Below are positions 1-64,000 of a stretch of DNA of 64,000 bases, one piece after another (within the stretch, counting starts at the first letter, position 1; each line of letters begins with the position of its first letter). Source of the stretch: Fimbriimonas sp. (lineage in GTDB: Bacteria > Armatimonadota > Fimbriimonadia > Fimbriimonadales > Fimbriimonadaceae); contig JARXAE010000027.1 in assembly GCA_029866005.1 (NCBI GenBank), forward strand, positions 906-64,905, given 5' to 3'. A model generated the notes under the pieces. It had not been told where the DNA came from, did not search any database, and worked only from the letters and a program-made list of their open reading frames with translations. Position numbers and translations under genes: made by a program.

Positions 1-2014
1 GGGTCAGCCGGTGACGATGTTGATTCCTCAGGTTATTGGGTTTAAGCTTTCAGGTCGGCTTCGCGAGGGGACTACTGCGACTGATTTGGTTTTGACCGTT
101 ACTCAGATGCTTCGGGCGCGGGGCGTGGTTGGCAAGTTTGTTGAGTTCTTTGGGCCTGGATTGGAGACGATGCCGCTTGCGGATCGTGCGACGATCGCGA
201 ATATGGCTCCGGAGTACGGCGCGACTTGCGGAATCTTCCCGGTTGATGCCGAGGCTTTGCGGTACATGGCTCTGACAGGTCGATCGCAAGAGTCAATTGA
301 ACTGACCGAGGCTTACTACCGGGCGCAGGGAATGTTCTGGGAGCCGGGCGCTCCGGATCCGGTGTTTACGGATACGTTGACGCTTGATCTGGGAACGGTT
401 GAGCCTTCGGTCGCAGGACCTAAGCGGCCACAGGATCGGTTGGTCTTGTCGGAGATTCGGTCGAACTTTGCTTCGACGTTCAAGGACCAGATTTCGGTTG
501 CGGCCACTGAGGGTGGGGCCGCGGCTTCGAAGACTTTCACCGAGGCGGAGACCGAGGCAAATGCGGCGGCAGGCTCGGTCGGGCATGGCTCGGTTGTGGT
601 TGCGGCGATCACGTCGTGTACCAACACTTCGAACCCTTCAGTGCTTCTGGCGGCTGGTTTGGTGGCAAAGAAGGCAGTTGAGAGGGGTCTGGACGTCAAG
701 CCTTGGGTGAAGACTTCGCTCGCTCCGGGTTCGCGCGTTGCGGGAGATATCTACCGCGCGGCGGGCTTGCTGGAGTACATGGAGGCGTTGAACTTCCACA
801 TCGTTGGATACGGGTGTACGACGTGTATTGGTAACTCAGGACCGTTGCCGCAGGCGATTAGCGATAAGGTTAACAAGGAAAACTTGGTCGTTACTTCGGT
901 GCTTTCTGGGAACCGAAACTTTGAGGGGCGGATTGGACCGGACATCAAGGCGAACTACCTGATGTCGCCGCCGTTGGTTGTTGCTTACGCTTTGGCGGGC
1001 ACGATTAACATTGACTTGAATACTGATCCGCTTGGAGTTGGTGCTGATGGTTCGCCGGTTTATCTGAAGGACATCTGGCCAACTCAGCACGAGGTTGCGG
1101 AAGCAGTTGCGGGCGCGGTGACGACGGGCTTGTTCAACAAGCACTACGCCGACGTGTTTAAGGGCGACGAGAAGTGGCAGGCGATTGGGGTTGAGGGGTC
1201 CGACCGATTCGGTTGGGATTCTGACTCGACTTATATCAAGAATCCGCCTTACTTTGAGGCGATGTCGGCTACGGCGCCTTCGACGGTCGCTGATCTTCAC
1301 GCAATGCGGGCATTGGCGGTTCTGGGTGACTCGATCACTACGGACCACATCTCCCCTGCAGGCTCCATCAAGGCGAACACTCCGGGTGGTCAGTTCCTGA
1401 TCTCGCGTGGCGTGGAGGCAAAGATGTTCAACTCGTACGGCTCGCGCCGTGGAAACGACGACGTGATGGTTCGGGGAACGTTTGCGAACATTCGACTTCG
1501 CAACCAGCTCGCTCCGGGCACTGAGGGTGGATACACTACGTACCTGCCGACGGGCGAGGTGGAGTTCATCTACGATGCGGCGGTGAAGTACAAGGCGTCG
1601 GGCACGAAGCTGTTCATTATCGCAGGCAAGGAGTACGGTTCAGGTTCTAGCCGCGACTGGGCGGCAAAGGGGACCTTCATGCTCGGCGTGAAGTCGGTTC
1701 TGGCGCAAAGCTTTGAGCGGATTCACCGATCCAACTTGGTGGGAATGGGTGTCTTGCCGCTGGAGTTCGTCGACGGGGCTTCGGCTCAGTCGCTTGGATT
1801 GACGGGACATGAGGTGTTCGATCTTCAGGGTCTGTCAGCTGCCGTTGCTTCGGAATTTGCAGGCGGAAAGGTGCTGACGATGAAGGCGACGGCAACCGAT
1901 GGGTCGGTGAAGGAGTTCCCGGTTCGAGTTCGAATCGATACTCCGCAGGAGATCCAGTATTACGTTCACGGCGGCATTCTGCAGTATGTTCTGCGGTCGC
2001 TTTTGAACGGCTAA
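1..2014 (+). CDS. acnA: Aconitate hydratase A, 5'-truncated by the window edge
   Basis: Frame is open from base 2 (GQPVTMLIPQVIGF). Motifs AITSCTNTSNP, GYGCTTCIGNSG, SGNRNFEGR, DSITTDHISPAG, GSGSSRDWAAKG, SFERIHRSNLVGMG. Confidence 0.97.
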   Translation, partial: GQPVTMLIPQVIGFKLSGRLREGTTATDLVLTVTQMLRARGVVGKFVEFFGPGLETMPLADRATIANMAPEYGATCGIFPVDAEALRYMALTGRSQESIELTEAYYRAQGMFWEPGAPDPVFTDTLTLDLGTVEPSVAGPKRPQDRLVLSEIRSNFASTFKDQISVAATEGGAAASKTFTEAETEANAAAGSVGHGSVVVAAITSCTNTSNPSVLLAAGLVAKKAVERGLDVKPWVKTSLAPGSRVAGDIYRAAGLLEYMEALNFHIVGYGCTTCIGNSGPLPQAISDKVNKENLVVTSVLSGNRNFEGRIGPDIKANYLMSPPLVVAYALAGTINIDLNTDPLGVGADGSPVYLKDIWPTQHEVAEAVAGAVTTGLFNKHYADVFKGDEKWQAIGVEGSDRFGWDSDSTYIKNPPYFEAMSATAPSTVADLHAMRALAVLGDSITTDHISPAGSIKANTPGGQFLISRGVEAKMFNSYGSRRGNDDVMVRGTFANIRLRNQLAPGTEGGYTTYLPTGEVEFIYDAAVKYKASGTKLFIIAGKEYGSGSSRDWAAKGTFMLGVKSVLAQSFERIHRSNLVGMGVLPLEFVDGASAQSLGLTGHEVFDLQGLSAAVASEFAGGKVLTMKATATDGSVKEFPVRVRIDTPQEIQYYVHGGILQYVLRSLLNG

Positions 2015-2026
2015 TTGGCCGCGGTT

Positions 2027-2075
2027 GGGAACGGGGAGATCAGTCCAACGATTGATCTCCCCGTTCCCTTTTTTT
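2027..2075 (+). terminator. Intrinsic terminator after acnA
   Basis: 16-bp perfect stem GGGAACGGGGAGATCA / TGATCTCCCCGTTCCC followed by T7. Confidence 0.92.
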
Positions 2076-2107
2076 AGCCTCAGTAAAACGGCTAATCTAT
2101 TCCCACG

Positions 2108-3079
2108 ATGTTGAAAGTTGGTTTGGTTGGGTGCGGCTTCATGGGGTCGATGCATGCGAATGTCTATGCGACGATTGATGAGGCATCGCTTGTGGGAGTC
2201 TTTGATTCGAATCAGGAGCGAGGGGCGGCTTTCGCTGACAAGCACGGGATCAAGGCGTTTGCTTCGTTTGAAGAGCTTCTGAGCGAGGTCGAGGCAGTTG
2301 ATATCTGCCTGCCGACTTATCTGCATAAAGAGTTCACGTTAAAAGCGGCGCAGGCGAAGAAGCATGTCCTTTGCGAGAAGCCGATGGCTCTTACGGTCGA
2401 GGACGCTGAGGTGATGAAGGCGGCTTGTGAGGAGAACGATGTTCGGCTGATGATCGCGCACTGCATCCGGTTCTGGCCCGAGTATGCGATGTTGAAGCAG
2501 ATCGCTTTGACGGGCAATTTGGGCGAGCTTCTCAGCATTAACATGACTCGCTACGGCGAGTTTCCGCATTGGGGCAGTGATAACTGGCTGGCAGACGAGA
2601 GCAAGGCAGGGGGCGGAGCTTTGGACATGCACATCCATGACACGGACTTTGCGCTTTATCTGCTGGGTGAGCCGAAGGAGGTTTTCTCACGAGGAACAGT
2701 TGATGAGAAGGGCGTGAGCCACATCTTCTCGACGTTTGTTTATGACAAGGCGGTTTGTCACCTTGAGGGGGGATGGAACATGCCACCCCAGACTCCGTTT
2801 AAGATGGCGTTCCGGGCGGTGTTTGAGCAGGGCGCCGTGATCATGGATGGTGGACCGATGACGGTATACGAGAAGGGCAAGGATCCTTATGTTCCGGAGT
2901 TCCCCAAGATGGCGGCCGCGGGCGGTGGAAACATCAGCGACATGGGCGGCTACTACCACGAGATCAAGCACTTTGTGGACCGGGTGACCTCGGGCAAGCC
3001 GTTTGATGTGACGACGCCGGAGACATCAATTGCGTCACTACGATTGACTCTGAAAGAGATCGAATTGTCGAAGGCTTAA
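2108..3079 (+). CDS. Gfo/Idh/MocA family oxidoreductase
   Basis: N-terminal GLVGCGFMG Rossmann motif, HVLCEKPMA, GGGALDMHIHD. Confidence 0.93.
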   Translation: MLKVGLVGCGFMGSMHANVYATIDEASLVGVFDSNQERGAAFADKHGIKAFASFEELLSEVEAVDICLPTYLHKEFTLKAAQAKKHVLCEKPMALTVEDAEVMKAACEENDVRLMIAHCIRFWPEYAMLKQIALTGNLGELLSINMTRYGEFPHWGSDNWLADESKAGGGALDMHIHDTDFALYLLGEPKEVFSRGTVDEKGVSHIFSTFVYDKAVCHLEGGWNMPPQTPFKMAFRAVFEQGAVIMDGGPMTVYEKGKDPYVPEFPKMAAAGGGNISDMGGYYHEIKHFVDRVTSGKPFDVTTPETSIASLRLTLKEIELSKA

Positions 3080-3081
3080 CT

Positions 3082-3945
3082 TTGAAACGTCGCCTTTTCG
3101 TTCTTGCTTATCTTTCGCCAGCGGTACTGCTGTACAGCTTGTTTGTCGGCGTTCCGTTGATCCAGACGTTCTATTACTCTATGTTCCGGTGGAAGGGACT
3201 GTCGAAGAAGATGACGTTCGTGGGGTCAAAGAACCTCGTCACCGTTGCTCAAGACGAGGTGATGCATAAGGCGGCGGTGAACCAGTTCTTGCTACTGATT
3301 TGCGGCGGAATCTTGCTGATCGGGGTGAGCGTGGCGATTGCTCATGCGTTGGCTCAGCCGACGCGTTTGGCGAGAACGGTTCAGACGGTGATGCTTTTCC
3401 CGCAGGTGGTTTCGATTGTGGTGGTCGGGATTATGTGGTCGTTTTTGTTCAATCCGCGCTTCGGGATTACGCAGACGCTTGGGTGGCCGAAACTGGAGAA
3501 TGGGATTTTGGGGACGGAAGGCTGGGCGAATGTCGCCGTGCTCCTGGTGTTCTGCTGGCATGCGGTTGGGTTCTATGTGATGCTCTTTGGAGCGGGGATC
3601 AAGAACATTGATGGCGAGGTCTTGGAAGCGGCGCAGTTGGACGGATCGGGCGGCTGGCATCGGTTCAAGAACGTAACTTGGCCTCTGCTGTGGTCGGTGA
3701 AAAAGGTTGCGGTGGTTTATGTTGTAGCAAACGTCATGGGCATGTTTGCGATCGTTAAACTGCTCACAAAGATGGGACCGGATAATACGACCCAGTCGAT
3801 TCTGACGCTGGTCTACCAGCGAGGATGGGACGAATCTCAGATGGGTCAGGCGGCGACTTTGGCGGTTTACGGTTTTATTGTTGCGATGGCGTTGGGCGGG
3901 ATTGCGAGCTTGGCGATTGGGCGAAATCCGGAGAGGTCGCGATGA
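3082..3945 (+). CDS. Carbohydrate ABC transporter permease (MalF-like)
   Basis: Multiple TM segments; EAA loop EVLEAAQLDGSGGWHRFKNVTWPLL. Confidence 0.93.
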   Translation: MKRRLFVLAYLSPAVLLYSLFVGVPLIQTFYYSMFRWKGLSKKMTFVGSKNLVTVAQDEVMHKAAVNQFLLLICGGILLIGVSVAIAHALAQPTRLARTVQTVMLFPQVVSIVVVGIMWSFLFNPRFGITQTLGWPKLENGILGTEGWANVAVLLVFCWHAVGFYVMLFGAGIKNIDGEVLEAAQLDGSGGWHRFKNVTWPLLWSVKKVAVVYVVANVMGMFAIVKLLTKMGPDNTTQSILTLVYQRGWDESQMGQAATLAVYGFIVAMALGGIASLAIGRNPERSR

Positions 3946-4766
3946 ACAGATTCCTTGGTTGGCTGTTGCTTTGGGTGTTTCTGATCTCGATTGTGGGTCC
4001 GTTTGCTTGGGTGCTGATGACTTCGTTTAAGAGCGGGGCGAACATTCTCGCTTCGCCTTGGTCGCTGCCAACCGATCTTTCGCAGGGGTCAAAGAATTTC
4101 TCGGTTGCGTGGGGTGAGGGTGGCTTTGCAAAGAACTTTGTGACGTCGCTAATCGTGACGATTGGGACGCTGGTGATTCTGATTCCGGTGGGGTCGATGG
4201 CAGCTTATGTGCTTGCGAAGTATCCATTTAAGGGTTCGAAGTTCATTCTTGGCGGGTTCATGGGTGGGCTGATGTTCCCGAATTTCTTGGTCATTGTTCC
4301 GCTGTTTTTGCTTGTCGATAAGCTTGGATTGTTGAACACAAAGATCGGTCTGATCCTAGTTTATGTGGCTTACTCTCTGGCATTTACTGTGTTCGTGCTC
4401 CACGGATTTTTTCAAGCTTTGCCGGGTGAATTGATGGAAGCGGCGCGACTGGATGGGTGCTCGGACAATGCGACGTTCTGGAAGGTCATGCTTCCTTTGG
4501 CGAAACCCGGCGTGCTTGTCGTAGCTATCTTCAACCTGATCGGGCTTTGGAACGAGTACCCGCTGGCTTTAGTGTTGGCGAACACGCCAGACTTCACGAC
4601 TCTGCCGGTCGGGGTTGCAAACCTGACTGAGAATCAGCAGTACGCAGGGGACTGGGGGGCGCTGTTTGCGGGGATTGTGATCGTCATGATTCCGGTGATG
4701 GTGGTGTACTTGATCTTCCGAGACCAGATTCAAAAGACGATGCTGGCCGGTGCACTTAAGGGTTAG
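3942..4766 (+). CDS. Carbohydrate ABC transporter permease (MalG-like)
   Basis: EAA loop ELMEAARLDGCS, LWNEY motif. Start placed at ATG 3942 (ATGA overlap with the upstream stop) rather than 3825. Confidence 0.93.
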   Translation: MNRFLGWLLLWVFLISIVGPFAWVLMTSFKSGANILASPWSLPTDLSQGSKNFSVAWGEGGFAKNFVTSLIVTIGTLVILIPVGSMAAYVLAKYPFKGSKFILGGFMGGLMFPNFLVIVPLFLLVDKLGLLNTKIGLILVYVAYSLAFTVFVLHGFFQALPGELMEAARLDGCSDNATFWKVMLPLAKPGVLVVAIFNLIGLWNEYPLALVLANTPDFTTLPVGVANLTENQQYAGDWGALFAGIVIVMIPVMVVYLIFRDQIQKTMLAGALKG

Positions 4767-4805
4767 GGGATATTTCTCGGCACAGAAACAGCCTACAATA
4801 CTGAT

Positions 4806-5333
4806 GTGATGCAGATTAATCGACTTGCCATCCTCGGTTTGGCTACTTTCGGGCTTGCATGTGCAGCGAATGCTCAAATTGCAATTAGTGCAGGAACTTA
4901 TTCTGCAAACGATTCCGCCGTCCGAAATGTCTTTGGCAGAAATGCTTTTGCTTTGGGCTTAGCGTTCGGCCGATCTACTCGGGAAGGTCGAGCCGGCGGC
5001 GGTTTTGACCTTGTTGGTCTTAGCTTGAATGCACCGGGAAATCGTTTCCAGACGGTTGGAGCCACTTATGGCTTCGAAGTTCAGAGCGGTAACGACACCA
5101 ACGCCATGACTTACTTCCGAGCAAACGCGGGACTCGCCTACTATGATTTCAGCCTGAGTGCTCCACTCGTTCCAGCGGATGATCGGTATTTCCGACCGAT
5201 TACGACTTTTGAAGCCGGGGTTGTCCTGAGCAAGCGATTTACAGTCTCGGCGCAGTATCTGCTCATGCCGGATGCTGGAAACCTGAATTTCAGCGGTTTC
5301 CGCATCCAAGCACTATTTTCTCTGGTGCGATAG
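4806..5333 (+). CDS. Secreted protein, probable small outer-membrane beta-barrel
   Basis: Signal peptide ending ANA; alternating amphipathic strands with aromatic residues; terminal strand FRIQALFSLVR. Confidence 0.6.
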   Translation: MMQINRLAILGLATFGLACAANAQIAISAGTYSANDSAVRNVFGRNAFALGLAFGRSTREGRAGGGFDLVGLSLNAPGNRFQTVGATYGFEVQSGNDTNAMTYFRANAGLAYYDFSLSAPLVPADDRYFRPITTFEAGVVLSKRFTVSAQYLLMPDAGNLNFSGFRIQALFSLVR

Positions 5334-5336
5334 TCG

Positions 5337-6503
5337 CTATGCGCTTTCTTCGCTGAATTTGAGGTGGATACCCCGTTTCTGGATTTCTTCCACGAAGCGG
5401 GTTCCGGAAAGGGCGAGCTCGTATCGGAGAGCGCCCTTTTCTAGTTTGCCGTTGGCGGCGTCAATGGCATAAATTGCCAATGAGAATCCGGTGAGCCGCT
5501 CCATGCTCGTAAAGCCGGTAATTTCACACTGCCGATCGTGAATATCGATCTGGAGCTTCTTTTTAGATCCGCCCTTGGTTCCAACGCCAACAGCTCGGAT
5601 AATGCATTGATCAAGGTCTTTGATCTTCATTAACTCTTCGCCAAAGACTCGGCACCAAACGTCCTTTGGTCGAACCTTAACGCCCTTCACTTCGACTTCA
5701 TCTTCGCGCCAGAAGCCGAAATCTTTGTATAGCTTCATGGCATAGCAGTGACCAGGGAAGCGAAAGGTTTTGTACTCGTAGTTGGTCACTTTGCCCTGGA
5801 ATGAGTAAGGTGCCATGCTGGTGCCGCCTGAGGTGACGAAGGCTTCCATTTCGCCCAGCTCGTCGACGACGAGGGTTTCTAGCTCGGTCAGGGTATCCAC
5901 CATTTGGATTTCGTTGTTCCGGAGGACAACGGCTTGGAAATCGTATTCGGTAACGAGACCTTCAACGTTAAAAGTGACCTTGTAGTTAAGCGGCGGAACC
6001 GGATTTTGAGGGAGGACTCCGCAGTAGAGCTTTACCGAGTCAGTGGTGTCGAGATTCTCGATCAGCCAGCAGCCGAGCGAGTTGACAAGCCCCGGAGCAA
6101 GGCCGCAGTCCGGGACAAGGGTGACGCCGGCGGCTTTGGCAGCATCATTCATTGCCAAAGTTTCCATGGTCACATCGGTGTTTCCGCCGAGGTCGCACAT
6201 CGAGGTTCCGGTTGAGATGGCGACTCGGGCGATGGAAGGGTGCATGTAGTACGGCACGCAAGAGAGCAGCACGTCGGCGTCCGCTAGAAGAGCAGTAAGG
6301 GAGGCATCGTCCTTTGCATTCGCTTGGGCGGCCGTGCATGCGTTGGAGCCAACGAGCTTGTTGACACGATCGGCAGATTTTTGGGCCTGTTCGAGGCTCA
6401 TGTCAGCCAGGGTGATGGATTCGGCGTCAGCGAATTTTGCGAGATCGTATGCGGCGGCGGTGCCTTGCATGCCTGCTCCGAGGATGACGTATTTTGCTTT
6501 CAT
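5337..6503 (-). CDS. Saccharopine dehydrogenase family oxidoreductase
   Basis: ILGAGMQG NAD(P) motif, PDCGLAPGL, FNVEGL.TEY, YKTFRFPGH. Confidence 0.9.
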   Translation of the reverse strand: MKAKYVILGAGMQGTAAAYDLAKFADAESITLADMSLEQAQKSADRVNKLVGSNACTAAQANAKDDASLTALLADADVLLSCVPYYMHPSIARVAISTGTSMCDLGGNTDVTMETLAMNDAAKAAGVTLVPDCGLAPGLVNSLGCWLIENLDTTDSVKLYCGVLPQNPVPPLNYKVTFNVEGLVTEYDFQAVVLRNNEIQMVDTLTELETLVVDELGEMEAFVTSGGTSMAPYSFQGKVTNYEYKTFRFPGHCYAMKLYKDFGFWREDEVEVKGVKVRPKDVWCRVFGEELMKIKDLDQCIIRAVGVGTKGGSKKKLQIDIHDRQCEITGFTSMERLTGFSLAIYAIDAANGKLEKGALRYELALSGTRFVEEIQKRGIHLKFSEESA

Positions 6504-6698
6504 GTTTTTGGTCCTACAACGCCTTTGTAGTTGGACAAAGAGAGGGCGTTTCTAGTTCAAATTATCCTGATTTTCTTCGACACAGGCTTGGTCTTTACGG
6601 TTTGTTAAGATAACCTGTCGTGAAACGGTCGATAAAGACGTTCGTTGGATAACTCTGGATGCGGGTCAAGAGTGTTGACCCATTTTAGGATAAGGATT

Positions 6699-8573
6699 AT
6701 GAAAAGACCTTTTGCAATGTTTGGAGCGGGAATTCTTGCCCTCTTGATGTGTTCGTCGGGCCGTGCTCAAGACACGGTGAAGTTTACGACCGCCGACCTG
6801 GAGAAGATGGTGGCGGAGATCTCAAAGTATCTACCCGAGGATCCTCGGCTCAACTACCCCGTGAAATGTTTCGTTGTTGACAACCCAGATGTCAATGCGA
6901 ACGCCTCGGCGTTCTACCCTGATGAGAACAAGAAGGAAGGCAAGCCCACGGCTCGAATGCGGGTCTATACCGGGTTGTTCAAGTGGATGAACAACGATAT
7001 TCGCCTTGTGCGAGCGGTTGTTGCCCACGAGCTAGCTCACCTCTCGAAGAAGCACTTGGGTTCGGGCATGAAGGCGGATGATTTGGACCTGGTGTTCACG
7101 CGCCAAAAGGAATATGAGGCGGACACCACTGGTGCCGCGGTTCTGGAGAAGTGTGGTTACTCTCGAAAGGACATGACCGATATGCTGCTCCGACTTGGTG
7201 AAGTCGGTCGAACGGCTCCGGCGAGCATCAAGGTGATGGGTGATCATGCAGATTGCCAGCGGCGGGCGGCGGCGGTGGACAAGAGTAATTTGGTCTTGCG
7301 CTCAATGGTGTCGTTCACGACGGGAGAGGCTTACATGGATGTCCGAGCCTACAACAAGGCAAAGGAACAATTTGACAGAGCTGCTGAGGAAGCACCAGAT
7401 TTTTACGAAGCCAAGTTTAACGCCGCCCAAGCAGCGTTGCTGTTCTACTACGATAATGTTGATCCGGTTGTCAAAGAACTCTGGTACCAGCCAGACTTCG
7501 GCGCATCCTTGCTACTTCCGTTAAGCACGGGGAAGGCAGGCAAACTTACGCCTCAGGATCAATCGAACTACGCTGAAGCTTTGAGGCGTATCCGCGTCAC
7601 GGCTTTACAACTCAACTCACGGTCAGAAGCGACGGAGTTACTTGGTCTCGCTCTCGTTCTCGACCCAGACGGCAAACCGGCGGCGATCTCCGAAGGTATC
7701 GCGACGCTTGAGAAGGTCCTGACGACTGCGGTCACTCCAGACGACCGGCTGCGCATCACAAACAACCTTGCGATTGGCTACCAGCGTCAAGGAAACGTTG
7801 CTACCGCCATTGACAAAATGCTGGCGGAGCAAAAGAAGTCGACTCGTTTTAACGCTTATCTTGCCGCCAACCTTGGCGCGCAGCCACTTCCCGCCAAAGT
7901 CAAAGGAGACGAAGCCAAAACTGCGCTCAACGTGCTCTACACGTTCTTGAGTAACACAAACGACCAAGCGAGAGGATATTCCCTAGTGCAGAAGTCGTTC
8001 GAAGACCTCAAGAAGCGGCTGAACCTCACGACAAAGGAGATTTCTCGCCGGGGTATTCCGATTTGCAGAGCCTTTTCGCTCACCGATAGTGGTCGAACGG
8101 TCTTCATGCTCGACCCCTTTGAAAAGTATTACAAGAGCATCGGCGTTCTTGACGTGATTCAGAGCTACAGCAGCAAATTCGCGAGTCTGTTGGAGTTCGT
8201 TTGGCAGGGCGGAAATTTTTCGATCCTGACTGATAAGCAGTACGACGAGAACGATAAGAACGATGGGAGGATAACACCAGATTTGGTCAAGACCCTCGAG
8301 GTGATTCGTGTCACGAGCTATAACCCAGGCGCATTCATTGAGATGCGCTCGGCGGACGACAAGGTGGACGTGGCGTTCCGAGTGACGGTGGGGATGTCGA
8401 TTGAGGAGTTCAACAAATTCATCGACTCGGGAAGCGGACAGGCTCGGCAGCTGATTCGAAATGCGGCGATGGAAGAGTGGATTTACTTCCAAGGATTGAA
8501 CTTTGGAATCTTTGTGAAGGACAAAAAGGTGGCAGGGGTTACCGTTTGCCCATTGAATGCTCCGGAAGATTGA
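6699..8573 (+). CDS. M48-family zinc metalloprotease with TPR-like repeats and an unassigned C-terminal region
   Basis: Signal peptide, NANA, AVVAHELAH (HExxH), EYEADTTG third ligand; helical TPR-like region (AKEQFDRAAEEAPDFYEAKFNAA). Start placed at ATG 6699. Confidence 0.8.
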   Translation: MKRPFAMFGAGILALLMCSSGRAQDTVKFTTADLEKMVAEISKYLPEDPRLNYPVKCFVVDNPDVNANASAFYPDENKKEGKPTARMRVYTGLFKWMNNDIRLVRAVVAHELAHLSKKHLGSGMKADDLDLVFTRQKEYEADTTGAAVLEKCGYSRKDMTDMLLRLGEVGRTAPASIKVMGDHADCQRRAAAVDKSNLVLRSMVSFTTGEAYMDVRAYNKAKEQFDRAAEEAPDFYEAKFNAAQAALLFYYDNVDPVVKELWYQPDFGASLLLPLSTGKAGKLTPQDQSNYAEALRRIRVTALQLNSRSEATELLGLALVLDPDGKPAAISEGIATLEKVLTTAVTPDDRLRITNNLAIGYQRQGNVATAIDKMLAEQKKSTRFNAYLAANLGAQPLPAKVKGDEAKTALNVLYTFLSNTNDQARGYSLVQKSFEDLKKRLNLTTKEISRRGIPICRAFSLTDSGRTVFMLDPFEKYYKSIGVLDVIQSYSSKFASLLEFVWQGGNFSILTDKQYDENDKNDGRITPDLVKTLEVIRVTSYNPGAFIEMRSADDKVDVAFRVTVGMSIEEFNKFIDSGSGQARQLIRNAAMEEWIYFQGLNFGIFVKDKKVAGVTVCPLNAPED

Positions 8574-8597
8574 TTCGGTCGATTTCAAAATCGATGA

Positions 8598-8627
8598 CCC
8601 CAGGCATGGTATTGCCTGGGGATTTTT
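8598..8627 (+). terminator. Probable intrinsic terminator after the M48 gene
   Basis: CCCCAGGCA / TGCCTGGGG stem followed by ATTTTT. Confidence 0.7.
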
Positions 8628-8643
8628 GCTAAGATCGTAAGAG

Positions 8644-9327
8644 ATGGCCGAAGCACTTGAGAGTCTGAGTAAGCGTGAGAGGCAGATCATGCTCCTCGCG
8701 GCCAGGGGACTGACAGATTCGGGGATCGCTCAGAAGCTTGAAATCAGTGCGGCGACGGTCGGAACCTATTGGGGCCGAATTCGTACAAAGCTGGGTCATC
8801 ATTCGCGCACAGAGTTGGTTGCCAACTATATGCGCGAGAAGGCTTCGGCGACTCTGGATGAGATGCGGAAGCAGAACGAAGCACTGCAAGCCGAGCTTGA
8901 ACTGAAGTCAAAGACCGCTGATCAGGCGCGGGGAAAGGCGGAGATGTTGCGGCGCGTGCTGAGCGCGGCTCCAGACGCGATTTTGCTTGTCAATCAAGAT
9001 GGATTAATCGAATACGCCAACGACGAGGCCGAACGGCTGTTCGGGTATTCCTCACACGAGCTTGCAAATCAGCTAGTTAATCTCCTGATTCCTAGTCGAT
9101 TCCACGGGCTTCATTCGCAGCATCGAAGCATGTACTTGGCCGATCCGACGAAGCGGCGGATGGGAGATCACTACGGTACTCCGGCTTTGAGAAAGGATGG
9201 ATCCGAGTTCTTGACCGCGACAACTCTGAGCGCGATGAAGACTTCGCAAGGGCAGGTTGTGACGGTCTGCGTTCGCGAATTGGATGAGTCGAAGATCATG
9301 GATGCCCCTGAATCTGGTGTGGCTTAG
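8644..9327 (+). CDS. LuxR-type HTH + coiled coil + PAS domain regulator
   Basis: LSKRERQIMLLAARGLTDSGIAQKLEISAATVGTYWGRIRTKLG (LuxR HTH); PDAILLVNQDGLIEYANDEAERLFGYS...ALRKDGSEF (PAS). Confidence 0.88.
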   Translation: MAEALESLSKRERQIMLLAARGLTDSGIAQKLEISAATVGTYWGRIRTKLGHHSRTELVANYMREKASATLDEMRKQNEALQAELELKSKTADQARGKAEMLRRVLSAAPDAILLVNQDGLIEYANDEAERLFGYSSHELANQLVNLLIPSRFHGLHSQHRSMYLADPTKRRMGDHYGTPALRKDGSEFLTATTLSAMKTSQGQVVTVCVRELDESKIMDAPESGVA

Positions 9328-9353
9328 ATTTGGGTTGACAGTAAACTCTCTAT

Positions 9354-10883
9354 GTGACCACCGTTGTTCTCGCTCGCGACACCAATCAGGCGATTGGCAT
9401 TGGGCAGTTTGCCATTGATTTCTTAGCTGGAAAGCTGGGACCAGGACCCTCGCAAGCAGTGTTGGATCGGTGTCGACTGTTTCACACTGATGCGATTCTC
9501 TGCGGGGCTTCGGCTCTAGCCTATCAAACGAACGCTCCCCGATTGCTTCGAGAGGAGGCACTTGAGTACGTGGATCCTTCCGGAGCCACCGTATTTGGTT
9601 CGACTACTCGGGTGAAGGCCGAGAAGGCGGTTGCGGCGAACTCGTCAGCGGTGCGTGAGTGGGACTCCAACGGAACCAACTTTGGATACAACCCGGCTTT
9701 GGGTCACTTGGCAGGCGAGTTTGGACACAACGACTACTACCCGGTAGCGGTCGCAGCCTGTCAGGAGAGAGGGTTGGACGGTCGAACGGCGTTGCTAGCG
9801 ATGGTTCTCATTGATGAGATTCGTGGCCGATTAGCTGAGGTTTTCAGCCTGAAGACTTACAAGATTGACCACGTTGTCCACGGCGCGATTGCTTCGGCGG
9901 CGGTGTATGTTGCGCTGCACGGCGGGACGGCTGAACAGGCGGAGCACGCAATTGGGATGTTTGTTGCGCACTACATCCCCTGGCGCGCGATTCGCGCGGG
10001 CAAGCAGCTCAGCGACTCCAAGGGGGCTTCGGCGGCGATTAGCGCGGAGGCGGCGGTGCTGTGTGCTCGTCGGGCTCTTCGGGGGTTTGTGGGGCCGAAA
10101 GACATCTTCCGCAACCCGGAGTCCATGTTCCGCCAGTTCGAGCCAACCAACGGGTCGTCGCCGTTTGATTTGCACTTGACTCATTCGGGTGATGACTTTG
10201 CGGTGATGGGGATGCACTTTAAGCTGGGGCTCTATGAGCACCAGTCTGCGGGAGCTTTGCAGGGCGCTTTGGACTTACTGGGCAAGGATCCATCGTTTGT
10301 TTCAAACGTTGCTTCCATAACGATTAAGGCGTACGAACCCGCGTTCGGCATCATCGGTGATCCGGCGAAGCGCGATCCTAAGACGAGGCAGTCGGCGGAC
10401 CACTCGATGGTTTATATCGTGGCGACGCTACTTCGGAAGGCTTCTGAACTTGGGGCTGGCGTGGATAACGATTCACGCTGGAAGTCGCTGATGCTGTCGC
10501 CTGAAGACTACGGTGCTGAGGCGCTCCACAATCCGGCAACGCGGGCATTGATGGAGAAGATTCAGTTTGAGCACGGAGGTGCGGAATATGATCGGAACTA
10601 TCCGGACGGAATTCCAACATCGATGGTGGCGACGTTGGCGGACGGCACCGTCTTGGATTCGGGTTTCGTGATGTACCCGGCAGGTCATGCTCGGAATGTT
10701 ACGGCCGACCTGACGGGGATTTTGGACCACAAATTTGGTCTTCTGGGTTCGATCGCGGTTCCAGCGGGCGGAGATGTTGCCGGGCTTGTCTCGCGGTTGA
10801 ACGGGCTGGGGTCAATGTCAGCTTCGGAGTTGATTGGACTGTACGACTTTCCGATTGCCGAACACTCGGCGATTGACGGTTAA
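9354..10883 (+). CDS. MmgE/PrpD family protein (2-methylcitrate dehydratase-like)
   Basis: AVREWDSNGT, GHNDYYP, KIDHVVHG, FKLGLYEHQSAGA, TRQSADHSM. Confidence 0.88.
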   Translation: MTTVVLARDTNQAIGIGQFAIDFLAGKLGPGPSQAVLDRCRLFHTDAILCGASALAYQTNAPRLLREEALEYVDPSGATVFGSTTRVKAEKAVAANSSAVREWDSNGTNFGYNPALGHLAGEFGHNDYYPVAVAACQERGLDGRTALLAMVLIDEIRGRLAEVFSLKTYKIDHVVHGAIASAAVYVALHGGTAEQAEHAIGMFVAHYIPWRAIRAGKQLSDSKGASAAISAEAAVLCARRALRGFVGPKDIFRNPESMFRQFEPTNGSSPFDLHLTHSGDDFAVMGMHFKLGLYEHQSAGALQGALDLLGKDPSFVSNVASITIKAYEPAFGIIGDPAKRDPKTRQSADHSMVYIVATLLRKASELGAGVDNDSRWKSLMLSPEDYGAEALHNPATRALMEKIQFEHGGAEYDRNYPDGIPTSMVATLADGTVLDSGFVMYPAGHARNVTADLTGILDHKFGLLGSIAVPAGGDVAGLVSRLNGLGSMSASELIGLYDFPIAEHSAIDG

Positions 10884-10904
10884 AACCGCACGACAACAAC
10901 GAGA

Positions 10905-11723
10905 TCACAAAAACCGAACGGTGCGTCCCGCTTTTTCGGCCATCTTTGCCAACTTCTCCATGTTTCCGCCCGGGGAAATCTTGACGAAGTCTAGGCGGGC
11001 GGAGAGTCCGGCGACGATTCGGTCGCGGAGTTGGTTGTTTATGCCAATAAAGCTTGCTTCGGGACGAAAAGGGGAGACCACTAGATCGGTAGTCGGATCG
11101 AATTCGTAACGCCAGAGGCGGGCCATGCGGAAGGCTTCGTTGCGCAAGTCTTCGCCCAGGACTTGAAAAAGACCCCGGTCAAGGCAGAGGATGCGCGGTG
11201 CACCCCATCGGAGCGGAACGACGGCTGACCGCTGGTACTCAGGCTTGTCGTGACCGGTAACGATTACTTCACCGTTGAGGACGCCCTCCTCGGTAAGTCG
11301 TTCTATTTCATCCAACTGATCTCGCGATGCGTTTCGGGAAGAGAGGACGGAGAAGGTGCGGGCTCCGAGGAGCTTGGTATTGCCGTAGAGGAACAGCATG
11401 GCAGGGGGATCGGGATCGAAGGCTTCAATGAGCTCGGGGTAGCCGGCATCGGTGATGACGGTCCACCGGACGCCGAGGGCTTCTAGTCGTCGCTCCATCG
11501 GGGCAACTTCTTCGAAGAGCTTGTCTCGGTGTTCGGCGAGATAGGTGGCAGATTTGACGCTGAGCTTGTATTCTTCGCGGTAGGCCTCGACGCTAAGGCT
11601 GAGGAACTCCTCTGCCGTACGATTGAGGAGATCGTTCCGAGCAAGGACCCGAACGACGGAACGCCCACCGACGCCGGGCGTCATCGCCAGGGCAAGGGTG
11701 AAGGTTCGTCGGGTTGCGCTCAT
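10905..11723 (-). CDS. Divergent DprA/Smf (SLOG superfamily) protein
   Basis: LAMTPGVGGRS, DAGYPELI...DPPAMLFLYGN, NQLRDRIVAGLS. The canonical GSR and SGLARGID motifs are replaced. Confidence 0.72.
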   Translation of the reverse strand: MSATRRTFTLALAMTPGVGGRSVVRVLARNDLLNRTAEEFLSLSVEAYREEYKLSVKSATYLAEHRDKLFEEVAPMERRLEALGVRWTVITDAGYPELIEAFDPDPPAMLFLYGNTKLLGARTFSVLSSRNASRDQLDEIERLTEEGVLNGEVIVTGHDKPEYQRSAVVPLRWGAPRILCLDRGLFQVLGEDLRNEAFRMARLWRYEFDPTTDLVVSPFRPEASFIGINNQLRDRIVAGLSARLDFVKISPGGNMEKLAKMAEKAGRTVRFL

Positions 11724-12454
11724 TTCTTCGAGAGTTCAACGGCGGTGGCGAGGAGGATTTTGACCGCGTTCTCGCCAGAGCGTTTCATTTCTTCTTCGAC
11801 TTCTTGATGGTTCGGCTCGATGGGCGAGATTCCGGCGGCGAGGTTGGTCACGATGGCGAGGCAGCCGTACTGAACTCCCGATTCCTTCATTGCGATGGCT
11901 TCACTCGTCGCCGTCATGCCAACAAGGTCAGCTCCGAACTGGCGGTAAAGGATGATTTCTTGGGGCGTTTCGTACCTGGGTCCGTTTCCGGCGAGGTAGA
12001 CGGCTTTGGGATGGACATCAACTCCGAGGTCTAACCCTTGATGCATGAACTGGTGGCGGATTTCGGGTGAGAACGGTTCGTTGAAGCCGGTATGGACGAC
12101 GGTCGAGTCGTGGATCGTTGTGTTTCGGAAGGTGAAATCGAGGAAATCGGAGCAGGCGATGAAGGTTCCGGGTCCCCACTGCTCGTGGAGCGAGCCCACA
12201 GCGGCGCTGGCAAGGCAGTATTTCACGCCAAGTTGCTTGAGAGCGGTTGCCATTCCAACGTAGTTGACTTTGTGAGGCGGAACCTTGTGACCGGCGGAGT
12301 GGCGGCTGAGCAGGAGAATATCGGCTCCTTCGTGCTCAAGATGTCGTCCGCGAATGGTTCCAACTGGGGTCGGGATGTGAACGGGCGAGCCGCCGAGAGC
12401 GATGAGGCGCGAGCCCACACCGGTGCCGCCTATGATCGCCGCATCGAATTTCAT
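11720..12454 (-). CDS. MTAP-family purine nucleoside phosphorylase
   Basis: AIIGGTG, LLSRH..GHKVPPHKVNY, GPRYETPQE, DLVGMT...E, AIVTNLAAG. Start placed at MKFDAAII (12454). Confidence 0.92.
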   Translation of the reverse strand: MKFDAAIIGGTGVGSRLIALGGSPVHIPTPVGTIRGRHLEHEGADILLLSRHSAGHKVPPHKVNYVGMATALKQLGVKYCLASAAVGSLHEQWGPGTFIACSDFLDFTFRNTTIHDSTVVHTGFNEPFSPEIRHQFMHQGLDLGVDVHPKAVYLAGNGPRYETPQEIILYRQFGADLVGMTATSEAIAMKESGVQYGCLAIVTNLAAGISPIEPNHQEVEEEMKRSGENAVKILLATAVELSKK

Positions 12455-12481
12455 AAGGCGATTATGATTCAAACTAAAGCC

Positions 12482-12880
12482 ATGATTCTTCGCGAAGTGC
12501 TTCATGCGCACATTCCGACTCTGATTGCCGACAGCACGGTGCGGGATGCGGTGGACAAAATGGACGTCTACCAATTCCCGGCCTTGGTGATTGTGGATAT
12601 TGATATGAAGCCGATTGCCGTGCTGACGGAGGGCGATTTAAGCCGAGAAGTTGCTCGACGGGACAACTTTGTGAGCATGGCCGGGGAGCCTGCTTACATC
12701 TATGCAACGAAGGAGCCTACGATGGCGGATGTGAACCAAGAGATCTCGGACGCCCTGCACCGAATGCTGGCTTCTGGGCTGACAATTTTGCCAGTAACGG
12801 ACGAAGGGATTTTGGCAGGAGTCGTTCTTCGGGTCGATTTAATGCAGGCGCTGATGATGGACGCAGCGGTTGGGGCGTAG
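12482..12880 (+). CDS. CBS-domain pair protein
   Basis: STVRDAVDKM...LVIVD...LTEGDL and LPVTDEGILAGVVLRVDL. Start is 12464 or 12482; the upstream ORF extension overlaps the opposite-strand gene. Confidence 0.85.
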   Translation: MILREVLHAHIPTLIADSTVRDAVDKMDVYQFPALVIVDIDMKPIAVLTEGDLSREVARRDNFVSMAGEPAYIYATKEPTMADVNQEISDALHRMLASGLTILPVTDEGILAGVVLRVDLMQALMMDAAVGA

Positions 12881-12888
12881 AAGGCAAC

Positions 12889-13338
12889 ATGCTCAAAGTT
12901 GGCGACCAGTTTCCCGCGTTTTCGTTGTTGAATCAGGATGGCGAAGCCATCACAAATGAGGCATTGAGCGGAACGGTCTCGGTGGTCTACTTCTATCCGA
13001 AAGACGACACGAGTGGATGCACTGCGGAAGCGTGCGAGTTCCAAGAGCGGCTAGCGGACTTTCCTGGAAAGAACGTGTTTGGAGTCTCCCCAGATGCAGT
13101 GAAGTCGCACCGCAAATTTGCAGATAAGTACAACCTTGCTTTTACACTTTTGGCCGATACCGAAACGGCACTTTGTCAGGCTTGTGGAGTGTGGGCAGAG
13201 AAGTCGATGTACGGAAAGAAATACATGGGTGTTCTGCGAACGACATTTATCGTTGGACCAGATGGGGTTGTGACACATGTTTTCGAGAAAGTGAAGCCAC
13301 AGGGCCACGCCGCTGAGATCAAAGCCGCTATCGGCTAA
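12889..13338 (+). CDS. bcp: Peroxiredoxin, BCP/PrxQ family
   Basis: VVYFYPKDDTSGCTAEACEF, GVSPD, RTTFIV. Confidence 0.95.
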   Translation: MLKVGDQFPAFSLLNQDGEAITNEALSGTVSVVYFYPKDDTSGCTAEACEFQERLADFPGKNVFGVSPDAVKSHRKFADKYNLAFTLLADTETALCQACGVWAEKSMYGKKYMGVLRTTFIVGPDGVVTHVFEKVKPQGHAAEIKAAIG

Positions 13339-13348
13339 ACTCCTTGAG

Positions 13349-14134
13349 ATGTCTCGAAAAGTGACGGCGCCGGGCCTGCGGCAGATGATGGAAGCAGGTG
13401 AGAAAATCGTCTGCATTACGGCATACGACTACACATCGGCTCTGCTGTGTGACTCGGCGGGTGTGGATGTTGTTCTCGTCGGGGACTCGCTCGGGAATGT
13501 TGTCCAAGGCCACTCAACGACTGTTCCGGTGACTCTTGAAGAGATGGTGTATCACACGCGCTGCGTTCGACGTGGACTATCTTCGCCGTTGCTCGTCGGT
13601 GATTTGCCGTTTGGATCCTACAATGTGAGCGTATCGCAGGCGGTGGAGTCTGCCATTGCTTTGATGAAAGCTGGTGCCGATGCAGTGAAGCTTGAGGGCG
13701 ATTACACCGAGGAAATCAGGGCAATTGTCAAGGCCGGGATTCCGGTGATGGGTCATGTGGGTTTCACGCCACAGTCGATCAATGAATTTGGTGGTCACAA
13801 GGTTCAGGGTCGAGGCGATGCCGGCGAGGGCGTGCTGGACGAGGCGATCAGTATTCAAGAAGCAGGAGTATTCGGGATTGTTCTGGAAATGATTCCGGCT
13901 GACGTTGCCGCGGTGATTACGAAGAAGATAGAGATTCCGACCATTGGAATTGGTGCCGGTGCGGCTTGTGATGGGCAGATTCAGGTGTGGCACGATGTCT
14001 TTGGTCTGAGTGCCCGAAAGTTGAAACATGCTCGTTGGTTTGCTCAAGGACAAGATGTCTTTGGGGCAGCACTATCTGAATACATTTCCTCAACAAGGTC
14101 GGGGGAATTCCCAACTTCGGAGAATAGTTTTTGA
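13349..14134 (+). CDS. panB: 3-methyl-2-oxobutanoate hydroxymethyltransferase
   Basis: ITAYD, VLVGDSLG, VGDLPFGSY, AVKLEG, GHVGFTPQ, IPTIGIGAG..CDGQIQVWHD. Confidence 0.97.
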   Translation: MSRKVTAPGLRQMMEAGEKIVCITAYDYTSALLCDSAGVDVVLVGDSLGNVVQGHSTTVPVTLEEMVYHTRCVRRGLSSPLLVGDLPFGSYNVSVSQAVESAIALMKAGADAVKLEGDYTEEIRAIVKAGIPVMGHVGFTPQSINEFGGHKVQGRGDAGEGVLDEAISIQEAGVFGIVLEMIPADVAAVITKKIEIPTIGIGAGAACDGQIQVWHDVFGLSARKLKHARWFAQGQDVFGAALSEYISSTRSGEFPTSENSF

Positions 14135-14946
14135 CGATAGTACGAACGGTAGCTGAGTACAGGGCTTTAGGGTTGGATGATGTAGGTTTTGTCCCTACGA
14201 TGGGAGCGCTTCACGAGGGTCATTGTTCGCTTGTTCGTGCAGCCGCATCGCCGCATAAGAATCGAGTCGTGTCGATATTCGTCAATCCAACGCAGTTCGG
14301 ACCCCATGAAGATCTCTCGCGATACCCGAGGACATTCGACCTTGATGTGGAGCGGGCTTCGGCGGCGGGTGCAAACGTCATCTTCGCGCCAACGGTAGAG
14401 GAGATGTATCCTCATTTGCCGACGATGATTCACGTACCGGGTTTGACCGAGCACTTTGAAGGTCGTACGCGACCTGGGCATTTTGACGGAGTGGCAACTA
14501 TCGTTGCAAAGCTATTCAATGTTGTGCAGCCGCGTGTGGCATATTTCGGTCAAAAGGATCTCCAGCAGTGCGCGGTTGTGACAAAAATGGTTGCTGATCT
14601 GAACCTGCCTGTTCGGGTTCAGATCGAACCTACGATCCGAGAAGCGGATGGGCTTGCGATGTCGAGTCGCAACGTCTACCTGTCACCAGAACATCGAGCG
14701 TTATCCCCGCAGATTTACCAGCAGTTATGCATTACACGTGACCAAATTCTTGGTGGAATCTCTCCAAGTAGTGCTCAGGAAGACGCTATTCATGTATTGA
14801 GTCAGAGCGGATTTGAAGTGGATTATTTCGCACTCATTGATCGACAGACCTTTACGCCTACGGGCTCAGTAACCAACAGTAGTGCGATTATCGCCGCAGT
14901 TAAAATTGGCACTACTCGTCTCATTGATAACATCTTATTCAACTAA
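14131..14946 (+). CDS. panC: Pantoate-beta-alanine ligase
   Basis: VPTMGALHEGH, SIFVNPTQF, RPGHFDGV, YFGQKDLQQ, READGLAMSSRN, RLIDN. TTGA overlap with panB. Confidence 0.97.
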   Translation: MTIVRTVAEYRALGLDDVGFVPTMGALHEGHCSLVRAAASPHKNRVVSIFVNPTQFGPHEDLSRYPRTFDLDVERASAAGANVIFAPTVEEMYPHLPTMIHVPGLTEHFEGRTRPGHFDGVATIVAKLFNVVQPRVAYFGQKDLQQCAVVTKMVADLNLPVRVQIEPTIREADGLAMSSRNVYLSPEHRALSPQIYQQLCITRDQILGGISPSSAQEDAIHVLSQSGFEVDYFALIDRQTFTPTGSVTNSSAIIAAVKIGTTRLIDNILFN

Positions 14947-14996
14947 GGTAAAATCAATATTCTCACGCATTGTTGCGTGAAAATTGGAAAGTTTAG

Positions 14997-15413
14997 ATGA
15001 ACAAGAGTGTCCAAGAGGTTAAGAATAGCCTCAAGTTTAAGGCAGATGAGAAGGAAGGTCTTCTCACAATTCGTTTCGGAGTTAAGAAGTTTGTGGTTCC
15101 CCACAAAGCCCGCATGATGAGTGATGGAAAATTCATGTTCCTCTCGTTTGGGGCGTCTTCGGAGCTCTATGAAGTCGATGGAAAAGGTCTGAAGGCAATG
15201 GACAAAGCTGCGGATGGATCTGCGGCTTACGAGGCACTTAAGCCTTCGGCCAAGAAGAAGCGTGGTGCTAGGAAAGGAAAGTCCGCCGTTGAGCTTCCAG
15301 CCGCTCTTGCAGAGGCTTTGAAGAATCTTCCCGCGGGATATCGCTTGGGCGTTGCGCCCGACGGCACTCCGAAACTCGTTAAAACGAGAACCCGTCGCAA
15401 GAAAGGCGAGTGA
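14997..15413 (+). CDS. Small Lys/Arg-rich hypothetical protein
   Basis: Clean intergenic ORF with basic clusters KKKRGARKGK and KTRTRRKK; no recognised family. Confidence 0.75.
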   Translation: MNKSVQEVKNSLKFKADEKEGLLTIRFGVKKFVVPHKARMMSDGKFMFLSFGASSELYEVDGKGLKAMDKAADGSAAYEALKPSAKKKRGARKGKSAVELPAALAEALKNLPAGYRLGVAPDGTPKLVKTRTRRKKGE

Positions 15414-15432
15414 ATCGCCATAATATAGGTAC

Positions 15433-15507
15433 GCCCTAGTAGCTCAGCGGTAGAGCAATGCTTTTGTAAAGCGGAGGTCGCGGGTTCGATTCCTGTCTGG
15501 GGCTCCA
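15433..15507 (+). tRNA. tRNA-Thr (anticodon TGT)
   Basis: Cloverleaf: acceptor GCCCTAG/CTGGGGC, D-arm GCTC/GAGC, anticodon loop TTTGTAA, T-loop TTCGATT, discriminator T, encoded CCA. Confidence 0.95.
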
Positions 15508-15525
15508 GTTAATATGTTAGGTGAG

Positions 15526-15561
15526 AGACCTGTCCTGAGTTGATTCAGGGCAGGTCTTTTT
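15526..15561 (+). terminator. Intrinsic terminator after the tRNA
   Basis: AGACCTGTCCTGA / TCAGGGCAGGTCT stem followed by a T run. Confidence 0.85.
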
Positions 15562-15638
15562 GTTGGCGTTACCTGTGCTCTCGAATGCGGCGAAGAGGTG
15601 GTTCACCTCAGTTTGGACCTAATACGTATAATTCTCCA

Positions 15639-16814
15639 ATGTCCTTTGCCATCGGCCTCGACCGACTCGCGTCCCAAAAGTTTGAGCGCCTGCGCGGCAA
15701 GCGAGTTGGGGTTGTTTGCAATCAGGCGTCAGTGGATTCTTCCTATCGGCACATCTTGGATTTGCTGAGTGATGTTGAGATTGGGGCGGTGTTTGGGCCG
15801 CAGCACGGGCTATTTGGGACAACTCAGGACAACATGATCGAGTGGAATGGGGAGGGGGCTCCGCCTCGGTCCTATCCAACTTTTTCTCTGTACGGCGAGC
15901 ATCGAGAGCCGACGGACGAGATGTTGAATGGTATTGATTTGCTACTCATCGACTTGCCCGATGTGGGGTCACGGTACTACACCTTCATCTGGACCATGAG
16001 TCTCTGTATCAAGTCGGCAGAGCGGCTGGGAATTCCGGTGATGGTCTTGGAACGTCCAAACCCAATCGGTTCTGCGGTGGAGGGACCGGGGATTGCGGCG
16101 GGGTTTGAGAGCTTTGTCGGGCTACATGATGTGCCGATTCGGCATGGGATGACGATTGGGGAAGTGGCTCGGCAGGTTGTTGATCGTTACTATACACGTG
16201 CTCACCTGGAGGTAGTTGAGATGGAAGGGTGGGACCGGATGTTGTATACCGATCAGATTCCATACGCTTGGGTGATGCCTTCACCGAACATGCCGACGGT
16301 GGACACGGCAGTGGTTTATCCCGGCGGGTGCCTCTTGGAAGCAACGAACTTGAGTGAGGGCAGGGGGACGACGCGGCCGTTTGAGATTGTAGGTGCTCCT
16401 TTTGTTGATGGCTGGCGGCTGGCAGAAGCGCTGAACTCACTGGTATTGGAAGGTGTGTACTTTCGGGCCCTGCAGTTTGAGCCGACATTTAACAAGCATC
16501 GCGAGAAGATTTGCGAAGGTGTGCAGGTGCATGTCTTGGATCGCGCCTCGTTCCGTCCGGTTCTTGCGTACGCATGCCTTATCAACGAGGTGGCAAAGCA
16601 GACGGGGATTCATGATTCAAGCCATGTGAAGCTGGATCGGTTCCAGGCGACGTCTGACGAGACTCAACTGCCGGGCTTCGCATGGAAGCAACCACCCTAC
16701 GAGTATGTGTATGACCGGATGCCGATTGACATTTTGTCGGGAAGTGAAAAATTTCGTAAACTGGTAGAGAACGGGGGCAGTTTGAATCTGATCAAACAGT
16801 GGTTGATCGGTTAA
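15639..16814 (+). CDS. DUF1343 / NamZ-like exo-beta-N-acetylmuramidase
   Basis: VGVVCNQAS, FGPQHG, SLYG, DLPDVGSRYYTF, ERPNP, PSPNMPT, SEGRGTTRPFE. Start placed at ATG 15639, 6 nt after TATAAT. Confidence 0.9.
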   Translation: MSFAIGLDRLASQKFERLRGKRVGVVCNQASVDSSYRHILDLLSDVEIGAVFGPQHGLFGTTQDNMIEWNGEGAPPRSYPTFSLYGEHREPTDEMLNGIDLLLIDLPDVGSRYYTFIWTMSLCIKSAERLGIPVMVLERPNPIGSAVEGPGIAAGFESFVGLHDVPIRHGMTIGEVARQVVDRYYTRAHLEVVEMEGWDRMLYTDQIPYAWVMPSPNMPTVDTAVVYPGGCLLEATNLSEGRGTTRPFEIVGAPFVDGWRLAEALNSLVLEGVYFRALQFEPTFNKHREKICEGVQVHVLDRASFRPVLAYACLINEVAKQTGIHDSSHVKLDRFQATSDETQLPGFAWKQPPYEYVYDRMPIDILSGSEKFRKLVENGGSLNLIKQWLIG

Positions 16815-16956
16815 ATCCTTAAAAATCAGTGCATCTTAACAAAGATTTAACACGGTTTGGTAAACTTATTGCTTAGAAGGAGTTGTCTAACAACTCGGTG
16901 CGGTGGGGAGAAGGATTTCCCAAGCTGCGCCGCAATATCCTCCCGGAATCATTAAA

Positions 16957-17958
<1,002 letters not shown>

Positions 17959-17977
17959 GGTCTGATCAACTGATCAT

Positions 17978-18011
17978 AAAACACCCCGATTGTTCTCAAT
18001 CGGGGTGTTTT
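17978..18011 (+). terminator. Intrinsic terminator (bidirectional-looking)
   Basis: Perfect 15-bp inverted repeat AAAACACCCCGATTG / CAATCGGGGTGTTTT. Confidence 0.9.
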
Positions 18012-18035
18012 CGTTTATACTGTCCCCCACAAGCC

Positions 18036-18365
18036 ATGAAGCTCGCCGTTTGCATCATTCATAACCGGGACAAGAATCGGATCATCGACGAGTTGATCTC
18101 TGCGGGATTCAAGTTCACGATCATCGGTTCAACAGGAGGGTTTTTGCGTGAGGGGAACACGACGCTTCTGATCGGGACGACCGATGAGCAGGTTGCAACG
18201 CTCAAACTCGTGATTCAGACGGCCTGTCCGACTCGCGAGCAAGTCCTGAGCATGGCTGCCTACGACGCGAATCCAGCGGCAGCGTTTGTACCGAGCGCGA
18301 TGAAAGTTTCGGTGGGCGGAGCTGTAATGTTCCTACTTCCGGTCGAAGAGTTTCACAGCTTCTAG
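18036..18365 (+). CDS. PII-like cyclic-di-AMP receptor family protein (DarA/PstA, DUF970)
   Basis: MKLAVCII...D, STGGFLREGNTTLLIG, VGGAVMFLLPVEEF. Confidence 0.88.
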   Translation: MKLAVCIIHNRDKNRIIDELISAGFKFTIIGSTGGFLREGNTTLLIGTTDEQVATLKLVIQTACPTREQVLSMAAYDANPAAAFVPSAMKVSVGGAVMFLLPVEEFHSF

Positions 18366-19042
18366 CGGCGGGCTGCGACGAGAATACGTTGCCACTTTTC
18401 GGTGAGCTTATCGGTATTCACACCGTTATGTCCGCGAGAAGAGTGGACGAAGTAGCCGTTTCCAAGATACATTCCGGTGTGACCGATCGTATTGCGCTTC
18501 TTCTCCCAGAAGTACAGGCGGTCTCCTGCGCGGAGGTCTTCGAGGCGGCGAATGGGAAGGCCAACCTTTGCCTGTTCCGCAGCGGTGCGCGGGAGCGAAA
18601 TTCCAATCTCACCATACAGCGATTTCACAAAGGCGGAGCAGTCGATGCCCCGATTGATGTCGTTTCCGCCCCAGACGTACGGGGTGCCTTTGAACGTGGT
18701 GCCCTTCCATGCGGCCTTGGCACGGCTAGATAGGTCAGTAACACGGGTTGCTTGGACCTTATACTCTTCCGGCAGGATTGCGACCTTGCTCGTGAGCATG
18801 TAGCCCCAGACGTTGTTTGCCATGAGCACCTTTGTCCAGCGCTCGTTGTAGGCCTTGACCACAAGATACTGGTATTGCTTGGCTTTGTAAAACTTGCCGG
18901 CTTTGGTGCTTGCGCTTTTGTAGATGGAGGTTGGTTCGAGGGTTTGGCCATAGTTGCCAAGCACGAGTTCTTCGGCAGACGCAAAGCACGCCCCGGATAG
19001 CACCAGTCCAATCAAACCAACTTTCAACATATTCTCTAGCAC
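18362..19042 (-). CDS. NlpC/P60 (C40) peptidase with an N-terminal SH3-like region
   Basis: GTPYVWGG, GIDCSAF, LPRTAAEQ, GHTGMYLGNGYFVHSS; signal peptide. Start may be 19030. Confidence 0.92.
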   Translation of the reverse strand: MLENMLKVGLIGLVLSGACFASAEELVLGNYGQTLEPTSIYKSASTKAGKFYKAKQYQYLVVKAYNERWTKVLMANNVWGYMLTSKVAILPEEYKVQATRVTDLSSRAKAAWKGTTFKGTPYVWGGNDINRGIDCSAFVKSLYGEIGISLPRTAAEQAKVGLPIRRLEDLRAGDRLYFWEKKRNTIGHTGMYLGNGYFVHSSRGHNGVNTDKLTEKWQRILVAARR

Positions 19043-19083
19043 TTAAATGATAGGCACAAATCGCTCCAAGTGGAGCAATTGCC

Positions 19084-19740
19084 TTAAGCATTAACGAGCG
19101 AAAGTGCTCGAAGGATCAATAAACCGTCATTTCCACCGAGAAGTTCTTTGGTTGCGCGTTCTGGGTGAGGCATCAAACCCAACACGTTGCCTTTCTCGTT
19201 GACGACTCCGGCGATGTTGTCTACCGAACCATTGGGATTCTCGACATAGCGGAATGCGATCTGATTCTGATCCTGAAGGCGCTTAAGTCCATCGGTATCG
19301 ATTACGTACCTGCCCTCACCATGAGCGATTGGAAGAGAGATGGTTTTGTTAACGCCGCTGGTCCAGATGCTTGTTTGGTTGACGGCTTCGAGTTCAACGT
19401 TTTTGCAAACGAACTTTTGCTTCTCGTTTTTGAGTAGGGCGCCGGGAAGGAGTCCACTCTCGGTAAGGATTTGGAAGCCGTTACAGGCTCCGATGACGGG
19501 ACGACCTTCGTTGGCAAAACGAATGGTTTCCTGCATGATCGCGGATCGAGAGGCCATTGCGCCACATCGGAGGTAGTCACCGTACGAAAAGCCTCCTGGA
19601 ACGAAGACGGCGTCAAAGCCGCTGAGTGACCCATCGTTGTGCCACACGTATTCCGCCTGAACGCCGACATCCTCACGAAGGGCTTTCAATGCGTCTTGGT
19701 CGCAGTTGGAGCCAGGGAATTGGAGGACGGCGACCTTCAC
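19084..19740 (-). CDS. purQ: Phosphoribosylformylglycinamidine synthase subunit PurQ
   Basis: [46 protein letters not shown] start at 19740 overlaps the purS stop. Confidence 0.97.
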
Positions 19741-19970
19741 CCGATCACCTCGTAGCTGAAATCCTCGATCACAGGGTTCGCGAGGAGCTTTTGGCACATC
19801 TCCTTGATGCGTGCTTCCTCAACCTTTTCGACCTCGAGGTGGATGAGCTTTCCGATTCGGACGTCGTTCACTTCTTCAAATCCAAGGTGCTGGAGTGAGG
19901 AGGTCACAGTCCGACCGGCTGAGTCGAGCAAAGCGGGCTTAAGAGTGACATAGACGCGAACTCGGGGCAT
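19737..19970 (-). CDS. purS: Phosphoribosylformylglycinamidine synthase subunit PurS
   Basis: [27 protein letters not shown]. Confidence 0.95.
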
Positions 19971-19973
19971 GCC

Positions 19974-20849
19974 TTAGTTTACGCTAAACCGTCTGGCGGG
20001 GACTGTTTTGTCAATCCGTTTCAGCATCCCACAAAGAACCTCACCGGGGCCGAATTCGATGAATTCGGTCACTCCATCCGCGATCATGTTTCGAACGCTA
20101 TCGGTCCAGCGCACTTGATCACGGAGCTGTTGTTCCAAGGTTGTTCGCCAATCACTCGGATCCTCTATTGGTCTGGTGGTCACATTGGCGTAAACGGGTT
20201 TGCCTTTTTGGAAAACGGCGTTGGCAAGGGCTTGGGCCATCTGGCGACTTGGCTCGGTCATGAGCGGGCTGTGAAACGCCCCGCTGACGTTGAGAGGGAG
20301 AACTCGTTTCGCACCGGCTTCTTGGAGCAGCGGGATTGCGCTCGCCACGGCTTCGACCGCGCCGGAGATGACAGTCTGCCCGGGGCAGTTGTCGTTGGCT
20401 ACGACGACGATTCCGTCGACCTTGGCGAGGGTTTCGGTGATGGTAGGGATTTCGAGGCCGAGCACGGCTGCCATCGTACCGGGAGTGAGGTCTCCGGCGG
20501 ACGCCATGAGCTCTCCGCGTTTCTGAACGAGTCTCGCTCCATCCTCGAGCGAGAGGGTTCCAGAACAGACAAGCGCGGCGTACTCTCCGATGCTATGTCC
20601 GGCAAATACATCCGCAGCAAACTCGCTTGCGGCATAGGAGGCAACGCCGACGGTGTAGAGAGCGATCTGAGCGTTGTTGGTGGCTCGCAAGGTCTCTTCG
20701 TCGGATTCAAAGCAGAGCTTTGCAACATCGAATCCAAGAGTTGTGGAGACGTTTTCGAAGACTTCGCGGGCAGCGTTCGATGCATCAAAAACGTCCTTGC
20801 CCATGCCTGGGGTTTGAGAGCCTTGGCCAGGAAAAATCGCGGCGATCAT
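19974..20849 (-). CDS. fabD: Malonyl CoA-ACP transacylase
   Basis: FPGQGSQ, AGHSIGEY, ANDNCPGQTVISG, VSGAFHS, EFGPG. Confidence 0.96.
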   Translation of the reverse strand: MIAAIFPGQGSQTPGMGKDVFDASNAAREVFENVSTTLGFDVAKLCFESDEETLRATNNAQIALYTVGVASYAASEFAADVFAGHSIGEYAALVCSGTLSLEDGARLVQKRGELMASAGDLTPGTMAAVLGLEIPTITETLAKVDGIVVVANDNCPGQTVISGAVEAVASAIPLLQEAGAKRVLPLNVSGAFHSPLMTEPSRQMAQALANAVFQKGKPVYANVTTRPIEDPSDWRTTLEQQLRDQVRWTDSVRNMIADGVTEFIEFGPGEVLCGMLKRIDKTVPARRFSVN

Positions 20850-20888
20850 GTTGGCACTCAGTCTACCGTCGGGTAATCTTACTAGTTC

Positions 20889-20912
20889 ATGAAGCTCCTC
20901 CGCACGCGATAA
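20889..20912 (+). promoter_or_regulatory. Candidate leader peptide uORF MKLLRTR*
   Basis: ATG AAG CTC CTC CGC ACG CGA TAA, 9 nt after TAATCT (20874-20879) and 57 nt before the MFS start. Confidence 0.5.
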
Positions 20913-20969
20913 AGGCCCTCGTCATCTGGCGCCCTGTCCGCGCTCCGACTGCCCTAACTCATCCCTCGC

Positions 20970-22289
20970 ATGCAAAGCTCTTCCGCCTTAGGCTCCCCAA
21001 AAGATGTCTTATCGATCCCGGATTTTCGCAATCTCTGGCTAGGTCAGGCCATTTCGCGCATCGGGGATGCGTTCTATTTCATCGGCCCATTGTTTGTCAT
21101 CAAGCGACTCTTTGACGATGACGCGATGGTTGGCTACGTGGGTGCTCTAGAGGCACTGCCGTATCTGTTTCTTGGTCCGGTAGCCGGAGCGGTTGCCGAC
21201 CGGATGGACCGAAAGAAGATCCTGATATGGTCGGACATTCTTAGCTCGATCGTGCTGATAGCATTTCTGATCTACCTGATGGTGATCCCGAGCGACCCGC
21301 CGCGCTGGGCGTTCTATGTTTTTGGCCCACTCTTGGCGACACTTAGAGTGTTCTTTTTCCCCGCCAAGAACGCGGTGATACCACGCTTGGTGCCGCCGGA
21401 GAAACTCATGGGGGCTAACGCCTTCAGTGCAGCAACGGATCAGTTTGCTTGGCTGATCGGGAATATGCTCACCGCGGCGCTTGGCATGGTTGCTGATCGC
21501 TACAGTCCCGGGGCCTTCCTAAAGGTGATGGTGATTGCGAACGGGCTTTCGTTTATCATCTCGGTTTACTTTTTGCTCAAGCTGCCGGAAGTGATTCCGG
21601 AGCGAACGGATGTCGAGGAGTCGAAGATGTTTGACGACATTGTCAAGGGCATCCAGTACGCGAAGAAGGATGAGGTCATCGGACTCTCGCTTCTCGCAAG
21701 CGTGGGGCTGGCGTTGTTCATGTCGCCGTTCTTTGTTGTCTATCTTTCGATCAACAAAGCTTGGTTCGGCAATAAAGCGGCGCCACTGGCGATTATCGAG
21801 AGCTGCTTCATCATCGGGATGTTAGCAATGAGCTTCATCGTTCCGCGCATGAAGTTTCATCGTCCTGGGCTAGCCTACAGCTTTGGAATTGCGGTCGCCG
21901 GCGTCATGGTCATTTTCATGGGCTTCTCGCCGATCTTTGCGCTCTATTCGTTCTGGAATCTACTTTGTGGATTTGCGATTGGCGCGGTTGACGTTCCGAT
22001 GCGGACTTACCAGCAGCTCAAAGTGCCCGACGAGTATCGGGGGCGTGTCATGAGCCTCGGGAACCTGATTTGGATGGGCATCCAGCCGTTTGGTATGGCG
22101 GCGGGAGGCTCGCTCTTGATCATTCTCGGCCCGATTGGAATGCACGTCCTGATGGGTCTCGGGTTTACTCTGACGGGCCTGATGCCGCTTTTCAGCAAGG
22201 CATTTCGAGATGCGACCCTGCCCGACATGACTGGGGAGCAGCTTGAGGCAGTGCTTGAGAAAAGCGAATTGGAAGAGGCGAATCTTTGA
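20970..22289 (+). CDS. MFS transporter, MefA/EntS (DHA3)-like exporter
   Basis: FRNLWLGQAISRIGD, GAVADRMDRKKIL, IPRLVP...LMGANA, QLKVPDEYRGRV; about 12 TM segments. Confidence 0.88.
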   Translation: MQSSSALGSPKDVLSIPDFRNLWLGQAISRIGDAFYFIGPLFVIKRLFDDDAMVGYVGALEALPYLFLGPVAGAVADRMDRKKILIWSDILSSIVLIAFLIYLMVIPSDPPRWAFYVFGPLLATLRVFFFPAKNAVIPRLVPPEKLMGANAFSAATDQFAWLIGNMLTAALGMVADRYSPGAFLKVMVIANGLSFIISVYFLLKLPEVIPERTDVEESKMFDDIVKGIQYAKKDEVIGLSLLASVGLALFMSPFFVVYLSINKAWFGNKAAPLAIIESCFIIGMLAMSFIVPRMKFHRPGLAYSFGIAVAGVMVIFMGFSPIFALYSFWNLLCGFAIGAVDVPMRTYQQLKVPDEYRGRVMSLGNLIWMGIQPFGMAAGGSLLIILGPIGMHVLMGLGFTLTGLMPLFSKAFRDATLPDMTGEQLEAVLEKSELEEANL

Positions 22290-22915
22290 ACCAGGGCCGA
22301 GTTGGAGTTGACGAGAGCGGGAAGGGAGACTTCTTTGGGCCTTTGGTTGTGGCGGCTTGCTACGTTGGACCGGAACACTATGCCGAGCTGGAGGGTGTCA
22401 AAGACAGCAAGAAGCTGACTGATCTCCAGGCGTTAGCGCTAGCCGAGAAGATCAAAAAGGTCTGCCCACACTCCGTCATCCTGATGAATCCCGTTAAGTA
22501 CAACGAGCTGTATCTCAAGATCAAAAACTTGAATCACTTGCTCGCCTGGGGGCACGCCCAAGCGATTGAGAATGTGCTTGAGAAACAGCCGGCCGACCTC
22601 ATCATCAGTGACCAGTTCGCTGCGGGTGGGAACGTGGTGAAGTCCAAGCTCAAAGAGCTTGGACGCCAAGCCCAGTTTGTCTCGCGCGTTCGCGCGGAAT
22701 CAGATCTGGCTGTGGCGGCGGCTTCGATTTTGGCCCGAGCTGAGTTCCTAAAGCGCCTCAAAGGTCTTAGTCAAGAGTTTGGAATCGACCTTCCCAAGGG
22801 AGCGACGAACGTGATCGGCACCGGCAAGCGGTTCGTACAGATGCACGGTGCCGAGAACCTGGGGAAGGTCGCAAAAATGCACTTCAAAACATCTGGCCAG
22901 GTGCTTGAGGGCTAG
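22286..22915 (+). CDS. rnhC: Ribonuclease HIII-type catalytic domain (no N-terminal TBP-like domain)
   Basis: GVDESGKGDFFGPLV, GVKDSKKL, NHLLAWGH, IISDQF, RAESDLAVAAASILAR, LPKGA, KMHFKT. Confidence 0.8.
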   Translation: MNQGRVGVDESGKGDFFGPLVVAACYVGPEHYAELEGVKDSKKLTDLQALALAEKIKKVCPHSVILMNPVKYNELYLKIKNLNHLLAWGHAQAIENVLEKQPADLIISDQFAAGGNVVKSKLKELGRQAQFVSRVRAESDLAVAAASILARAEFLKRLKGLSQEFGIDLPKGATNVIGTGKRFVQMHGAENLGKVAKMHFKTSGQVLEG

Positions 22916-23948
22916 GAATCCTTTGGTATCGGATCAGATAGGAGCCGTTCACTACCGTCTCGTAGAGCACTCCGATTTGTTGCTGTAGAAGCTCGGCCAT
23001 ACATGAGTACTGAAAGGAACCGGGTTCGAGTTGCATTGACGACGGCCAGGTTCGACCCTCGTCCCAGCTAAACCGAACCATTCCATTCTCTCGCTTCGTC
23101 TGGTGAACCGGATTACTGAACGCCAAAACCCCGCTGCCGAGCCGAGTAATTGACCCCTGACACACAGGATCAATCAATCGGGAATCAAAGGCCGCAGGCG
23201 AAAACGTCGCTCCACCGTCGTGGCTGAGCGATATGCACCGCTCCTTGCGCTTTGCCTGATTCCGGGCGTTGAGCAAGATGTCTCCGCTTGTCAGCTCCAC
23301 CACTTGAACCTCATTCGCGTTCATCTCCTCTGGTTGCTCGACTCTCGCGCCGCGCTTCCAGTGCCGCCCGTCATCGTCCGAATAGGCGCAGTAGACCCAC
23401 CAGCGCTTTCCGACGCGGTAGTTGTAGGGCATAACAAGGCGATTTTTGTGCTTGCCGCGCACCAGGCGGATTCCGACACCTGGGCCGCTCGCGATCGTCA
23501 CGGCTTCCGCGGGCTTAACTTCGGCAGTGATGTCCTGCGGGGCGGTCCAGGAAATGCCACCGTCTCTGCTCTCGGTTTGGAATCCTCGCACGACTTTGGG
23601 GCCACTGAAGCCCGCTTCGACATCATATTCGTGGGTGTCCTTGGGATAGTGCTGAAAGTGGAGGACGAGCGTTTGGCGGCGGTTCTCGACAACGCAGGGA
23701 TTATTGAACGAGCCACCAAAGCCTTGGGATGGCGACTGGCAAACAGACATCTTGCCCCAGGTCGCGCCATCGTCATTCGAAATCTTGGTGACAATTGCAT
23801 TGTTGGCCGCGTCTGCTTGGCTCGCCCGGGCTTCGGCAAAGGCGACGAGTGAACCTTTGGTGGTTCGGAAAAGGGCAGGGATGCGGTAGGTGTTAAATCC
23901 GCTTTCGCCAGAGGCGAAGACGGTGACTGCGGCGACGAGACCAAGCAC
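22884..23948 (-). CDS. Exo-alpha-sialidase family protein
   Basis: YRIP motif; Asp-boxes SNDDGATW, SRDGGISW, SDDDGRHW, SHDGGATF, SWDEGRTW. Confidence 0.92.
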   Translation of the reverse strand: MLGLVAAVTVFASGESGFNTYRIPALFRTTKGSLVAFAEARASQADAANNAIVTKISNDDGATWGKMSVCQSPSQGFGGSFNNPCVVENRRQTLVLHFQHYPKDTHEYDVEAGFSGPKVVRGFQTESRDGGISWTAPQDITAEVKPAEAVTIASGPGVGIRLVRGKHKNRLVMPYNYRVGKRWWVYCAYSDDDGRHWKRGARVEQPEEMNANEVQVVELTSGDILLNARNQAKRKERCISLSHDGGATFSPAAFDSRLIDPVCQGSITRLGSGVLAFSNPVHQTKRENGMVRFSWDEGRTWPSSMQLEPGSFQYSCMAELLQQQIGVLYETVVNGSYLIRYQRIPSPQAPGQMF

Positions 23949-23991
23949 CAGTTGGTTCTACCCGGCTGGGCTCAACCAGCTACAATATCCC

Positions 23992-26199
23992 GTGACTCTC
24001 GCGCGGATCATTTACAGCTTTGCCATTTTTATTGGCTCCGCTTTGCTGTTTTTGATTCAACCGATGGCGGCAAAACTGTTGCTACCGACTTTTGGAGGAT
24101 CACCGGCGGTTTGGACGAGTGCGATGCTCTTCTTCCAAGTTGCACTCTTGGGAGGCTATGCGTATGCTCACTACAGCAATCGCTTGCTGAACCCAGCGCG
24201 ACAGAGATTCGTGCATCTCGCGCTCCTGGTTGGCGCGGTTGTCACGTTGCCGTTCGCGGTGAAGGTTCCAGAGAATGCTACGACGGGTTACCCTCCGCTG
24301 CTGGTTTTTCTGATGTTAGCAACCACGGTCGGACTGAGTTACTTTGCGATCTCAGCTGGCTCACCGACGCTTCAGCGGTGGTTTGCGACCACGGCTGACC
24401 CGGCGGCGAAGGATCCTTACTTCTTGTACGCGATCAGCAATGTTGGCTCGATGGTCGGGTTGTTTGCCTACCCATTCTATATCGAGCGGCACTTTAAGCT
24501 CGGAGAGCAGGCGCAACTGTTCCGGCTCGGATTCATCACGATGATGGTCGCAATGCTGGTTGCGGCGATTTTTGTTCGTCCGCAGCCTCAGGAAGAGGTT
24601 GCCCAGGTCGAGAAGCTTGAGCGTAAGCGGTTGCTACGTTGGATTTTGATTGCGGCAGCGCCTTCTTCCCTGCTTCTTGGGGTGACGAACACGATCTCCA
24701 GCAACATCGCCCCGATTCCGCTCATTTGGGTGGTGCCTCTGGCGGCGTACTTGCTTAGCTTTATCTTTGCATTTGCCTCGAAGCGGCTGGTGACGGCGGC
24801 TCAACTGGCGCGCATTTTGCCTCTACTGGTCACTCCGTTGGCGTTTACCATTTGCATTGAGGCAACGGAGCCGTTGATGCCTTTGGCGATACTACACATC
24901 TCGGTCTTCTTTGTTGCGGCGTGGTTCTGTCACGCGCTTTTGTCGGAAGATCGACCAGATGCAGGGAACTTGACCCAGTTCTATCTTTGCCTATCGATCG
25001 GGGGAGCGCTGGGTGGGTTTTTCAACTCAATCATTGCTCCGATCATCTTCCCAACCTTCTTCGAGTATCCGCTCGTGATGTGTCTGATCCTGCTGTTCCG
25101 ACCTCCAACCAAGGTGTTTGAGAAGCAACTCGGCTTGACTGCATTCTTGGTGGTTGCATCATTGCTATGGATGGCTGCGATTCGGTACCTCGGAGCTGAT
25201 CTTCAACCTAATCTGCGTTCAGGAATTGCTCTCGGGGTTCCGCTTGTGGCGGTATTCGCGTTAGTCGAGCGAACCAAGGTTTATGCGTTCGGGATGTTGG
25301 GTCTTTTCTTCGGTTCAATCGCGCTGGGAATCGCGTCGACCGGAAAGGTACTCGCGACTCATCGATCGTTTTTTGGAGTTCATAGGGTGGTAGATGGACA
25401 GGGCTACCGCCAGTTGATGCACGGGAACACGATTCACGGTCGGCAGTCTCTTGATCCCGCAAAGAAGGGATTGCCGCTGACCTACTACTATCCAACAGGG
25501 CCGATCGGGTCGATCTTTAATTCTCCGGACTTCATGCTTGATGTCCACCAGGTTGGTTTAGTCGGTTTGGGAGTCGGGTCGCTTGCGGTGTATGGTCGAG
25601 TTGATCAGGAGTTCACCTACTTCGAGATTGATCCGACGGTTTTGTATTTGGCGCGCGACAGTGGTCTGTTTTCCTTCCTCAAGCAGTCCCGCGCGAGGAT
25701 GAATTACGTGCTTGGCGACGCTAGGCTGACCCTTGCCAGGCAGCCAGACGGGCAGTATGGATTGCTCGTACTCGACGCATTCAGCTCGGATGCAATTCCG
25801 ACCCACCTCTTGACTGCCGAGGCGATTCAAATGTACGCAAGCAAGCTTGCGCCGGGGGGAATCTTGGCAATGCACATTTCCAACCGTTACCTGGAGTTGG
25901 CTCCAGTCGTTGCACTCACCGCCCGTGCGGCTGGTCTTGAAACGTTTAGCAACATGGACGCCGAGAACTCGGAGGAAAAAACAGACGGCAAGACGCAATC
26001 GCACTGGTTACTCCTCACCCGGGACCGGAGCGTATTGCAAAAGCTGGCCAACGGAAATTCGGTGGGACACCCTGAACTCAAACTTGGTCGAATCCGCCCG
26101 GGGATCGACTGGACCGAAATCGATATCCCCGAGACAGTCAAGCCATGGACAGATGACTATGTCGATGTACTGGGTTCCTTCAAAGCGGGCGGAGATTAG
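23992..26199 (+). CDS. Fused multi-TM / spermidine synthase-like SAM-dependent protein
   Basis: LLFLIQPM, FFQVALLGGY, LMHGNTIHG, GLVGLGVGSL, FEIDP, GDAR, LDAFSSDAIPTHLLT. GTG start placed 5 nt after TACAAT. Confidence 0.85.
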   Translation: MTLARIIYSFAIFIGSALLFLIQPMAAKLLLPTFGGSPAVWTSAMLFFQVALLGGYAYAHYSNRLLNPARQRFVHLALLVGAVVTLPFAVKVPENATTGYPPLLVFLMLATTVGLSYFAISAGSPTLQRWFATTADPAAKDPYFLYAISNVGSMVGLFAYPFYIERHFKLGEQAQLFRLGFITMMVAMLVAAIFVRPQPQEEVAQVEKLERKRLLRWILIAAAPSSLLLGVTNTISSNIAPIPLIWVVPLAAYLLSFIFAFASKRLVTAAQLARILPLLVTPLAFTICIEATEPLMPLAILHISVFFVAAWFCHALLSEDRPDAGNLTQFYLCLSIGGALGGFFNSIIAPIIFPTFFEYPLVMCLILLFRPPTKVFEKQLGLTAFLVVASLLWMAAIRYLGADLQPNLRSGIALGVPLVAVFALVERTKVYAFGMLGLFFGSIALGIASTGKVLATHRSFFGVHRVVDGQGYRQLMHGNTIHGRQSLDPAKKGLPLTYYYPTGPIGSIFNSPDFMLDVHQVGLVGLGVGSLAVYGRVDQEFTYFEIDPTVLYLARDSGLFSFLKQSRARMNYVLGDARLTLARQPDGQYGLLVLDAFSSDAIPTHLLTAEAIQMYASKLAPGGILAMHISNRYLELAPVVALTARAAGLETFSNMDAENSEEKTDGKTQSHWLLLTRDRSVLQKLANGNSVGHPELKLGRIRPGIDWTEIDIPETVKPWTDDYVDVLGSFKAGGD

Positions 26200-26220
26200 C
26201 CGCGCTGGTAACCTAATAGG

Positions 26221-28023
26221 GTGACCCTTCTCGAAGCTCTCTCTTCTCGCGTCTTGCTTGGTGATGGGGCAAACGGAACTCTGCTAGCAGAGAGAGGATT
26301 TAAGAAGCAACCCTACGATCTGGCAAACCTTGAAGCTCCGGATTTGGTCTTATCGGTGCACCAGGAGTACATCGCCGCGGGGGCGGATTTTATTGAGACC
26401 AACACGTTCTGCTCCAACGCTTTCAAGCTTGAAGGGCGTGGCGTGAGCATTTTTGAGCTGAACAAGCGCGGGGCGGAGATCGCTCGTGAAGCGGCGGGGG
26501 ATCGATATGTCATGGGGGCAGTCGGGCCATGCGGCAAGCCTCTTGCACCTTTCGGGCATATTGAGCAAGATGTGGCGACCGCCGCATTCACAGAAATTGC
26601 TCACGGACTTGTAGAGGGAGGAGTTGACGGATTCTTCCTAGAATCCTTTGTTGACCTTGGCGAAATCGAGATCGCGGTCGCCGCGATTCGGGCGGTGTCG
26701 GATCTGCCAGTTTTTGTCAGTAAGGCGTTCATTGAGGACGGTGAAATGCTCGCCGAGGGTCTACCTTCGCGATGCGCGCGGGAGATGAGCGCGAGTGGAG
26801 CAGTTGCCGTGGGGGCGAACTGTATCGTTGGCCCGCAGCGGATGCTTGATCTCGTACGGATGATGGCGGAGGAGACCGAGCTTCCGATCATCGCTTTTCC
26901 AACACCGGGCTTGCCCCAGCTTGTGAAGGGTGAGATCACGTATGACACCTCACCTGACTACTTTGCAAAGGCGACAGCGCGCCTGGTCGAAGAGGGCGCT
27001 AGAATCATTGGCGGTTGTTGCGGGACCACTCCGGCACACATTCGGGCGATGCGTGAAGTGCTTGATAAGGGCATCAAGGTGAAGCCGAGGACGGTCGTCA
27101 CGCGAACCGAGAAAGAGAAGGAGGAGCTGATTCAGGCTTCACCGAGTTCGCTCTCGGAAAAGATTGCTGCAGGCAAGTTCGTCGTAGCGATCGAGATGGA
27201 TGTTCCGCGTGGACTGCGGATTCAGAAACTGATCGCTGGAGCCAAGAAATTGAAGGAGGCGGGTTGTGATGTCATTAACATCTCGGACGGCGCTCGGGCG
27301 CGGCTGAGGATGAATCCGACCGCCGTCAGCACATTGATTCAGAACGAGGCGGGGATCGAAGCGACGATGCACTTCAGCTGCCGGGATCGAAATCTGCTTG
27401 CCGTACAGAGCGACCTTCTTGGGGCCCACGCGCTCGGAATTCGCAACATTCTAGCGGTCACCGGAGACCCGGCGAACATTGGTGACTATCCTTCGGCAAC
27501 GAGTGTGTTTGACATCGATGCGATTGGGCTTTGCCGAATCATGTCTCGGTTCAATGAGGGTGTTGATCTGGCGGGATACTCGGTGGGAATGAAGACGGCG
27601 TTCACGATCTGTGCTGCGTACAATCCATGCGCAATTGACCAAGCTCTAGAGGATGACCGGTTGGCACGAAAGGTTGCTGCTGGGGCAACTCTGATCTATA
27701 CTCAGCCTGTCTTCGACATCTCGGATGCACAAAGATCCGTCGAAGCTTGCAAGAAACTTGGGGTGGCGGTGTTGGTAGGAATTCTGCCTTTGAGGTCGGC
27801 GCGGCACGCGGAGTTTATGCACAATGAAGTCCCGGGGATATCGATTCCCGAGGCACTTCGGGCAAAGATTGCGGGAGCAGAATCCGATGAGGTTGCATTG
27901 GAAATTGGCATCGAAGACGCTCGCGAACTCTGCCGAGAAATCAAAGGTGCACAAGGCATCTACCTGATGCCCCCGTTCGGAAACGCCGATATTGCGGCAA
28001 GGGTGATGGAGGCAGTGCGATGA
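26221..28023 (+). CDS. Bifunctional homocysteine S-methyltransferase / methylenetetrahydrofolate reductase (YitJ-like)
   Basis: LGDGANGT, IETNTF, GANC, IIGGCCGTTPAHI; MTHFR part with HFSCRDRN, VTGDP, TQPVFD. Confidence 0.93.
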   Translation: MTLLEALSSRVLLGDGANGTLLAERGFKKQPYDLANLEAPDLVLSVHQEYIAAGADFIETNTFCSNAFKLEGRGVSIFELNKRGAEIAREAAGDRYVMGAVGPCGKPLAPFGHIEQDVATAAFTEIAHGLVEGGVDGFFLESFVDLGEIEIAVAAIRAVSDLPVFVSKAFIEDGEMLAEGLPSRCAREMSASGAVAVGANCIVGPQRMLDLVRMMAEETELPIIAFPTPGLPQLVKGEITYDTSPDYFAKATARLVEEGARIIGGCCGTTPAHIRAMREVLDKGIKVKPRTVVTRTEKEKEELIQASPSSLSEKIAAGKFVVAIEMDVPRGLRIQKLIAGAKKLKEAGCDVINISDGARARLRMNPTAVSTLIQNEAGIEATMHFSCRDRNLLAVQSDLLGAHALGIRNILAVTGDPANIGDYPSATSVFDIDAIGLCRIMSRFNEGVDLAGYSVGMKTAFTICAAYNPCAIDQALEDDRLARKVAAGATLIYTQPVFDISDAQRSVEACKKLGVAVLVGILPLRSARHAEFMHNEVPGISIPEALRAKIAGAESDEVALEIGIEDARELCREIKGAQGIYLMPPFGNADIAARVMEAVR

Positions 28024-28841
28024 ACAACAAGAAGCTGTTAGCGGTTGCTGCGACCGGTTTCTCTGCGTTGGGGAGTGCGGCGCTGATCTACGGCGCACTT
28101 GTCGAGTCCAAGCGGCTTGTCGTTGAGAGATTTGATATCCCTCTCTCCCGCTTGCCAGAGAGGCTTAATGGTTATCGCATCGCGGTGCTTGCAGATTTTC
28201 ATATTGGGCATTCGTGGTCGGTGGAACTCGCGCAACGGGCAATCGATCTCGCGCTCGACGAGGCGCCGGATATGGTGGCGTTGGTCGGAGACTACGTTTC
28301 GTATTGGGATACTTCCTCTCCTGCGAAGCTAGGTGACATTTTGGAGCCCTTGTTGCTGATGAACGGCAACGTCGTTGCGGTGCCCGGGAACCATGACTAT
28401 CGCAAGGGCTCGCCGGAGATTCTGCGAATCATTTTTGACGAACTGAACATCAAGCTCTTGCGGAATGAGAATTGGACTCACGACGGCATCTGCTGGGTGG
28501 GCGTAGACTCGCATAACGCCGGGCATTCAAATGTGGCAAAGGCGTTTTTGAATGCTTCTGACGAACCAACAATTGCGCTGTGGCACGAGCCTGATCTTGT
28601 AGACCAGATTCCTTCCGATGCCGCTTTGTTACAGATTAGTGGGCACTCGCATGGTGGTCAGTTCCGGTTCCCATTCAATCTGACTCCGATGACGTCACGA
28701 AATGGGGATCGCTATCGGGATGGGTATTATCCCGAAGCTTCGACCCCGGTGTTTGTGACACGGGGGGTTGGGACAACGGGTCCACCCTCGCGGTTCTTGT
28801 GCCCGCCGCAGGTCGCGATTCTGACTCTTAAAACTGCCTAA
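28020..28841 (+). CDS. Calcineurin-like metallophosphoesterase (YkuE-like)
   Basis: ADFH, GDY, GNHD, HEPD, GHSHGGQ. Confidence 0.92.
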   Translation: MNNKKLLAVAATGFSALGSAALIYGALVESKRLVVERFDIPLSRLPERLNGYRIAVLADFHIGHSWSVELAQRAIDLALDEAPDMVALVGDYVSYWDTSSPAKLGDILEPLLLMNGNVVAVPGNHDYRKGSPEILRIIFDELNIKLLRNENWTHDGICWVGVDSHNAGHSNVAKAFLNASDEPTIALWHEPDLVDQIPSDAALLQISGHSHGGQFRFPFNLTPMTSRNGDRYRDGYYPEASTPVFVTRGVGTTGPPSRFLCPPQVAILTLKTA

Positions 28842-30088
28842 GCCGCGACGATCTTTTCTTGTGATTGCTTGACTTCGGGCATGAAGAACGCTAGGATGAT
28901 CGCGGGGATGTAGAGGAATCCGGCGTAGTAGAACGTTTCACGAGGGATCAGTGACGCGGCTGAGAAGGTGCCTGCGGCGGTAATGAGTCGCCCCGCGTTA
29001 TAGCAGAATCCAGCGCCCGTGGTCCTTAGAAGTGTTGGGAAGAGCATCGGGAAATAGAGTGGGAAGGCACCAAACACCCCGAGACCGAAGAACGCTGCGG
29101 CGGAAATCCAAATCTGCGAAGACGCCAGGCTACGCTCCTGCGAGAAGCCGAAGATGAATACGAACAGAGCTGCGGAGAGGGCAAAGATAAACCCTTTTCG
29201 ATAACCGACTTTTTGCGTCACGAACGCCATGAAGAAGTTTCCGGCGATGTTGACTAGCGTAAACAGTATTGTTCCGTTGACTACGATGTAGTCCAGTTCG
29301 GCCTTTGGAAGCCCCTTGTTTTCAACGTGGGTTCGGATCATTCCCGGCCCGAAGTAGAGGATAGTCCAAGCCCCGAGGAGTGTGATCGTGGACATGGCAA
29401 GCACCTTGAGGGTTGTTGGCAGGACCGCCCTTCCGAACAGCTCAGATACTTTGGGCATCACTTGCTTCGACTTGTTCTCCAGCCACTCTTCCGGTTCGGG
29501 AACGGCTTTTCGAATCCACAGGGTGACCAGCGCAGGAAGTACCCCGATGAGGAAGATATTCTTGTACTCAACCCCAGCGAGGCCCCTTACTGTCAGCGCC
29601 GCAAGGATCATCCCAAACATGTATCCACTTTGAAGAAGCGCGCTTGCCCAATGTCGGAGCCGGTTTGGCACAGTCTCGCCGACGAGAGCGGCACCTGCAG
29701 CCCACTCGCCTCCGATGCCTAATGCTGCGAGGAAACGGAAGATGAGCAGGTGCCACCATTCGGTGGCGAAGTAGCAGAGACCAGTGAAACAGGCGTAAAA
29801 GATGATGGTCAGGTTGAGTGTCTTTGTGCGTCCGAGGGAGTCTCCGATGCGTCCGAATACGGCGCCACCGAGTGCCCAGCCAACCAGGAAGACCGCCTGG
29901 ATGAGGGCTGCTTTATCCTTGACTGCCTGATCGGAACCCGGCAACTTCATTAACCCAGCGACGAGAGGCAGGGCAACCAAGGTGTAGAGGAAGCCGTCAA
30001 GCCCATCAAAAGCCCAACCGAGCCAGGCGGCGAGGAAGCCGAGCTTCTTTTGCTTCCCGAATTCTTCCGTCGTCGACGTTGACGTCAC
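28838..30088 (-). CDS. MFS transporter
   Basis: WAFDGLD, GRIGDSLGR, FRFLAALGIGGEW, PTLLRTTGAGFCYNAGR. Confidence 0.92.
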   Translation of the reverse strand: MTSTSTTEEFGKQKKLGFLAAWLGWAFDGLDGFLYTLVALPLVAGLMKLPGSDQAVKDKAALIQAVFLVGWALGGAVFGRIGDSLGRTKTLNLTIIFYACFTGLCYFATEWWHLLIFRFLAALGIGGEWAAGAALVGETVPNRLRHWASALLQSGYMFGMILAALTVRGLAGVEYKNIFLIGVLPALVTLWIRKAVPEPEEWLENKSKQVMPKVSELFGRAVLPTTLKVLAMSTITLLGAWTILYFGPGMIRTHVENKGLPKAELDYIVVNGTILFTLVNIAGNFFMAFVTQKVGYRKGFIFALSAALFVFIFGFSQERSLASSQIWISAAAFFGLGVFGAFPLYFPMLFPTLLRTTGAGFCYNAGRLITAAGTFSAASLIPRETFYYAGFLYIPAIILAFFMPEVKQSQEKIVAA

Positions 30089-30193
30089 GCGGAGATTATA
30101 ACCTCAACTCCTAGAGAGCGGTGGTGTGAATCAGTCGTAACGTGACAAGTTCCAACGACGAAGGTGAGACTGCCTTCGTCTCATAAGATAACA

Positions 30194-31036
30194 ATGCTAC
30201 TTGCTGCCGTACTCCTTGCTCAAACTTCCGTGGAACTGACCAGAATCGGTTCGATTGAATCCAAGAAGATCAATGAGATGAGCGGGATTGCTCGGTCGAT
30301 CCGGTTCCCGTATGCGTATTGGGTTCACAACGATAGCGGGGACAAAGCACGGGTGTTTGCGATTGATCGGCAAGGGAAGTCGATCGGGGCGCATGAAGGG
30401 GTTGAGATCGAGGGGGCGGTTAATCTGGATTGGGAGGATATCGCGGTGGATGGCGACACGATCTATGTTGCCGACACCGGGAACAACTTGAACTTTCGGA
30501 AGGAGTTGACCGTTTATGCGATCAAAGACTTTGACCCGGTTCAGGCAACGACTTCGGCGGTATTTCGCTCGTACCGCTTGATCTGGCCGGATCAGAAGGA
30601 GTTTCCGCCGGAGGGCGAGTGGAACTTCGATTGCGAGGCTTTGTCGGTGCGGAAGGGCACGATGTATTTTCTGACCAAATGGCGGGATAAGAGTCACAGG
30701 CTTCCGGCCCAAGGGGCTTCGCTGTATCGGCTTAAAAATGCTTCAACGAGCAAGGTTAACTTTCCGGAAAAGTTGGATACCAAGCTCGATCTGGGCGGAT
30801 GGGTGACGGCTTGCGATCTGTCGCCGGACGGACGGCGGCTGGCCGTGTTGGTTCAGGCTCCCCAGCAGTCGGTTTGGATCTTTGATATGACCAAAGGGGA
30901 CAAGGTGTTGTCGCACCCGCTGCGGCAGATTAAGTTCAAAGGAGCGAAGCAGTGCGAGGCGATTTGTTGGGACGAAAAGGACAAGCTGATCGTGACGAAC
31001 GAGCAGGGGGATTTGTTTGAGGTTGCGGCTCCCTAA
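30194..31036 (+). CDS. Secreted beta-propeller-like hypothetical protein
   Basis: EMSGI, WVHNDSG, DWEDIA, DTGNN, FDCEAL, QCEAICW; short signal peptide from ATG 30194. Confidence 0.7.
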   Translation: MLLAAVLLAQTSVELTRIGSIESKKINEMSGIARSIRFPYAYWVHNDSGDKARVFAIDRQGKSIGAHEGVEIEGAVNLDWEDIAVDGDTIYVADTGNNLNFRKELTVYAIKDFDPVQATTSAVFRSYRLIWPDQKEFPPEGEWNFDCEALSVRKGTMYFLTKWRDKSHRLPAQGASLYRLKNASTSKVNFPEKLDTKLDLGGWVTACDLSPDGRRLAVLVQAPQQSVWIFDMTKGDKVLSHPLRQIKFKGAKQCEAICWDEKDKLIVTNEQGDLFEVAAP

Positions 31037-31511
31037 CCGATCGGCCGTTTGTCACTTCTTCTTGCTCGGGCTTTGCGCCTGGGTGGGACCTGCGCTGTAC
31101 ATGTTCGTCCCGTTTTCTCACGCGGGAAATCAAATTGGCAGAATTTGGTGGGCTTTTGGGATTCTCGAGGGCTCGTTTGCGTGGCTCTTCCGACACCATT
31201 TCAAGGGCAAGCTGGTATCTCAACTGTTGAAGAGTTACTTAACACTAGTCAGCGGAGGATGTGCCATTGCAGGAGGTTTCGCACTTGCCCGGTGGGTGGG
31301 ACTTACCGCCTTTGAGCCAGAACTCTCGGATGGTGGCTGCGTACCCATTGGGCTGGAAACGCCACTTCATATGCTAATTTTCGAAGTCATGAATGCGATT
31401 TGTGCGTTACCGACTCTCCTGTTTTTGGGATCCCTCACGGCTGGCGGTTTTTTCGTGAGCACGAAAAGCTCCTTATCAATTCGCGAACCTGGAGTGGTGG
31501 ACCAAAAATAA
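31017..31511 (+). CDS. Hypothetical membrane protein (start uncertain)
   Basis: Fills the gap with about 4 hydrophobic segments; no family recognised. Confidence 0.5.
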   Translation: MRLRLPNRSAVCHFFLLGLCAWVGPALYMFVPFSHAGNQIGRIWWAFGILEGSFAWLFRHHFKGKLVSQLLKSYLTLVSGGCAIAGGFALARWVGLTAFEPELSDGGCVPIGLETPLHMLIFEVMNAICALPTLLFLGSLTAGGFFVSTKSSLSIREPGVVDQK

Positions 31512-31537
31512 AGCCTCGGGATCGAGGATCCCGAGGC
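31503..31537 (-). terminator. Intrinsic terminator after ssb
   Basis: GCCTCGGGATC / GATCCCGAGGC stem; the A-rich run at 31504-31512 reads as a U-tract on the minus strand. Confidence 0.8.
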
Positions 31538-31561
31538 AGCAGTGGGAGTTAACTCTTCTGC

Positions 31562-31975
31562 TTATTCGTCGGCGAATGGGTCGTACTCGTCGGCGGCAGG
31601 AGCGGGGGCGTTTGAGGCGGCTCGGGGAGCCGCTCCACCAGCACCAGCGGCGTCGTCTCGAGGACGATCGAGGCCGTTGACGTTATCGGCAACGACTTCG
31701 ACGGTCTCACGGTTGGCGCCACTTTGGTCGGTCCATTTCCGGGTGTCGAGCCGACCGTCAACCGAGACCAGGCGGCCTTTGGTGAGGTAGGTGTTGACGT
31801 ATTCCGCAGTTTGTCCCCAAGCGGTGACTCGGAAGAAGTCTGCTTCGGTGCCGTCTTGCGCTTTGACGCGCTTGTTGACGGCGATGGAGAACGAGACAAC
31901 GCTCTTTCCAGTTGTTGTGGTTCGCATTTCAGGATCGCGAACCAATCGACCGATGAGAACAACGCGGTTGAGCAT
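31562..31975 (-). CDS. ssb: Single-stranded DNA-binding protein
   Basis: MLNRVVLIGRLVRDPE, ADFFRVTAW, KGRLVSVDGRL; acidic tail DEYDPFADE. Confidence 0.97.
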   Translation of the reverse strand: MLNRVVLIGRLVRDPEMRTTTTGKSVVSFSIAVNKRVKAQDGTEADFFRVTAWGQTAEYVNTYLTKGRLVSVDGRLDTRKWTDQSGANRETVEVVADNVNGLDRPRDDAAGAGGAAPRAASNAPAPAADEYDPFADE

Positions 31976-31981
31976 GGTTTC

Positions 31982-32317
31982 TTATGCCTCGACTGCGACA
32001 GCAGCGGCTTCAGCCGGAGCGGTGACTTCTTCTTGCTTGACGATGGTGTGGCGAAGGACGTCATCGCTGATGCGCATCAATCGGTTCAGCTCGGCAGGAA
32101 CGGTGCCGGGAGCTTCGAAGTGCATGATGATGTAGTTGCCTTCTTTGATGTCCTCGATCTCATAGGCGAACTTTCGCTTTTCCCAGAGCCCGGCCTTGGA
32201 AACGGTTCCGCCGTTGTCGGTGACGATCTTGCTGAACTTGTCAGCGATCTTGGTGATGTCTGCGTCCTTCAGCTCTGGTCGGACGATATAAAGTGCTTCG
32301 TAATTTCGATTAGCCAT
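31982..32317 (-). CDS. rpsF: 30S ribosomal protein S6
   Basis: RNYEALYIVRPEL, WEKRKFAYEI, GNYIIMHF, ELNRLMRISDDVLRH. Confidence 0.96.
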   Translation of the reverse strand: MANRNYEALYIVRPELKDADITKIADKFSKIVTDNGGTVSKAGLWEKRKFAYEIEDIKEGNYIIMHFEAPGTVPAELNRLMRISDDVLRHTIVKQEEVTAPAEAAAVAVEA

Positions 32318-32383
32318 TGTTCTCCCTAGGGTCTATCGGCCCGACTCAATCAAGGTCGGACAGAGAGGTAGACGAAGAGTATA
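32318..32383 (-). promoter_or_regulatory. rpsF promoter -10 and structured leader (candidate S6:S18-binding motif)
   Basis: TATACT at 32383-32378; stems GTCTA/TAGAC and CCGAC/GTCGG with an unpaired CCG; SD GGGAG. Confidence 0.6.
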
Positions 32384-32418
32384 CCGCGACGTACGAAGAG
32401 GCCTAAACGATTCGGTTG

Positions 32419-33108
32419 TTACTCGAGAACCGTCCCGTTGACGCCGAGTTTGAAATCGTAGCCGAAAAGCTCGGCTGAGTGGCGGCACATGATCATTCGA
32501 TGGAGGAAGATTTCGAAATACTCCATGACGGTCGCCATAGTGTTGTCAATCTCGAGAACTAGCTGGATTGTTCTCGCTTCGTTGTCCATCTCAACTCGGC
32601 TTTTTTGGACGGCGGCGTTGACACGATCATGGATGTCGTAGGTTTCGATGATCGGATTCTGCACTCGGCTGAAGTGGACATCGCTCTTGTCCGCGATGAT
32701 GAGGGCGGCAGATATAGTGGAAATGGGGAGCCCGCTTGACTCCTCGTGATTGCCGATTGCGCTGAGAATAGGGGCGATTTCGGCGGCGTCCATTCCCATC
32801 TCGTTTAGGATGACGAAAGCGATGCTTGCGCCATGCATGGGATGATTTACGCGGTGAATGACATTTCCGATGTCATGGAGATAGGCGGCAATTTGACCCA
32901 GCTCAATCTCTCGTTCGCTTACCTTCAGGTTGTCGAGGATGTAGCGGGTAATTGAGGACACGACTCCGACATGACGGTGTCCGTGTTCGGTGTAACCCAT
33001 GGCCCGCATCACTTCGTTCGCGCCATCGATCAGCTTTTTCACCTTCGGGTTCGCCTTCACTTCTTTGAGAGTGATTGGCTTTGGACTCAGAACGGAAAGA
33101 TTCTCCAT
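32419..33108 (-). CDS. HD-domain phosphohydrolase
   Basis: YTEHGHRH, AAYLHDIGN, IGNHEE, LIIADKSDVH. Confidence 0.9.
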   Translation of the reverse strand: MENLSVLSPKPITLKEVKANPKVKKLIDGANEVMRAMGYTEHGHRHVGVVSSITRYILDNLKVSEREIELGQIAAYLHDIGNVIHRVNHPMHGASIAFVILNEMGMDAAEIAPILSAIGNHEESSGLPISTISAALIIADKSDVHFSRVQNPIIETYDIHDRVNAAVQKSRVEMDNEARTIQLVLEIDNTMATVMEYFEIFLHRMIMCRHSAELFGYDFKLGVNGTVLE

Positions 33109-33123
33109 TGAACTGATTTAACT

Positions 33124-33714
33124 CTACTCGTATTTAAGAAGATCCATGGCGACGACGAGGCTGCCATTGGTGCGTTGCTCTTGTTTGACGATGCCTTTGC
33201 CCTTTTCGAACCACGTTCGGACTTCCATGTTGGCTCCGCCAATGGAAAGTTCGAGGATGGTTTGGACGAGCTCTGCTTTGTTTCCTGGGAGCTTAGTTGA
33301 GCGCTGGCGAAGGATTGCGCCGGCGGGTCGTGTGATGCCAAAGCTCTCAATCTTGCCCTTCCAAGTGTGAGCCTGGGTGAATGCGTCGCCTTGGCTCTTG
33401 CTCTTCTGTGGGATCTTTGCGGTGTCCAACAAGGGGACGGGGACGGAGAATCGACAGTTGGCGAACTCGGAGACGACGAGCTTGGTGTCTTTCCACGCCA
33501 TCCGCGATTCGCCAAGCGAGCCAACTATTCGCCAGCCCTTCGTTGAACCAACTGCGGTGGGCTCGACGACCCGAAGGGTTGAGATGTTGCGCTGGAATCC
33601 GGCCCTAACTTCGTATCCCCACTCTTTACCTTTCGCGAGGGGCATGTAGTCGCCGGAGCTGCTGCCACAGCCTGCGAGTGCGGCGAGTGGGATCAGGAAA
33701 GCGATCTGTTTCAT
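33124..33714 (-). CDS. Hypothetical lipoprotein
   Basis: Lipobox LAGC; start at ATG 33714 overlaps the pcrA stop. Confidence 0.8.
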   Translation of the reverse strand: MKQIAFLIPLAALAGCGSSSGDYMPLAKGKEWGYEVRAGFQRNISTLRVVEPTAVGSTKGWRIVGSLGESRMAWKDTKLVVSEFANCRFSVPVPLLDTAKIPQKSKSQGDAFTQAHTWKGKIESFGITRPAGAILRQRSTKLPGNKAELVQTILELSIGGANMEVRTWFEKGKGIVKQEQRTNGSLVVAMDLLKYE

Positions 33715-35939
33715 GCCTCCACCTTTTCGAGCTTGGCCAGTTTTTGCACAAGCTTTTTGATGCCTGTCACGCCTGGGAAGGCTACGGTGACCTCGAAATC
33801 GTCTTTGATGGGGTTGCATGCGATGCAGACTCCGACGCCGAACTTCGCGTGCCGAACTCGATCACCGACTTGGAATGGAGCCTTTGCCGCGAAGTTTTGC
33901 ACGGGCTTGGGGGGATCGTTGACGATGTAGCCGCCAGACCGGGTGGGAGTGACGGTTCGGGCGGGACGCTCGAAGTTTCCGCCGTAGCCTCCGGGAGCGG
34001 CTTCGCCACGGAGATCGATGATATCGGCGGGAATGTCGTCGATGAACCTTGAGCGAGCGTTGAAGTTCGGCATTCCGTAGAGCGATCGGCGGTGGGCGTG
34101 GGAGATATGCAGCTCCTCGCGGGCGCGGGTCATGCCAACGTAGCAGAGCCTGCGCTCCTCTTCGAGTTCCGAATCTGAATAAAGCGAGCGCGAGTGAGGG
34201 AAGACACCTTCCTCGAGTCCGGCGAGAAAGACGACAGGGAATTCGAGGCCCTTGGCAGAGTGGAGAGTCATCAAGGTGACCGCGTTGGAGCCGTCTACAA
34301 GGTTATCAATGTCAGCAACCAGCGAGACGCTCTCTAAGAACATCCCGAGGTTGACCTCTTCGGCGGTTTCGTCGAACTGAGAGGTCACGTTGAGGAGTTC
34401 TTGAAGGTTTTCGAGTCGGCCGAGAGCTTCCTCGGAGTGTTCAGCTTTCAGCGCATCAAGGTAGCCAGACCGGCTCATGATAAGCCGAAGAATCGGAGTG
34501 ACAGGTCCTTGCTCCATCATTTGGACTGCTTCTTCGATGGCGTCGGAGAAGACTCGGATGGAGGAGGCGGCTTTCTTCTGCATGCAGGCTTGCACGCCTT
34601 GATCCTGGGACGCTACGAAAAGAGAGCACTGGTTGATGGCGGCGTATTGCTCCATCGCCTGCACTGCGGAGTTGCCGATTCCACGGGTGGGGGTGTTGAT
34701 GACACGCCGGAAGCTGACGTCATCCCTGGTGTTGTAGATGAGCCGGAGGTAGGAGATCATGTCCTTGATCTCGCGCCGCTCGTAGAATCGCTGTCCGCCG
34801 ATGAGCATGTGTGGGATGCGGTTTGTGAGGAAGGCTTCTTCAACCACGCGGCTTTGGGCGTTGGTTCGGTACAGAATAGCGAAGTCGCGGAATTGTCGGC
34901 GACCGCTTCGGACGTCGCGAAGGACGTCGGAGGCGATGTTCATCGCCTCATCCTGCTCGGTGCCGGACATTGTGAGGGTGATCGGCGCTCCAGTGCCGTT
35001 TTCGGTCCAGAGTTCCTTGGAAGCACGAGAGCGGTTCTTCTTGATGACTTCGTTGGCGCCAGTAAGGATGTTTTGGGTGGAGCGGTAGTTGCGTTCGAGC
35101 TTGATGATTTTGGCGTCGGGATAGTCGCTGCCGAACTTCAAGATGAGGCTAACGTCGGCTCCTCGCCAGCCATAGATCGACTGGTCGTCGTCGCCGACGA
35201 CAACGACGTTTCGGTGGTGGGCCGCCATGAGGTGGACGATGTTGTACTGGGCGAGGTTGACGTCCTGGTATTCGTCGACCATGACGTGCTGAAAGCGCTT
35301 CTGATACTTTTCGCGAACTTCGGCGCGCTGCTCGAGGAGGCGATTGACGAAGTACAGAATGTCGTCGAAGTCAAGTGCGTTAGCTCTTTGTAGGGCTTCG
35401 TTGTAAGACTTGAAGATATCGCAGACGACTTGCTCGAAGAAACCCGCCGCACGTTCTTTGTACTGCTCAGGGCTCAGGAGTTTTTCCTTGGCTCTCGAAA
35501 TCTCGTTGAGGACGGCTCGGGGCTGGATCGATTTATCGTCGATGTTCTTCTTCTTGAAGATGTCCTTGATAATGGATAGCTGATCACCATCGTCGTAGAT
35601 CACGAAGTTTCGATCGATCCCAATGGCAGAGCCATCGATACGCAGGATGCGTGCGCAAAGCGAGTGGAAGGTGCCGATCCAGAGCCCTTTCGCTTGTTCT
35701 CCGACGAGCGGAGTAATGCGCTCAACCATCTCTTTAGCGGCTTTGTTCGTAAATGTGACCGCCAAAATGCACTGCGAAGGGACACCCTCTTCGATGAGTC
35801 TGGCGATTCGATAAGTGATGACGCGAGTCTTGCCTGAACCCGCCCCAGCAAAAATGAGCAAGGGCCCACCAGGGTGGACGACCGCTTCGTATTGCTCGGG
35901 GTTGAGGGATGCCAAGTCGAGCGCGGTAGTCATGGGCAT
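33711..35939 (-). CDS. pcrA: UvrD/PcrA ATP-dependent DNA helicase
   Basis: AGAGSGKT, TFTNKAA, VDEYQD, VGDDDQSIYGWRGA, LERNYRST, LMTLHSAKGLEF, EERRLCYVGMTRA; C-terminal Tudor-like domain. Confidence 0.97.
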   Translation of the reverse strand: MPMTTALDLASLNPEQYEAVVHPGGPLLIFAGAGSGKTRVITYRIARLIEEGVPSQCILAVTFTNKAAKEMVERITPLVGEQAKGLWIGTFHSLCARILRIDGSAIGIDRNFVIYDDGDQLSIIKDIFKKKNIDDKSIQPRAVLNEISRAKEKLLSPEQYKERAAGFFEQVVCDIFKSYNEALQRANALDFDDILYFVNRLLEQRAEVREKYQKRFQHVMVDEYQDVNLAQYNIVHLMAAHHRNVVVVGDDDQSIYGWRGADVSLILKFGSDYPDAKIIKLERNYRSTQNILTGANEVIKKNRSRASKELWTENGTGAPITLTMSGTEQDEAMNIASDVLRDVRSGRRQFRDFAILYRTNAQSRVVEEAFLTNRIPHMLIGGQRFYERREIKDMISYLRLIYNTRDDVSFRRVINTPTRGIGNSAVQAMEQYAAINQCSLFVASQDQGVQACMQKKAASSIRVFSDAIEEAVQMMEQGPVTPILRLIMSRSGYLDALKAEHSEEALGRLENLQELLNVTSQFDETAEEVNLGMFLESVSLVADIDNLVDGSNAVTLMTLHSAKGLEFPVVFLAGLEEGVFPHSRSLYSDSELEEERRLCYVGMTRAREELHISHAHRRSLYGMPNFNARSRFIDDIPADIIDLRGEAAPGGYGGNFERPARTVTPTRSGGYIVNDPPKPVQNFAAKAPFQVGDRVRHAKFGVGVCIACNPIKDDFEVTVAFPGVTGIKKLVQKLAKLEKVEA

Positions 35940-36040
35940 AAAAATTATGAACTACCCCAAAGAAACTTGCACGAAAACGTGACTTCCCGTTAGACTAGAG
36001 CGTCATACTCGTAAATTAGGGTTGGAGATTAAGTAGAGAC

Positions 36041-37531
36041 GTGATGAAACGAGCAGTTTGGAGCATCATTTTTGGTGGAGCATCAGTTTTGGCAGTCGCC
36101 CAAGGCTCTTTCACCATTGTTCGCCCGTTTGACGGGTCAAAGGTTCGCGAGACGATTAAGGTCTTGATGCCAAAGAGCAGTGTTCCGGAAGGAACCGGCT
36201 ACGTGGGCGTCTTCCTTGACGGGCAGTTCCGAGAGGCATTCGTTCCGAAGGCATCGAAAGATGGCAAGTACTTGGAATATTCTCTCAACACTAAGAGCAT
36301 TGAGGACGGTTCACACAAACTTGAACTGAAACTCTACGTAGACTACAGCAGCCAGCCTCGCATCGTTGACACGAGTTCGGTTGATATTGTTGTTGCCAAC
36401 AAATCGAGCATCAATGTTCCTGAAGATGGAATCAGCATGCGCTATGCATTCCGACCGGGCACAGAGTCGGTCTACCGACTGCGTCAGCGCCAAGTTGTCA
36501 ACGTGATCAGCGAAAGCGATCAGAAGAAGGGCAGCGATCGTCCTTTCGAGATCAACGAAGAGGGTGAGGCAATTCGACTGCTCTATGCCTGCGACAACGC
36601 TTACGCAAATGGCGAAGGTTTGATGAGATTGCAGGTTTTGGCAGACAAGGGGATCAACAACCGTGAATACGCCAAACTGACGACAACCGGCGCATCTGCA
36701 GCCCAGAAGTTCTATCCAGAAAACATGGCTCCGATCTATATGAGAATCACTTCCACCGGACGAGAGATCTTTGGTTCGGTTCCTGATTACTTCGGATTCG
36801 ATGGAAATGTCGGTGGTGGAGACAGGCTTGGACTGTACGCATCCTTCCCACTTCCAGTTTTGCCGACCAAGAGTGTTCGACCTGGCGATACATGGCAAGC
36901 GGCCTTCCAGCAAGGTGCACTAGACCTTAATAAGAAGAGCGAAGTCAACACTGTCGTAACCACGACAATCGCTCGCGGTGAGTTCAAGTGGGTCGAATGG
37001 GAGCAGGGGCACCCATGCGCTGTCATCAAAAATTCAATCGCTCAAGGTAGCCCAGTCAAGGCGAAAGTTGGATCTCAGTTCCAAGATATTGCAGATCGAA
37101 AAGTGTCTGTCGAAGAGACCATCTGGTTTGCGCTTGACACAAAGCAGATCGTCCAGTACTACCGAGATATCACTACCGAAGGTAAAGCTGATTTTGGCTT
37201 CACCTCGGGCAACTCAGGTGACGGAGCTGGCGTTTCCGGACCGGGCGGCGGGTCGCGACCTTCGGGAGGACGACTTGGCGGAGGATCTGGAAAGGGGCCG
37301 GACGATTTCTCTCACAAGAAGGGTGGCGCTACTGGGCTTCTCCAAAAAGGAGGAGGGGCACGTCCTCCCTCTGGCGGCGCCCCACGTGGTGGTGGTGCTT
37401 CTGCCCCTGGAGTCGGCGCTGGAGGTCCACCACCTTCCGGTGGAGCTGGAGGAGTTGGAGGAGCTGGAGCACAAGGCGCACCAAGTTTCGTTCGAATTCG
37501 GTCACAGTTGATCTTTACGTTGGAAAAGTAA
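36041..37531 (+). CDS. Secreted hypothetical protein with a Gly/Pro-rich low-complexity segment
   Basis: Signal peptide, Ig-like N-terminal region, beta-rich core, long G/P/S-rich stretch before the last strand. Confidence 0.8.
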   Translation: MMKRAVWSIIFGGASVLAVAQGSFTIVRPFDGSKVRETIKVLMPKSSVPEGTGYVGVFLDGQFREAFVPKASKDGKYLEYSLNTKSIEDGSHKLELKLYVDYSSQPRIVDTSSVDIVVANKSSINVPEDGISMRYAFRPGTESVYRLRQRQVVNVISESDQKKGSDRPFEINEEGEAIRLLYACDNAYANGEGLMRLQVLADKGINNREYAKLTTTGASAAQKFYPENMAPIYMRITSTGREIFGSVPDYFGFDGNVGGGDRLGLYASFPLPVLPTKSVRPGDTWQAAFQQGALDLNKKSEVNTVVTTTIARGEFKWVEWEQGHPCAVIKNSIAQGSPVKAKVGSQFQDIADRKVSVEETIWFALDTKQIVQYYRDITTEGKADFGFTSGNSGDGAGVSGPGGGSRPSGGRLGGGSGKGPDDFSHKKGGATGLLQKGGGARPPSGGAPRGGGASAPGVGAGGPPPSGGAGGVGGAGAQGAPSFVRIRSQLIFTLEK

Positions 37532-37534
37532 GGG

Positions 37535-38380
37535 ATGCTAAGGCGTCCAAATTGGAACTCCTCGGATCATGATCCTGAGGAGTTTCGACTTTCCCTGGTT
37601 GGTCACTTAGAGGAACTGCGCAAGCGGGTCATCCGCTCGTTGGTCTTTCTCATTGCCGGCTTCACGGTTGGTTGGTGGTTCTTCAAACCTCTGTTCTCTC
37701 TTCTCACTGATCGCGCGGCGGTTGCGGTTAACGCGACGCTCAAGCCACTTGGGAAGACATACTCTGAGGTATCCCTCCACATGCCCGATTTGTTCTTTCT
37801 GAAGTTCAAATTCTCGGCGTATATCGGTTTAGTCATCGCCCTTCCGTTCATCGTTGTTGAGCTTTGGAACTTCATCGCTCCGGGGCTCAAGCCTTCGGAG
37901 CAGAAACCGTTCAAGCGATTGGCTCCCGCATCGGCATTTTTGTTCTTGCTGGGTGCGTTTTTCGCATGGCTGGTTCTCCCGCAGGCATTTTCCTGGTTTG
38001 CGGCCTACATTGTCGAATTCTCTGATGTTGCGATTACCCAGGAAGTGGGTTCAATGGCGATGCTCTCCCTGAAGACGCTCCTTGCGTTCGGAATTGGCTT
38101 CCAGCTACCCCTCGTTGTCTTCGTACTGGGTGCACTCAACTTGCTCTCTGCTCAGACTTTGATGAAGTATTGGCGACATGCCGCGGTGGCAATTTTCTTC
38201 CTGGCTGGGGCCATTACGCCATCGAACGACCCGGTTTCGATGCTTGCCATCGCGATTCCCATGACGGGACTGTTTGCGATCAGCGTTGTCGCGGTGAAGC
38301 ACACGCAGAAGGGGCGACCTCCAGAGGCTTTCCTTTGGTCGGACCCCGAGGAACTCCCGGCGGGTAATGACTCCGTTTGA
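37535..38380 (+). CDS. tatC: Twin-arginine translocase subunit TatC
   Basis: LVGHLEELRKR, WNFIAPGL, FQLPLV, ITPSNDP; 6 TM segments. Confidence 0.95.
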   Translation: MLRRPNWNSSDHDPEEFRLSLVGHLEELRKRVIRSLVFLIAGFTVGWWFFKPLFSLLTDRAAVAVNATLKPLGKTYSEVSLHMPDLFFLKFKFSAYIGLVIALPFIVVELWNFIAPGLKPSEQKPFKRLAPASAFLFLLGAFFAWLVLPQAFSWFAAYIVEFSDVAITQEVGSMAMLSLKTLLAFGIGFQLPLVVFVLGALNLLSAQTLMKYWRHAAVAIFFLAGAITPSNDPVSMLAIAIPMTGLFAISVVAVKHTQKGRPPEAFLWSDPEELPAGNDSV

Positions 38381-40556
38381 GCACGAAGTTCTTTCGAATC
38401 AAATCGTCTTCACCCACGAAGTGCCTTCTCGGTTACCGGTTTTTGGGGAATGGGGTCGGCTTGACCCTCGACTTCTCGCTACACTGCCTCAAAGACCCTA
38501 TTCTCACCAAGCGGAAGCGGTAGGGGCTGCGCGATCAGGCAAGGATGTTCTTGTCGTGACAGGCACCAACTCGGGCAAATCGCTATGCTTTCAGGTGCCG
38601 GCTTTGGCGGCTTGCATGGAAGAGCCCCTGGCTCGAGCTTTGTTCATCTATCCCACCAAGGCGCTTGCCCAAGATCAGGCTGCGCGGCTCCAGAAGATGG
38701 GGATCGACCTTGGAATCCGGGTTTCAACTTATGACGGTGACACCGCAAAGTCTCACCGATCTTCGATCCGTAACCTGTCGCACATCGTCCTGACGAACCC
38801 CGATATGCTGCATACGGGGATTCTGCCAACACACGCGCATTGGACGAAGTTTCTGAAAGCGCTTAGGGTGATCGCGATAGATGAGCTCCACGCCTATCGG
38901 GGTGTGTTTGGCTCGCATGTTGCGCTGATTTTGCGGCGGTTATTGCGGCTTTGCGCGATGCATCATAACCGACCGCAGATCATTGCGGGGTCGGCGACAA
39001 TCGGGAATCCCGAGGAGCTCTTCGAACGGCTCTGCGGGCGAAAGCCAGTTCTGGTGGATCAGGATGGCTCGCCGTCGGGGAAGCGATCGGTGATCTTTCT
39101 GAATCCTCCTCAGCTGCCTTCGGGAGAGCGGCTGAGCACTAATATCACGACTGCGGAAGTGGTGTCGTCCCTCGTTGAGACGGGTGTCACGACTTTGGCC
39201 TTTAATAGGTCTCGCGTTGCGACGGAGTTGGTTCTTCGCTACACCCGTAAACGGCTCCCTGAGGCACTCCAGGGGCAAGTGGAGAGCTACCGGGCGGGTT
39301 ACACGGCAAGGGAGCGGCGACAGATTGAGCAGGACTTGCTGAAAGGGCGACTGAAGGGCTTGTCGGCCACAAATGCTCTTGAATTGGGGATCGATATTGG
39401 ATCGCTCGACGCAGTCGTGTTGAACGGATATCCCGGATCGGTGGCAAGCTTCTGGCAACAGGCGGGACGAGCAGGGCGAGGTGATCGGGACGGGTTGGCG
39501 ATCTATGTTTCGGGGGATAATCCGCTGGAGCAATATTTGTTGTCGCATCCCGAGCGCATTCTAGATAGTCGGTCCGAGAGTGTTTCGATTCAGCCCTCGA
39601 ATCGGTCAATTCTGTCGGCCCAGTTGCTTTGCGCGGCACACGAGCGGCCTATTTCGCCAGTGGAACTGACGGAGTTCGTTGATGGAGCGCTAGATGTTGC
39701 CGAAAACATGGATCGGGCAGGAGAATTGACATTCTCGGGTGGGCACTTCTATTATCCGGCGTACGATCCTCCGGCATTGAAGGTGAACATTCGAGGGGCA
39801 GGGCGAGACTCCGTCACTTTGCGGGTTGGGCAAGAAGAGATTGGGTCGATGGAGTACGAGCGAGCGCTGTCGCAGGCGCATACGGGGGCGATCTACTTGC
39901 ACCGAGGGGAGCCGTTTGAAGTTTTGTCTTTGAATTTGGAGACGAAGAACGCTGAATTGACAAGATTTACTGGTAACTACTACTCACAAGCTCGTGTCCA
40001 ATCAATGCTTGAGCCGCAAACTGCAATCAAATCCAAATTGGTCTATTATTTGGCAGGATGTCGAGTGACCGATCTCGTAGTTGCATATGCTAAAAAGTCA
40101 TTCGATGGAGACACAGTTTTGGATGTCGTCAATCTTGACCTTCCTGAAGTTTCGTTCGACACAGTTTGTCTTCGCATCGACCTTCCGCCGCTTGATTTGG
40201 ATGATACGTTGGACCGGCAGATCGGCGGGATTCACGGGGTAGAGCACGCGATTCTCGCGCTAGCTCCGCTGTTTGCCGGATGTGACCGTGGCGACATCGG
40301 CTCGGCTTGGTTTACACACTTTGTGGATACGGGTAACCCGGCAGTCTTCCTCTTTGACCGAACCCCGGGTGGAGTGGGGATTGCAGAGTTGCTTTATGAT
40401 CGAGTTGAAGACTTGGTTCAGGCCGCATATGATCAAGTCAAGAACTGCCCCTGCGAGTCAGGATGTCCGAGTTGCTTGCTTCTCGCTGGGTGCGAAGTTG
40501 GCAATGAGCAACTGGATAAGTCCGAGGCGATGAGTTATCTCGCCAAACTGATTTGA
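38367..40556 (+). CDS. DEAD/DEAH helicase with C-terminal DUF1998 (Hrq1/SftH/MrfA family)
   Basis: TGTNSGKS, YPTKALAQDQ, TNPDMLH, IDELH, SAT, YRAGY, ATNALELGIDIG, QQAGRAGR, HGVEHA, CPCESGCPSC. Confidence 0.93.
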   Translation: MTPFEHEVLSNQIVFTHEVPSRLPVFGEWGRLDPRLLATLPQRPYSHQAEAVGAARSGKDVLVVTGTNSGKSLCFQVPALAACMEEPLARALFIYPTKALAQDQAARLQKMGIDLGIRVSTYDGDTAKSHRSSIRNLSHIVLTNPDMLHTGILPTHAHWTKFLKALRVIAIDELHAYRGVFGSHVALILRRLLRLCAMHHNRPQIIAGSATIGNPEELFERLCGRKPVLVDQDGSPSGKRSVIFLNPPQLPSGERLSTNITTAEVVSSLVETGVTTLAFNRSRVATELVLRYTRKRLPEALQGQVESYRAGYTARERRQIEQDLLKGRLKGLSATNALELGIDIGSLDAVVLNGYPGSVASFWQQAGRAGRGDRDGLAIYVSGDNPLEQYLLSHPERILDSRSESVSIQPSNRSILSAQLLCAAHERPISPVELTEFVDGALDVAENMDRAGELTFSGGHFYYPAYDPPALKVNIRGAGRDSVTLRVGQEEIGSMEYERALSQAHTGAIYLHRGEPFEVLSLNLETKNAELTRFTGNYYSQARVQSMLEPQTAIKSKLVYYLAGCRVTDLVVAYAKKSFDGDTVLDVVNLDLPEVSFDTVCLRIDLPPLDLDDTLDRQIGGIHGVEHAILALAPLFAGCDRGDIGSAWFTHFVDTGNPAVFLFDRTPGGVGIAELLYDRVEDLVQAAYDQVKNCPCESGCPSCLLLAGCEVGNEQLDKSEAMSYLAKLI

Positions 40557-41176
40557 ACTGGATACCCAAGCTTGAGGGCGCGAACGGATGTGAGTGGTGT
40601 CAAGAGTTTGACTCGTTCGTTTGAGAATGTTGTTTTGAGTCGTGTCAAGCCGGGCGAGTTGGGGATCACGGTGGACTCGACGTCTTGCTGAATCGACGCG
40701 ACGCGTTCGTAGCCATCAAAGCTCCACCGGTAGAAGCTGCCTTCGTAGACGAGATACGCGGTGAACTGCCAGCCGACCATCGCGCCATTTGGGAGTGAGA
40801 GGGGGTCTTCGATCACTGGGCCGTCGATGAGGCGTTCAGAGCTTAGTTGAGCGTCGAGGGAAGTCACAGTGTTGAAGCCGGTTAGCTCAAGGAATTGTTT
40901 GGCGGAGGGGCGGCGGCACTCCATGCAGGGACGGTGTCCACCGGCAAGAGCGGTGGCTTCGTCCATGAAGAAAAGCTCGGTGTACTTTCCGGGTTGGAAA
41001 AGCGGACGCCTTCGATCTTTGAAGGACAACTCGCAGATGATCCAACGGTCAGTCTTCTGGAGCCACTTAATGTTTCCGTTACGGTCGTGGAGACAACCCC
41101 GGTTACCAAACCATGCTCCACGCTGTGGAACAGCGTGAAGAAGTTTAAACGGGTCAACGCGGTTTTTCAGTGGCAT
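40535..41176 (-). CDS. Conserved hypothetical protein with a Cys cluster (Ada metal-binding-like)
   Basis: GNRGCLHD, WIICEL, YTELFFMDEATALAGGHRPCMECRR. Confidence 0.75.
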   Translation of the reverse strand: MPLKNRVDPFKLLHAVPQRGAWFGNRGCLHDRNGNIKWLQKTDRWIICELSFKDRRRPLFQPGKYTELFFMDEATALAGGHRPCMECRRPSAKQFLELTGFNTVTSLDAQLSSERLIDGPVIEDPLSLPNGAMVGWQFTAYLVYEGSFYRWSFDGYERVASIQQDVESTVIPNSPGLTRLKTTFSNERVKLLTPLTSVRALKLGYPVQISLAR

Positions 41177-41233
41177 TCGATCCCCCCAGCCCTTCTCCTT
41201 TGCACCGTAGTGAAAAGGAGAAGGGCTTCAGAG

Positions 41234-44200
41234 TTACTTCGCAGATTTCAAAAGCTCTACGACGGCTCTTTCGATCTGCAGATCTCGGCCTTCCATCCAG
41301 GCGTTGGGATCGAACCAGACGGTGTGGTCCGGGCGGCGGCCACCGTTTTCAAGGTTCTCACCGTTGACGGCATACGCTCCGATGACTGGCATGCGAATTG
41401 TTCCGCCGTCCCACATGGAGGCGGCTCCGGTTCCGATGACGTAACCTGGAGTGCGTTCGCCAATGATTGGTCCGAGTCGGAGCTTGCGGAAGCCTTCGGT
41501 AATGACTTCGGCGTTGCTAAACGAGAAGGTGTTGCACATCAGTGCAGTTGGGAGCTCCAACGCGTCGCCGCGGTAGATATTCTCCGAGAGCTTCAGACCA
41601 AACTCACCGCGCGTGGTTCTGATGAGCCATGGAGAGCGAATAAGCGTATTCAGCACATCCACCGCAGTTGAACCTCCACCGTTAAAGCGGACGTCAATGA
41701 TGAGCCCCTTTCGGCCCTCGCCCTGGGTGCGAATCTCTCGTAGGAAGCGGTCGAGACTTGGTTTATCCATCGCTTGAATGTGGACATAGCCGAGTTTGCC
41801 TTCGCTGAGCTTTTCGACTCTGGCTCGGGTTTCATTGACATAGTTGTCGTAGTCCAGCGCCGACCGAAGGGCGGAGGAAGAAGGCTTGATCATAACGGTC
41901 TCAAACTTGCCATCTCGTTCGACCCGAAGGGTGACCTTGCGGGATGCCTTCTTATTGAGAAGTTGAGAGAACGAGGATCCGGCGACCTTCTCGCCATCGA
42001 CTTCGACGATCTTGTCGCCGACCTTGAGCATCATTGAGGGATGATCGGCGGGTGAGTTCGCAATGACTTTTCCAACCACAGCCGCTCCATCTCGGGCTAG
42101 GGAGACTGGGTCAAGGTCGATTCCGAGGAATGCAGTCGAGTCGGTACCGGTGCCGGGGTAATCCATGGGAGGGGCAGTTGCACCCAGGTGCGAAGACTCA
42201 AGCTCTTCCATCATCTCGCCCATCATTCGGTAGAAATCAGCGCGGTCGTAGGCGAACGGCACCAAGGCGGCGAACTTGGTTTTGATCGCCTTCCAATTCT
42301 TACCGTTCATCTTTGGGTCATAGTATTGCGAGTCAAGGGTCCACCAGATGTCCTCAAAGAGCGCTCGTTCTTCCGCCTTGGCGTTCACAGTGTAGCTTGC
42401 GCTCATTGCGATGGGGGCGAGGCTCGAAGCTGGCCCAGCGACGTTGATACTCGCCATCGTTCCGGCGTTGAGGACGTACAGCTTTCCTCCGTTAAGGAAA
42501 CCACCTTGGATTCGGACTCCAGGCGTAGCGGTGGCGATGAGAGTGGACGCCGCGCCAGTGGCAGGATTGATCTGAGCCAATCCTGCTTCGGTGAGGGCGA
42601 TGATGGACTTTCCGTCGGCGGCGGGAATTGCTCCGCCGCAGCCGGTGGTAGTCAGTCGTCGGAGTCTAGCCTCGAGGTTCGGTTCGTAGACCTTAACTTC
42701 GACAGTGGGCTTGTCCTTCTTCGTGGTGTCATCAATCTTGTCGAGATCATCCTCGGTAAAGGCGATGTCAGCGGGGATGAGATCAATCACATAGAGATCA
42801 GCTTCGTCGTACTCGGGCGAAATGAAGAAGAGTGATCGACCATTTCCTGTGAACTGAGGGACGCTGACCGAACCACGTTGGGGCCGGTTGACCATTTTTG
42901 CAATGGTCGTTACCTTGCCGCTTTTCACGTCAACGATGGACACCAAGGTGCGCCGACCTTGGATAATGCTGACCGCAAGGTAGGCATTATCCGGCGACCA
43001 ACTGACGAGAGGGGTTCCTTCGTAAGCATCGTTGAAGTTCGCCTTGAGGAGCGTTCGCATCCCTTTGCCTTCGTTGTCAACCAGGCAAAGCTCGGTGGCA
43101 CCTTTATGGAAGGCGACCATTTTGCCGTCGGGAGAGACGACTGGACACATGGTGTCAGTAGCTTCATCAGCAACGAAGTCTCGTGAGACGCCTTCAAGGT
43201 TCACCTGCTTAATGCGACGCCGACCCTTCTCCATGGTCGTATAGAGTCCAGTTTTGGAATCGAGCCAAGTGATTCCGTAGTCGCGGCCAGTGTTGCTGAC
43301 GACTCTGCGGGTGGTTCCGCCTTTCTCCGGGAGGAGGAAAACATCTCCCCTTGCCGCCGCAAGGATTCGTTTTCCGTCGGGGGAGACCGAGAACTCGGAG
43401 ATTCCGCTCGCAACGTTGACTTCTTGGAGTGGGTTCGTGCGGTCATCGGCTGGGACTTCGATTTTCACTTCCTTTGTTTGTCCATCGAGGGTGTCAAGAA
43501 CGCGCAACTCAGATTCGAATTCGTAGGCGATGAAGCGGCCGTCTCGGCTGGACGACGGATTTCGGCTGGATCCGTTCGTGTGTGTGGTTAGCGCCTTGTC
43601 GCCCTTCAGGAGTCGCCAAATGTTCGGCGCTCCACTTCGGTTTGTAACGGCGATGAGGGAGCCATCGGCTTGAGGGATTGGGAACTGGTCGGTATTCTCG
43701 TTGTTGGTCAGCCGTTTGTGGTTGCTAAGCGGAACGGTATTATCGGCGACCCAAATCTCGGGAAGGGCTGAACTGATCATGCCCATCTTTTGCCACGCTG
43801 TCTCCCTGTAGGCGCCTCGGTTGTAGTAGACCTTAGAACCATCTTGCGAAAGGCTCGGGGAGAAGCAAGCTTCGAAGGGGTGGCTTGTCAGGCGTTGAAG
43901 GTCACCACTGGCAACTGGAACTCGGAAAATATCACCACGCGACCAGAGGGAGGTCGATCCGTAGATGAATCGTCCATCTGGTGAAACGGCAGTTGGGAGT
44001 TCCGAGGATGAGTCGAACGTGATCCTTCGCAGGTCGCTTCCGTCTGGCTTCAGAGTGAAGATGTCGGCACTGCCGTAACGTGAGGAGGCGAATGCAAAGC
44101 GCGAGCCATCCGCAAACCAGACGGGTCGGGTATCCGGAGACGAATGGACGGTGAGACGAATAGCTGTTCCCCCGGTTCGAGGTACGGACCAAATATCGCC

Positions 44201-44332
44201 CTGCCATGAAAACAGAATCGTCGAGCCGTCTGGCGAGATGGCCGGGTACTGAATCCTTTTGATCTCCTCGGCCATTGCCGAAGCGGAGACCAGGGCGAGT
44301 GCGCTGAGGGTAATCCTACAAAGTCGCTTCAT
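41234..44332 (-). CDS. Tricorn-like S41 family protease (PD40 propellers, PDZ, catalytic domain)
   Basis: Repeated SPDG propeller blades, PDZ (LGIDL...SPAD...KVGDKI), GYVHI, DVRFNGGG, SFSNAE. Confidence 0.93.
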   Translation of the reverse strand: MKRLCRITLSALALVSASAMAEEIKRIQYPAISPDGSTILFSWQGDIWSVPRTGGTAIRLTVHSSPDTRPVWFADGSRFAFASSRYGSADIFTLKPDGSDLRRITFDSSSELPTAVSPDGRFIYGSTSLWSRGDIFRVPVASGDLQRLTSHPFEACFSPSLSQDGSKVYYNRGAYRETAWQKMGMISSALPEIWVADNTVPLSNHKRLTNNENTDQFPIPQADGSLIAVTNRSGAPNIWRLLKGDKALTTHTNGSSRNPSSSRDGRFIAYEFESELRVLDTLDGQTKEVKIEVPADDRTNPLQEVNVASGISEFSVSPDGKRILAAARGDVFLLPEKGGTTRRVVSNTGRDYGITWLDSKTGLYTTMEKGRRRIKQVNLEGVSRDFVADEATDTMCPVVSPDGKMVAFHKGATELCLVDNEGKGMRTLLKANFNDAYEGTPLVSWSPDNAYLAVSIIQGRRTLVSIVDVKSGKVTTIAKMVNRPQRGSVSVPQFTGNGRSLFFISPEYDEADLYVIDLIPADIAFTEDDLDKIDDTTKKDKPTVEVKVYEPNLEARLRRLTTTGCGGAIPAADGKSIIALTEAGLAQINPATGAASTLIATATPGVRIQGGFLNGGKLYVLNAGTMASINVAGPASSLAPIAMSASYTVNAKAEERALFEDIWWTLDSQYYDPKMNGKNWKAIKTKFAALVPFAYDRADFYRMMGEMMEELESSHLGATAPPMDYPGTGTDSTAFLGIDLDPVSLARDGAAVVGKVIANSPADHPSMMLKVGDKIVEVDGEKVAGSSFSQLLNKKASRKVTLRVERDGKFETVMIKPSSSALRSALDYDNYVNETRARVEKLSEGKLGYVHIQAMDKPSLDRFLREIRTQGEGRKGLIIDVRFNGGGSTAVDVLNTLIRSPWLIRTTRGEFGLKLSENIYRGDALELPTALMCNTFSFSNAEVITEGFRKLRLGPIIGERTPGYVIGTGAASMWDGGTIRMPVIGAYAVNGENLENGGRRPDHTVWFDPNAWMEGRDLQIERAVVELLKSAK

Positions 44333-44357
44333 GCTCCAAGTTTAGCCGAAGGCAAAT

Positions 44358-44390
44358 AGAAAAGGGGGCGAACCCCTAGGTTCGCCCCCC
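44358..44390 (-). terminator. Intrinsic terminator after the SLH-porin gene
   Basis: GGGGGCGAACC / GGTTCGCCCCC stem with a flanking A run. Confidence 0.85.
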
Positions 44391-44411
44391 ATCCTTTTTC
44401 CTTATTCTAGT

Positions 44412-46319
44412 TTAGAAATTTACTGAGAACTGAGCTCCGATGAAGGAACCCTTGGACTGTCCAGCAAGGTTGGTGGACAAGTTAGGAGTCGTTTGGACGT
44501 CGCCAACTTGGTACCACAACTTGAACATTGTGCTTGCACCCATGTCGTAGCCGAAGCCAAGAGTGGTGTACTTGAACGAGTCGTTGTTGTAGAAACCGTT
44601 CTTGAACTTCGTATCTTCGTAAGAAGCCATGAGAGTCCAGTTCGAGTTGATCTTGAAGTTCGCACCGAAGGTGGACGACTCGACTGCACGGTTACCAGCA
44701 CCGCTCACCCGATCAAGGTTTGCAACTGCTCCGCTGAGGCTAAGGTTGTCCGAAACCTTGATTCCAAGGTTGAAGTCAACACCCTTAACGTCGTTGACGT
44801 TTCGGTAGAAGCCGAATCGTCCCCAATCGCCAGGAGCCTGGTAGTTAGCTTCGATGTTTCGGTAGTTTACGCCGAGATCGAATGAACCAGCGTTGTACTT
44901 CAGACCGTAATTCTGTCGCTGATTGTTTCCGTTGCTGTTGTCGGTCTTGTTGTTCTTGAAGGAACTCTTACCAACTCCACCCATGACTGAGAGGTTGCCA
45001 CCGAGTTTGTAGTCCAGGTCGATGCCGTAGACTTCATTTCGGTTGTAAAGAGCACCAGCAGTTGTTCCGTTGACACCTGGTGTTCCAGCAATTGCTGTGT
45101 TACCGTCGAATGTAGCGAGAGCTGCGGTGATTCCACCATTGTCGCCAAGACCGAACTTCAGGACTGCGCCCATTGCTCGTGCAACGTTCAGAGAGTTTGC
45201 ACCAGGCTGACCAAACTCTTCAGCACCGATGGTGATTCCCTGAACTTGGGTTCCACCGAGGTTTGCACCACCGATGTTACCAAGGAACAGACCAAGCTTG
45301 GTGTTGCCACCGAAGCTGAAACCAGCAGTGATACCATCAAGAGCGAATTCGCCGTTGTCGTATCGCTCGTTCTCGAAGAACGAAGTGGTGTCGAGTCGAT
45401 GCATGACGTAAGGGCTGATCTTAACGCCTTGTCGACCGATCTTTGCATCGAAGTTCATTCCGACCAAGCTGTCGCTGAGGTTGGCGTAGAGTTCGTGCAG
45501 GTAGATGTTGGTCGGACCATTCTGTCCGTATGCACGACCTGCGTTTCCTGCGGTTCTCGACTGATCGATGAATCCACCGCCAGCACCGAGCATGTTGCCA
45601 ACAACCAGGGTTGCCTTAGCAGTGTCGGTCTTCAGGGTGAGAGCGAGCTCGTGGTTGACGCCGAGGGTATCGATGCCAGCACCGGTAGCCGATCCGCCAG
45701 CAACTCGGTTGTCCTGGTTGAGCAGTGCGTTACCAGCTGAACCCTTGGATCCTGCGGAGACGAAGAAGTTGACGTCGCCACTGATGGTGACGTTGGGCTT
45801 CTTGTTCTCAAGAGCCTTGACGCGAGCGTCCATGTCCTTGATGTCCTTCTTCATTGCTTCGACGTCGACTCCGAGTGAGCTGAGCTCTTTCTCGTAGCTG
45901 GAAGCCATCTTCTTGAGCTGGCTGACATCGCTGCCCCATGCCTTCATGGAAGCCACGTCGCTCTGGAGAGCCTTGAGGGCTGCCATGGTCGTGGTATCGC
46001 TGTTTCCGCCGGCCGCTGGCTTCATCGCGTTGACTCGAGCTTCAAGAGCTTCGATCTGCGAATTGAGGCCGTCGGTGACGTTCTTCATGTTCTGGTAGAT
46101 CGCGTAGAGAAGGGTTGCCATCTCGTAGCGGGTGATGTTCTTCTTACCATCGAAGTTACCGTTTGGATAACCGGTGATAATGCCTTCCTTCTTCAGTCGG
46201 GTGACTGCTTCGTAGGCCCAGTGGGTATCAGCGACGTCTGGGAATCCTTGTGCGAACGCTGGGGTTACCATTGCGACGCCGAGAACTGCCGAGAGTGCGT
46301 ACTTGAACGTTTTGTTCAT
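44412..46319 (-). CDS. SLH-domain + coiled-coil + beta-barrel outer-membrane protein (OmpM/SlpA/SomA-like)
   Basis: FPDVADTHWAYEAV...GIITGYPNGNFDGKKNITRYEMA (SLH); heptad stalk; barrel from VTISGD to terminal GAQFSVNF; strongly biased codon use. Confidence 0.9.
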   Translation of the reverse strand: MNKTFKYALSAVLGVAMVTPAFAQGFPDVADTHWAYEAVTRLKKEGIITGYPNGNFDGKKNITRYEMATLLYAIYQNMKNVTDGLNSQIEALEARVNAMKPAAGGNSDTTTMAALKALQSDVASMKAWGSDVSQLKKMASSYEKELSSLGVDVEAMKKDIKDMDARVKALENKKPNVTISGDVNFFVSAGSKGSAGNALLNQDNRVAGGSATGAGIDTLGVNHELALTLKTDTAKATLVVGNMLGAGGGFIDQSRTAGNAGRAYGQNGPTNIYLHELYANLSDSLVGMNFDAKIGRQGVKISPYVMHRLDTTSFFENERYDNGEFALDGITAGFSFGGNTKLGLFLGNIGGANLGGTQVQGITIGAEEFGQPGANSLNVARAMGAVLKFGLGDNGGITAALATFDGNTAIAGTPGVNGTTAGALYNRNEVYGIDLDYKLGGNLSVMGGVGKSSFKNNKTDNSNGNNQRQNYGLKYNAGSFDLGVNYRNIEANYQAPGDWGRFGFYRNVNDVKGVDFNLGIKVSDNLSLSGAVANLDRVSGAGNRAVESSTFGANFKINSNWTLMASYEDTKFKNGFYNNDSFKYTTLGFGYDMGASTMFKLWYQVGDVQTTPNLSTNLAGQSKGSFIGAQFSVNF

Positions 46320-46488
46320 GTTTCTTCTTGTTTCTCCGTTTTAGATTTTCGACACATTCTGCATTCTCTGCAGATCTAATCGGAGCCGGCTCTCACACTT
46401 TCCTATGTTCCTTGTGAGTTCCAAGCTGTTCAACTTCAATCTGCTCGGTGCGCTTCCTGCGTCTGTTGACTCGGAATGAGTCAATTTC

Positions 46489-46517
46489 ATTATCGCATAC
46501 GCATTGTGGTAATGCAA
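46489..46517 (-). promoter_or_regulatory. Sigma70-type promoter of the SLH-porin gene
   Basis: TTGCAT-N17-GATAAT with TG extension on the minus strand. Confidence 0.65.
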
Positions 46518-46543
46518 GAGTTTGCAGGTTTTTGTCGGTTCTT

Positions 46544-46572
46544 TTGACATTTCTGGTGCGTCCGAATACAAT
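46544..46572 (+). promoter_or_regulatory. Near-consensus sigma70 promoter of the DinB-family gene
   Basis: TTGACA (46544-46549), N17, TACAAT (46567-46572). Confidence 0.8.
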
Positions 46573-46581
46573 TCTTTTGCT

Positions 46582-47034
46582 TTGAATGACGCTATCGTTC
46601 AGTCCTGGGAGATCAATTCCAGGCTCAACTTGTACCTCTTGGAGGCTGTTCCCGATGACCAACTGGGTATCAAGCTCGAGAAAGGTAAGACTGTCGCGGG
46701 GAATTTTGCCCATATTCACAATGTTCGCAGAATGTGGGTTAAGTCAGCGGCGGTTGACCTTTACGATGGGATTTTCAAGCTAGAAGATCCTTCTCGATAA
46801 GAACTCTTTGATGCGCTGCCCCTGTCGACGGAGGCCCTCAGTGAGATCTTTCGTCGAGCGGAAACTCCCGAAGGCAGAGTGAAAGGGTTTAAGCCTCATG
46901 CATCAGCCTTTCTGGGTTACACGGTTTCTCATGAGGCTTTTCATCGAACATGCATCGAAGTGGCCTTGAGGCAGGCGGGGCACCCGCTGTCGGATAAAGT
47001 TGCGTACGGACTATGGGAGTGGGGTGTAAGATAG
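46582..47034 (+). pseudogene. DinB/YfiT-family gene interrupted by an in-frame TAA at 46798-46800
   Basis: 5' half WEINSRLNLYLLEAV...FAHIHNVRRMW continues in the same frame after TAA as ELFDAL...VKGFKPH...SHEAFHR...LRQAGHPLSDKVAYGLWEWGVR*. Confidence 0.85.
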
Positions 47035-47042
47035 TGCCAACC

Positions 47043-48398
47043 ATGCGCTGGAGCATTTCGATTCTCGCCCTTTTCGCCGTTTCCCTGTGGGGTTGTGGAT
47101 CCTCAGGATCGGAAGATCCCAAAGATGGCGACTCGTCATCAGCACCAAAGGTTGGCTCGGCAAAAGCTCCGACCGGAAAGATTGAAGTTCAGTCATTCAA
47201 GGGTGGTTATGGAATCGATTTCTTCCAAACTGCCGCGAAGGAGTACACGACGAAACATCCAGGCACTGAAATCTCAGTTGATGGTAACCCTCGCGTTTGG
47301 GAGCAGTTGAAGCCTCGGTTTGTTAGTGGCAAAGTGCCGGATCTCACTTTCCCGGGTTGGGGAATGGACCATTGGGGGCTTGCCGAAGAAGAGCAAGTGA
47401 TTGCACTTGAAGAGGCACTTAAGACTCCGGCATCAGATGGTAAGACGCCTTGGGGTGAAACATTCGATCCGGCATTGCTCAAACTGGGGCAGCTTGACGG
47501 AAAGCAGTGGACTCTTCCGTACTATGTGATCCTTTACGGCTGGTGGTACGACCCCGAATTGTTCAAGGAAAACGGTTGGACTGTTCCCAAGACCTTCAAC
47601 GAACTGCTTGCAACGAGCGAAAAAATCAAAGCTAAGGGCATGGCGCCGATCACTTTTCAAGGGCAGTATCCGTTCTACATGCTCTGCATGATGATGTTGC
47701 CATGGGTCGTCAGCGAGGGTGGACAGCCTGCACTCAGTGCCTGCCAGAATCTTGAGCCGGGCGCTTGGAAGTCGCCGAGCGTGCTCAAGGCGGCTCAGAT
47801 GATTGCGCAACTTCGAGACAAGGGGTTCTTCGAAAGCGGGGCGGTGGGGATGAGCCATACCCAGGCTCAGGCAGGATTCTTGAATAGGAAAGCCGCCTTT
47901 GTGCCTTGCGGTACTTGGATTCATCCGGAAATGAAGGATAGCTGGCCAAAGGGTCGCAAGATTGCCTTCATGTTGCCTCCGACCGTCGATGGTGGAAAGG
48001 GTGATCCGACAGCGATCCAGGTTGCGATCGAACCTTGGATGGTTCCTGCCAAGGCTCAGAACAAAGAGCTTGCGATTGACTTTTTCAAGTACATGACTTC
48101 AGTCGAGAAAGCGAAGCAGTTCGTCGAAGAAAAGGGCACTCTGATGGCGATCAAGGGAAGTGCGGATGGTGCGAAGCTGCCTGATTACGTTGTAGAGCCT
48201 GCTCGAATTTACGGCGAGAGCAAGGACGTGTGGTCTGTGCAATTCCGCAGTTGGTATCCGGCCATGTTCAAAGAGCTAGAGAATGCCACTACCGCGCTAG
48301 TTAGCGGAAAGGCGACTCCTGAGGAGTTCTGCGAACGGGCAGAAAAGGCTGCCCAAGCGACCAGAGACGACGAGTCCATCACGAAGCACAAAATCTAA
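47043..48398 (+). CDS. Sugar ABC substrate-binding lipoprotein (NgcE-like, family 1)
   Basis: Lipobox LWGC, FKGGYG, PRFVSGKVPDL, GWWYDPELFKENGW.VPKTF, FVPCGTW. Confidence 0.88.
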   Translation: MRWSISILALFAVSLWGCGSSGSEDPKDGDSSSAPKVGSAKAPTGKIEVQSFKGGYGIDFFQTAAKEYTTKHPGTEISVDGNPRVWEQLKPRFVSGKVPDLTFPGWGMDHWGLAEEEQVIALEEALKTPASDGKTPWGETFDPALLKLGQLDGKQWTLPYYVILYGWWYDPELFKENGWTVPKTFNELLATSEKIKAKGMAPITFQGQYPFYMLCMMMLPWVVSEGGQPALSACQNLEPGAWKSPSVLKAAQMIAQLRDKGFFESGAVGMSHTQAQAGFLNRKAAFVPCGTWIHPEMKDSWPKGRKIAFMLPPTVDGGKGDPTAIQVAIEPWMVPAKAQNKELAIDFFKYMTSVEKAKQFVEEKGTLMAIKGSADGAKLPDYVVEPARIYGESKDVWSVQFRSWYPAMFKELENATTALVSGKATPEEFCERAEKAAQATRDDESITKHKI

Positions 48399-48461
48399 CT
48401 TCCGATGACATTGGGGTGCAAGTGCCGCCCCGGTATTTATAACGAGATACAATATGGAGGC

Positions 48462-50066
48462 ATGTCGCTCGTTGCCTCCATTTCTTCTGAGTCGGTTGTT
48501 GTGGAACCGGGAGCGACTGCCCCGCTGACCGTCGAGATCGAAAATCAAGGTGAGGCAGTCGAGAATGTCGAAATCGGAATTGAAGGAATCGACGGAGAGT
48601 GGATTGCGATTCCGGTCCCTTCAGTAGAGATCAAACCCGGGGAGCGGCAGAGTCTCAAGATTTTCTTCAAGCCTCCTCGTCAGAGCGAGAGCACAGCTGG
48701 CAACTTTCCGTTTGTTGCAAAGGTTCGCTCCTTAACGTCTGGCGATCAGAGAATCTCACAGGGAATTCTCACGATCAAGCCGTTTCACTCGATCACGCTT
48801 GAGCTCACCCCAAAAAAGGGATTTGTTACCGCGACGAAAACTCAGAACATTTTCGCCGCAAAGGTAATGAACATGGGGAACTCGGAGCATGCCGTTCAAT
48901 TGATGGCAGACGATCCTGAGAACTCATGTGCTTACGAGTTTGATGATGAGCTGATCACGGTTGGGCCGGGGCATCAGCGAGAGGTGGACTTTGCGGTTAA
49001 TCCCAAAAAAGGTTCGCCCTTAGGATCACCGAGGCTGATTGGATTCGCGGTTACTGCTCGAAGCACGACCACGCCCGGCGTGGTCGCCTCAAGCCAGGCT
49101 CAGCTTGAAGTTCGCCCTCTACTGACTCCTGCAACGATCATTGTCTTTTTCATCATGTCAATGCTGGCACTCACCGTTTGGTTAACCCAGCCCAAGAAGC
49201 CTGAAGTTACGATCGATCTGCTGCCTGGTTCGGCGAAAGTGACCCAGGGAACCAAGGTTTTGGTTCATTGGGTCGCTTCCAATGCCTCAGCTGTCAAACT
49301 CGTGGCGGGTGGGAAGGCGATCGGAGAAAACTTGCCCCCAGAAGGAACACAGGAGGTAGAAACGCCACTGGTCGGAACACTTACGATTCAAGCCGTAGCG
49401 TTTAGGGATACTCGCCAAAGTGAGGTTGCAACCATTACTTTGACGGTAGAGGCCGCACCAGTTTTTCCTGAGCCAAGAATTCTTGAGTTGAAGCCTTCAC
49501 TGCCAACGGTCAACAAAGGTGAAAAATTCACCCTTAGCTACAAATTCGACCCTGCGGTCGTAAAGGCCAAGCTTGGTCCTGACAATATCGACTTGGACCT
49601 CCGACTCAATACTATCCTCATCGAACCGACTAAGTTAGGCGAGAATGAATACACCGTCGTCGCAGAGAACTCCGCGGGGAAAAGCGTCAAGAAGACGTTT
49701 ACTGTCCAGATGATTGAACCCGTCTTGGTGAAAATAAACAAATTCGAAATTTCGCCATTGGAGGTCGAAGAGGGCGGAAAGGTGAGCATGAGCTGGCAGG
49801 TCGAAAAGGCCTCGAAAATCGAGTTTAGTTACACTGGTAGCCAGCCCTACTCGCTTGATCCGGCAGGCACTACCGAAATTCCAGTTGTGGCGAAGACAAC
49901 GTTCACACTCAAGGCAACTGATGCCAACGGAAAGAGTGTTACGAAGACGATTACAGTACAGGTCAAGAAGCCAGCGGATTCTAACCCAACAAGCCCCACC
50001 GACTCGGGTGACCTGCGGGGTACAACCGGAACGACGGCGACCAGCGGAGCAACCACAGGAAGATGA
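48462..50066 (+). CDS. Hypothetical single-TM protein with tandem Ig-like domains
   Basis: Two N-terminal beta-sandwich-like repeats, TM (ATIIVFFIMSMLALTVWL), further beta-rich repeats and a Thr-rich tail. Start placed at ATG 48462 (GGAGG SD). Confidence 0.75.
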   Translation: MSLVASISSESVVVEPGATAPLTVEIENQGEAVENVEIGIEGIDGEWIAIPVPSVEIKPGERQSLKIFFKPPRQSESTAGNFPFVAKVRSLTSGDQRISQGILTIKPFHSITLELTPKKGFVTATKTQNIFAAKVMNMGNSEHAVQLMADDPENSCAYEFDDELITVGPGHQREVDFAVNPKKGSPLGSPRLIGFAVTARSTTTPGVVASSQAQLEVRPLLTPATIIVFFIMSMLALTVWLTQPKKPEVTIDLLPGSAKVTQGTKVLVHWVASNASAVKLVAGGKAIGENLPPEGTQEVETPLVGTLTIQAVAFRDTRQSEVATITLTVEAAPVFPEPRILELKPSLPTVNKGEKFTLSYKFDPAVVKAKLGPDNIDLDLRLNTILIEPTKLGENEYTVVAENSAGKSVKKTFTVQMIEPVLVKINKFEISPLEVEEGGKVSMSWQVEKASKIEFSYTGSQPYSLDPAGTTEIPVVAKTTFTLKATDANGKSVTKTITVQVKKPADSNPTSPTDSGDLRGTTGTTATSGATTGR

Positions 50067-51595
50067 GGGCACTACTTTCAGTAACAGATAAATCAGGGAT
50101 CGTCGATTTTGCGGGAGCTCTCGTTGAGAGAGGTTTTGAGATTTTGAGCACAGGAGGCACGGCGAAGGCTCTTCGCGAGGCTGGCTTGCCCGTTACCGAC
50201 GTTAGCAACGTCACCGGGTTTCCCGAAATGCTGGATGGGCGTGTGAAGACATTGCATCCGATGGTGCATGGCGGACTCCTCGGGGTGGTCGCCAATCCTG
50301 AACACGTCTCTGCGATGCAGAACGCGGGCATTGAACCGATCTCAATCGTGGCGGTTAACCTGTATCGGTTTGAGGAAACCGTGTCAAAGCCACACGATTT
50401 GAATCAGGCGATCGAGTCGATTGACATTGGCGGACCAGCGATGATTCGTGCTTCCGCGAAAAACCACGCCTCGGTGGCGGTTGTAACAGACCCTGCAGAT
50501 TACGCCCTCGTCTTGACCGCCATTAACCAAGGATCTCTGCCCGAGCTCCGTCCAAAGCTTGCGGCAAAGGCGTTTCGGCTGACGGCCTACTATGATAGTT
50601 TGATCTCCCGTTACTTGTTTTCCGCCAGCGGGCAGGACGAGCTTGAGAGCGATCTTTTTGCTCTTGGGCTACGGAGAGTTCAGGCCTTTCGCTACGGTGA
50701 AAATCCACATCAGCAAGGTGCGCTTTACTTGGATGGGCTGGCTCAGCCGGGTCTTCCCCAAGCGAAACAGCTTTGGGGGAAGGAGTTGAGTTACAACAAC
50801 ATCAACGATTCCGTTGGTGCCTGGGAGTTAGTTGGGGACCTTCCTCCATTGGGTTGCTCAATCATTAAGCACGGTAACCCATGCGGGGCTGCGACGAGTG
50901 GTTCATTTGGTCAAAGCTATTCACTGGCTCGAGCATCTGATCCGATTTCAGCATTTGGCGGAATCGCCGCTTTCAATGGTGTCGTGGACGTCGATGCCGC
51001 TGAGGCAATGACGGAGAAAGGCAATTTCTTGGAAGTCGTCCTTGCCACACGTTTTACAGACGAAGCAGTGGAGATATTCAAGAGTCGATCGGGGTGGGGT
51101 CAAGATGTACGCCTACTCGAGGTCGTACTTCCTGAGCGTCGCTCGTTCTTGAGCGTTAAGGCAATTCGGGGTGGAGCGATTATCCAGCAGAGCGACGAGG
51201 ATCCAGGTAACGAGTGGCGTGTTGTCACTTCAATCGTCCCGACACCCGAGCAGATGACCGCTCTAAGGTTGCAATGGGCCATCGTTCAGCACGTTAAGTC
51301 GAACGCCATCGTTGTTGGGAACGCGACTCAACTTTTGGGAGTGGGTGCAGGGCAGATGAATCGCGTTCAGAGTGTCCGCCTTGCATTGGACCAAGCTGGC
51401 GATGCTTCGACCGGTGCGGTGCTTGCAAGTGATGCCTTCTTCCCTTTTCCAGATTCAGTGGAGACGGCCGCAGCTGCCGGCATAGCGGCAATTGTGCAGC
51501 CCGGTGGTAGCAAGAAGGATGAAGCCGTGATTGCACGGGCAAACGAACTCGGGGTCGCGATGTGCTTCACCGGAACTCGCCACTTTAATCACTGA
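50063..51595 (+). CDS. purH: Bifunctional AICAR transformylase / IMP cyclohydrolase
   Basis: RALLSVTDK, STGGTA, GRVKTLHP, IDIGGPAM, RYGENPHQ, KHGNPCG, LASDAFFPF, QPGGS. Confidence 0.98.
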   Translation: MRALLSVTDKSGIVDFAGALVERGFEILSTGGTAKALREAGLPVTDVSNVTGFPEMLDGRVKTLHPMVHGGLLGVVANPEHVSAMQNAGIEPISIVAVNLYRFEETVSKPHDLNQAIESIDIGGPAMIRASAKNHASVAVVTDPADYALVLTAINQGSLPELRPKLAAKAFRLTAYYDSLISRYLFSASGQDELESDLFALGLRRVQAFRYGENPHQQGALYLDGLAQPGLPQAKQLWGKELSYNNINDSVGAWELVGDLPPLGCSIIKHGNPCGAATSGSFGQSYSLARASDPISAFGGIAAFNGVVDVDAAEAMTEKGNFLEVVLATRFTDEAVEIFKSRSGWGQDVRLLEVVLPERRSFLSVKAIRGGAIIQQSDEDPGNEWRVVTSIVPTPEQMTALRLQWAIVQHVKSNAIVVGNATQLLGVGAGQMNRVQSVRLALDQAGDASTGAVLASDAFFPFPDSVETAAAAGIAAIVQPGGSKKDEAVIARANELGVAMCFTGTRHFNH

Positions 51596-51664
51596 CCCCT
51601 TGGCAAAACTTGTAAAATGGTGTAACCTAACTTTCAAACCTTTGCATCCAAGGAACTGACTATC

Positions 51665-52033
51665 ATGAGCAACACTGGCGCCGGACCGAATCCTCAAACA
51701 AATTTGATCATTTCGATCGTAGCACCGGTCATTGCACTGATTGCGATCGCAGTTTTGTACTTTACAAAGCCTACGCTTGTTCCAGAAGCGGCTCCGGCTG
51801 CAGTCAATACCACAGCGGCTAAGTTGCCGGATCCCGGCGTCCAGATGGGCAACGCTCTGCCAGGTGCTGGCGGAGGAGCCTCCGGCGGAGCAGTTGGCGG
51901 AGCAGCGGCACGCGGTGGTGGTTTTACTGCCCCTCCCCCCTCAGCTAGCGTTGGCGGACAAGGTGGGGGTCGTCCTCCGAGCGGTGGTCGTCCTCCGAGT
52001 GGTGGACGGTCAGTCGGTGACGGAAGCGACTAA
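51665..52033 (+). CDS. Small single-TM Gly/Pro-rich hypothetical protein
   Basis: SD AAGGA; N-terminal TM; low-complexity tail. Confidence 0.7.
   Translation: MSNTGAGPNPQTNLIISIVAPVIALIAIAVLYFTKPTLVPEAAPAAVNTTAAKLPDPGVQMGNALPGAGGGASGGAVGGAAARGGGFTAPPPSASVGGQGGGRPPSGGRPPSGGRSVGDGSD
51968..52003 (+). repeat. 18-bp tandem duplication encoding GRPPSG x2
   Basis: GGTCGTCCTCCGAGCGGT GGTCGTCCTCCGAGTGGT. Confidence 0.85.
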
Positions 52034-52116
52034 CATCTTCAATCTGTTCACGATCGCTGTTCAGACTCCCTGAATAAAGTAAACTCCCTAGGCTTGACGG
52101 TCTTGGGAGTTTGCTT

Positions 52117-52398
52117 ATGTCTGCGCCTGTTGTTCTTAACGTTGGATTTTACAACTACGTGCTGACAGACAAGATTATCGCAATGGTGAGTACGGAATCG
52201 GCTCCGATGCGGCGCCTTGTGCAGGGTCTGCGACAGGCCGGAAAAGTGATCGACGCCACGCAAGGTCGGAAGACCAAGTCTGTCGTTTTCACGGTGAGCG
52301 GAGATGTTGTGCTGTCAGCAATCTCGCAGGAGACTCTGGCTCGCCGTCTTGCTGAAGTGGGTCACACTCCTGACGATGCCGACGAAGCCGAAGAGTAG
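52117..52398 (+). CDS. remA: DUF370 / RemA-family protein
   Basis: LNVGFYNYV, SAPMRRL, IDATQGRKTKSVV, VVLSAISQETLARR; SD GGGAG 7 nt upstream. Confidence 0.88.
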   Translation: MSAPVVLNVGFYNYVLTDKIIAMVSTESAPMRRLVQGLRQAGKVIDATQGRKTKSVVFTVSGDVVLSAISQETLARRLAEVGHTPDDADEAEE

Positions 52399-52404
52399 TT
52401 TGAG

Positions 52405-53451
52405 ATGAGTTTAATGCGCACGCTTTTTGGCAGGTTTCACCGAGATATCGGTATTGACCTCGGTACTGCCAACACGCTGGTGTATGTAGCTGGGCGGGGA
52501 ATTATCCTCAGAGAGCCGAGCGTGGTCGCGGTAAGCCAGGACGATGGCAAAGTGATCAAAGTTGGAGCTGAAGCAAAGCGGATGCTAGGTCGCACCCCGG
52601 CAAACATCGTGGCTGTTCGCCCATTAAAAGACGGGGTGATTGCAGATTACGAGCACACCGAGGAGATGCTGAGGCACTTCATTGGTTCTGCGGTGAGCCG
52701 AGGAGCGTTTCGAACGACCGTTGTTGTCGGAATCCCCTCCGGCGTTACCGAAGTCGAGCGGCGGGCAGTTATTGAAGCGGCACGCAAAGCAGGAGCGACA
52801 GCGGCGTATGTCGTCGAAGAGCCGATGGCAGCAGCTATTGGAGCGGGACTTCCTGTTGCGGAGCCCAGTGGATCGATCATCGTTGACATCGGTGGTGGTA
52901 CGACCGAAGTTGCAGTGATTTCATTAGGTGGAATAGTTTCCTCAAAATCAGTTCGAACCGCAGGTGATGAACTGGATGAGTCAATCATTAGCTATGTTCG
53001 GCGGGCGTTTAACCTTGCAATTGGGGATCGAACGGCTGAACAAGTTAAGCTGCAAATTGGCTCAGCTTTTCCCATGGAGCAGGAGATGGATATGGTGATC
53101 AAGGGGCGCGATCTCGTTACTGGGCTCCCCCGCTCGGCGGTCGTGACGTCAGAAGAGATTCGCACGGCGATAGCAGATCCTATCCGAGAAATCGTCGATG
53201 CTATCAAGCTTACGTTGGAAGCCACTCCCCCCGAGCTTGCCGGAGACGCAATGGAAAGAGGCATTTATCTTGCCGGCGGCGGTGCTCTCCTTCGCGGTCT
53301 CGATAAGCTCATTTCCCGCGAAACCCTCGTTCCCGTCCACATTGCGAACGATCCTTTGAGCTGCGTTGCCCTTGGCACTGGGATCATTGTTGAAGAAATG
53401 AACGAAAACGCTCTGATTCGCAAAATGCTTGAGAGGTCATCCCAGCCGTAA
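52405..53451 (+). CDS. mreB: Rod shape-determining actin homologue MreB
   Basis: [57 protein letters not shown]. Confidence 0.97.
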
Positions 53452-53486
53452 GAAAAGAAAAGCCCACCCGCCCAGCTCTTTGGTTC

Positions 53487-54272
53487 TTGGGATTGTTGAT
53501 CCTAGGGTTTGCCGTCTCATACGTGCAATCTTCACAACGAAAAGCCGGAAAGACTAGTCCTCTTGATCTTGTGGTGCGAACCGTTTGCCAACCGGTCGCG
53601 ATGGTTTCGAGTCAAACCTACCGCGCCATTTCAGGTTTTTTCTCAGGGGCGGTTCAAGGAGATAAATTTGCGCTCGAAAATGAACGACTGAGGCGACAAC
53701 TGGATGCGCTGAGTCTCTATGACGACCGCATCAAAGACCTCGAATTCCAAGTTGATTCACTGCGTCAACTCGCAGATCTAGCGAAAAGCTACGATCGACC
53801 AAAGGTTATGGCAGATGTGATCTACTACTCTGCGATCGAAGATCGAGTCACGATTGCCGCAGGCAAGAATAAAGGCATTGAGCCTGGCATGGTTGTTGTG
53901 TGTGCTGCAGGTCTGGTTGGTCGTGTGCAGACCGTGGCGCCAAGTGAGTGCCAGGCACTTCTTCTTACCGCCAACACATTCCAAATTGGAGCGACTGCGC
54001 TAGGATACAACCCAGCCCCCTACGGTTTGATCCGAGGTGACGACACTGAGACCCTGATCTTGGGCTTTCAGAGTGAGCAACCTCCGGTGAAAAGTGGGGA
54101 TATTGTTGTTACGAGTGGGTTCTCGGACAAGCTTCCTAGGGGGATCCCCCGGGGAATCGTCATTGGGCGAGTCCTGAGTACAGAAACGAGACCAGAGGTG
54201 GGTGCGTCGCGGGCAATTGTGTTGCCAAAGGTCAATCCTGGAAACTTGCGCGAAGTGGTGATCCTCAAGTGA
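53487..54272 (+). CDS. mreC: Rod shape-determining protein MreC (true start uncertain, see findings)
   Basis: TM + coiled coil (LALENERLRRQL), AGKNKGIEPGMVV, GLVGRV, GDIVVTSG, PRGIVIGRV. Confidence 0.92.
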   Translation: MGLLILGFAVSYVQSSQRKAGKTSPLDLVVRTVCQPVAMVSSQTYRAISGFFSGAVQGDKFALENERLRRQLDALSLYDDRIKDLEFQVDSLRQLADLAKSYDRPKVMADVIYYSAIEDRVTIAAGKNKGIEPGMVVVCAAGLVGRVQTVAPSECQALLLTANTFQIGATALGYNPAPYGLIRGDDTETLILGFQSEQPPVKSGDIVVTSGFSDKLPRGIPRGIVIGRVLSTETRPEVGASRAIVLPKVNPGNLREVVILK

Positions 54273-54754
54273 AGAATCGAACTTTGATCTGGGTTGCAGT
54301 TCTTACATTCTGGATATGCGGAGGACTTAATGAAGGTCTTGCAAAAGACATAGCGATCTTTGGTGCCCAGCCAGACTTTCTGCTGGTCGCAACAACTGTG
54401 ATCAGTATGCTCTCGGATATGCGGGGTGCCGCGATGGCCGGATTCACAGGCGGCTTCTTTCAGGGGGCGATCACCGGTGCAAACATGTGGCAGTACGTGG
54501 TGACCCGGTTGCTTGTTGGTTGGATTGGAGGATCACTCATCGAGTTGCGATTTCAACGAAACCTAGTGATCGCCGCGATGGCTTGCTTTGTCGCCACGAT
54601 TTTCTCCGGTGTCCTCTTCTTGTTCTTAACTTCTCAACCGAACATCCTTGGGAGTCTGAGAGATACACTGATATCTGCGATGTACAACGCCGTTATCGCC
54701 GCTCTGGTCTATCCACCAGTGGAGAGGCTGTCCGGCGTCAAAGCGAGACAATAA
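54269..54754 (+). CDS. mreD: Rod shape-determining protein MreD
   Basis: QPDFLLV, AGFTGGFFQG; about 5 TM segments; GTGA overlap with mreC. Confidence 0.85.
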   Translation: MKNRTLIWVAVLTFWICGGLNEGLAKDIAIFGAQPDFLLVATTVISMLSDMRGAAMAGFTGGFFQGAITGANMWQYVVTRLLVGWIGGSLIELRFQRNLVIAAMACFVATIFSGVLFLFLTSQPNILGSLRDTLISAMYNAVIAALVYPPVERLSGVKARQ

Positions 54755-54756
54755 CC

Positions 54757-56010
54757 ATGAGTGCACACCACGACGTCCTCGGCATGGCCCGCGAACAGCT
54801 TAGCGTAGCGGCCAAGTACCTTGACCTTGATCAGGGTCTTCACCAGGTGCTTTCCCGCCCGATGAGGCAGCTCATCGTCAACTTTCCGGTTGTTTTGGAT
54901 AATGGCGAAGTGATGTGCTTCGAGGGTTACCGCGTTCAACACAACTCCTCTCGGGGACCCACCAAAGGCGGTATTCGCTATCACCCCGACGTTGACGTCC
55001 ATGAAACCACGGCACTGGCCATGTGGATGACTTGGAAATGTGCAGTTGTCAACATCCCATACGGCGGAGCGAAGGGTTCCGTCAAAGTTGATACCAAGCA
55101 GTTTAGTCGCCGAGAGATTGAGAAACTGACTCGTCGCTACGTCACCGAAATCAACATGATTTTGGGTGAGCGAAGTGACATTCCCGCACCAGACATTGGC
55201 ACCAACGCTCAGACCATGGCTTGGATCATGGATACCTTCTCGATGCAGAAGGGCTACACCGTGCCGGGTGTTGTCACCGGAAAGCCTGTTGACCTTGGCG
55301 GCTCGCTCGGGCGAGTTGAGGCGACTGGTCGAGGCGTAATTGTTGCGACGGAAGAAGCTGCGAAGACGATGAATATGAACCTGGGTGGCGCGAAAGTGGT
55401 CGTTCAGGGCTTTGGTAATGTTGGCGCAACAGCGGCCAAGATCGCCGAAGAGCATGGCGCAATCGTAGTTGGAATCTCCGATGCGGTTGGGGGCATCTAC
55501 AATCCCAAGGGACTGCCGATCGCCGAATTGACAAACCGCTACGCCGGCCGGGAGGGCGGAATTCAGGAGTACAAGGATGCTGAAAAAGTCACGAATGCTG
55601 AGTTGCTTGAACTCGAATGCGACGTTCTCATTCCCGCCGCGATCGCATCTCAGATTCACGATGGTAATGCCAACAAAGTAAAAGCCAAGCTTCTTGTCGA
55701 AGGAGCTAATGGACCTTGCACTTTCGAAGCGGACAAGATCCTTCATGACCGCGGTGTTCATGTCGTTCCTGACATCCTGGCAAACGCCGGTGGCGTTGTT
55801 GTCAGCTACTTTGAGTGGGTGCAGGATCTGCAGAACTTCTTCTGGGAAGAGGATCGCGTGAACGACCAGCTCACCAAGATCATGAAACGAGCATATAGTC
55901 AGGTGGACGCTACTATGCGGCAGCATAAGACGGATATGCGAACTGCTGCGCTGATCATCGGTGTCAAGCGGGTTGCAGACGCAACCGTTCGACGCGGAAT
56001 CTTCCCCTGA
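54757..56010 (+). CDS. Glu/Leu/Phe/Val dehydrogenase (glutamate dehydrogenase)
   Basis: GYRVQHN, GPTKGGIRYHP, MTWKCAV, PYGGAKG, DIPAPD, TGKP..LGGS.GR.EATGRG, QGFGNVG, NAGGVVVSYFEW. Start placed at ATG 54757. Confidence 0.96.
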   Translation: MSAHHDVLGMAREQLSVAAKYLDLDQGLHQVLSRPMRQLIVNFPVVLDNGEVMCFEGYRVQHNSSRGPTKGGIRYHPDVDVHETTALAMWMTWKCAVVNIPYGGAKGSVKVDTKQFSRREIEKLTRRYVTEINMILGERSDIPAPDIGTNAQTMAWIMDTFSMQKGYTVPGVVTGKPVDLGGSLGRVEATGRGVIVATEEAAKTMNMNLGGAKVVVQGFGNVGATAAKIAEEHGAIVVGISDAVGGIYNPKGLPIAELTNRYAGREGGIQEYKDAEKVTNAELLELECDVLIPAAIASQIHDGNANKVKAKLLVEGANGPCTFEADKILHDRGVHVVPDILANAGGVVVSYFEWVQDLQNFFWEEDRVNDQLTKIMKRAYSQVDATMRQHKTDMRTAALIIGVKRVADATVRRGIFP

Positions 56011-56022
56011 TCTGAATCTTTA

Positions 56023-56052
56023 CCCCCTCTCGGCATCCAGAGGGGGAGTTTA
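56023..56052. terminator. Hairpin between convergent gdh and DUF6855-like genes
   Basis: CCCCCTCT / AGAGGGGG stem. Confidence 0.6.
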
Positions 56053-56442
56053 AACCGCCCTAACTCGGTTGTTTTTTGGATTGTGTTCTAACTCGACAAG
56101 TCCAATCGCTTCCATAAGGGGCGGGACGTACATGCCGAATCGTCCTCGAAAGCCCTTCTTTTGACCGTACCATCCGCCAACAGGATTGGATGCTGATCTT
56201 CCCCAAGCCTCGACTGTGCCAGGCTTCGCCTCCTTTTGCTCGTCAGCCGAGCCTAGCTCCATCCAATCGCCGTGCGTCTTTAGCATGGTGTGGCAGTCTT
56301 CAAGGCATCTCCATAGGTAATGAAGAGTGGTTGAGCCAACTTTGCAGACCAGAATATCTCCATCTCGATACATGGTGTATTCCGAGGTTCCGGGCGCCGT
56401 TTTGAGCTGCCAAGGAGATTCTTTGGTGCCAATCTCTGACAT
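56050..56442 (-). CDS. Conserved hypothetical protein (DUF6855-like)
   Basis: GTKESPWQLKTAPGTSEYTMYRD, NPVGGWYG.KKGFRGRFGMY.PPL; family recalled from motif only. Confidence 0.7.
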   Translation of the reverse strand: MSEIGTKESPWQLKTAPGTSEYTMYRDGDILVCKVGSTTLHYLWRCLEDCHTMLKTHGDWMELGSADEQKEAKPGTVEAWGRSASNPVGGWYGQKKGFRGRFGMYVPPLMEAIGLVELEHNPKNNRVRAV

Positions 56443-56505
56443 GGAGCCATCATATCAGGCTTCCAATGGTTGGTCAAGTTAAGGTTGCTCAAGTATCCTA
56501 GATGG

Positions 56506-57231
56506 ATGCGTTTTCAGGATCAGGTCGTGATTGTTACCGGAGCTAGCCGTGGAATCGGGCGAATGATTGCCGAGGCCTTTGCTGCCGAGGGGGCCAAAGT
56601 GGCTTGTATCGCGACCACGCTTGAAGGAGCAAACAAGACGGCAGAGGCAATTGGTGGCAAAGGTTACGCGTGCGATGTGTCGTCTACAGCTTCGGTAGAA
56701 GAGGTCTTTGCGGCGATAGCAGCTGACTTAGGCACGCCTTCGGTACTGGTCAACAACGCAGGCATCACTCGGGATACCTTGATGCTTCGGATGAAGGACG
56801 ACGACTGGGATCGCGTACTCGAAGTGAATCTCAAGGGCGCCTTTATAACTTCGCGGACAGTTGCTAAGCCGATGATGAAGGCGCGGTACGGGCGGATCGT
56901 CAATATCACCAGCGTGATTGGATTGCATGGCGGTGCAGGGCAGGCGAACTATGCTGCGGCAAAGGCAGGGCTGATTGGGCTTACGATGACGATTGCTAAG
57001 GAGTTTGGTTCACGAGGAATCACCTGCAACGCAGTCGCGCCGGGTTTCATCGAGAGCGACATGACCGAGGCACTGCCACAGGAGTTTAAGGACGACGTGA
57101 TGAAGCGAGCTCCGGCGGGTCGTCTTGGGACTCCTGCAGACATCGCTCCCGCGGTGTTGTTCTTGGCTTCGTCGGATGCCGCTTATGTGACGGGCCAGAC
57201 CTTGACGGTGGACGGCGGGCTGTTTCTTTAA
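56506..57231 (+). CDS. fabG: 3-oxoacyl-ACP reductase
   Basis: TGASRGIG, LVNNAGITRD.L..RMK, GQANYAAAKAG, NAVAPGFI. Start placed at ATG 56506. Confidence 0.93.
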   Translation: MRFQDQVVIVTGASRGIGRMIAEAFAAEGAKVACIATTLEGANKTAEAIGGKGYACDVSSTASVEEVFAAIAADLGTPSVLVNNAGITRDTLMLRMKDDDWDRVLEVNLKGAFITSRTVAKPMMKARYGRIVNITSVIGLHGGAGQANYAAAKAGLIGLTMTIAKEFGSRGITCNAVAPGFIESDMTEALPQEFKDDVMKRAPAGRLGTPADIAPAVLFLASSDAAYVTGQTLTVDGGLFL

Positions 57232-57360
57232 GTAGGATTGGAGTCGAAATCGGTCTTGATATGTCAGGAAAAGTCATGACATTGGATCGTGCCACTTAGG
57301 GTCGGTTTCCCTAGTTAGACCCTGTTACCAGAGGCAAAAAGGCACTAAATTAATAGTGTC

Positions 57361-58086
57361 ATGGACCCAAAAGGATTGATCTTAGCCCTCAGCATTATCG
57401 CCGGAGTACTGATGTACCAGGCGACGAGTTCGACCGCTCACAAGTACAACTTCGAGCCCGATGCTAACAAGAAGTTTTACGTTGCCAACCTTGCCGACGG
57501 CGTTGACGCGGTTTCCGTATCCACCGGTGGTGGAGTCACCTCGCAAGCGGTCAGTGTTGCAAGCCCTTCACTCCTGCTCGCTCAGCACAAAGTTGGCGTC
57601 AAAGCCAACCCCAAGACGGTGAGCTACAGCGTGACTGGTTCTAACGGCAACTTTGATGTGAAGACCGACGAGACCAAGCTTGGCTACCACAACCTTATCG
57701 TCACGACCCGCACTCCTTCGGGAGACAAGGTTGAGGCAAAGACTCTGGTTGGCAAGGTTCAGCCGATGCTTCAGGTTGTGGTGGATGCCCCAATTAACGG
57801 CGTGAGCAACTTTGACGTTTACGTTACCAAAGCGGGTTCGCTTGACGGAGCTAAGCCGGTCGCATCCTATACTGAGTTCGGCAAGGTTGTGGAGCTTCCT
57901 GAGGATACGATCAAGTCAGGGTTTAACTACACGATTACGCTTACGAAGGTCGGATCGACTGAAGTGTTGAGCCAGGTCAAGAGCGATACAGGGTTGAATA
58001 CGGGTTGGTATCGACTTCATGCTTTCACCCATAAAGCTGGGCAACTTGTCCAAACGAAGTTCGATGTTGATGCTTGGCGCAGCTAA
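57361..58086 (+). CDS. Secreted hypothetical protein with two beta-sandwich repeats (DUF4397-like)
   Basis: Signal/TM segment; repeats YVANLADGVDAVSV and QVVVDAPINGVSNFDVYV. Confidence 0.65.
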   Translation: MDPKGLILALSIIAGVLMYQATSSTAHKYNFEPDANKKFYVANLADGVDAVSVSTGGGVTSQAVSVASPSLLLAQHKVGVKANPKTVSYSVTGSNGNFDVKTDETKLGYHNLIVTTRTPSGDKVEAKTLVGKVQPMLQVVVDAPINGVSNFDVYVTKAGSLDGAKPVASYTEFGKVVELPEDTIKSGFNYTITLTKVGSTEVLSQVKSDTGLNTGWYRLHAFTHKAGQLVQTKFDVDAWRS

Positions 58087-58097
58087 GCAATCCTGAC

Positions 58098-58140
58098 AAG
58101 CAGAAAGGGCACACCAGTCGGTGTGCCCTTTCTTGCTTTT
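58098..58140. terminator. Bidirectional intrinsic terminator
   Basis: AGAAAGGGCACACC / GGTGTGCCCTTTCT 14-bp stem between convergent genes. Confidence 0.88.
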
Positions 58141-58158
58141 GCTCAACTTACCTGAAGT

Positions 58159-58425
58159 TTAGTTGCGGTGTCGGAACGTGATTCGACCCATGGTGAGATC
58201 GTAGGGGCTGAGCTCAACCTTAACTCGGTCACCAGGAAGGATTCGGATGTAGTGCATTCGCATCTTTCCGCTCACGTGAGCAAGAACTTCCATATCCCCT
58301 TCGTCCAGCTTCACGCGGAAACGCGCGTTTGGAAGGTTTTCCAGAATTGTGCCGTCTAGCTCAATGCCTTTTTCCTTGTCCGACTGATCGTTTGTTTTGG
58401 GTTTATAGTGCCTTCGTCGAGCCAT
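58159..58425 (-). CDS. infA: Translation initiation factor IF-1
   Basis: [48 protein letters not shown]. Confidence 0.97.
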
Positions 58426-58515
58426 GTGGTTTTAGTTTACCGCTAACGTCAGTTTTGCACCTTGCGCAAGTACAATGCAGTCGGGGTCCGGGTGGCTCTG
58501 TTTACTAGGATTACC

Positions 58516-59136
58516 ATGAACCGAAAGTCTCTTCTCCTTGCTCTTCCTTTTGTAATGCTGGTCGGCTTTGCCTCGCGGAGAGCAGCTTTGCAGCAGTACG
58601 ACATTCAAGACCCGAAAGGCGCGAATGGGTTTACATTTGCGATGGTGGATGGGCTAGAGCCAGTTCATGGTCAGGGGAACGATGTTTCTGGGTCAATCAT
58701 GTTGGATTTGGAGAACCCGGAGAAGTCGAAGGGGAAAGTTGTGATTGGCATCAAAGCTCTGAAGCTGACCAGTGAAGTCATGAGCAACAACATGATGGGT
58801 GAATGGTGTTTGGATGCTGAGAAGTTCCCGACGGCGACGTTCGAAGTGACCTCGGGCAAGGTGAAGAAGGCGAAGAACGGCGAGTTCGAAGGGACGGCGA
58901 CCGGCAATTTGACTCTTAAAGGCATCACCAAGTCCACCTCGGTGCCGGTTTCGGCTCGGCTGGTGAAGGGCGGGGTGAAGGAGCGGTTTGGCGATAAGGA
59001 CGGAGATCTATTGATGTTCAACACCCGCTTCTCGTTCAACCGCTTTGACTTCGAAATTGGCAAAGCCGTGAAGGAACAGTTGCTGAGCAATAAGGTTGAA
59101 GTCAGCCTGAGCTGCGCAGGCATGCTTTACCGCTAA
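58516..59136 (+). CDS. YceI-family periplasmic binding protein
   Basis: Signal peptide, LDAEKFPTATF, GNLTLKGITK, FNRFDFEIG. Start placed at ATG 58516. Confidence 0.88.
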   Translation: MNRKSLLLALPFVMLVGFASRRAALQQYDIQDPKGANGFTFAMVDGLEPVHGQGNDVSGSIMLDLENPEKSKGKVVIGIKALKLTSEVMSNNMMGEWCLDAEKFPTATFEVTSGKVKKAKNGEFEGTATGNLTLKGITKSTSVPVSARLVKGGVKERFGDKDGDLLMFNTRFSFNRFDFEIGKAVKEQLLSNKVEVSLSCAGMLYR

Positions 59137-59162
59137 CCTGGATTGTGGCCCCGAAAACGAAG

Positions 59163-59200
59163 AAGCCCCACCGTTAAACGGTGGGGCTTGTCTGTTTTTG
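59163..59200. terminator. Intrinsic terminator between convergent yceI-like and lpdA genes
   Basis: AAGCCCCACCGT / ACGGTGGGGCTT 12-bp stem. Confidence 0.85.
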
Positions 59201-59210
59201 TAAGCTTCTG

Positions 59211-60791
59211 TTATGCTTTGTGGATCGCGTGACCCATGGCGTCTTCGAAGGCTTCGATGACGGCTTCGGCCATGGTTGGGTGGGCGTGGATCACGGTCTC
59301 CATTGACTCGAGAGTGGCTTCGTGGACGAGGGCGACGACGGCTTCGTGGATGAGGTCGGTGACGTGTCCGCCGATCATGTGGACGCCGAGGATTTCGCCG
59401 TACTTCTTGTCAGCAACAACCTTAACGAAGCCTTCAGTTTCGTTTTGAGCCATCGCCTTGGCGAATATCATGAACTTAGAGCGACCCACGACGACATCGT
59501 AACCTTTGGCCTGGGCTTCGCTTTCGGTGAGACCACATGAAGCGACTTCAGGCGAGGTGTAGACCGCGTTCGGAACGAATCGGTAATCGAGCTTCTTCGG
59601 CGACTCAGGGTGGACTATGTTGTGGACGGCGGTAAGACCCTCCTGCTGCGCAACGTGTGCTAGCTGGATTCGTCCGGTGACATCGCCGATAGCCCAAATG
59701 TTTGGAACGTGGGTTTTCAGGGTGTCGTCGACGATTTCGATTCCACGACGGTGCAACTTGACTCCGATGCCTTCAAGGTTCATGCCTTCGGTGTTGGCCT
59801 TTCGTCCGACGCCAAGGAGAACAACGTCCGCTTCGATAACTTCCTCAGCTGTGCCTTGCTTAACGGTGACCTTCCAGCCGGTCTTGGTCTTCTCGGCTTT
59901 CTCGATGGTCGCGCCGGTCTTGACCTTAACACCTTGCTTGGTGAGGTTCTTTCCGAGTTCTTTTCCTAGTTCCTCGTCCATGACGTTGAGGAGGGTAGGC
60001 ATCATTTCGACGAGGGTGACCTCGGTTCCGAGACCGTTGAAGACGAAGCTGAATTCGCAACCGACGGCACCGCCGCCGAGGACGACCATCTTCTTAGGAA
60101 CGAACGGAGCGTAGACAGCCTCATCTGAGGTCCAGACTCCGGCGTCCTTGCCGCCTTCGAGTCCGGGGACTGGGATGTGAATGACGGACGAGCCCATGGC
60201 GAGGATGAAGTTCTTTCCTCGGTACTTGGTCTCCTTGCCGTCGTCACCTTTCACAGTGATTGTGTTGGCGTCGACAAATTTTGCAAACCCTTTGACGTGA
60301 TTGATATTCTTCTTTTTGAAAAGGAAGCCGATGCCGTTTCGCTCGGTGAGGACGATCTTGTCCTTGCGGGCCATCATGGCGGGGAAGTCCATCTCGGCGT
60401 TTTCGATCTTTTTGAGTCCGAATGCGTCCGCATGCTTTGTTTTGTGAAGCATCTCAACGCTGGCGATCATTGCTTTGGAGGGGACGCAACCCCAGTTTAG
60501 GCAGGTTCCACCAAGCCACTCTTTCTCAACACAGATGACTTTCAGTCCTTCCTGGGCGGCTCGAATGGCAGCGTAGTAGCCACCAGGGCCGGCTCCAATC
60601 ACGATCAAATCTGCGTCGAACTGTTCATTTGCCATTGCTTGAGTTTGCTCCTGGGTCTCGGGGGCACCAGTCGTTTTTAGGCTGGTAATTGCATCGATGA
60701 TGGAAGAAGCGGGGGTCGGCGTTTGGACAGCCGGACCGCTTGTCAGCTCAACCGCTGAAGGCTCCTTGGAGTCGTTGATTCGCTCACTCAT
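59211..60791 (-). CDS. lpdA: Dihydrolipoyl dehydrogenase (start uncertain: 60791 or 60635)
   Basis: IGAGPGGY, GGTCLNWGCVPSK, GGGAVGCEF, AIGDV, IHAHPTMAE. Confidence 0.95.
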   Translation of the reverse strand: MSERINDSKEPSAVELTSGPAVQTPTPASSIIDAITSLKTTGAPETQEQTQAMANEQFDADLIVIGAGPGGYYAAIRAAQEGLKVICVEKEWLGGTCLNWGCVPSKAMIASVEMLHKTKHADAFGLKKIENAEMDFPAMMARKDKIVLTERNGIGFLFKKKNINHVKGFAKFVDANTITVKGDDGKETKYRGKNFILAMGSSVIHIPVPGLEGGKDAGVWTSDEAVYAPFVPKKMVVLGGGAVGCEFSFVFNGLGTEVTLVEMMPTLLNVMDEELGKELGKNLTKQGVKVKTGATIEKAEKTKTGWKVTVKQGTAEEVIEADVVLLGVGRKANTEGMNLEGIGVKLHRRGIEIVDDTLKTHVPNIWAIGDVTGRIQLAHVAQQEGLTAVHNIVHPESPKKLDYRFVPNAVYTSPEVASCGLTESEAQAKGYDVVVGRSKFMIFAKAMAQNETEGFVKVVADKKYGEILGVHMIGGHVTDLIHEAVVALVHEATLESMETVIHAHPTMAEAVIEAFEDAMGHAIHKA

Positions 60792-60914
60792 CGAGCACCG
60801 CGAGGTGAACTTGATTTTACCCATTTGCGGGGAAAATCACCGATGTGTAAAGTTCCACTAGCGAAACGGGCGATTTACCGATAAAATGTCAGAGCCAGCA
60901 CCGGCAACGTTGCC

Positions 60915-63332
60915 ATGACCCGACACCTACATCGCCTCCTTTTTCTTGTGACGCTGCTTTTGGCCTCGGTAGCCAGCTATGCAAATGTCACGACGCTGAG
61001 GTTTAGCGTTTGGGATGGCGACAAAGCGCTTGAAACCATCCGTTCGCTTGTTGTTGAATTTGAACAGCAGAATCCAGACATCAAAGTGAAACTGGAAAAC
61101 TATCCGGATTACAACCTATATCACCAGAAAATGTTGGTGACGTATGCGGCAGGGGTTGCACCTGACGTGGTGATGATGGATCCGCAGCACTTTCAAGCTT
61201 TGGCGGTGCGGAAGGCACTTCTACCGCTGAATCCGTTCTTCGAGCAAACTCCTGGGTTTGACATCAAGGAGTATTACAAACAGATCGTTGATGCTCACTC
61301 CTACAAGGGAGTTTGCTACGCGTTGCCCAGAGACATCGCGCCAATGGGTCTCATCTATTACAACAAAGAAATGTTCAAGAGGGCAGGTCTGCCGTACCCG
61401 ACGGGTGATTGGACCTGGGATTTTAAGATTCGTCCCGAGCTCAAAGAGAAGGATTTTCTGTGGGTCTGCGATCAGTTTACGAAGAAGAACCAGGAAGGGA
61501 AGTACGTTCAGTGGGGTTACACGCCGGGTTGGCCGGGCCTGTTTGCCGACATGATTGTTTACGCAACGGGCCTGCTCCCTTACGACAACATGGAAGAGCC
61601 CACAAAGGTATTGGTTGGCACTCCAGAGTATTCAAAGGCACTGCAGTTTGCTGCAGACTTCATGAACAAATACCATTACGCACCTTCGGTGACGGAGCAG
61701 AGTTCGGCGTTTGCAGGAGCTACTGCGCAAGCACTCTTCGTTCAGGAGCGTGTTGCAATGTTCCAGAACGGGATTTGGGAAGTTCCCAATATCCGCAAGA
61801 TGCTGAAGCCCGGCTCAAAGGAGTTTTTTGAGTGGGACGTCGCCATGGCGCCAGCATATGCGGGCAAGGACGGCAAAAAAGTACTTCGATTCCCAACCGG
61901 TGGCTCAGGTTACGGAATCATGAGCACGACGAAGAACAAAGAGGCGGCCTGGAAGCTGACAAGATTTATGGGCGGGGAGCCCGGAATGATCGCCATGGCG
62001 AAGGCGGGGATTGCCCAGCCTGCCATTCGATCGCTTGCCATTAAGCCGGGACTGTGGGTTCCGGGGCCATCCACTCCCATTGAGGAACAGTACCCTGCAA
62101 ACCGGATCGTGACGGACCAGGCGGTCCCTTACGTTCAATTCCCGACGACTTCGCAGTACTACCAGGCGATTAATGACCGCGTTGTCAAAGGACAGGAACT
62201 CATTTGGAACGGGCAAAAGACGGCAGAGGCTGTGATGTCGGAGAATGCCGTGGACGCCCAGACGAGGCTCGATTTCCTCCGTAAAGAAGAGAACTTGCCG
62301 CCTTTTAACTGGCCGCTGGGAATCGCGATATGCTCGATGTTATTCGTTGGGATTGTCTTTTGGATTTACAAGCCGCACTTTGGGCATAAGCTCACCGAGC
62401 TCGAACGAGGGGAGACACGCTCGGCTTACTCATTCTTGTCACCTTGGATTATTGGGTTCTTAGTCTTTACGTTGGTGCCCATGATGCTTTCGCTCATGAT
62501 GGCGTTCGCGAACTGGGATATGATTTTGCCGGCGCAGGCTAGGGGATTGGGCAACTTCAACGAGATGATCAACATTGATCCCTCGTTCTGGAAATCGCTG
62601 AAAGTGACGACCATTTACGTCGTCTTCTCGGTTCCACTTGGCATCATCGGTTCCATGGGCCTTGCGTTGCTGTTGAATCAAAAGGTCAAAGGAGTCTCCC
62701 TCTTTAGGACTCTGTACTACATTCCTTCGATCACGTCTGCCGTTGCCGCGTCGCTCATCTGGCTTCGGGTATTCAACGCGGAGAACGGAATGCTCAATTT
62801 CTTCCTGTACGGGCCGAATGGGAACTGGCCGATCGGCCGGATGCTCAGTTCGTGGATCATGACCGATCCTTCGAAGCCGGTTGATTGGATGGCGACAGAA
62901 GGAACGGCGCTACCTGCACTGATCATCATGTCGCTTTGGGGTGTCGGTGGCGGAACGGTCGTGTTCCTCGCGGGACTTCAGGGCATTCCGACTTACTACT
63001 ATGAGGCCGCGACCTTGGACGGAGCAGGAATCATGAAACGGTTCAAGGCGGTTACGTTGCCATTGCTGACGCCGACGATCTTCTTTACGCTCATCACTGG
63101 AATGGTTGGCGCGTTCCAAGCATTCACGCAGGCGTTCGTGATGACCCTCGGAGGACCTAACGACGCGACAAGGTTCTTTGTTTATCACCTCTTCGGGAAT
63201 GCCTTCCAATCGCTCCGTATGGGTTACGCAAGTGCCCTCGGATGGGTTCTCTTTGTCATCATCATGCTGATTACTGCAGTGCAGTGGTGGGCGCAGAACA
63301 AGTGGGTTTATTACGAAGCGGAGACTAAGTAG
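60915..63332 (+). CDS. Fused sugar-binding protein + carbohydrate ABC permease
   Basis: N-terminal SBP (GVAPDVVMMD, YALPRD, YYNKEMF), then permease (FLSPWIIGF, SFWKSLKVT, YYEAATLDGAG..KRFKAVTLPLLTP) in one uninterrupted frame. Confidence 0.92.
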   Translation: MTRHLHRLLFLVTLLLASVASYANVTTLRFSVWDGDKALETIRSLVVEFEQQNPDIKVKLENYPDYNLYHQKMLVTYAAGVAPDVVMMDPQHFQALAVRKALLPLNPFFEQTPGFDIKEYYKQIVDAHSYKGVCYALPRDIAPMGLIYYNKEMFKRAGLPYPTGDWTWDFKIRPELKEKDFLWVCDQFTKKNQEGKYVQWGYTPGWPGLFADMIVYATGLLPYDNMEEPTKVLVGTPEYSKALQFAADFMNKYHYAPSVTEQSSAFAGATAQALFVQERVAMFQNGIWEVPNIRKMLKPGSKEFFEWDVAMAPAYAGKDGKKVLRFPTGGSGYGIMSTTKNKEAAWKLTRFMGGEPGMIAMAKAGIAQPAIRSLAIKPGLWVPGPSTPIEEQYPANRIVTDQAVPYVQFPTTSQYYQAINDRVVKGQELIWNGQKTAEAVMSENAVDAQTRLDFLRKEENLPPFNWPLGIAICSMLFVGIVFWIYKPHFGHKLTELERGETRSAYSFLSPWIIGFLVFTLVPMMLSLMMAFANWDMILPAQARGLGNFNEMINIDPSFWKSLKVTTIYVVFSVPLGIIGSMGLALLLNQKVKGVSLFRTLYYIPSITSAVAASLIWLRVFNAENGMLNFFLYGPNGNWPIGRMLSSWIMTDPSKPVDWMATEGTALPALIIMSLWGVGGGTVVFLAGLQGIPTYYYEAATLDGAGIMKRFKAVTLPLLTPTIFFTLITGMVGAFQAFTQAFVMTLGGPNDATRFFVYHLFGNAFQSLRMGYASALGWVLFVIIMLITAVQWWAQNKWVYYEAETK

Positions 63333-63335
63333 GCC

Positions 63336-64000
63336 ATGCAAGATCAATCAACAATTTGGCAACAGTCGGCGAACAAGGCTCAGCGGACAGCCTCGCTTCT
63401 GCGCGGTCTCCTCTGGATCGTCTTAGTCGCGGGAGTGGTTCTTTCTCTTCTGCCGTTCTACATCATGGTCGTGATGTCGCTGAAGTCGGCAGGAGAGCTT
63501 GCCGGGTCGTCGGTTTGGGCGTTGCCGAAAGAGTGGGCGTTTGATAACTATAAGTCGGTTCTGACGAACCAGAACGCGCCTTTCTTCATGTTCTTCCGGA
63601 ACTCAGTGATCATCGCAACTCTTTCGACGATTGGGGTGATGTTCAGCTCTTCCATCGTAGCTTATGGGTTTGCAAGGCTGAAGTTTCCGGGGCGAGATCG
63701 ACTGTTCATCCTGCTTCTGAGCACCATGATGCTGCCAGGAATCGTGACCATGATTCCGCAGTATGCGCTTTGGAAATACCTGGGCTGGATCGATACGTTC
63801 AAGCCGCTCATTGTTCCTGCTTTCTTTGGCGGGGGAGCCTATAACATCTTCCTATTGCGTCAGTTCTTGATGGGAATTCCGCGAGACATTGATGAAGCCG
63901 CGCTTCTCGATGGGGCATCACACTCCGTGATTTTCTGGAGGCTATTGCTGCCCAACATGGGACCTGCGATGGCGACGGTGGGCATCTTCAGCTTCATCTA
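63336..64000 (+). CDS. Carbohydrate ABC permease (MalG-like), 3'-truncated by the window edge; not in the ORF track
   Basis: ATG 63336 MQDQSTIWQQ...LLPFYIMVVMSLKS...AYGFARLKFPGR...PRDIDEAALLDGAS; frame is open to the window end. Confidence 0.93.
   Translation, partial: MQDQSTIWQQSANKAQRTASLLRGLLWIVLVAGVVLSLLPFYIMVVMSLKSAGELAGSSVWALPKEWAFDNYKSVLTNQNAPFFMFFRNSVIIATLSTIGVMFSSSIVAYGFARLKFPGRDRLFILLLSTMMLPGIVTMIPQYALWKYLGWIDTFKPLIVPAFFGGGAYNIFLLRQFLMGIPRDIDEAALLDGASHSVIFWRLLLPNMGPAMATVGIFSFI

Follow-up and report, generated by a model that had tools for sequence, protein, structure and literature searches.

A near-leaderless upstream mini-ORF with predicted pairing to the start region of a core MFS transporter gene: a candidate ribosome-occupancy attenuator in Fimbriimonadaceae

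We analysed a 64,000-nucleotide stretch of DNA (the window) from a Fimbriimonas MAG (Armatimonadota; assembly of 2.8 Mb in 38 contigs), in which a 439-aa MFS transporter of the DHA3 / MFS_1–MFS_3 type, assigned by profile searches, is encoded on the forward strand at positions 20970–22289. Its upstream neighbour is fabD, on the reverse strand at 19974–20849 (TIGR00128, 299 bits), and on the other side rnhC follows, overlapping the stop codon of the MFS gene. Since fabD lies on the opposite strand, the 120 nt between the two genes form a divergent promoter region. The order fabD←→MFS→rnhC is conserved across many genomes of the same genus, and the best match among the closest loci is 95% identical. 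The MFS subfamily was searched for at E<=1e-30 in 151 evenly sampled genomes of the phylum, including the window's own; it is present in 11 of the 12 Fimbriimonadaceae genomes (the window's own not counted), in the single sister-family genome and in 3 of the remaining genomes searched. Judged from these comparisons, the transporter gene belongs to the syntenic core of the family and is no obvious acquired resistance gene. The best NCBIfam match of the protein is the generic DHA3 model TIGR00900, at 170 bits (below the cut-off of 319.6); other models score 90 bits (EntS), 66.5 bits (Mef(A) NF000245, with a cut-off of 675) and 64 bits (Tet(V)). The low Mef(A) score, exceeded by EntS and by the generic DHA3 model, means that the label 'MefA-like' attached to this exporter in the original prediction is true at the superfamily level only and that the protein is not a Mef orthologue. 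A PDB sequence search with the MFS protein returned no related solved structure. Its resemblance to transporters at the level of EntS and LplT makes lipids or siderophores conceivable substrates.

The divergent region carries a −10 box of the GG-TAnnnT type, TAATCT (20874–20879, forward strand), recognized by reading the sequence and by comparison within the clade. It agrees with TATAAT at 3 of 6 positions; the hexamer and the GGG preceding it are conserved in the loci L031–L033, and the 9-nt discriminator is variable. A −35-like hexamer, TTGGCA (20851–20856, forward strand), lies 17 nt 5′ of the box and overlaps the 5′ end of the divergent fabD region, and TTGNNA is retained 16–19 nt from the −10 box within the window clade. 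At its thresholds the promoter scan called neither TTGGCA nor TAATCT. In orthologues the box reads TATAAT, TATAGT, TATTAT or CATAAT and stands 6–12 nt 5′ of the uORF ATG, a distance that would place the transcription start site at or within ~3 nt of the uORF AUG. Many other genes of the window, fabD included, have a −10-like box 5–11 nt before their ATG.

Beginning 9 nt past the TAATCT hexamer is a near-leaderless 7-codon uORF (ATG AAG CTC CTC CGC ACG CGA TAA; peptide MKLLRTR; 20889–20912, forward strand), followed by a C-rich, G-poor spacer of 57 nt (20913–20969, forward strand; 27 C, 12 G) that contains the predicted helices P2, P3 and P4 described below. A TAA in the frame of the MFS gene at 20955–20957 (forward strand) leaves the ATG at 20970 as the sole possible MFS start. 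No purine-rich Shine–Dalgarno (SD) sequence lies upstream of 20970 in the window, and no terminator-like hairpin lies between the uORF and the MFS gene (20880–20969); the sole terminator-like match is within the MFS coding sequence (21056–21072) and within chance. The original prediction had described the box, the uORF, the spacer composition, the in-frame stop and the start codon exactly as found here, and its statements that an SD and a terminator hairpin are lacking hold in the sequence and in the terminator scan. No second promoter was called between the uORF and the MFS gene, and with neither terminator nor second promoter call between them, the two probably lie on one transcript. Attenuation by an intrinsic terminator is ruled out, as 20880–20969 contains none; the hairpin plus U-tract that precedes the gene in the mef(E)/mel, vmlR and bmrB-bmrCD class was not found here.

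The uORF, to which the original prediction gave the role of an arresting leader peptide, is retained in orthologues in its presence, its position after the box and its length; its nucleotides and its peptide vary. An ATG ORF of 6–8 codons just past a −10-like box occurs in 14 of 15 syntenic same-genus loci, at 76–172 nt from the MFS start, and the box-plus-mini-ORF pattern recurs among 80 further loci. Under a uniform rule (ATG, 4–9 codons, TATAAT-like box 5–12 nt upstream), the pattern is found on the sense strand upstream of the MFS gene in 44/76 loci, compared with 8/76 on the reverse strand of the same regions and 1/76 in coding segments of equal length. When the loci are restricted to those whose MFS protein is at least 40% identical to that of the window, the rule finds the pattern in 36 of 49; the 13 loci that it misses, about a quarter, count against an attenuator, as do some MFS paralogues that are themselves apparently leaderless. 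A looser pattern (−10-like box, 6–11 nt, ATG, 4–9 codons) has 19 matches in both strands of the window (128 kb), which corresponds to ~0.02 expected per 120-nt spacer. By this comparative evidence the uORF is not a chance occurrence: dozens of diverged genomes have the pattern upstream of their MFS orthologue.

What is conserved is the reading frame and not the peptide. In 31 representative lineages, the first stop in the ATG frame invariably comes after 4–9 codons, and after exactly 7, the mode, in 21 of them, with the first stop of the remaining two frames falling anywhere between 0 and 459 codons. The leaders encode over 25 distinct peptides, including MKLIRTR, MKQIRIR, MATIVKL, MNTIVLN, MTTVVFH, MTGTVLL, MTLLKR, MNRTATLR and MRITHPI, together with MKHIDLR, MQHPLFL, MRIQKLL, MKQPQLL and MKFRLDH, and some relatives have uORFs of only 2–5 codons. 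No conserved peptide, shared residue or repeated codon was found among the uORFs. Amino-acid-specific attenuation is ruled out by the lack of repeated codons in the leaders, and with neither a conserved arrest motif nor a repeated codon the leaders point to no particular inducer. Mini-ORFs persist in the sister family (MIQTRQN, MTIRFA and MLYAIIH; 6–7 codons), where a GGAGGG-type sequence, not a −10 box, precedes the mini-ORF in 2 of 3 loci. Such SD-like leads suggest that translation of an ORF of ~7 codons is what has been kept, rather than the 5′ end. The length constraint in one frame only, the fixed distance to the −10 box and the SD-led versions elsewhere suggest indirectly that the uORF is translated.

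A second feature links this ORF to the gene that follows. In MFE folds, the leaders of nearly every lineage show the uORF base-paired to the MFS start codon and the nucleotides immediately 5′ of it. Applied to MAFFT alignments, RNAalifold finds no more than the invariant inner hairpins and a hairpin next to the stop, since the outer helix changes register from clade to clade. Owing to these register shifts, co-variation was tested by swapping pairing partners among the 31 representative lineages. The uORF arm pairs with its own MFS region from −25 to +24 at −16.6 kcal/mol, compared with −11.1 kcal/mol for permuted partners (z = −10.1), and 0 of 20000 permutations reach the observed sum. For the MFS segment from −14 to +3 only, the energies are −11.5 (own) and −6.9 kcal/mol (permuted), with z = −10.9. 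The controls behave differently: coding sequence at +60 to +109 gives −13.3 (own) and −13.1 kcal/mol (permuted; z = −0.6), coding sequence at +200 to +249 gives −14.5 and −15.2 kcal/mol (z = +1.5), and the region upstream of the uORF gives −12.8 and −13.3 kcal/mol (z = +1.0). Since the lineages are related, p-values derived from counts of loci overstate significance, and the permutation test with its negative controls is the most robust evidence. The original prediction had proposed a mechanism without a hairpin and thereby overlooked this helix.

In the family-level profile of base-pair probabilities, MFS positions −14 to −1 pair with the uORF arm at p = 0.33–0.85, and at p of at least 0.54 from −12, the peak within the uORF being at codons 4–6. 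Most of the distant orthologues have as 3′ strand a run of purine-rich, SD-like sequence (GAAG, GGAG), complemented by Leu/Phe codons of the uORF (CUUCU) with many matched changes, for example CGAUCUUCG / CGAAGAUCG, UGUUUCGUU / AACGAAACA and ACUUUCCUU / AAGGAAAGU. An Rfam scan of the leader gave no relevant family, even at E<=10. At the family level, no other regulatory feature is as well supported by this comparative evidence as the helix joining uORF and MFS start.

In the window itself, the MFE fold places the 5′ strand of the outer helix (P1) inside the uORF (20891–20909, forward strand) and its 3′ strand over the MFS start (20966–20983, forward strand). The predicted pairs are GAAG 20891–94 with CUUC 20980–83, CU 20898–99 with AG 20976–77, GCA 20902–04 with UGC 20971–73, which includes bases of the AUG, and GCGA 20906–09 with UCGC 20966–69. 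The inner helices predicted on the same strand are P2 (20914–16/20951–53), P3 (20919–21/20946–48) and P4, a hairpin GGCGC-N7-GCGCU at 20928–20944 inside the motif CGTCAY..GCGC..GCGC..CGAC. The P4 stem is invariant in 11 sequences, and its 5 bp are kept in L032 via a shifted register. All four window-clade sequences fold to the same P1–P4 layout, and L032 changes both strands of P1a (GAAGCU/AGCU..CUUC to GAUCC/GGAUC). The energies of the window clade with its own partners are −10.7 to −13.0 kcal/mol, which rank 14th to 25th among partners, and the MFE of the window leader is no better than that of shuffles (z = 0.39), so that the window alone cannot carry a claim of structure. The pairing of uORF and start is thus supported statistically across the family and predicted only for the window, which we regard, by family-level homology of the modelled layout, as a probable weak-helix member of a well-supported family.

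Taken together, the sequence comparisons support control of the MFS gene by the leader mini-ORF, and we consider it probable that the element is a ribosome-occupancy translational attenuator with a near-leaderless uORF. Transcription would start at most a few bases away from the AUG of the uORF, and the mRNA would carry at its 5′ end a 7-codon ORF translatable without a Shine–Dalgarno sequence. The nucleotides of this ORF would also serve as the 5′ strand in a long helix with interruptions, and the translation-initiation region of the MFS gene, from −14 to about +14, AUG included, would supply the 3′ strand. When formed, the helix would occlude the MFS start and the uORF start alike. A ribosome on the uORF, whether initiating, slowed, stalled or slow to terminate, would cover the 5′ strand and free the MFS start, and translation of the transporter would rise with the dwell time of the ribosome on the uORF. 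Opening by a resident ribosome and the response to its dwell time are suggested by analogy with toiL-topAI and the cat/cmlA/erm leaders, and on the same analogy the most likely inducers would be compounds or conditions that stall ribosomes.

toiL-topAI of E. coli appears to be the closest published case. Its short uORF lies, over its full length, in one hairpin with the RBS; a ribosome stalled at any position of that uORF is proposed to open the hairpin, and several antibiotic classes act as inducers. Translational repression leads to Rho-dependent termination within the gene, and no single arrest motif is needed (PMC12121999). The combination of an antibiotic-sensing uORF, RBS occlusion and Rho termination is therefore already described in E. 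coli; for the lineage considered here, to which the original prediction confined its remark on novelty, we found no description. In contrast to toiL-topAI, the uORF considered here is near-leaderless and without its own SD, it belongs to Armatimonadota, its peptide varies freely between species, and the gene that it would regulate encodes an MFS transporter instead of a toxin-antitoxin pair. In cat, cmlA, fexA and ermC, the leader ORF overlaps the stem strand opposite the RBS of the resistance gene, there is no terminator, and cmlA and fexA encode MFS exporters (PMC5418344). An SD of their own, compact hairpins and conserved, drug-specific arrest peptides set those leaders apart, as does their place before mobile resistance genes; here we find a syntenic chromosomal core gene, a 52–150-nt spacer with inner helices and no peptide motif. 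As in ribosome-mediated attenuators generally, a short ORF stands directly upstream of the gene and, at the family level, is joined to its start by a helix. In the mycobacterial polycysteine attenuators a leaderless sORF also comes first, and stalled ribosomes block an RBS-sequestering duplex (10.1101/834739). They sense cysteine via consecutive Cys codons, whereas the Fimbriimonadaceae uORFs are without a repeated codon, and the run of sensed-amino-acid codons that marks the mycobacterial Cys 'ribulon' is found in none of the leaders.

The peptide and the spacer suggest a different reading, close to the original prediction, according to which macrolide-type (+x+) arrest on MKLLRTR would be read out mainly via Rho, with the spacer serving as a rut site and with no helix involved. 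Mef(E)L (MTASMRLR) and ErmDL (MTHSMRLR) end in R-L-R (PMC4335068), an instance of the +X+ arrest motif (PMC12583479), and R-x-R likewise ends all three distinct peptides of the window clade (MKLLRTR, MKLIRTR, MKQIRIR). The resemblance is closest to mef(E)L, which has 8 codons, ends in R-L-R and precedes an MFS macrolide pump, as against 7 codons and R-T-R in the window (see also MsrDL; PMC10314930). mef(E)L, in contrast, has a Rho-independent terminator and an AGGAGG RBS, and the window has no terminator and a pump that is not a Mef orthologue. The R/K-x-R/K motif invoked in the original prediction is thus real within the window clade and is absent from most orthologous leaders, including MNTIVLN, MTTVVFH, MTGTVLL and MKQPQLL; outside the clade, a +x+ triplet is seen in two unrelated leaders, MTRIRLL and MKFRLDH. 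Across the orthologous leaders, the motif that defines the ErmDL/Mef(E)L class is not conserved. The R-T-R codons are also those predicted to pair with the MFS AUG, which gives their conservation a second explanation and counts against arrest; that the R-x-R ending makes the window-clade leader macrolide-responsive is speculative.

C exceeds G in the spacers of 31/31 lineages (mean skew of 0.25, compared with 0.01 in coding sequence), so that the C-rich, G-poor character named in the original prediction is a real and conserved property, and among 52 putative leaders of window genes the C-minus-G excess is greatest (+14) in the one considered here. The genome encodes rho (553 bits against a cut-off of 509), and, as noted above, no intrinsic terminator is present. 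A C-rich, G-poor sequence directly after the leader stop and the presence of a rho gene also recall tnaC. In TnaC the arrest residues are conserved and free tryptophan is sensed at termination, with no helix to a downstream start site; here, by contrast, it is the helix that is conserved and not the peptide. Against Rho as the main readout, the spacer measures just 52–57 nt in the window clade and its nearest relatives (group B), where it is partly paired, and in toiL-topAI Rho termination follows translational repression and is not the sensor (PMC12121999). Arrest read out through Rho moreover leaves aside the strongest conserved feature, the helix from the uORF to the MFS start, and we regard it as distinctly unlikely. 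Within the occupancy attenuator that we favour, Rho acting on the C-rich untranslated leader could still add a transcriptional layer.

The translational signals admit another explanation, in which the uORF does not sense stress but is a constitutive ribosome-loading or expression-tuning device and MFS output simply follows ribosome availability. In a lineage taken to depend on leaderless initiation, with little use of SD sequences, the 5′-terminal mini-ORF would recruit 70S ribosomes, which would unfold the start region or re-initiate downstream. This accords with the lack of an SD at the window MFS gene and with the many window genes that have a −10-like box near their ATG, as well as with the apparently leaderless paralogous MFS genes, the unconstrained uORF peptides and the existence of uORFs of 2–5 codons. 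A co-varying helix that buries the uORF AUG would, on the other hand, be costly for a purely positive element; most of the distant orthologues have a purine-rich SD-like sequence that is exactly the pairing partner of the uORF, and a structured spacer of 52–150 nt is unfavourable for re-initiation. Such a loading device is unlikely in our judgement.

The stop codon of the uORF adds a possible refinement. It is TAG in 21/31 lineages and TAG-C in 20/31, counts that come from related lineages, compared with 11 TAG and 2 TAG-C among the stops of 52 putative window genes; the window uORF itself ends in TAA-A. One large subgroup has a hairpin whose first base is the G of the uORF stop, with compensatory changes (AU:7, GC:4, UA:1). 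A role for UAG-C in a termination pause is speculative. It would fit a family-wide, peptide-independent 'pioneer-ribosome timer' that senses termination or translation capacity and controls a core exporter, a scheme that we put forward tentatively and consider rather doubtful. A 70S ribosome would load on the 5′-terminal AUG during RNA synthesis, and the ~7-codon length, the UAG-C stop and the hairpin starting inside the stop codon would set its stay. If the ribosome were present when the MFS start emerges, the gene would be captured ON; if it had gone, the helix would lock both start codons and the C-rich leader would be exposed to Rho. Such a timer, if true, would constitute a sensor in a phylum where leaderless initiation appears common.

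Whether or not such a timer operates, the occupancy attenuator proposed here embodies no new principle: its logic matches that of toiL-topAI and of the cat/cmlA leaders, and what has not previously been described is this instance of a known regulatory logic. Gene regulation in Armatimonadota is essentially unstudied, and a full-text literature search found no paper on leaderless genes or leaderless regulation in the phylum. The instance is distinguished by its near-leaderless uORF, the free peptide, the long C-rich spacer with inner helices and the syntenic core MFS gene. It suggests that Fimbriimonadaceae use leaderless mini-ORFs as cis-regulators, that the MFS exporters under ribosome-sensing control include one encoded by a conserved chromosomal gene of a lineage that is free-living and uncultured, and that sensors of this kind can function with no conserved arrest peptide. 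At ~100 nt, the element also offers a compact natural part for studying leaderless initiation, the UAG-C termination context and start-site occlusion.

The centre of the spacer, lastly, allows another reading. If the mini-ORF were untranslated, the element could be an RNA structure or a DNA operator built on the core CGTCAC..GCGC..GCGC..CGACC, with the ATG and the stop as by-products of pairing. The central core is invariant, not co-varying, in 11 sequences; in the form CGTCAY..GCGC..GCGC..CGAC it occurs once in the genome, with no second copy, and CGACC and TCGTC are enriched without an explanation from pairing. The 4–9-codon length, on the contrary, is held in the ATG frame only, the ATG keeps its fixed 6–12 nt from the −10 box, the mini-ORF is retained in another family with an SD-like sequence before it, and the core is not conserved outside two clades, which together make an untranslated element very improbable. 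A riboswitch was considered separately and is ruled out, the core being confined to two clades and the one-frame constraint on the ORF indicating translation. The window version of the (C/A)CGACC motif, which is widely conserved upstream of the MFS start, is CCGAC, at 20945–20949 on the forward strand, and CGACC is present in 19/31 spacers, compared with 4.8 expected. As a minor observation, the motifs enriched in the spacers are CGACC, TCGTC and GCCAC/GGTGG, and pairing does not fully explain their enrichment.

On the other side of the intergenic region, the divergent gene fabD (minus strand, 19974-20849) looks leaderless as well, judging from the sequence at 20849-20866 (minus strand). Its putative -10 box, the minus-strand promoter element TAGACT, is found 10 nt ahead of the fabD start codon ATG (plus-strand positions 20860-20865), and all orthologous loci retain a GGTAnnnT box (reading ..TACC on the plus strand) at a distance of about 10-16 nt from the start of fabD. 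Because the -10 boxes of fabD and of the MKLLRTR uORF are separated by only 8 nt, the two promoters stand back to back.

This Fimbriimonas genome may make frequent use of leaderless or Shine-Dalgarno (SD)-independent initiation. Among 52 putative genes of the window, defined by crude gene calls, 11 carry a TAnnnT box 5-11 nt ahead of the start codon, versus about 5 by chance, and an SD-like motif was found in only 16. Examples with the box include the genes starting at 2108, 4806, 8644, 13349, 41233-44332 (minus strand) and 57361. At more distant paralogues or orthologues of the MFS transporter gene (loci L019/L074, L081, L101, L020 and L116), the uORF is absent and a CATAAT/CACAAT box is located 9-13 nt ahead of the MFS start codon itself, so that at these loci it is the transporter gene that seems to lack a leader.

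The spacers between uORF and transporter share short motifs. In 19 of the 31 representative lineages, as opposed to 4.8 expected, (C/A)CGACC precedes the MFS start by roughly 10-25 nt; the window's version of it, CCGAC, occupies 20945-20949. TCGTC is present in the spacers of 15/31 lineages. In one subgroup, the hairpin next to the uORF stop codon has a loop, CCGCCACC, whose complement GGGUGGC follows downstream; ACCACC/GGUGGU is a variant of this pairing, which could form an alternative helix or a pseudoknot. Further downstream, a terminator-like hairpin with a T-rich tail (GCGCATCGGGGATGCGT TCTATTTCAT) is located at 21056-21082, 87 nt into the MFS coding sequence and overlapping its conserved GDAFYF motif; such hairpins show no excess over chance expectation for this region.

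A scan of the window with a loose mini-ORF pattern returned a single further intergenic, same-strand match, the 4-codon ATG ORF MRRT with a TAA stop (54316-54330), which begins 6 nt after TACATT and sits in the gap upstream of a GTG-start gene at 54487.

Fimbriimonadaceae-type MFS genes with the uORF leader also occur on two contigs titled as archaeal metagenome-assembled genomes, JADZEW010000016.1 ('Methanoregulaceae archaeon', L058) and CAWHLK010000036.1 ('uncultured archaeon', L097). Both records are likely mis-binned or mislabelled; the leader peptide of L058 is identical to that of the Fimbriimonadaceae contig L057.
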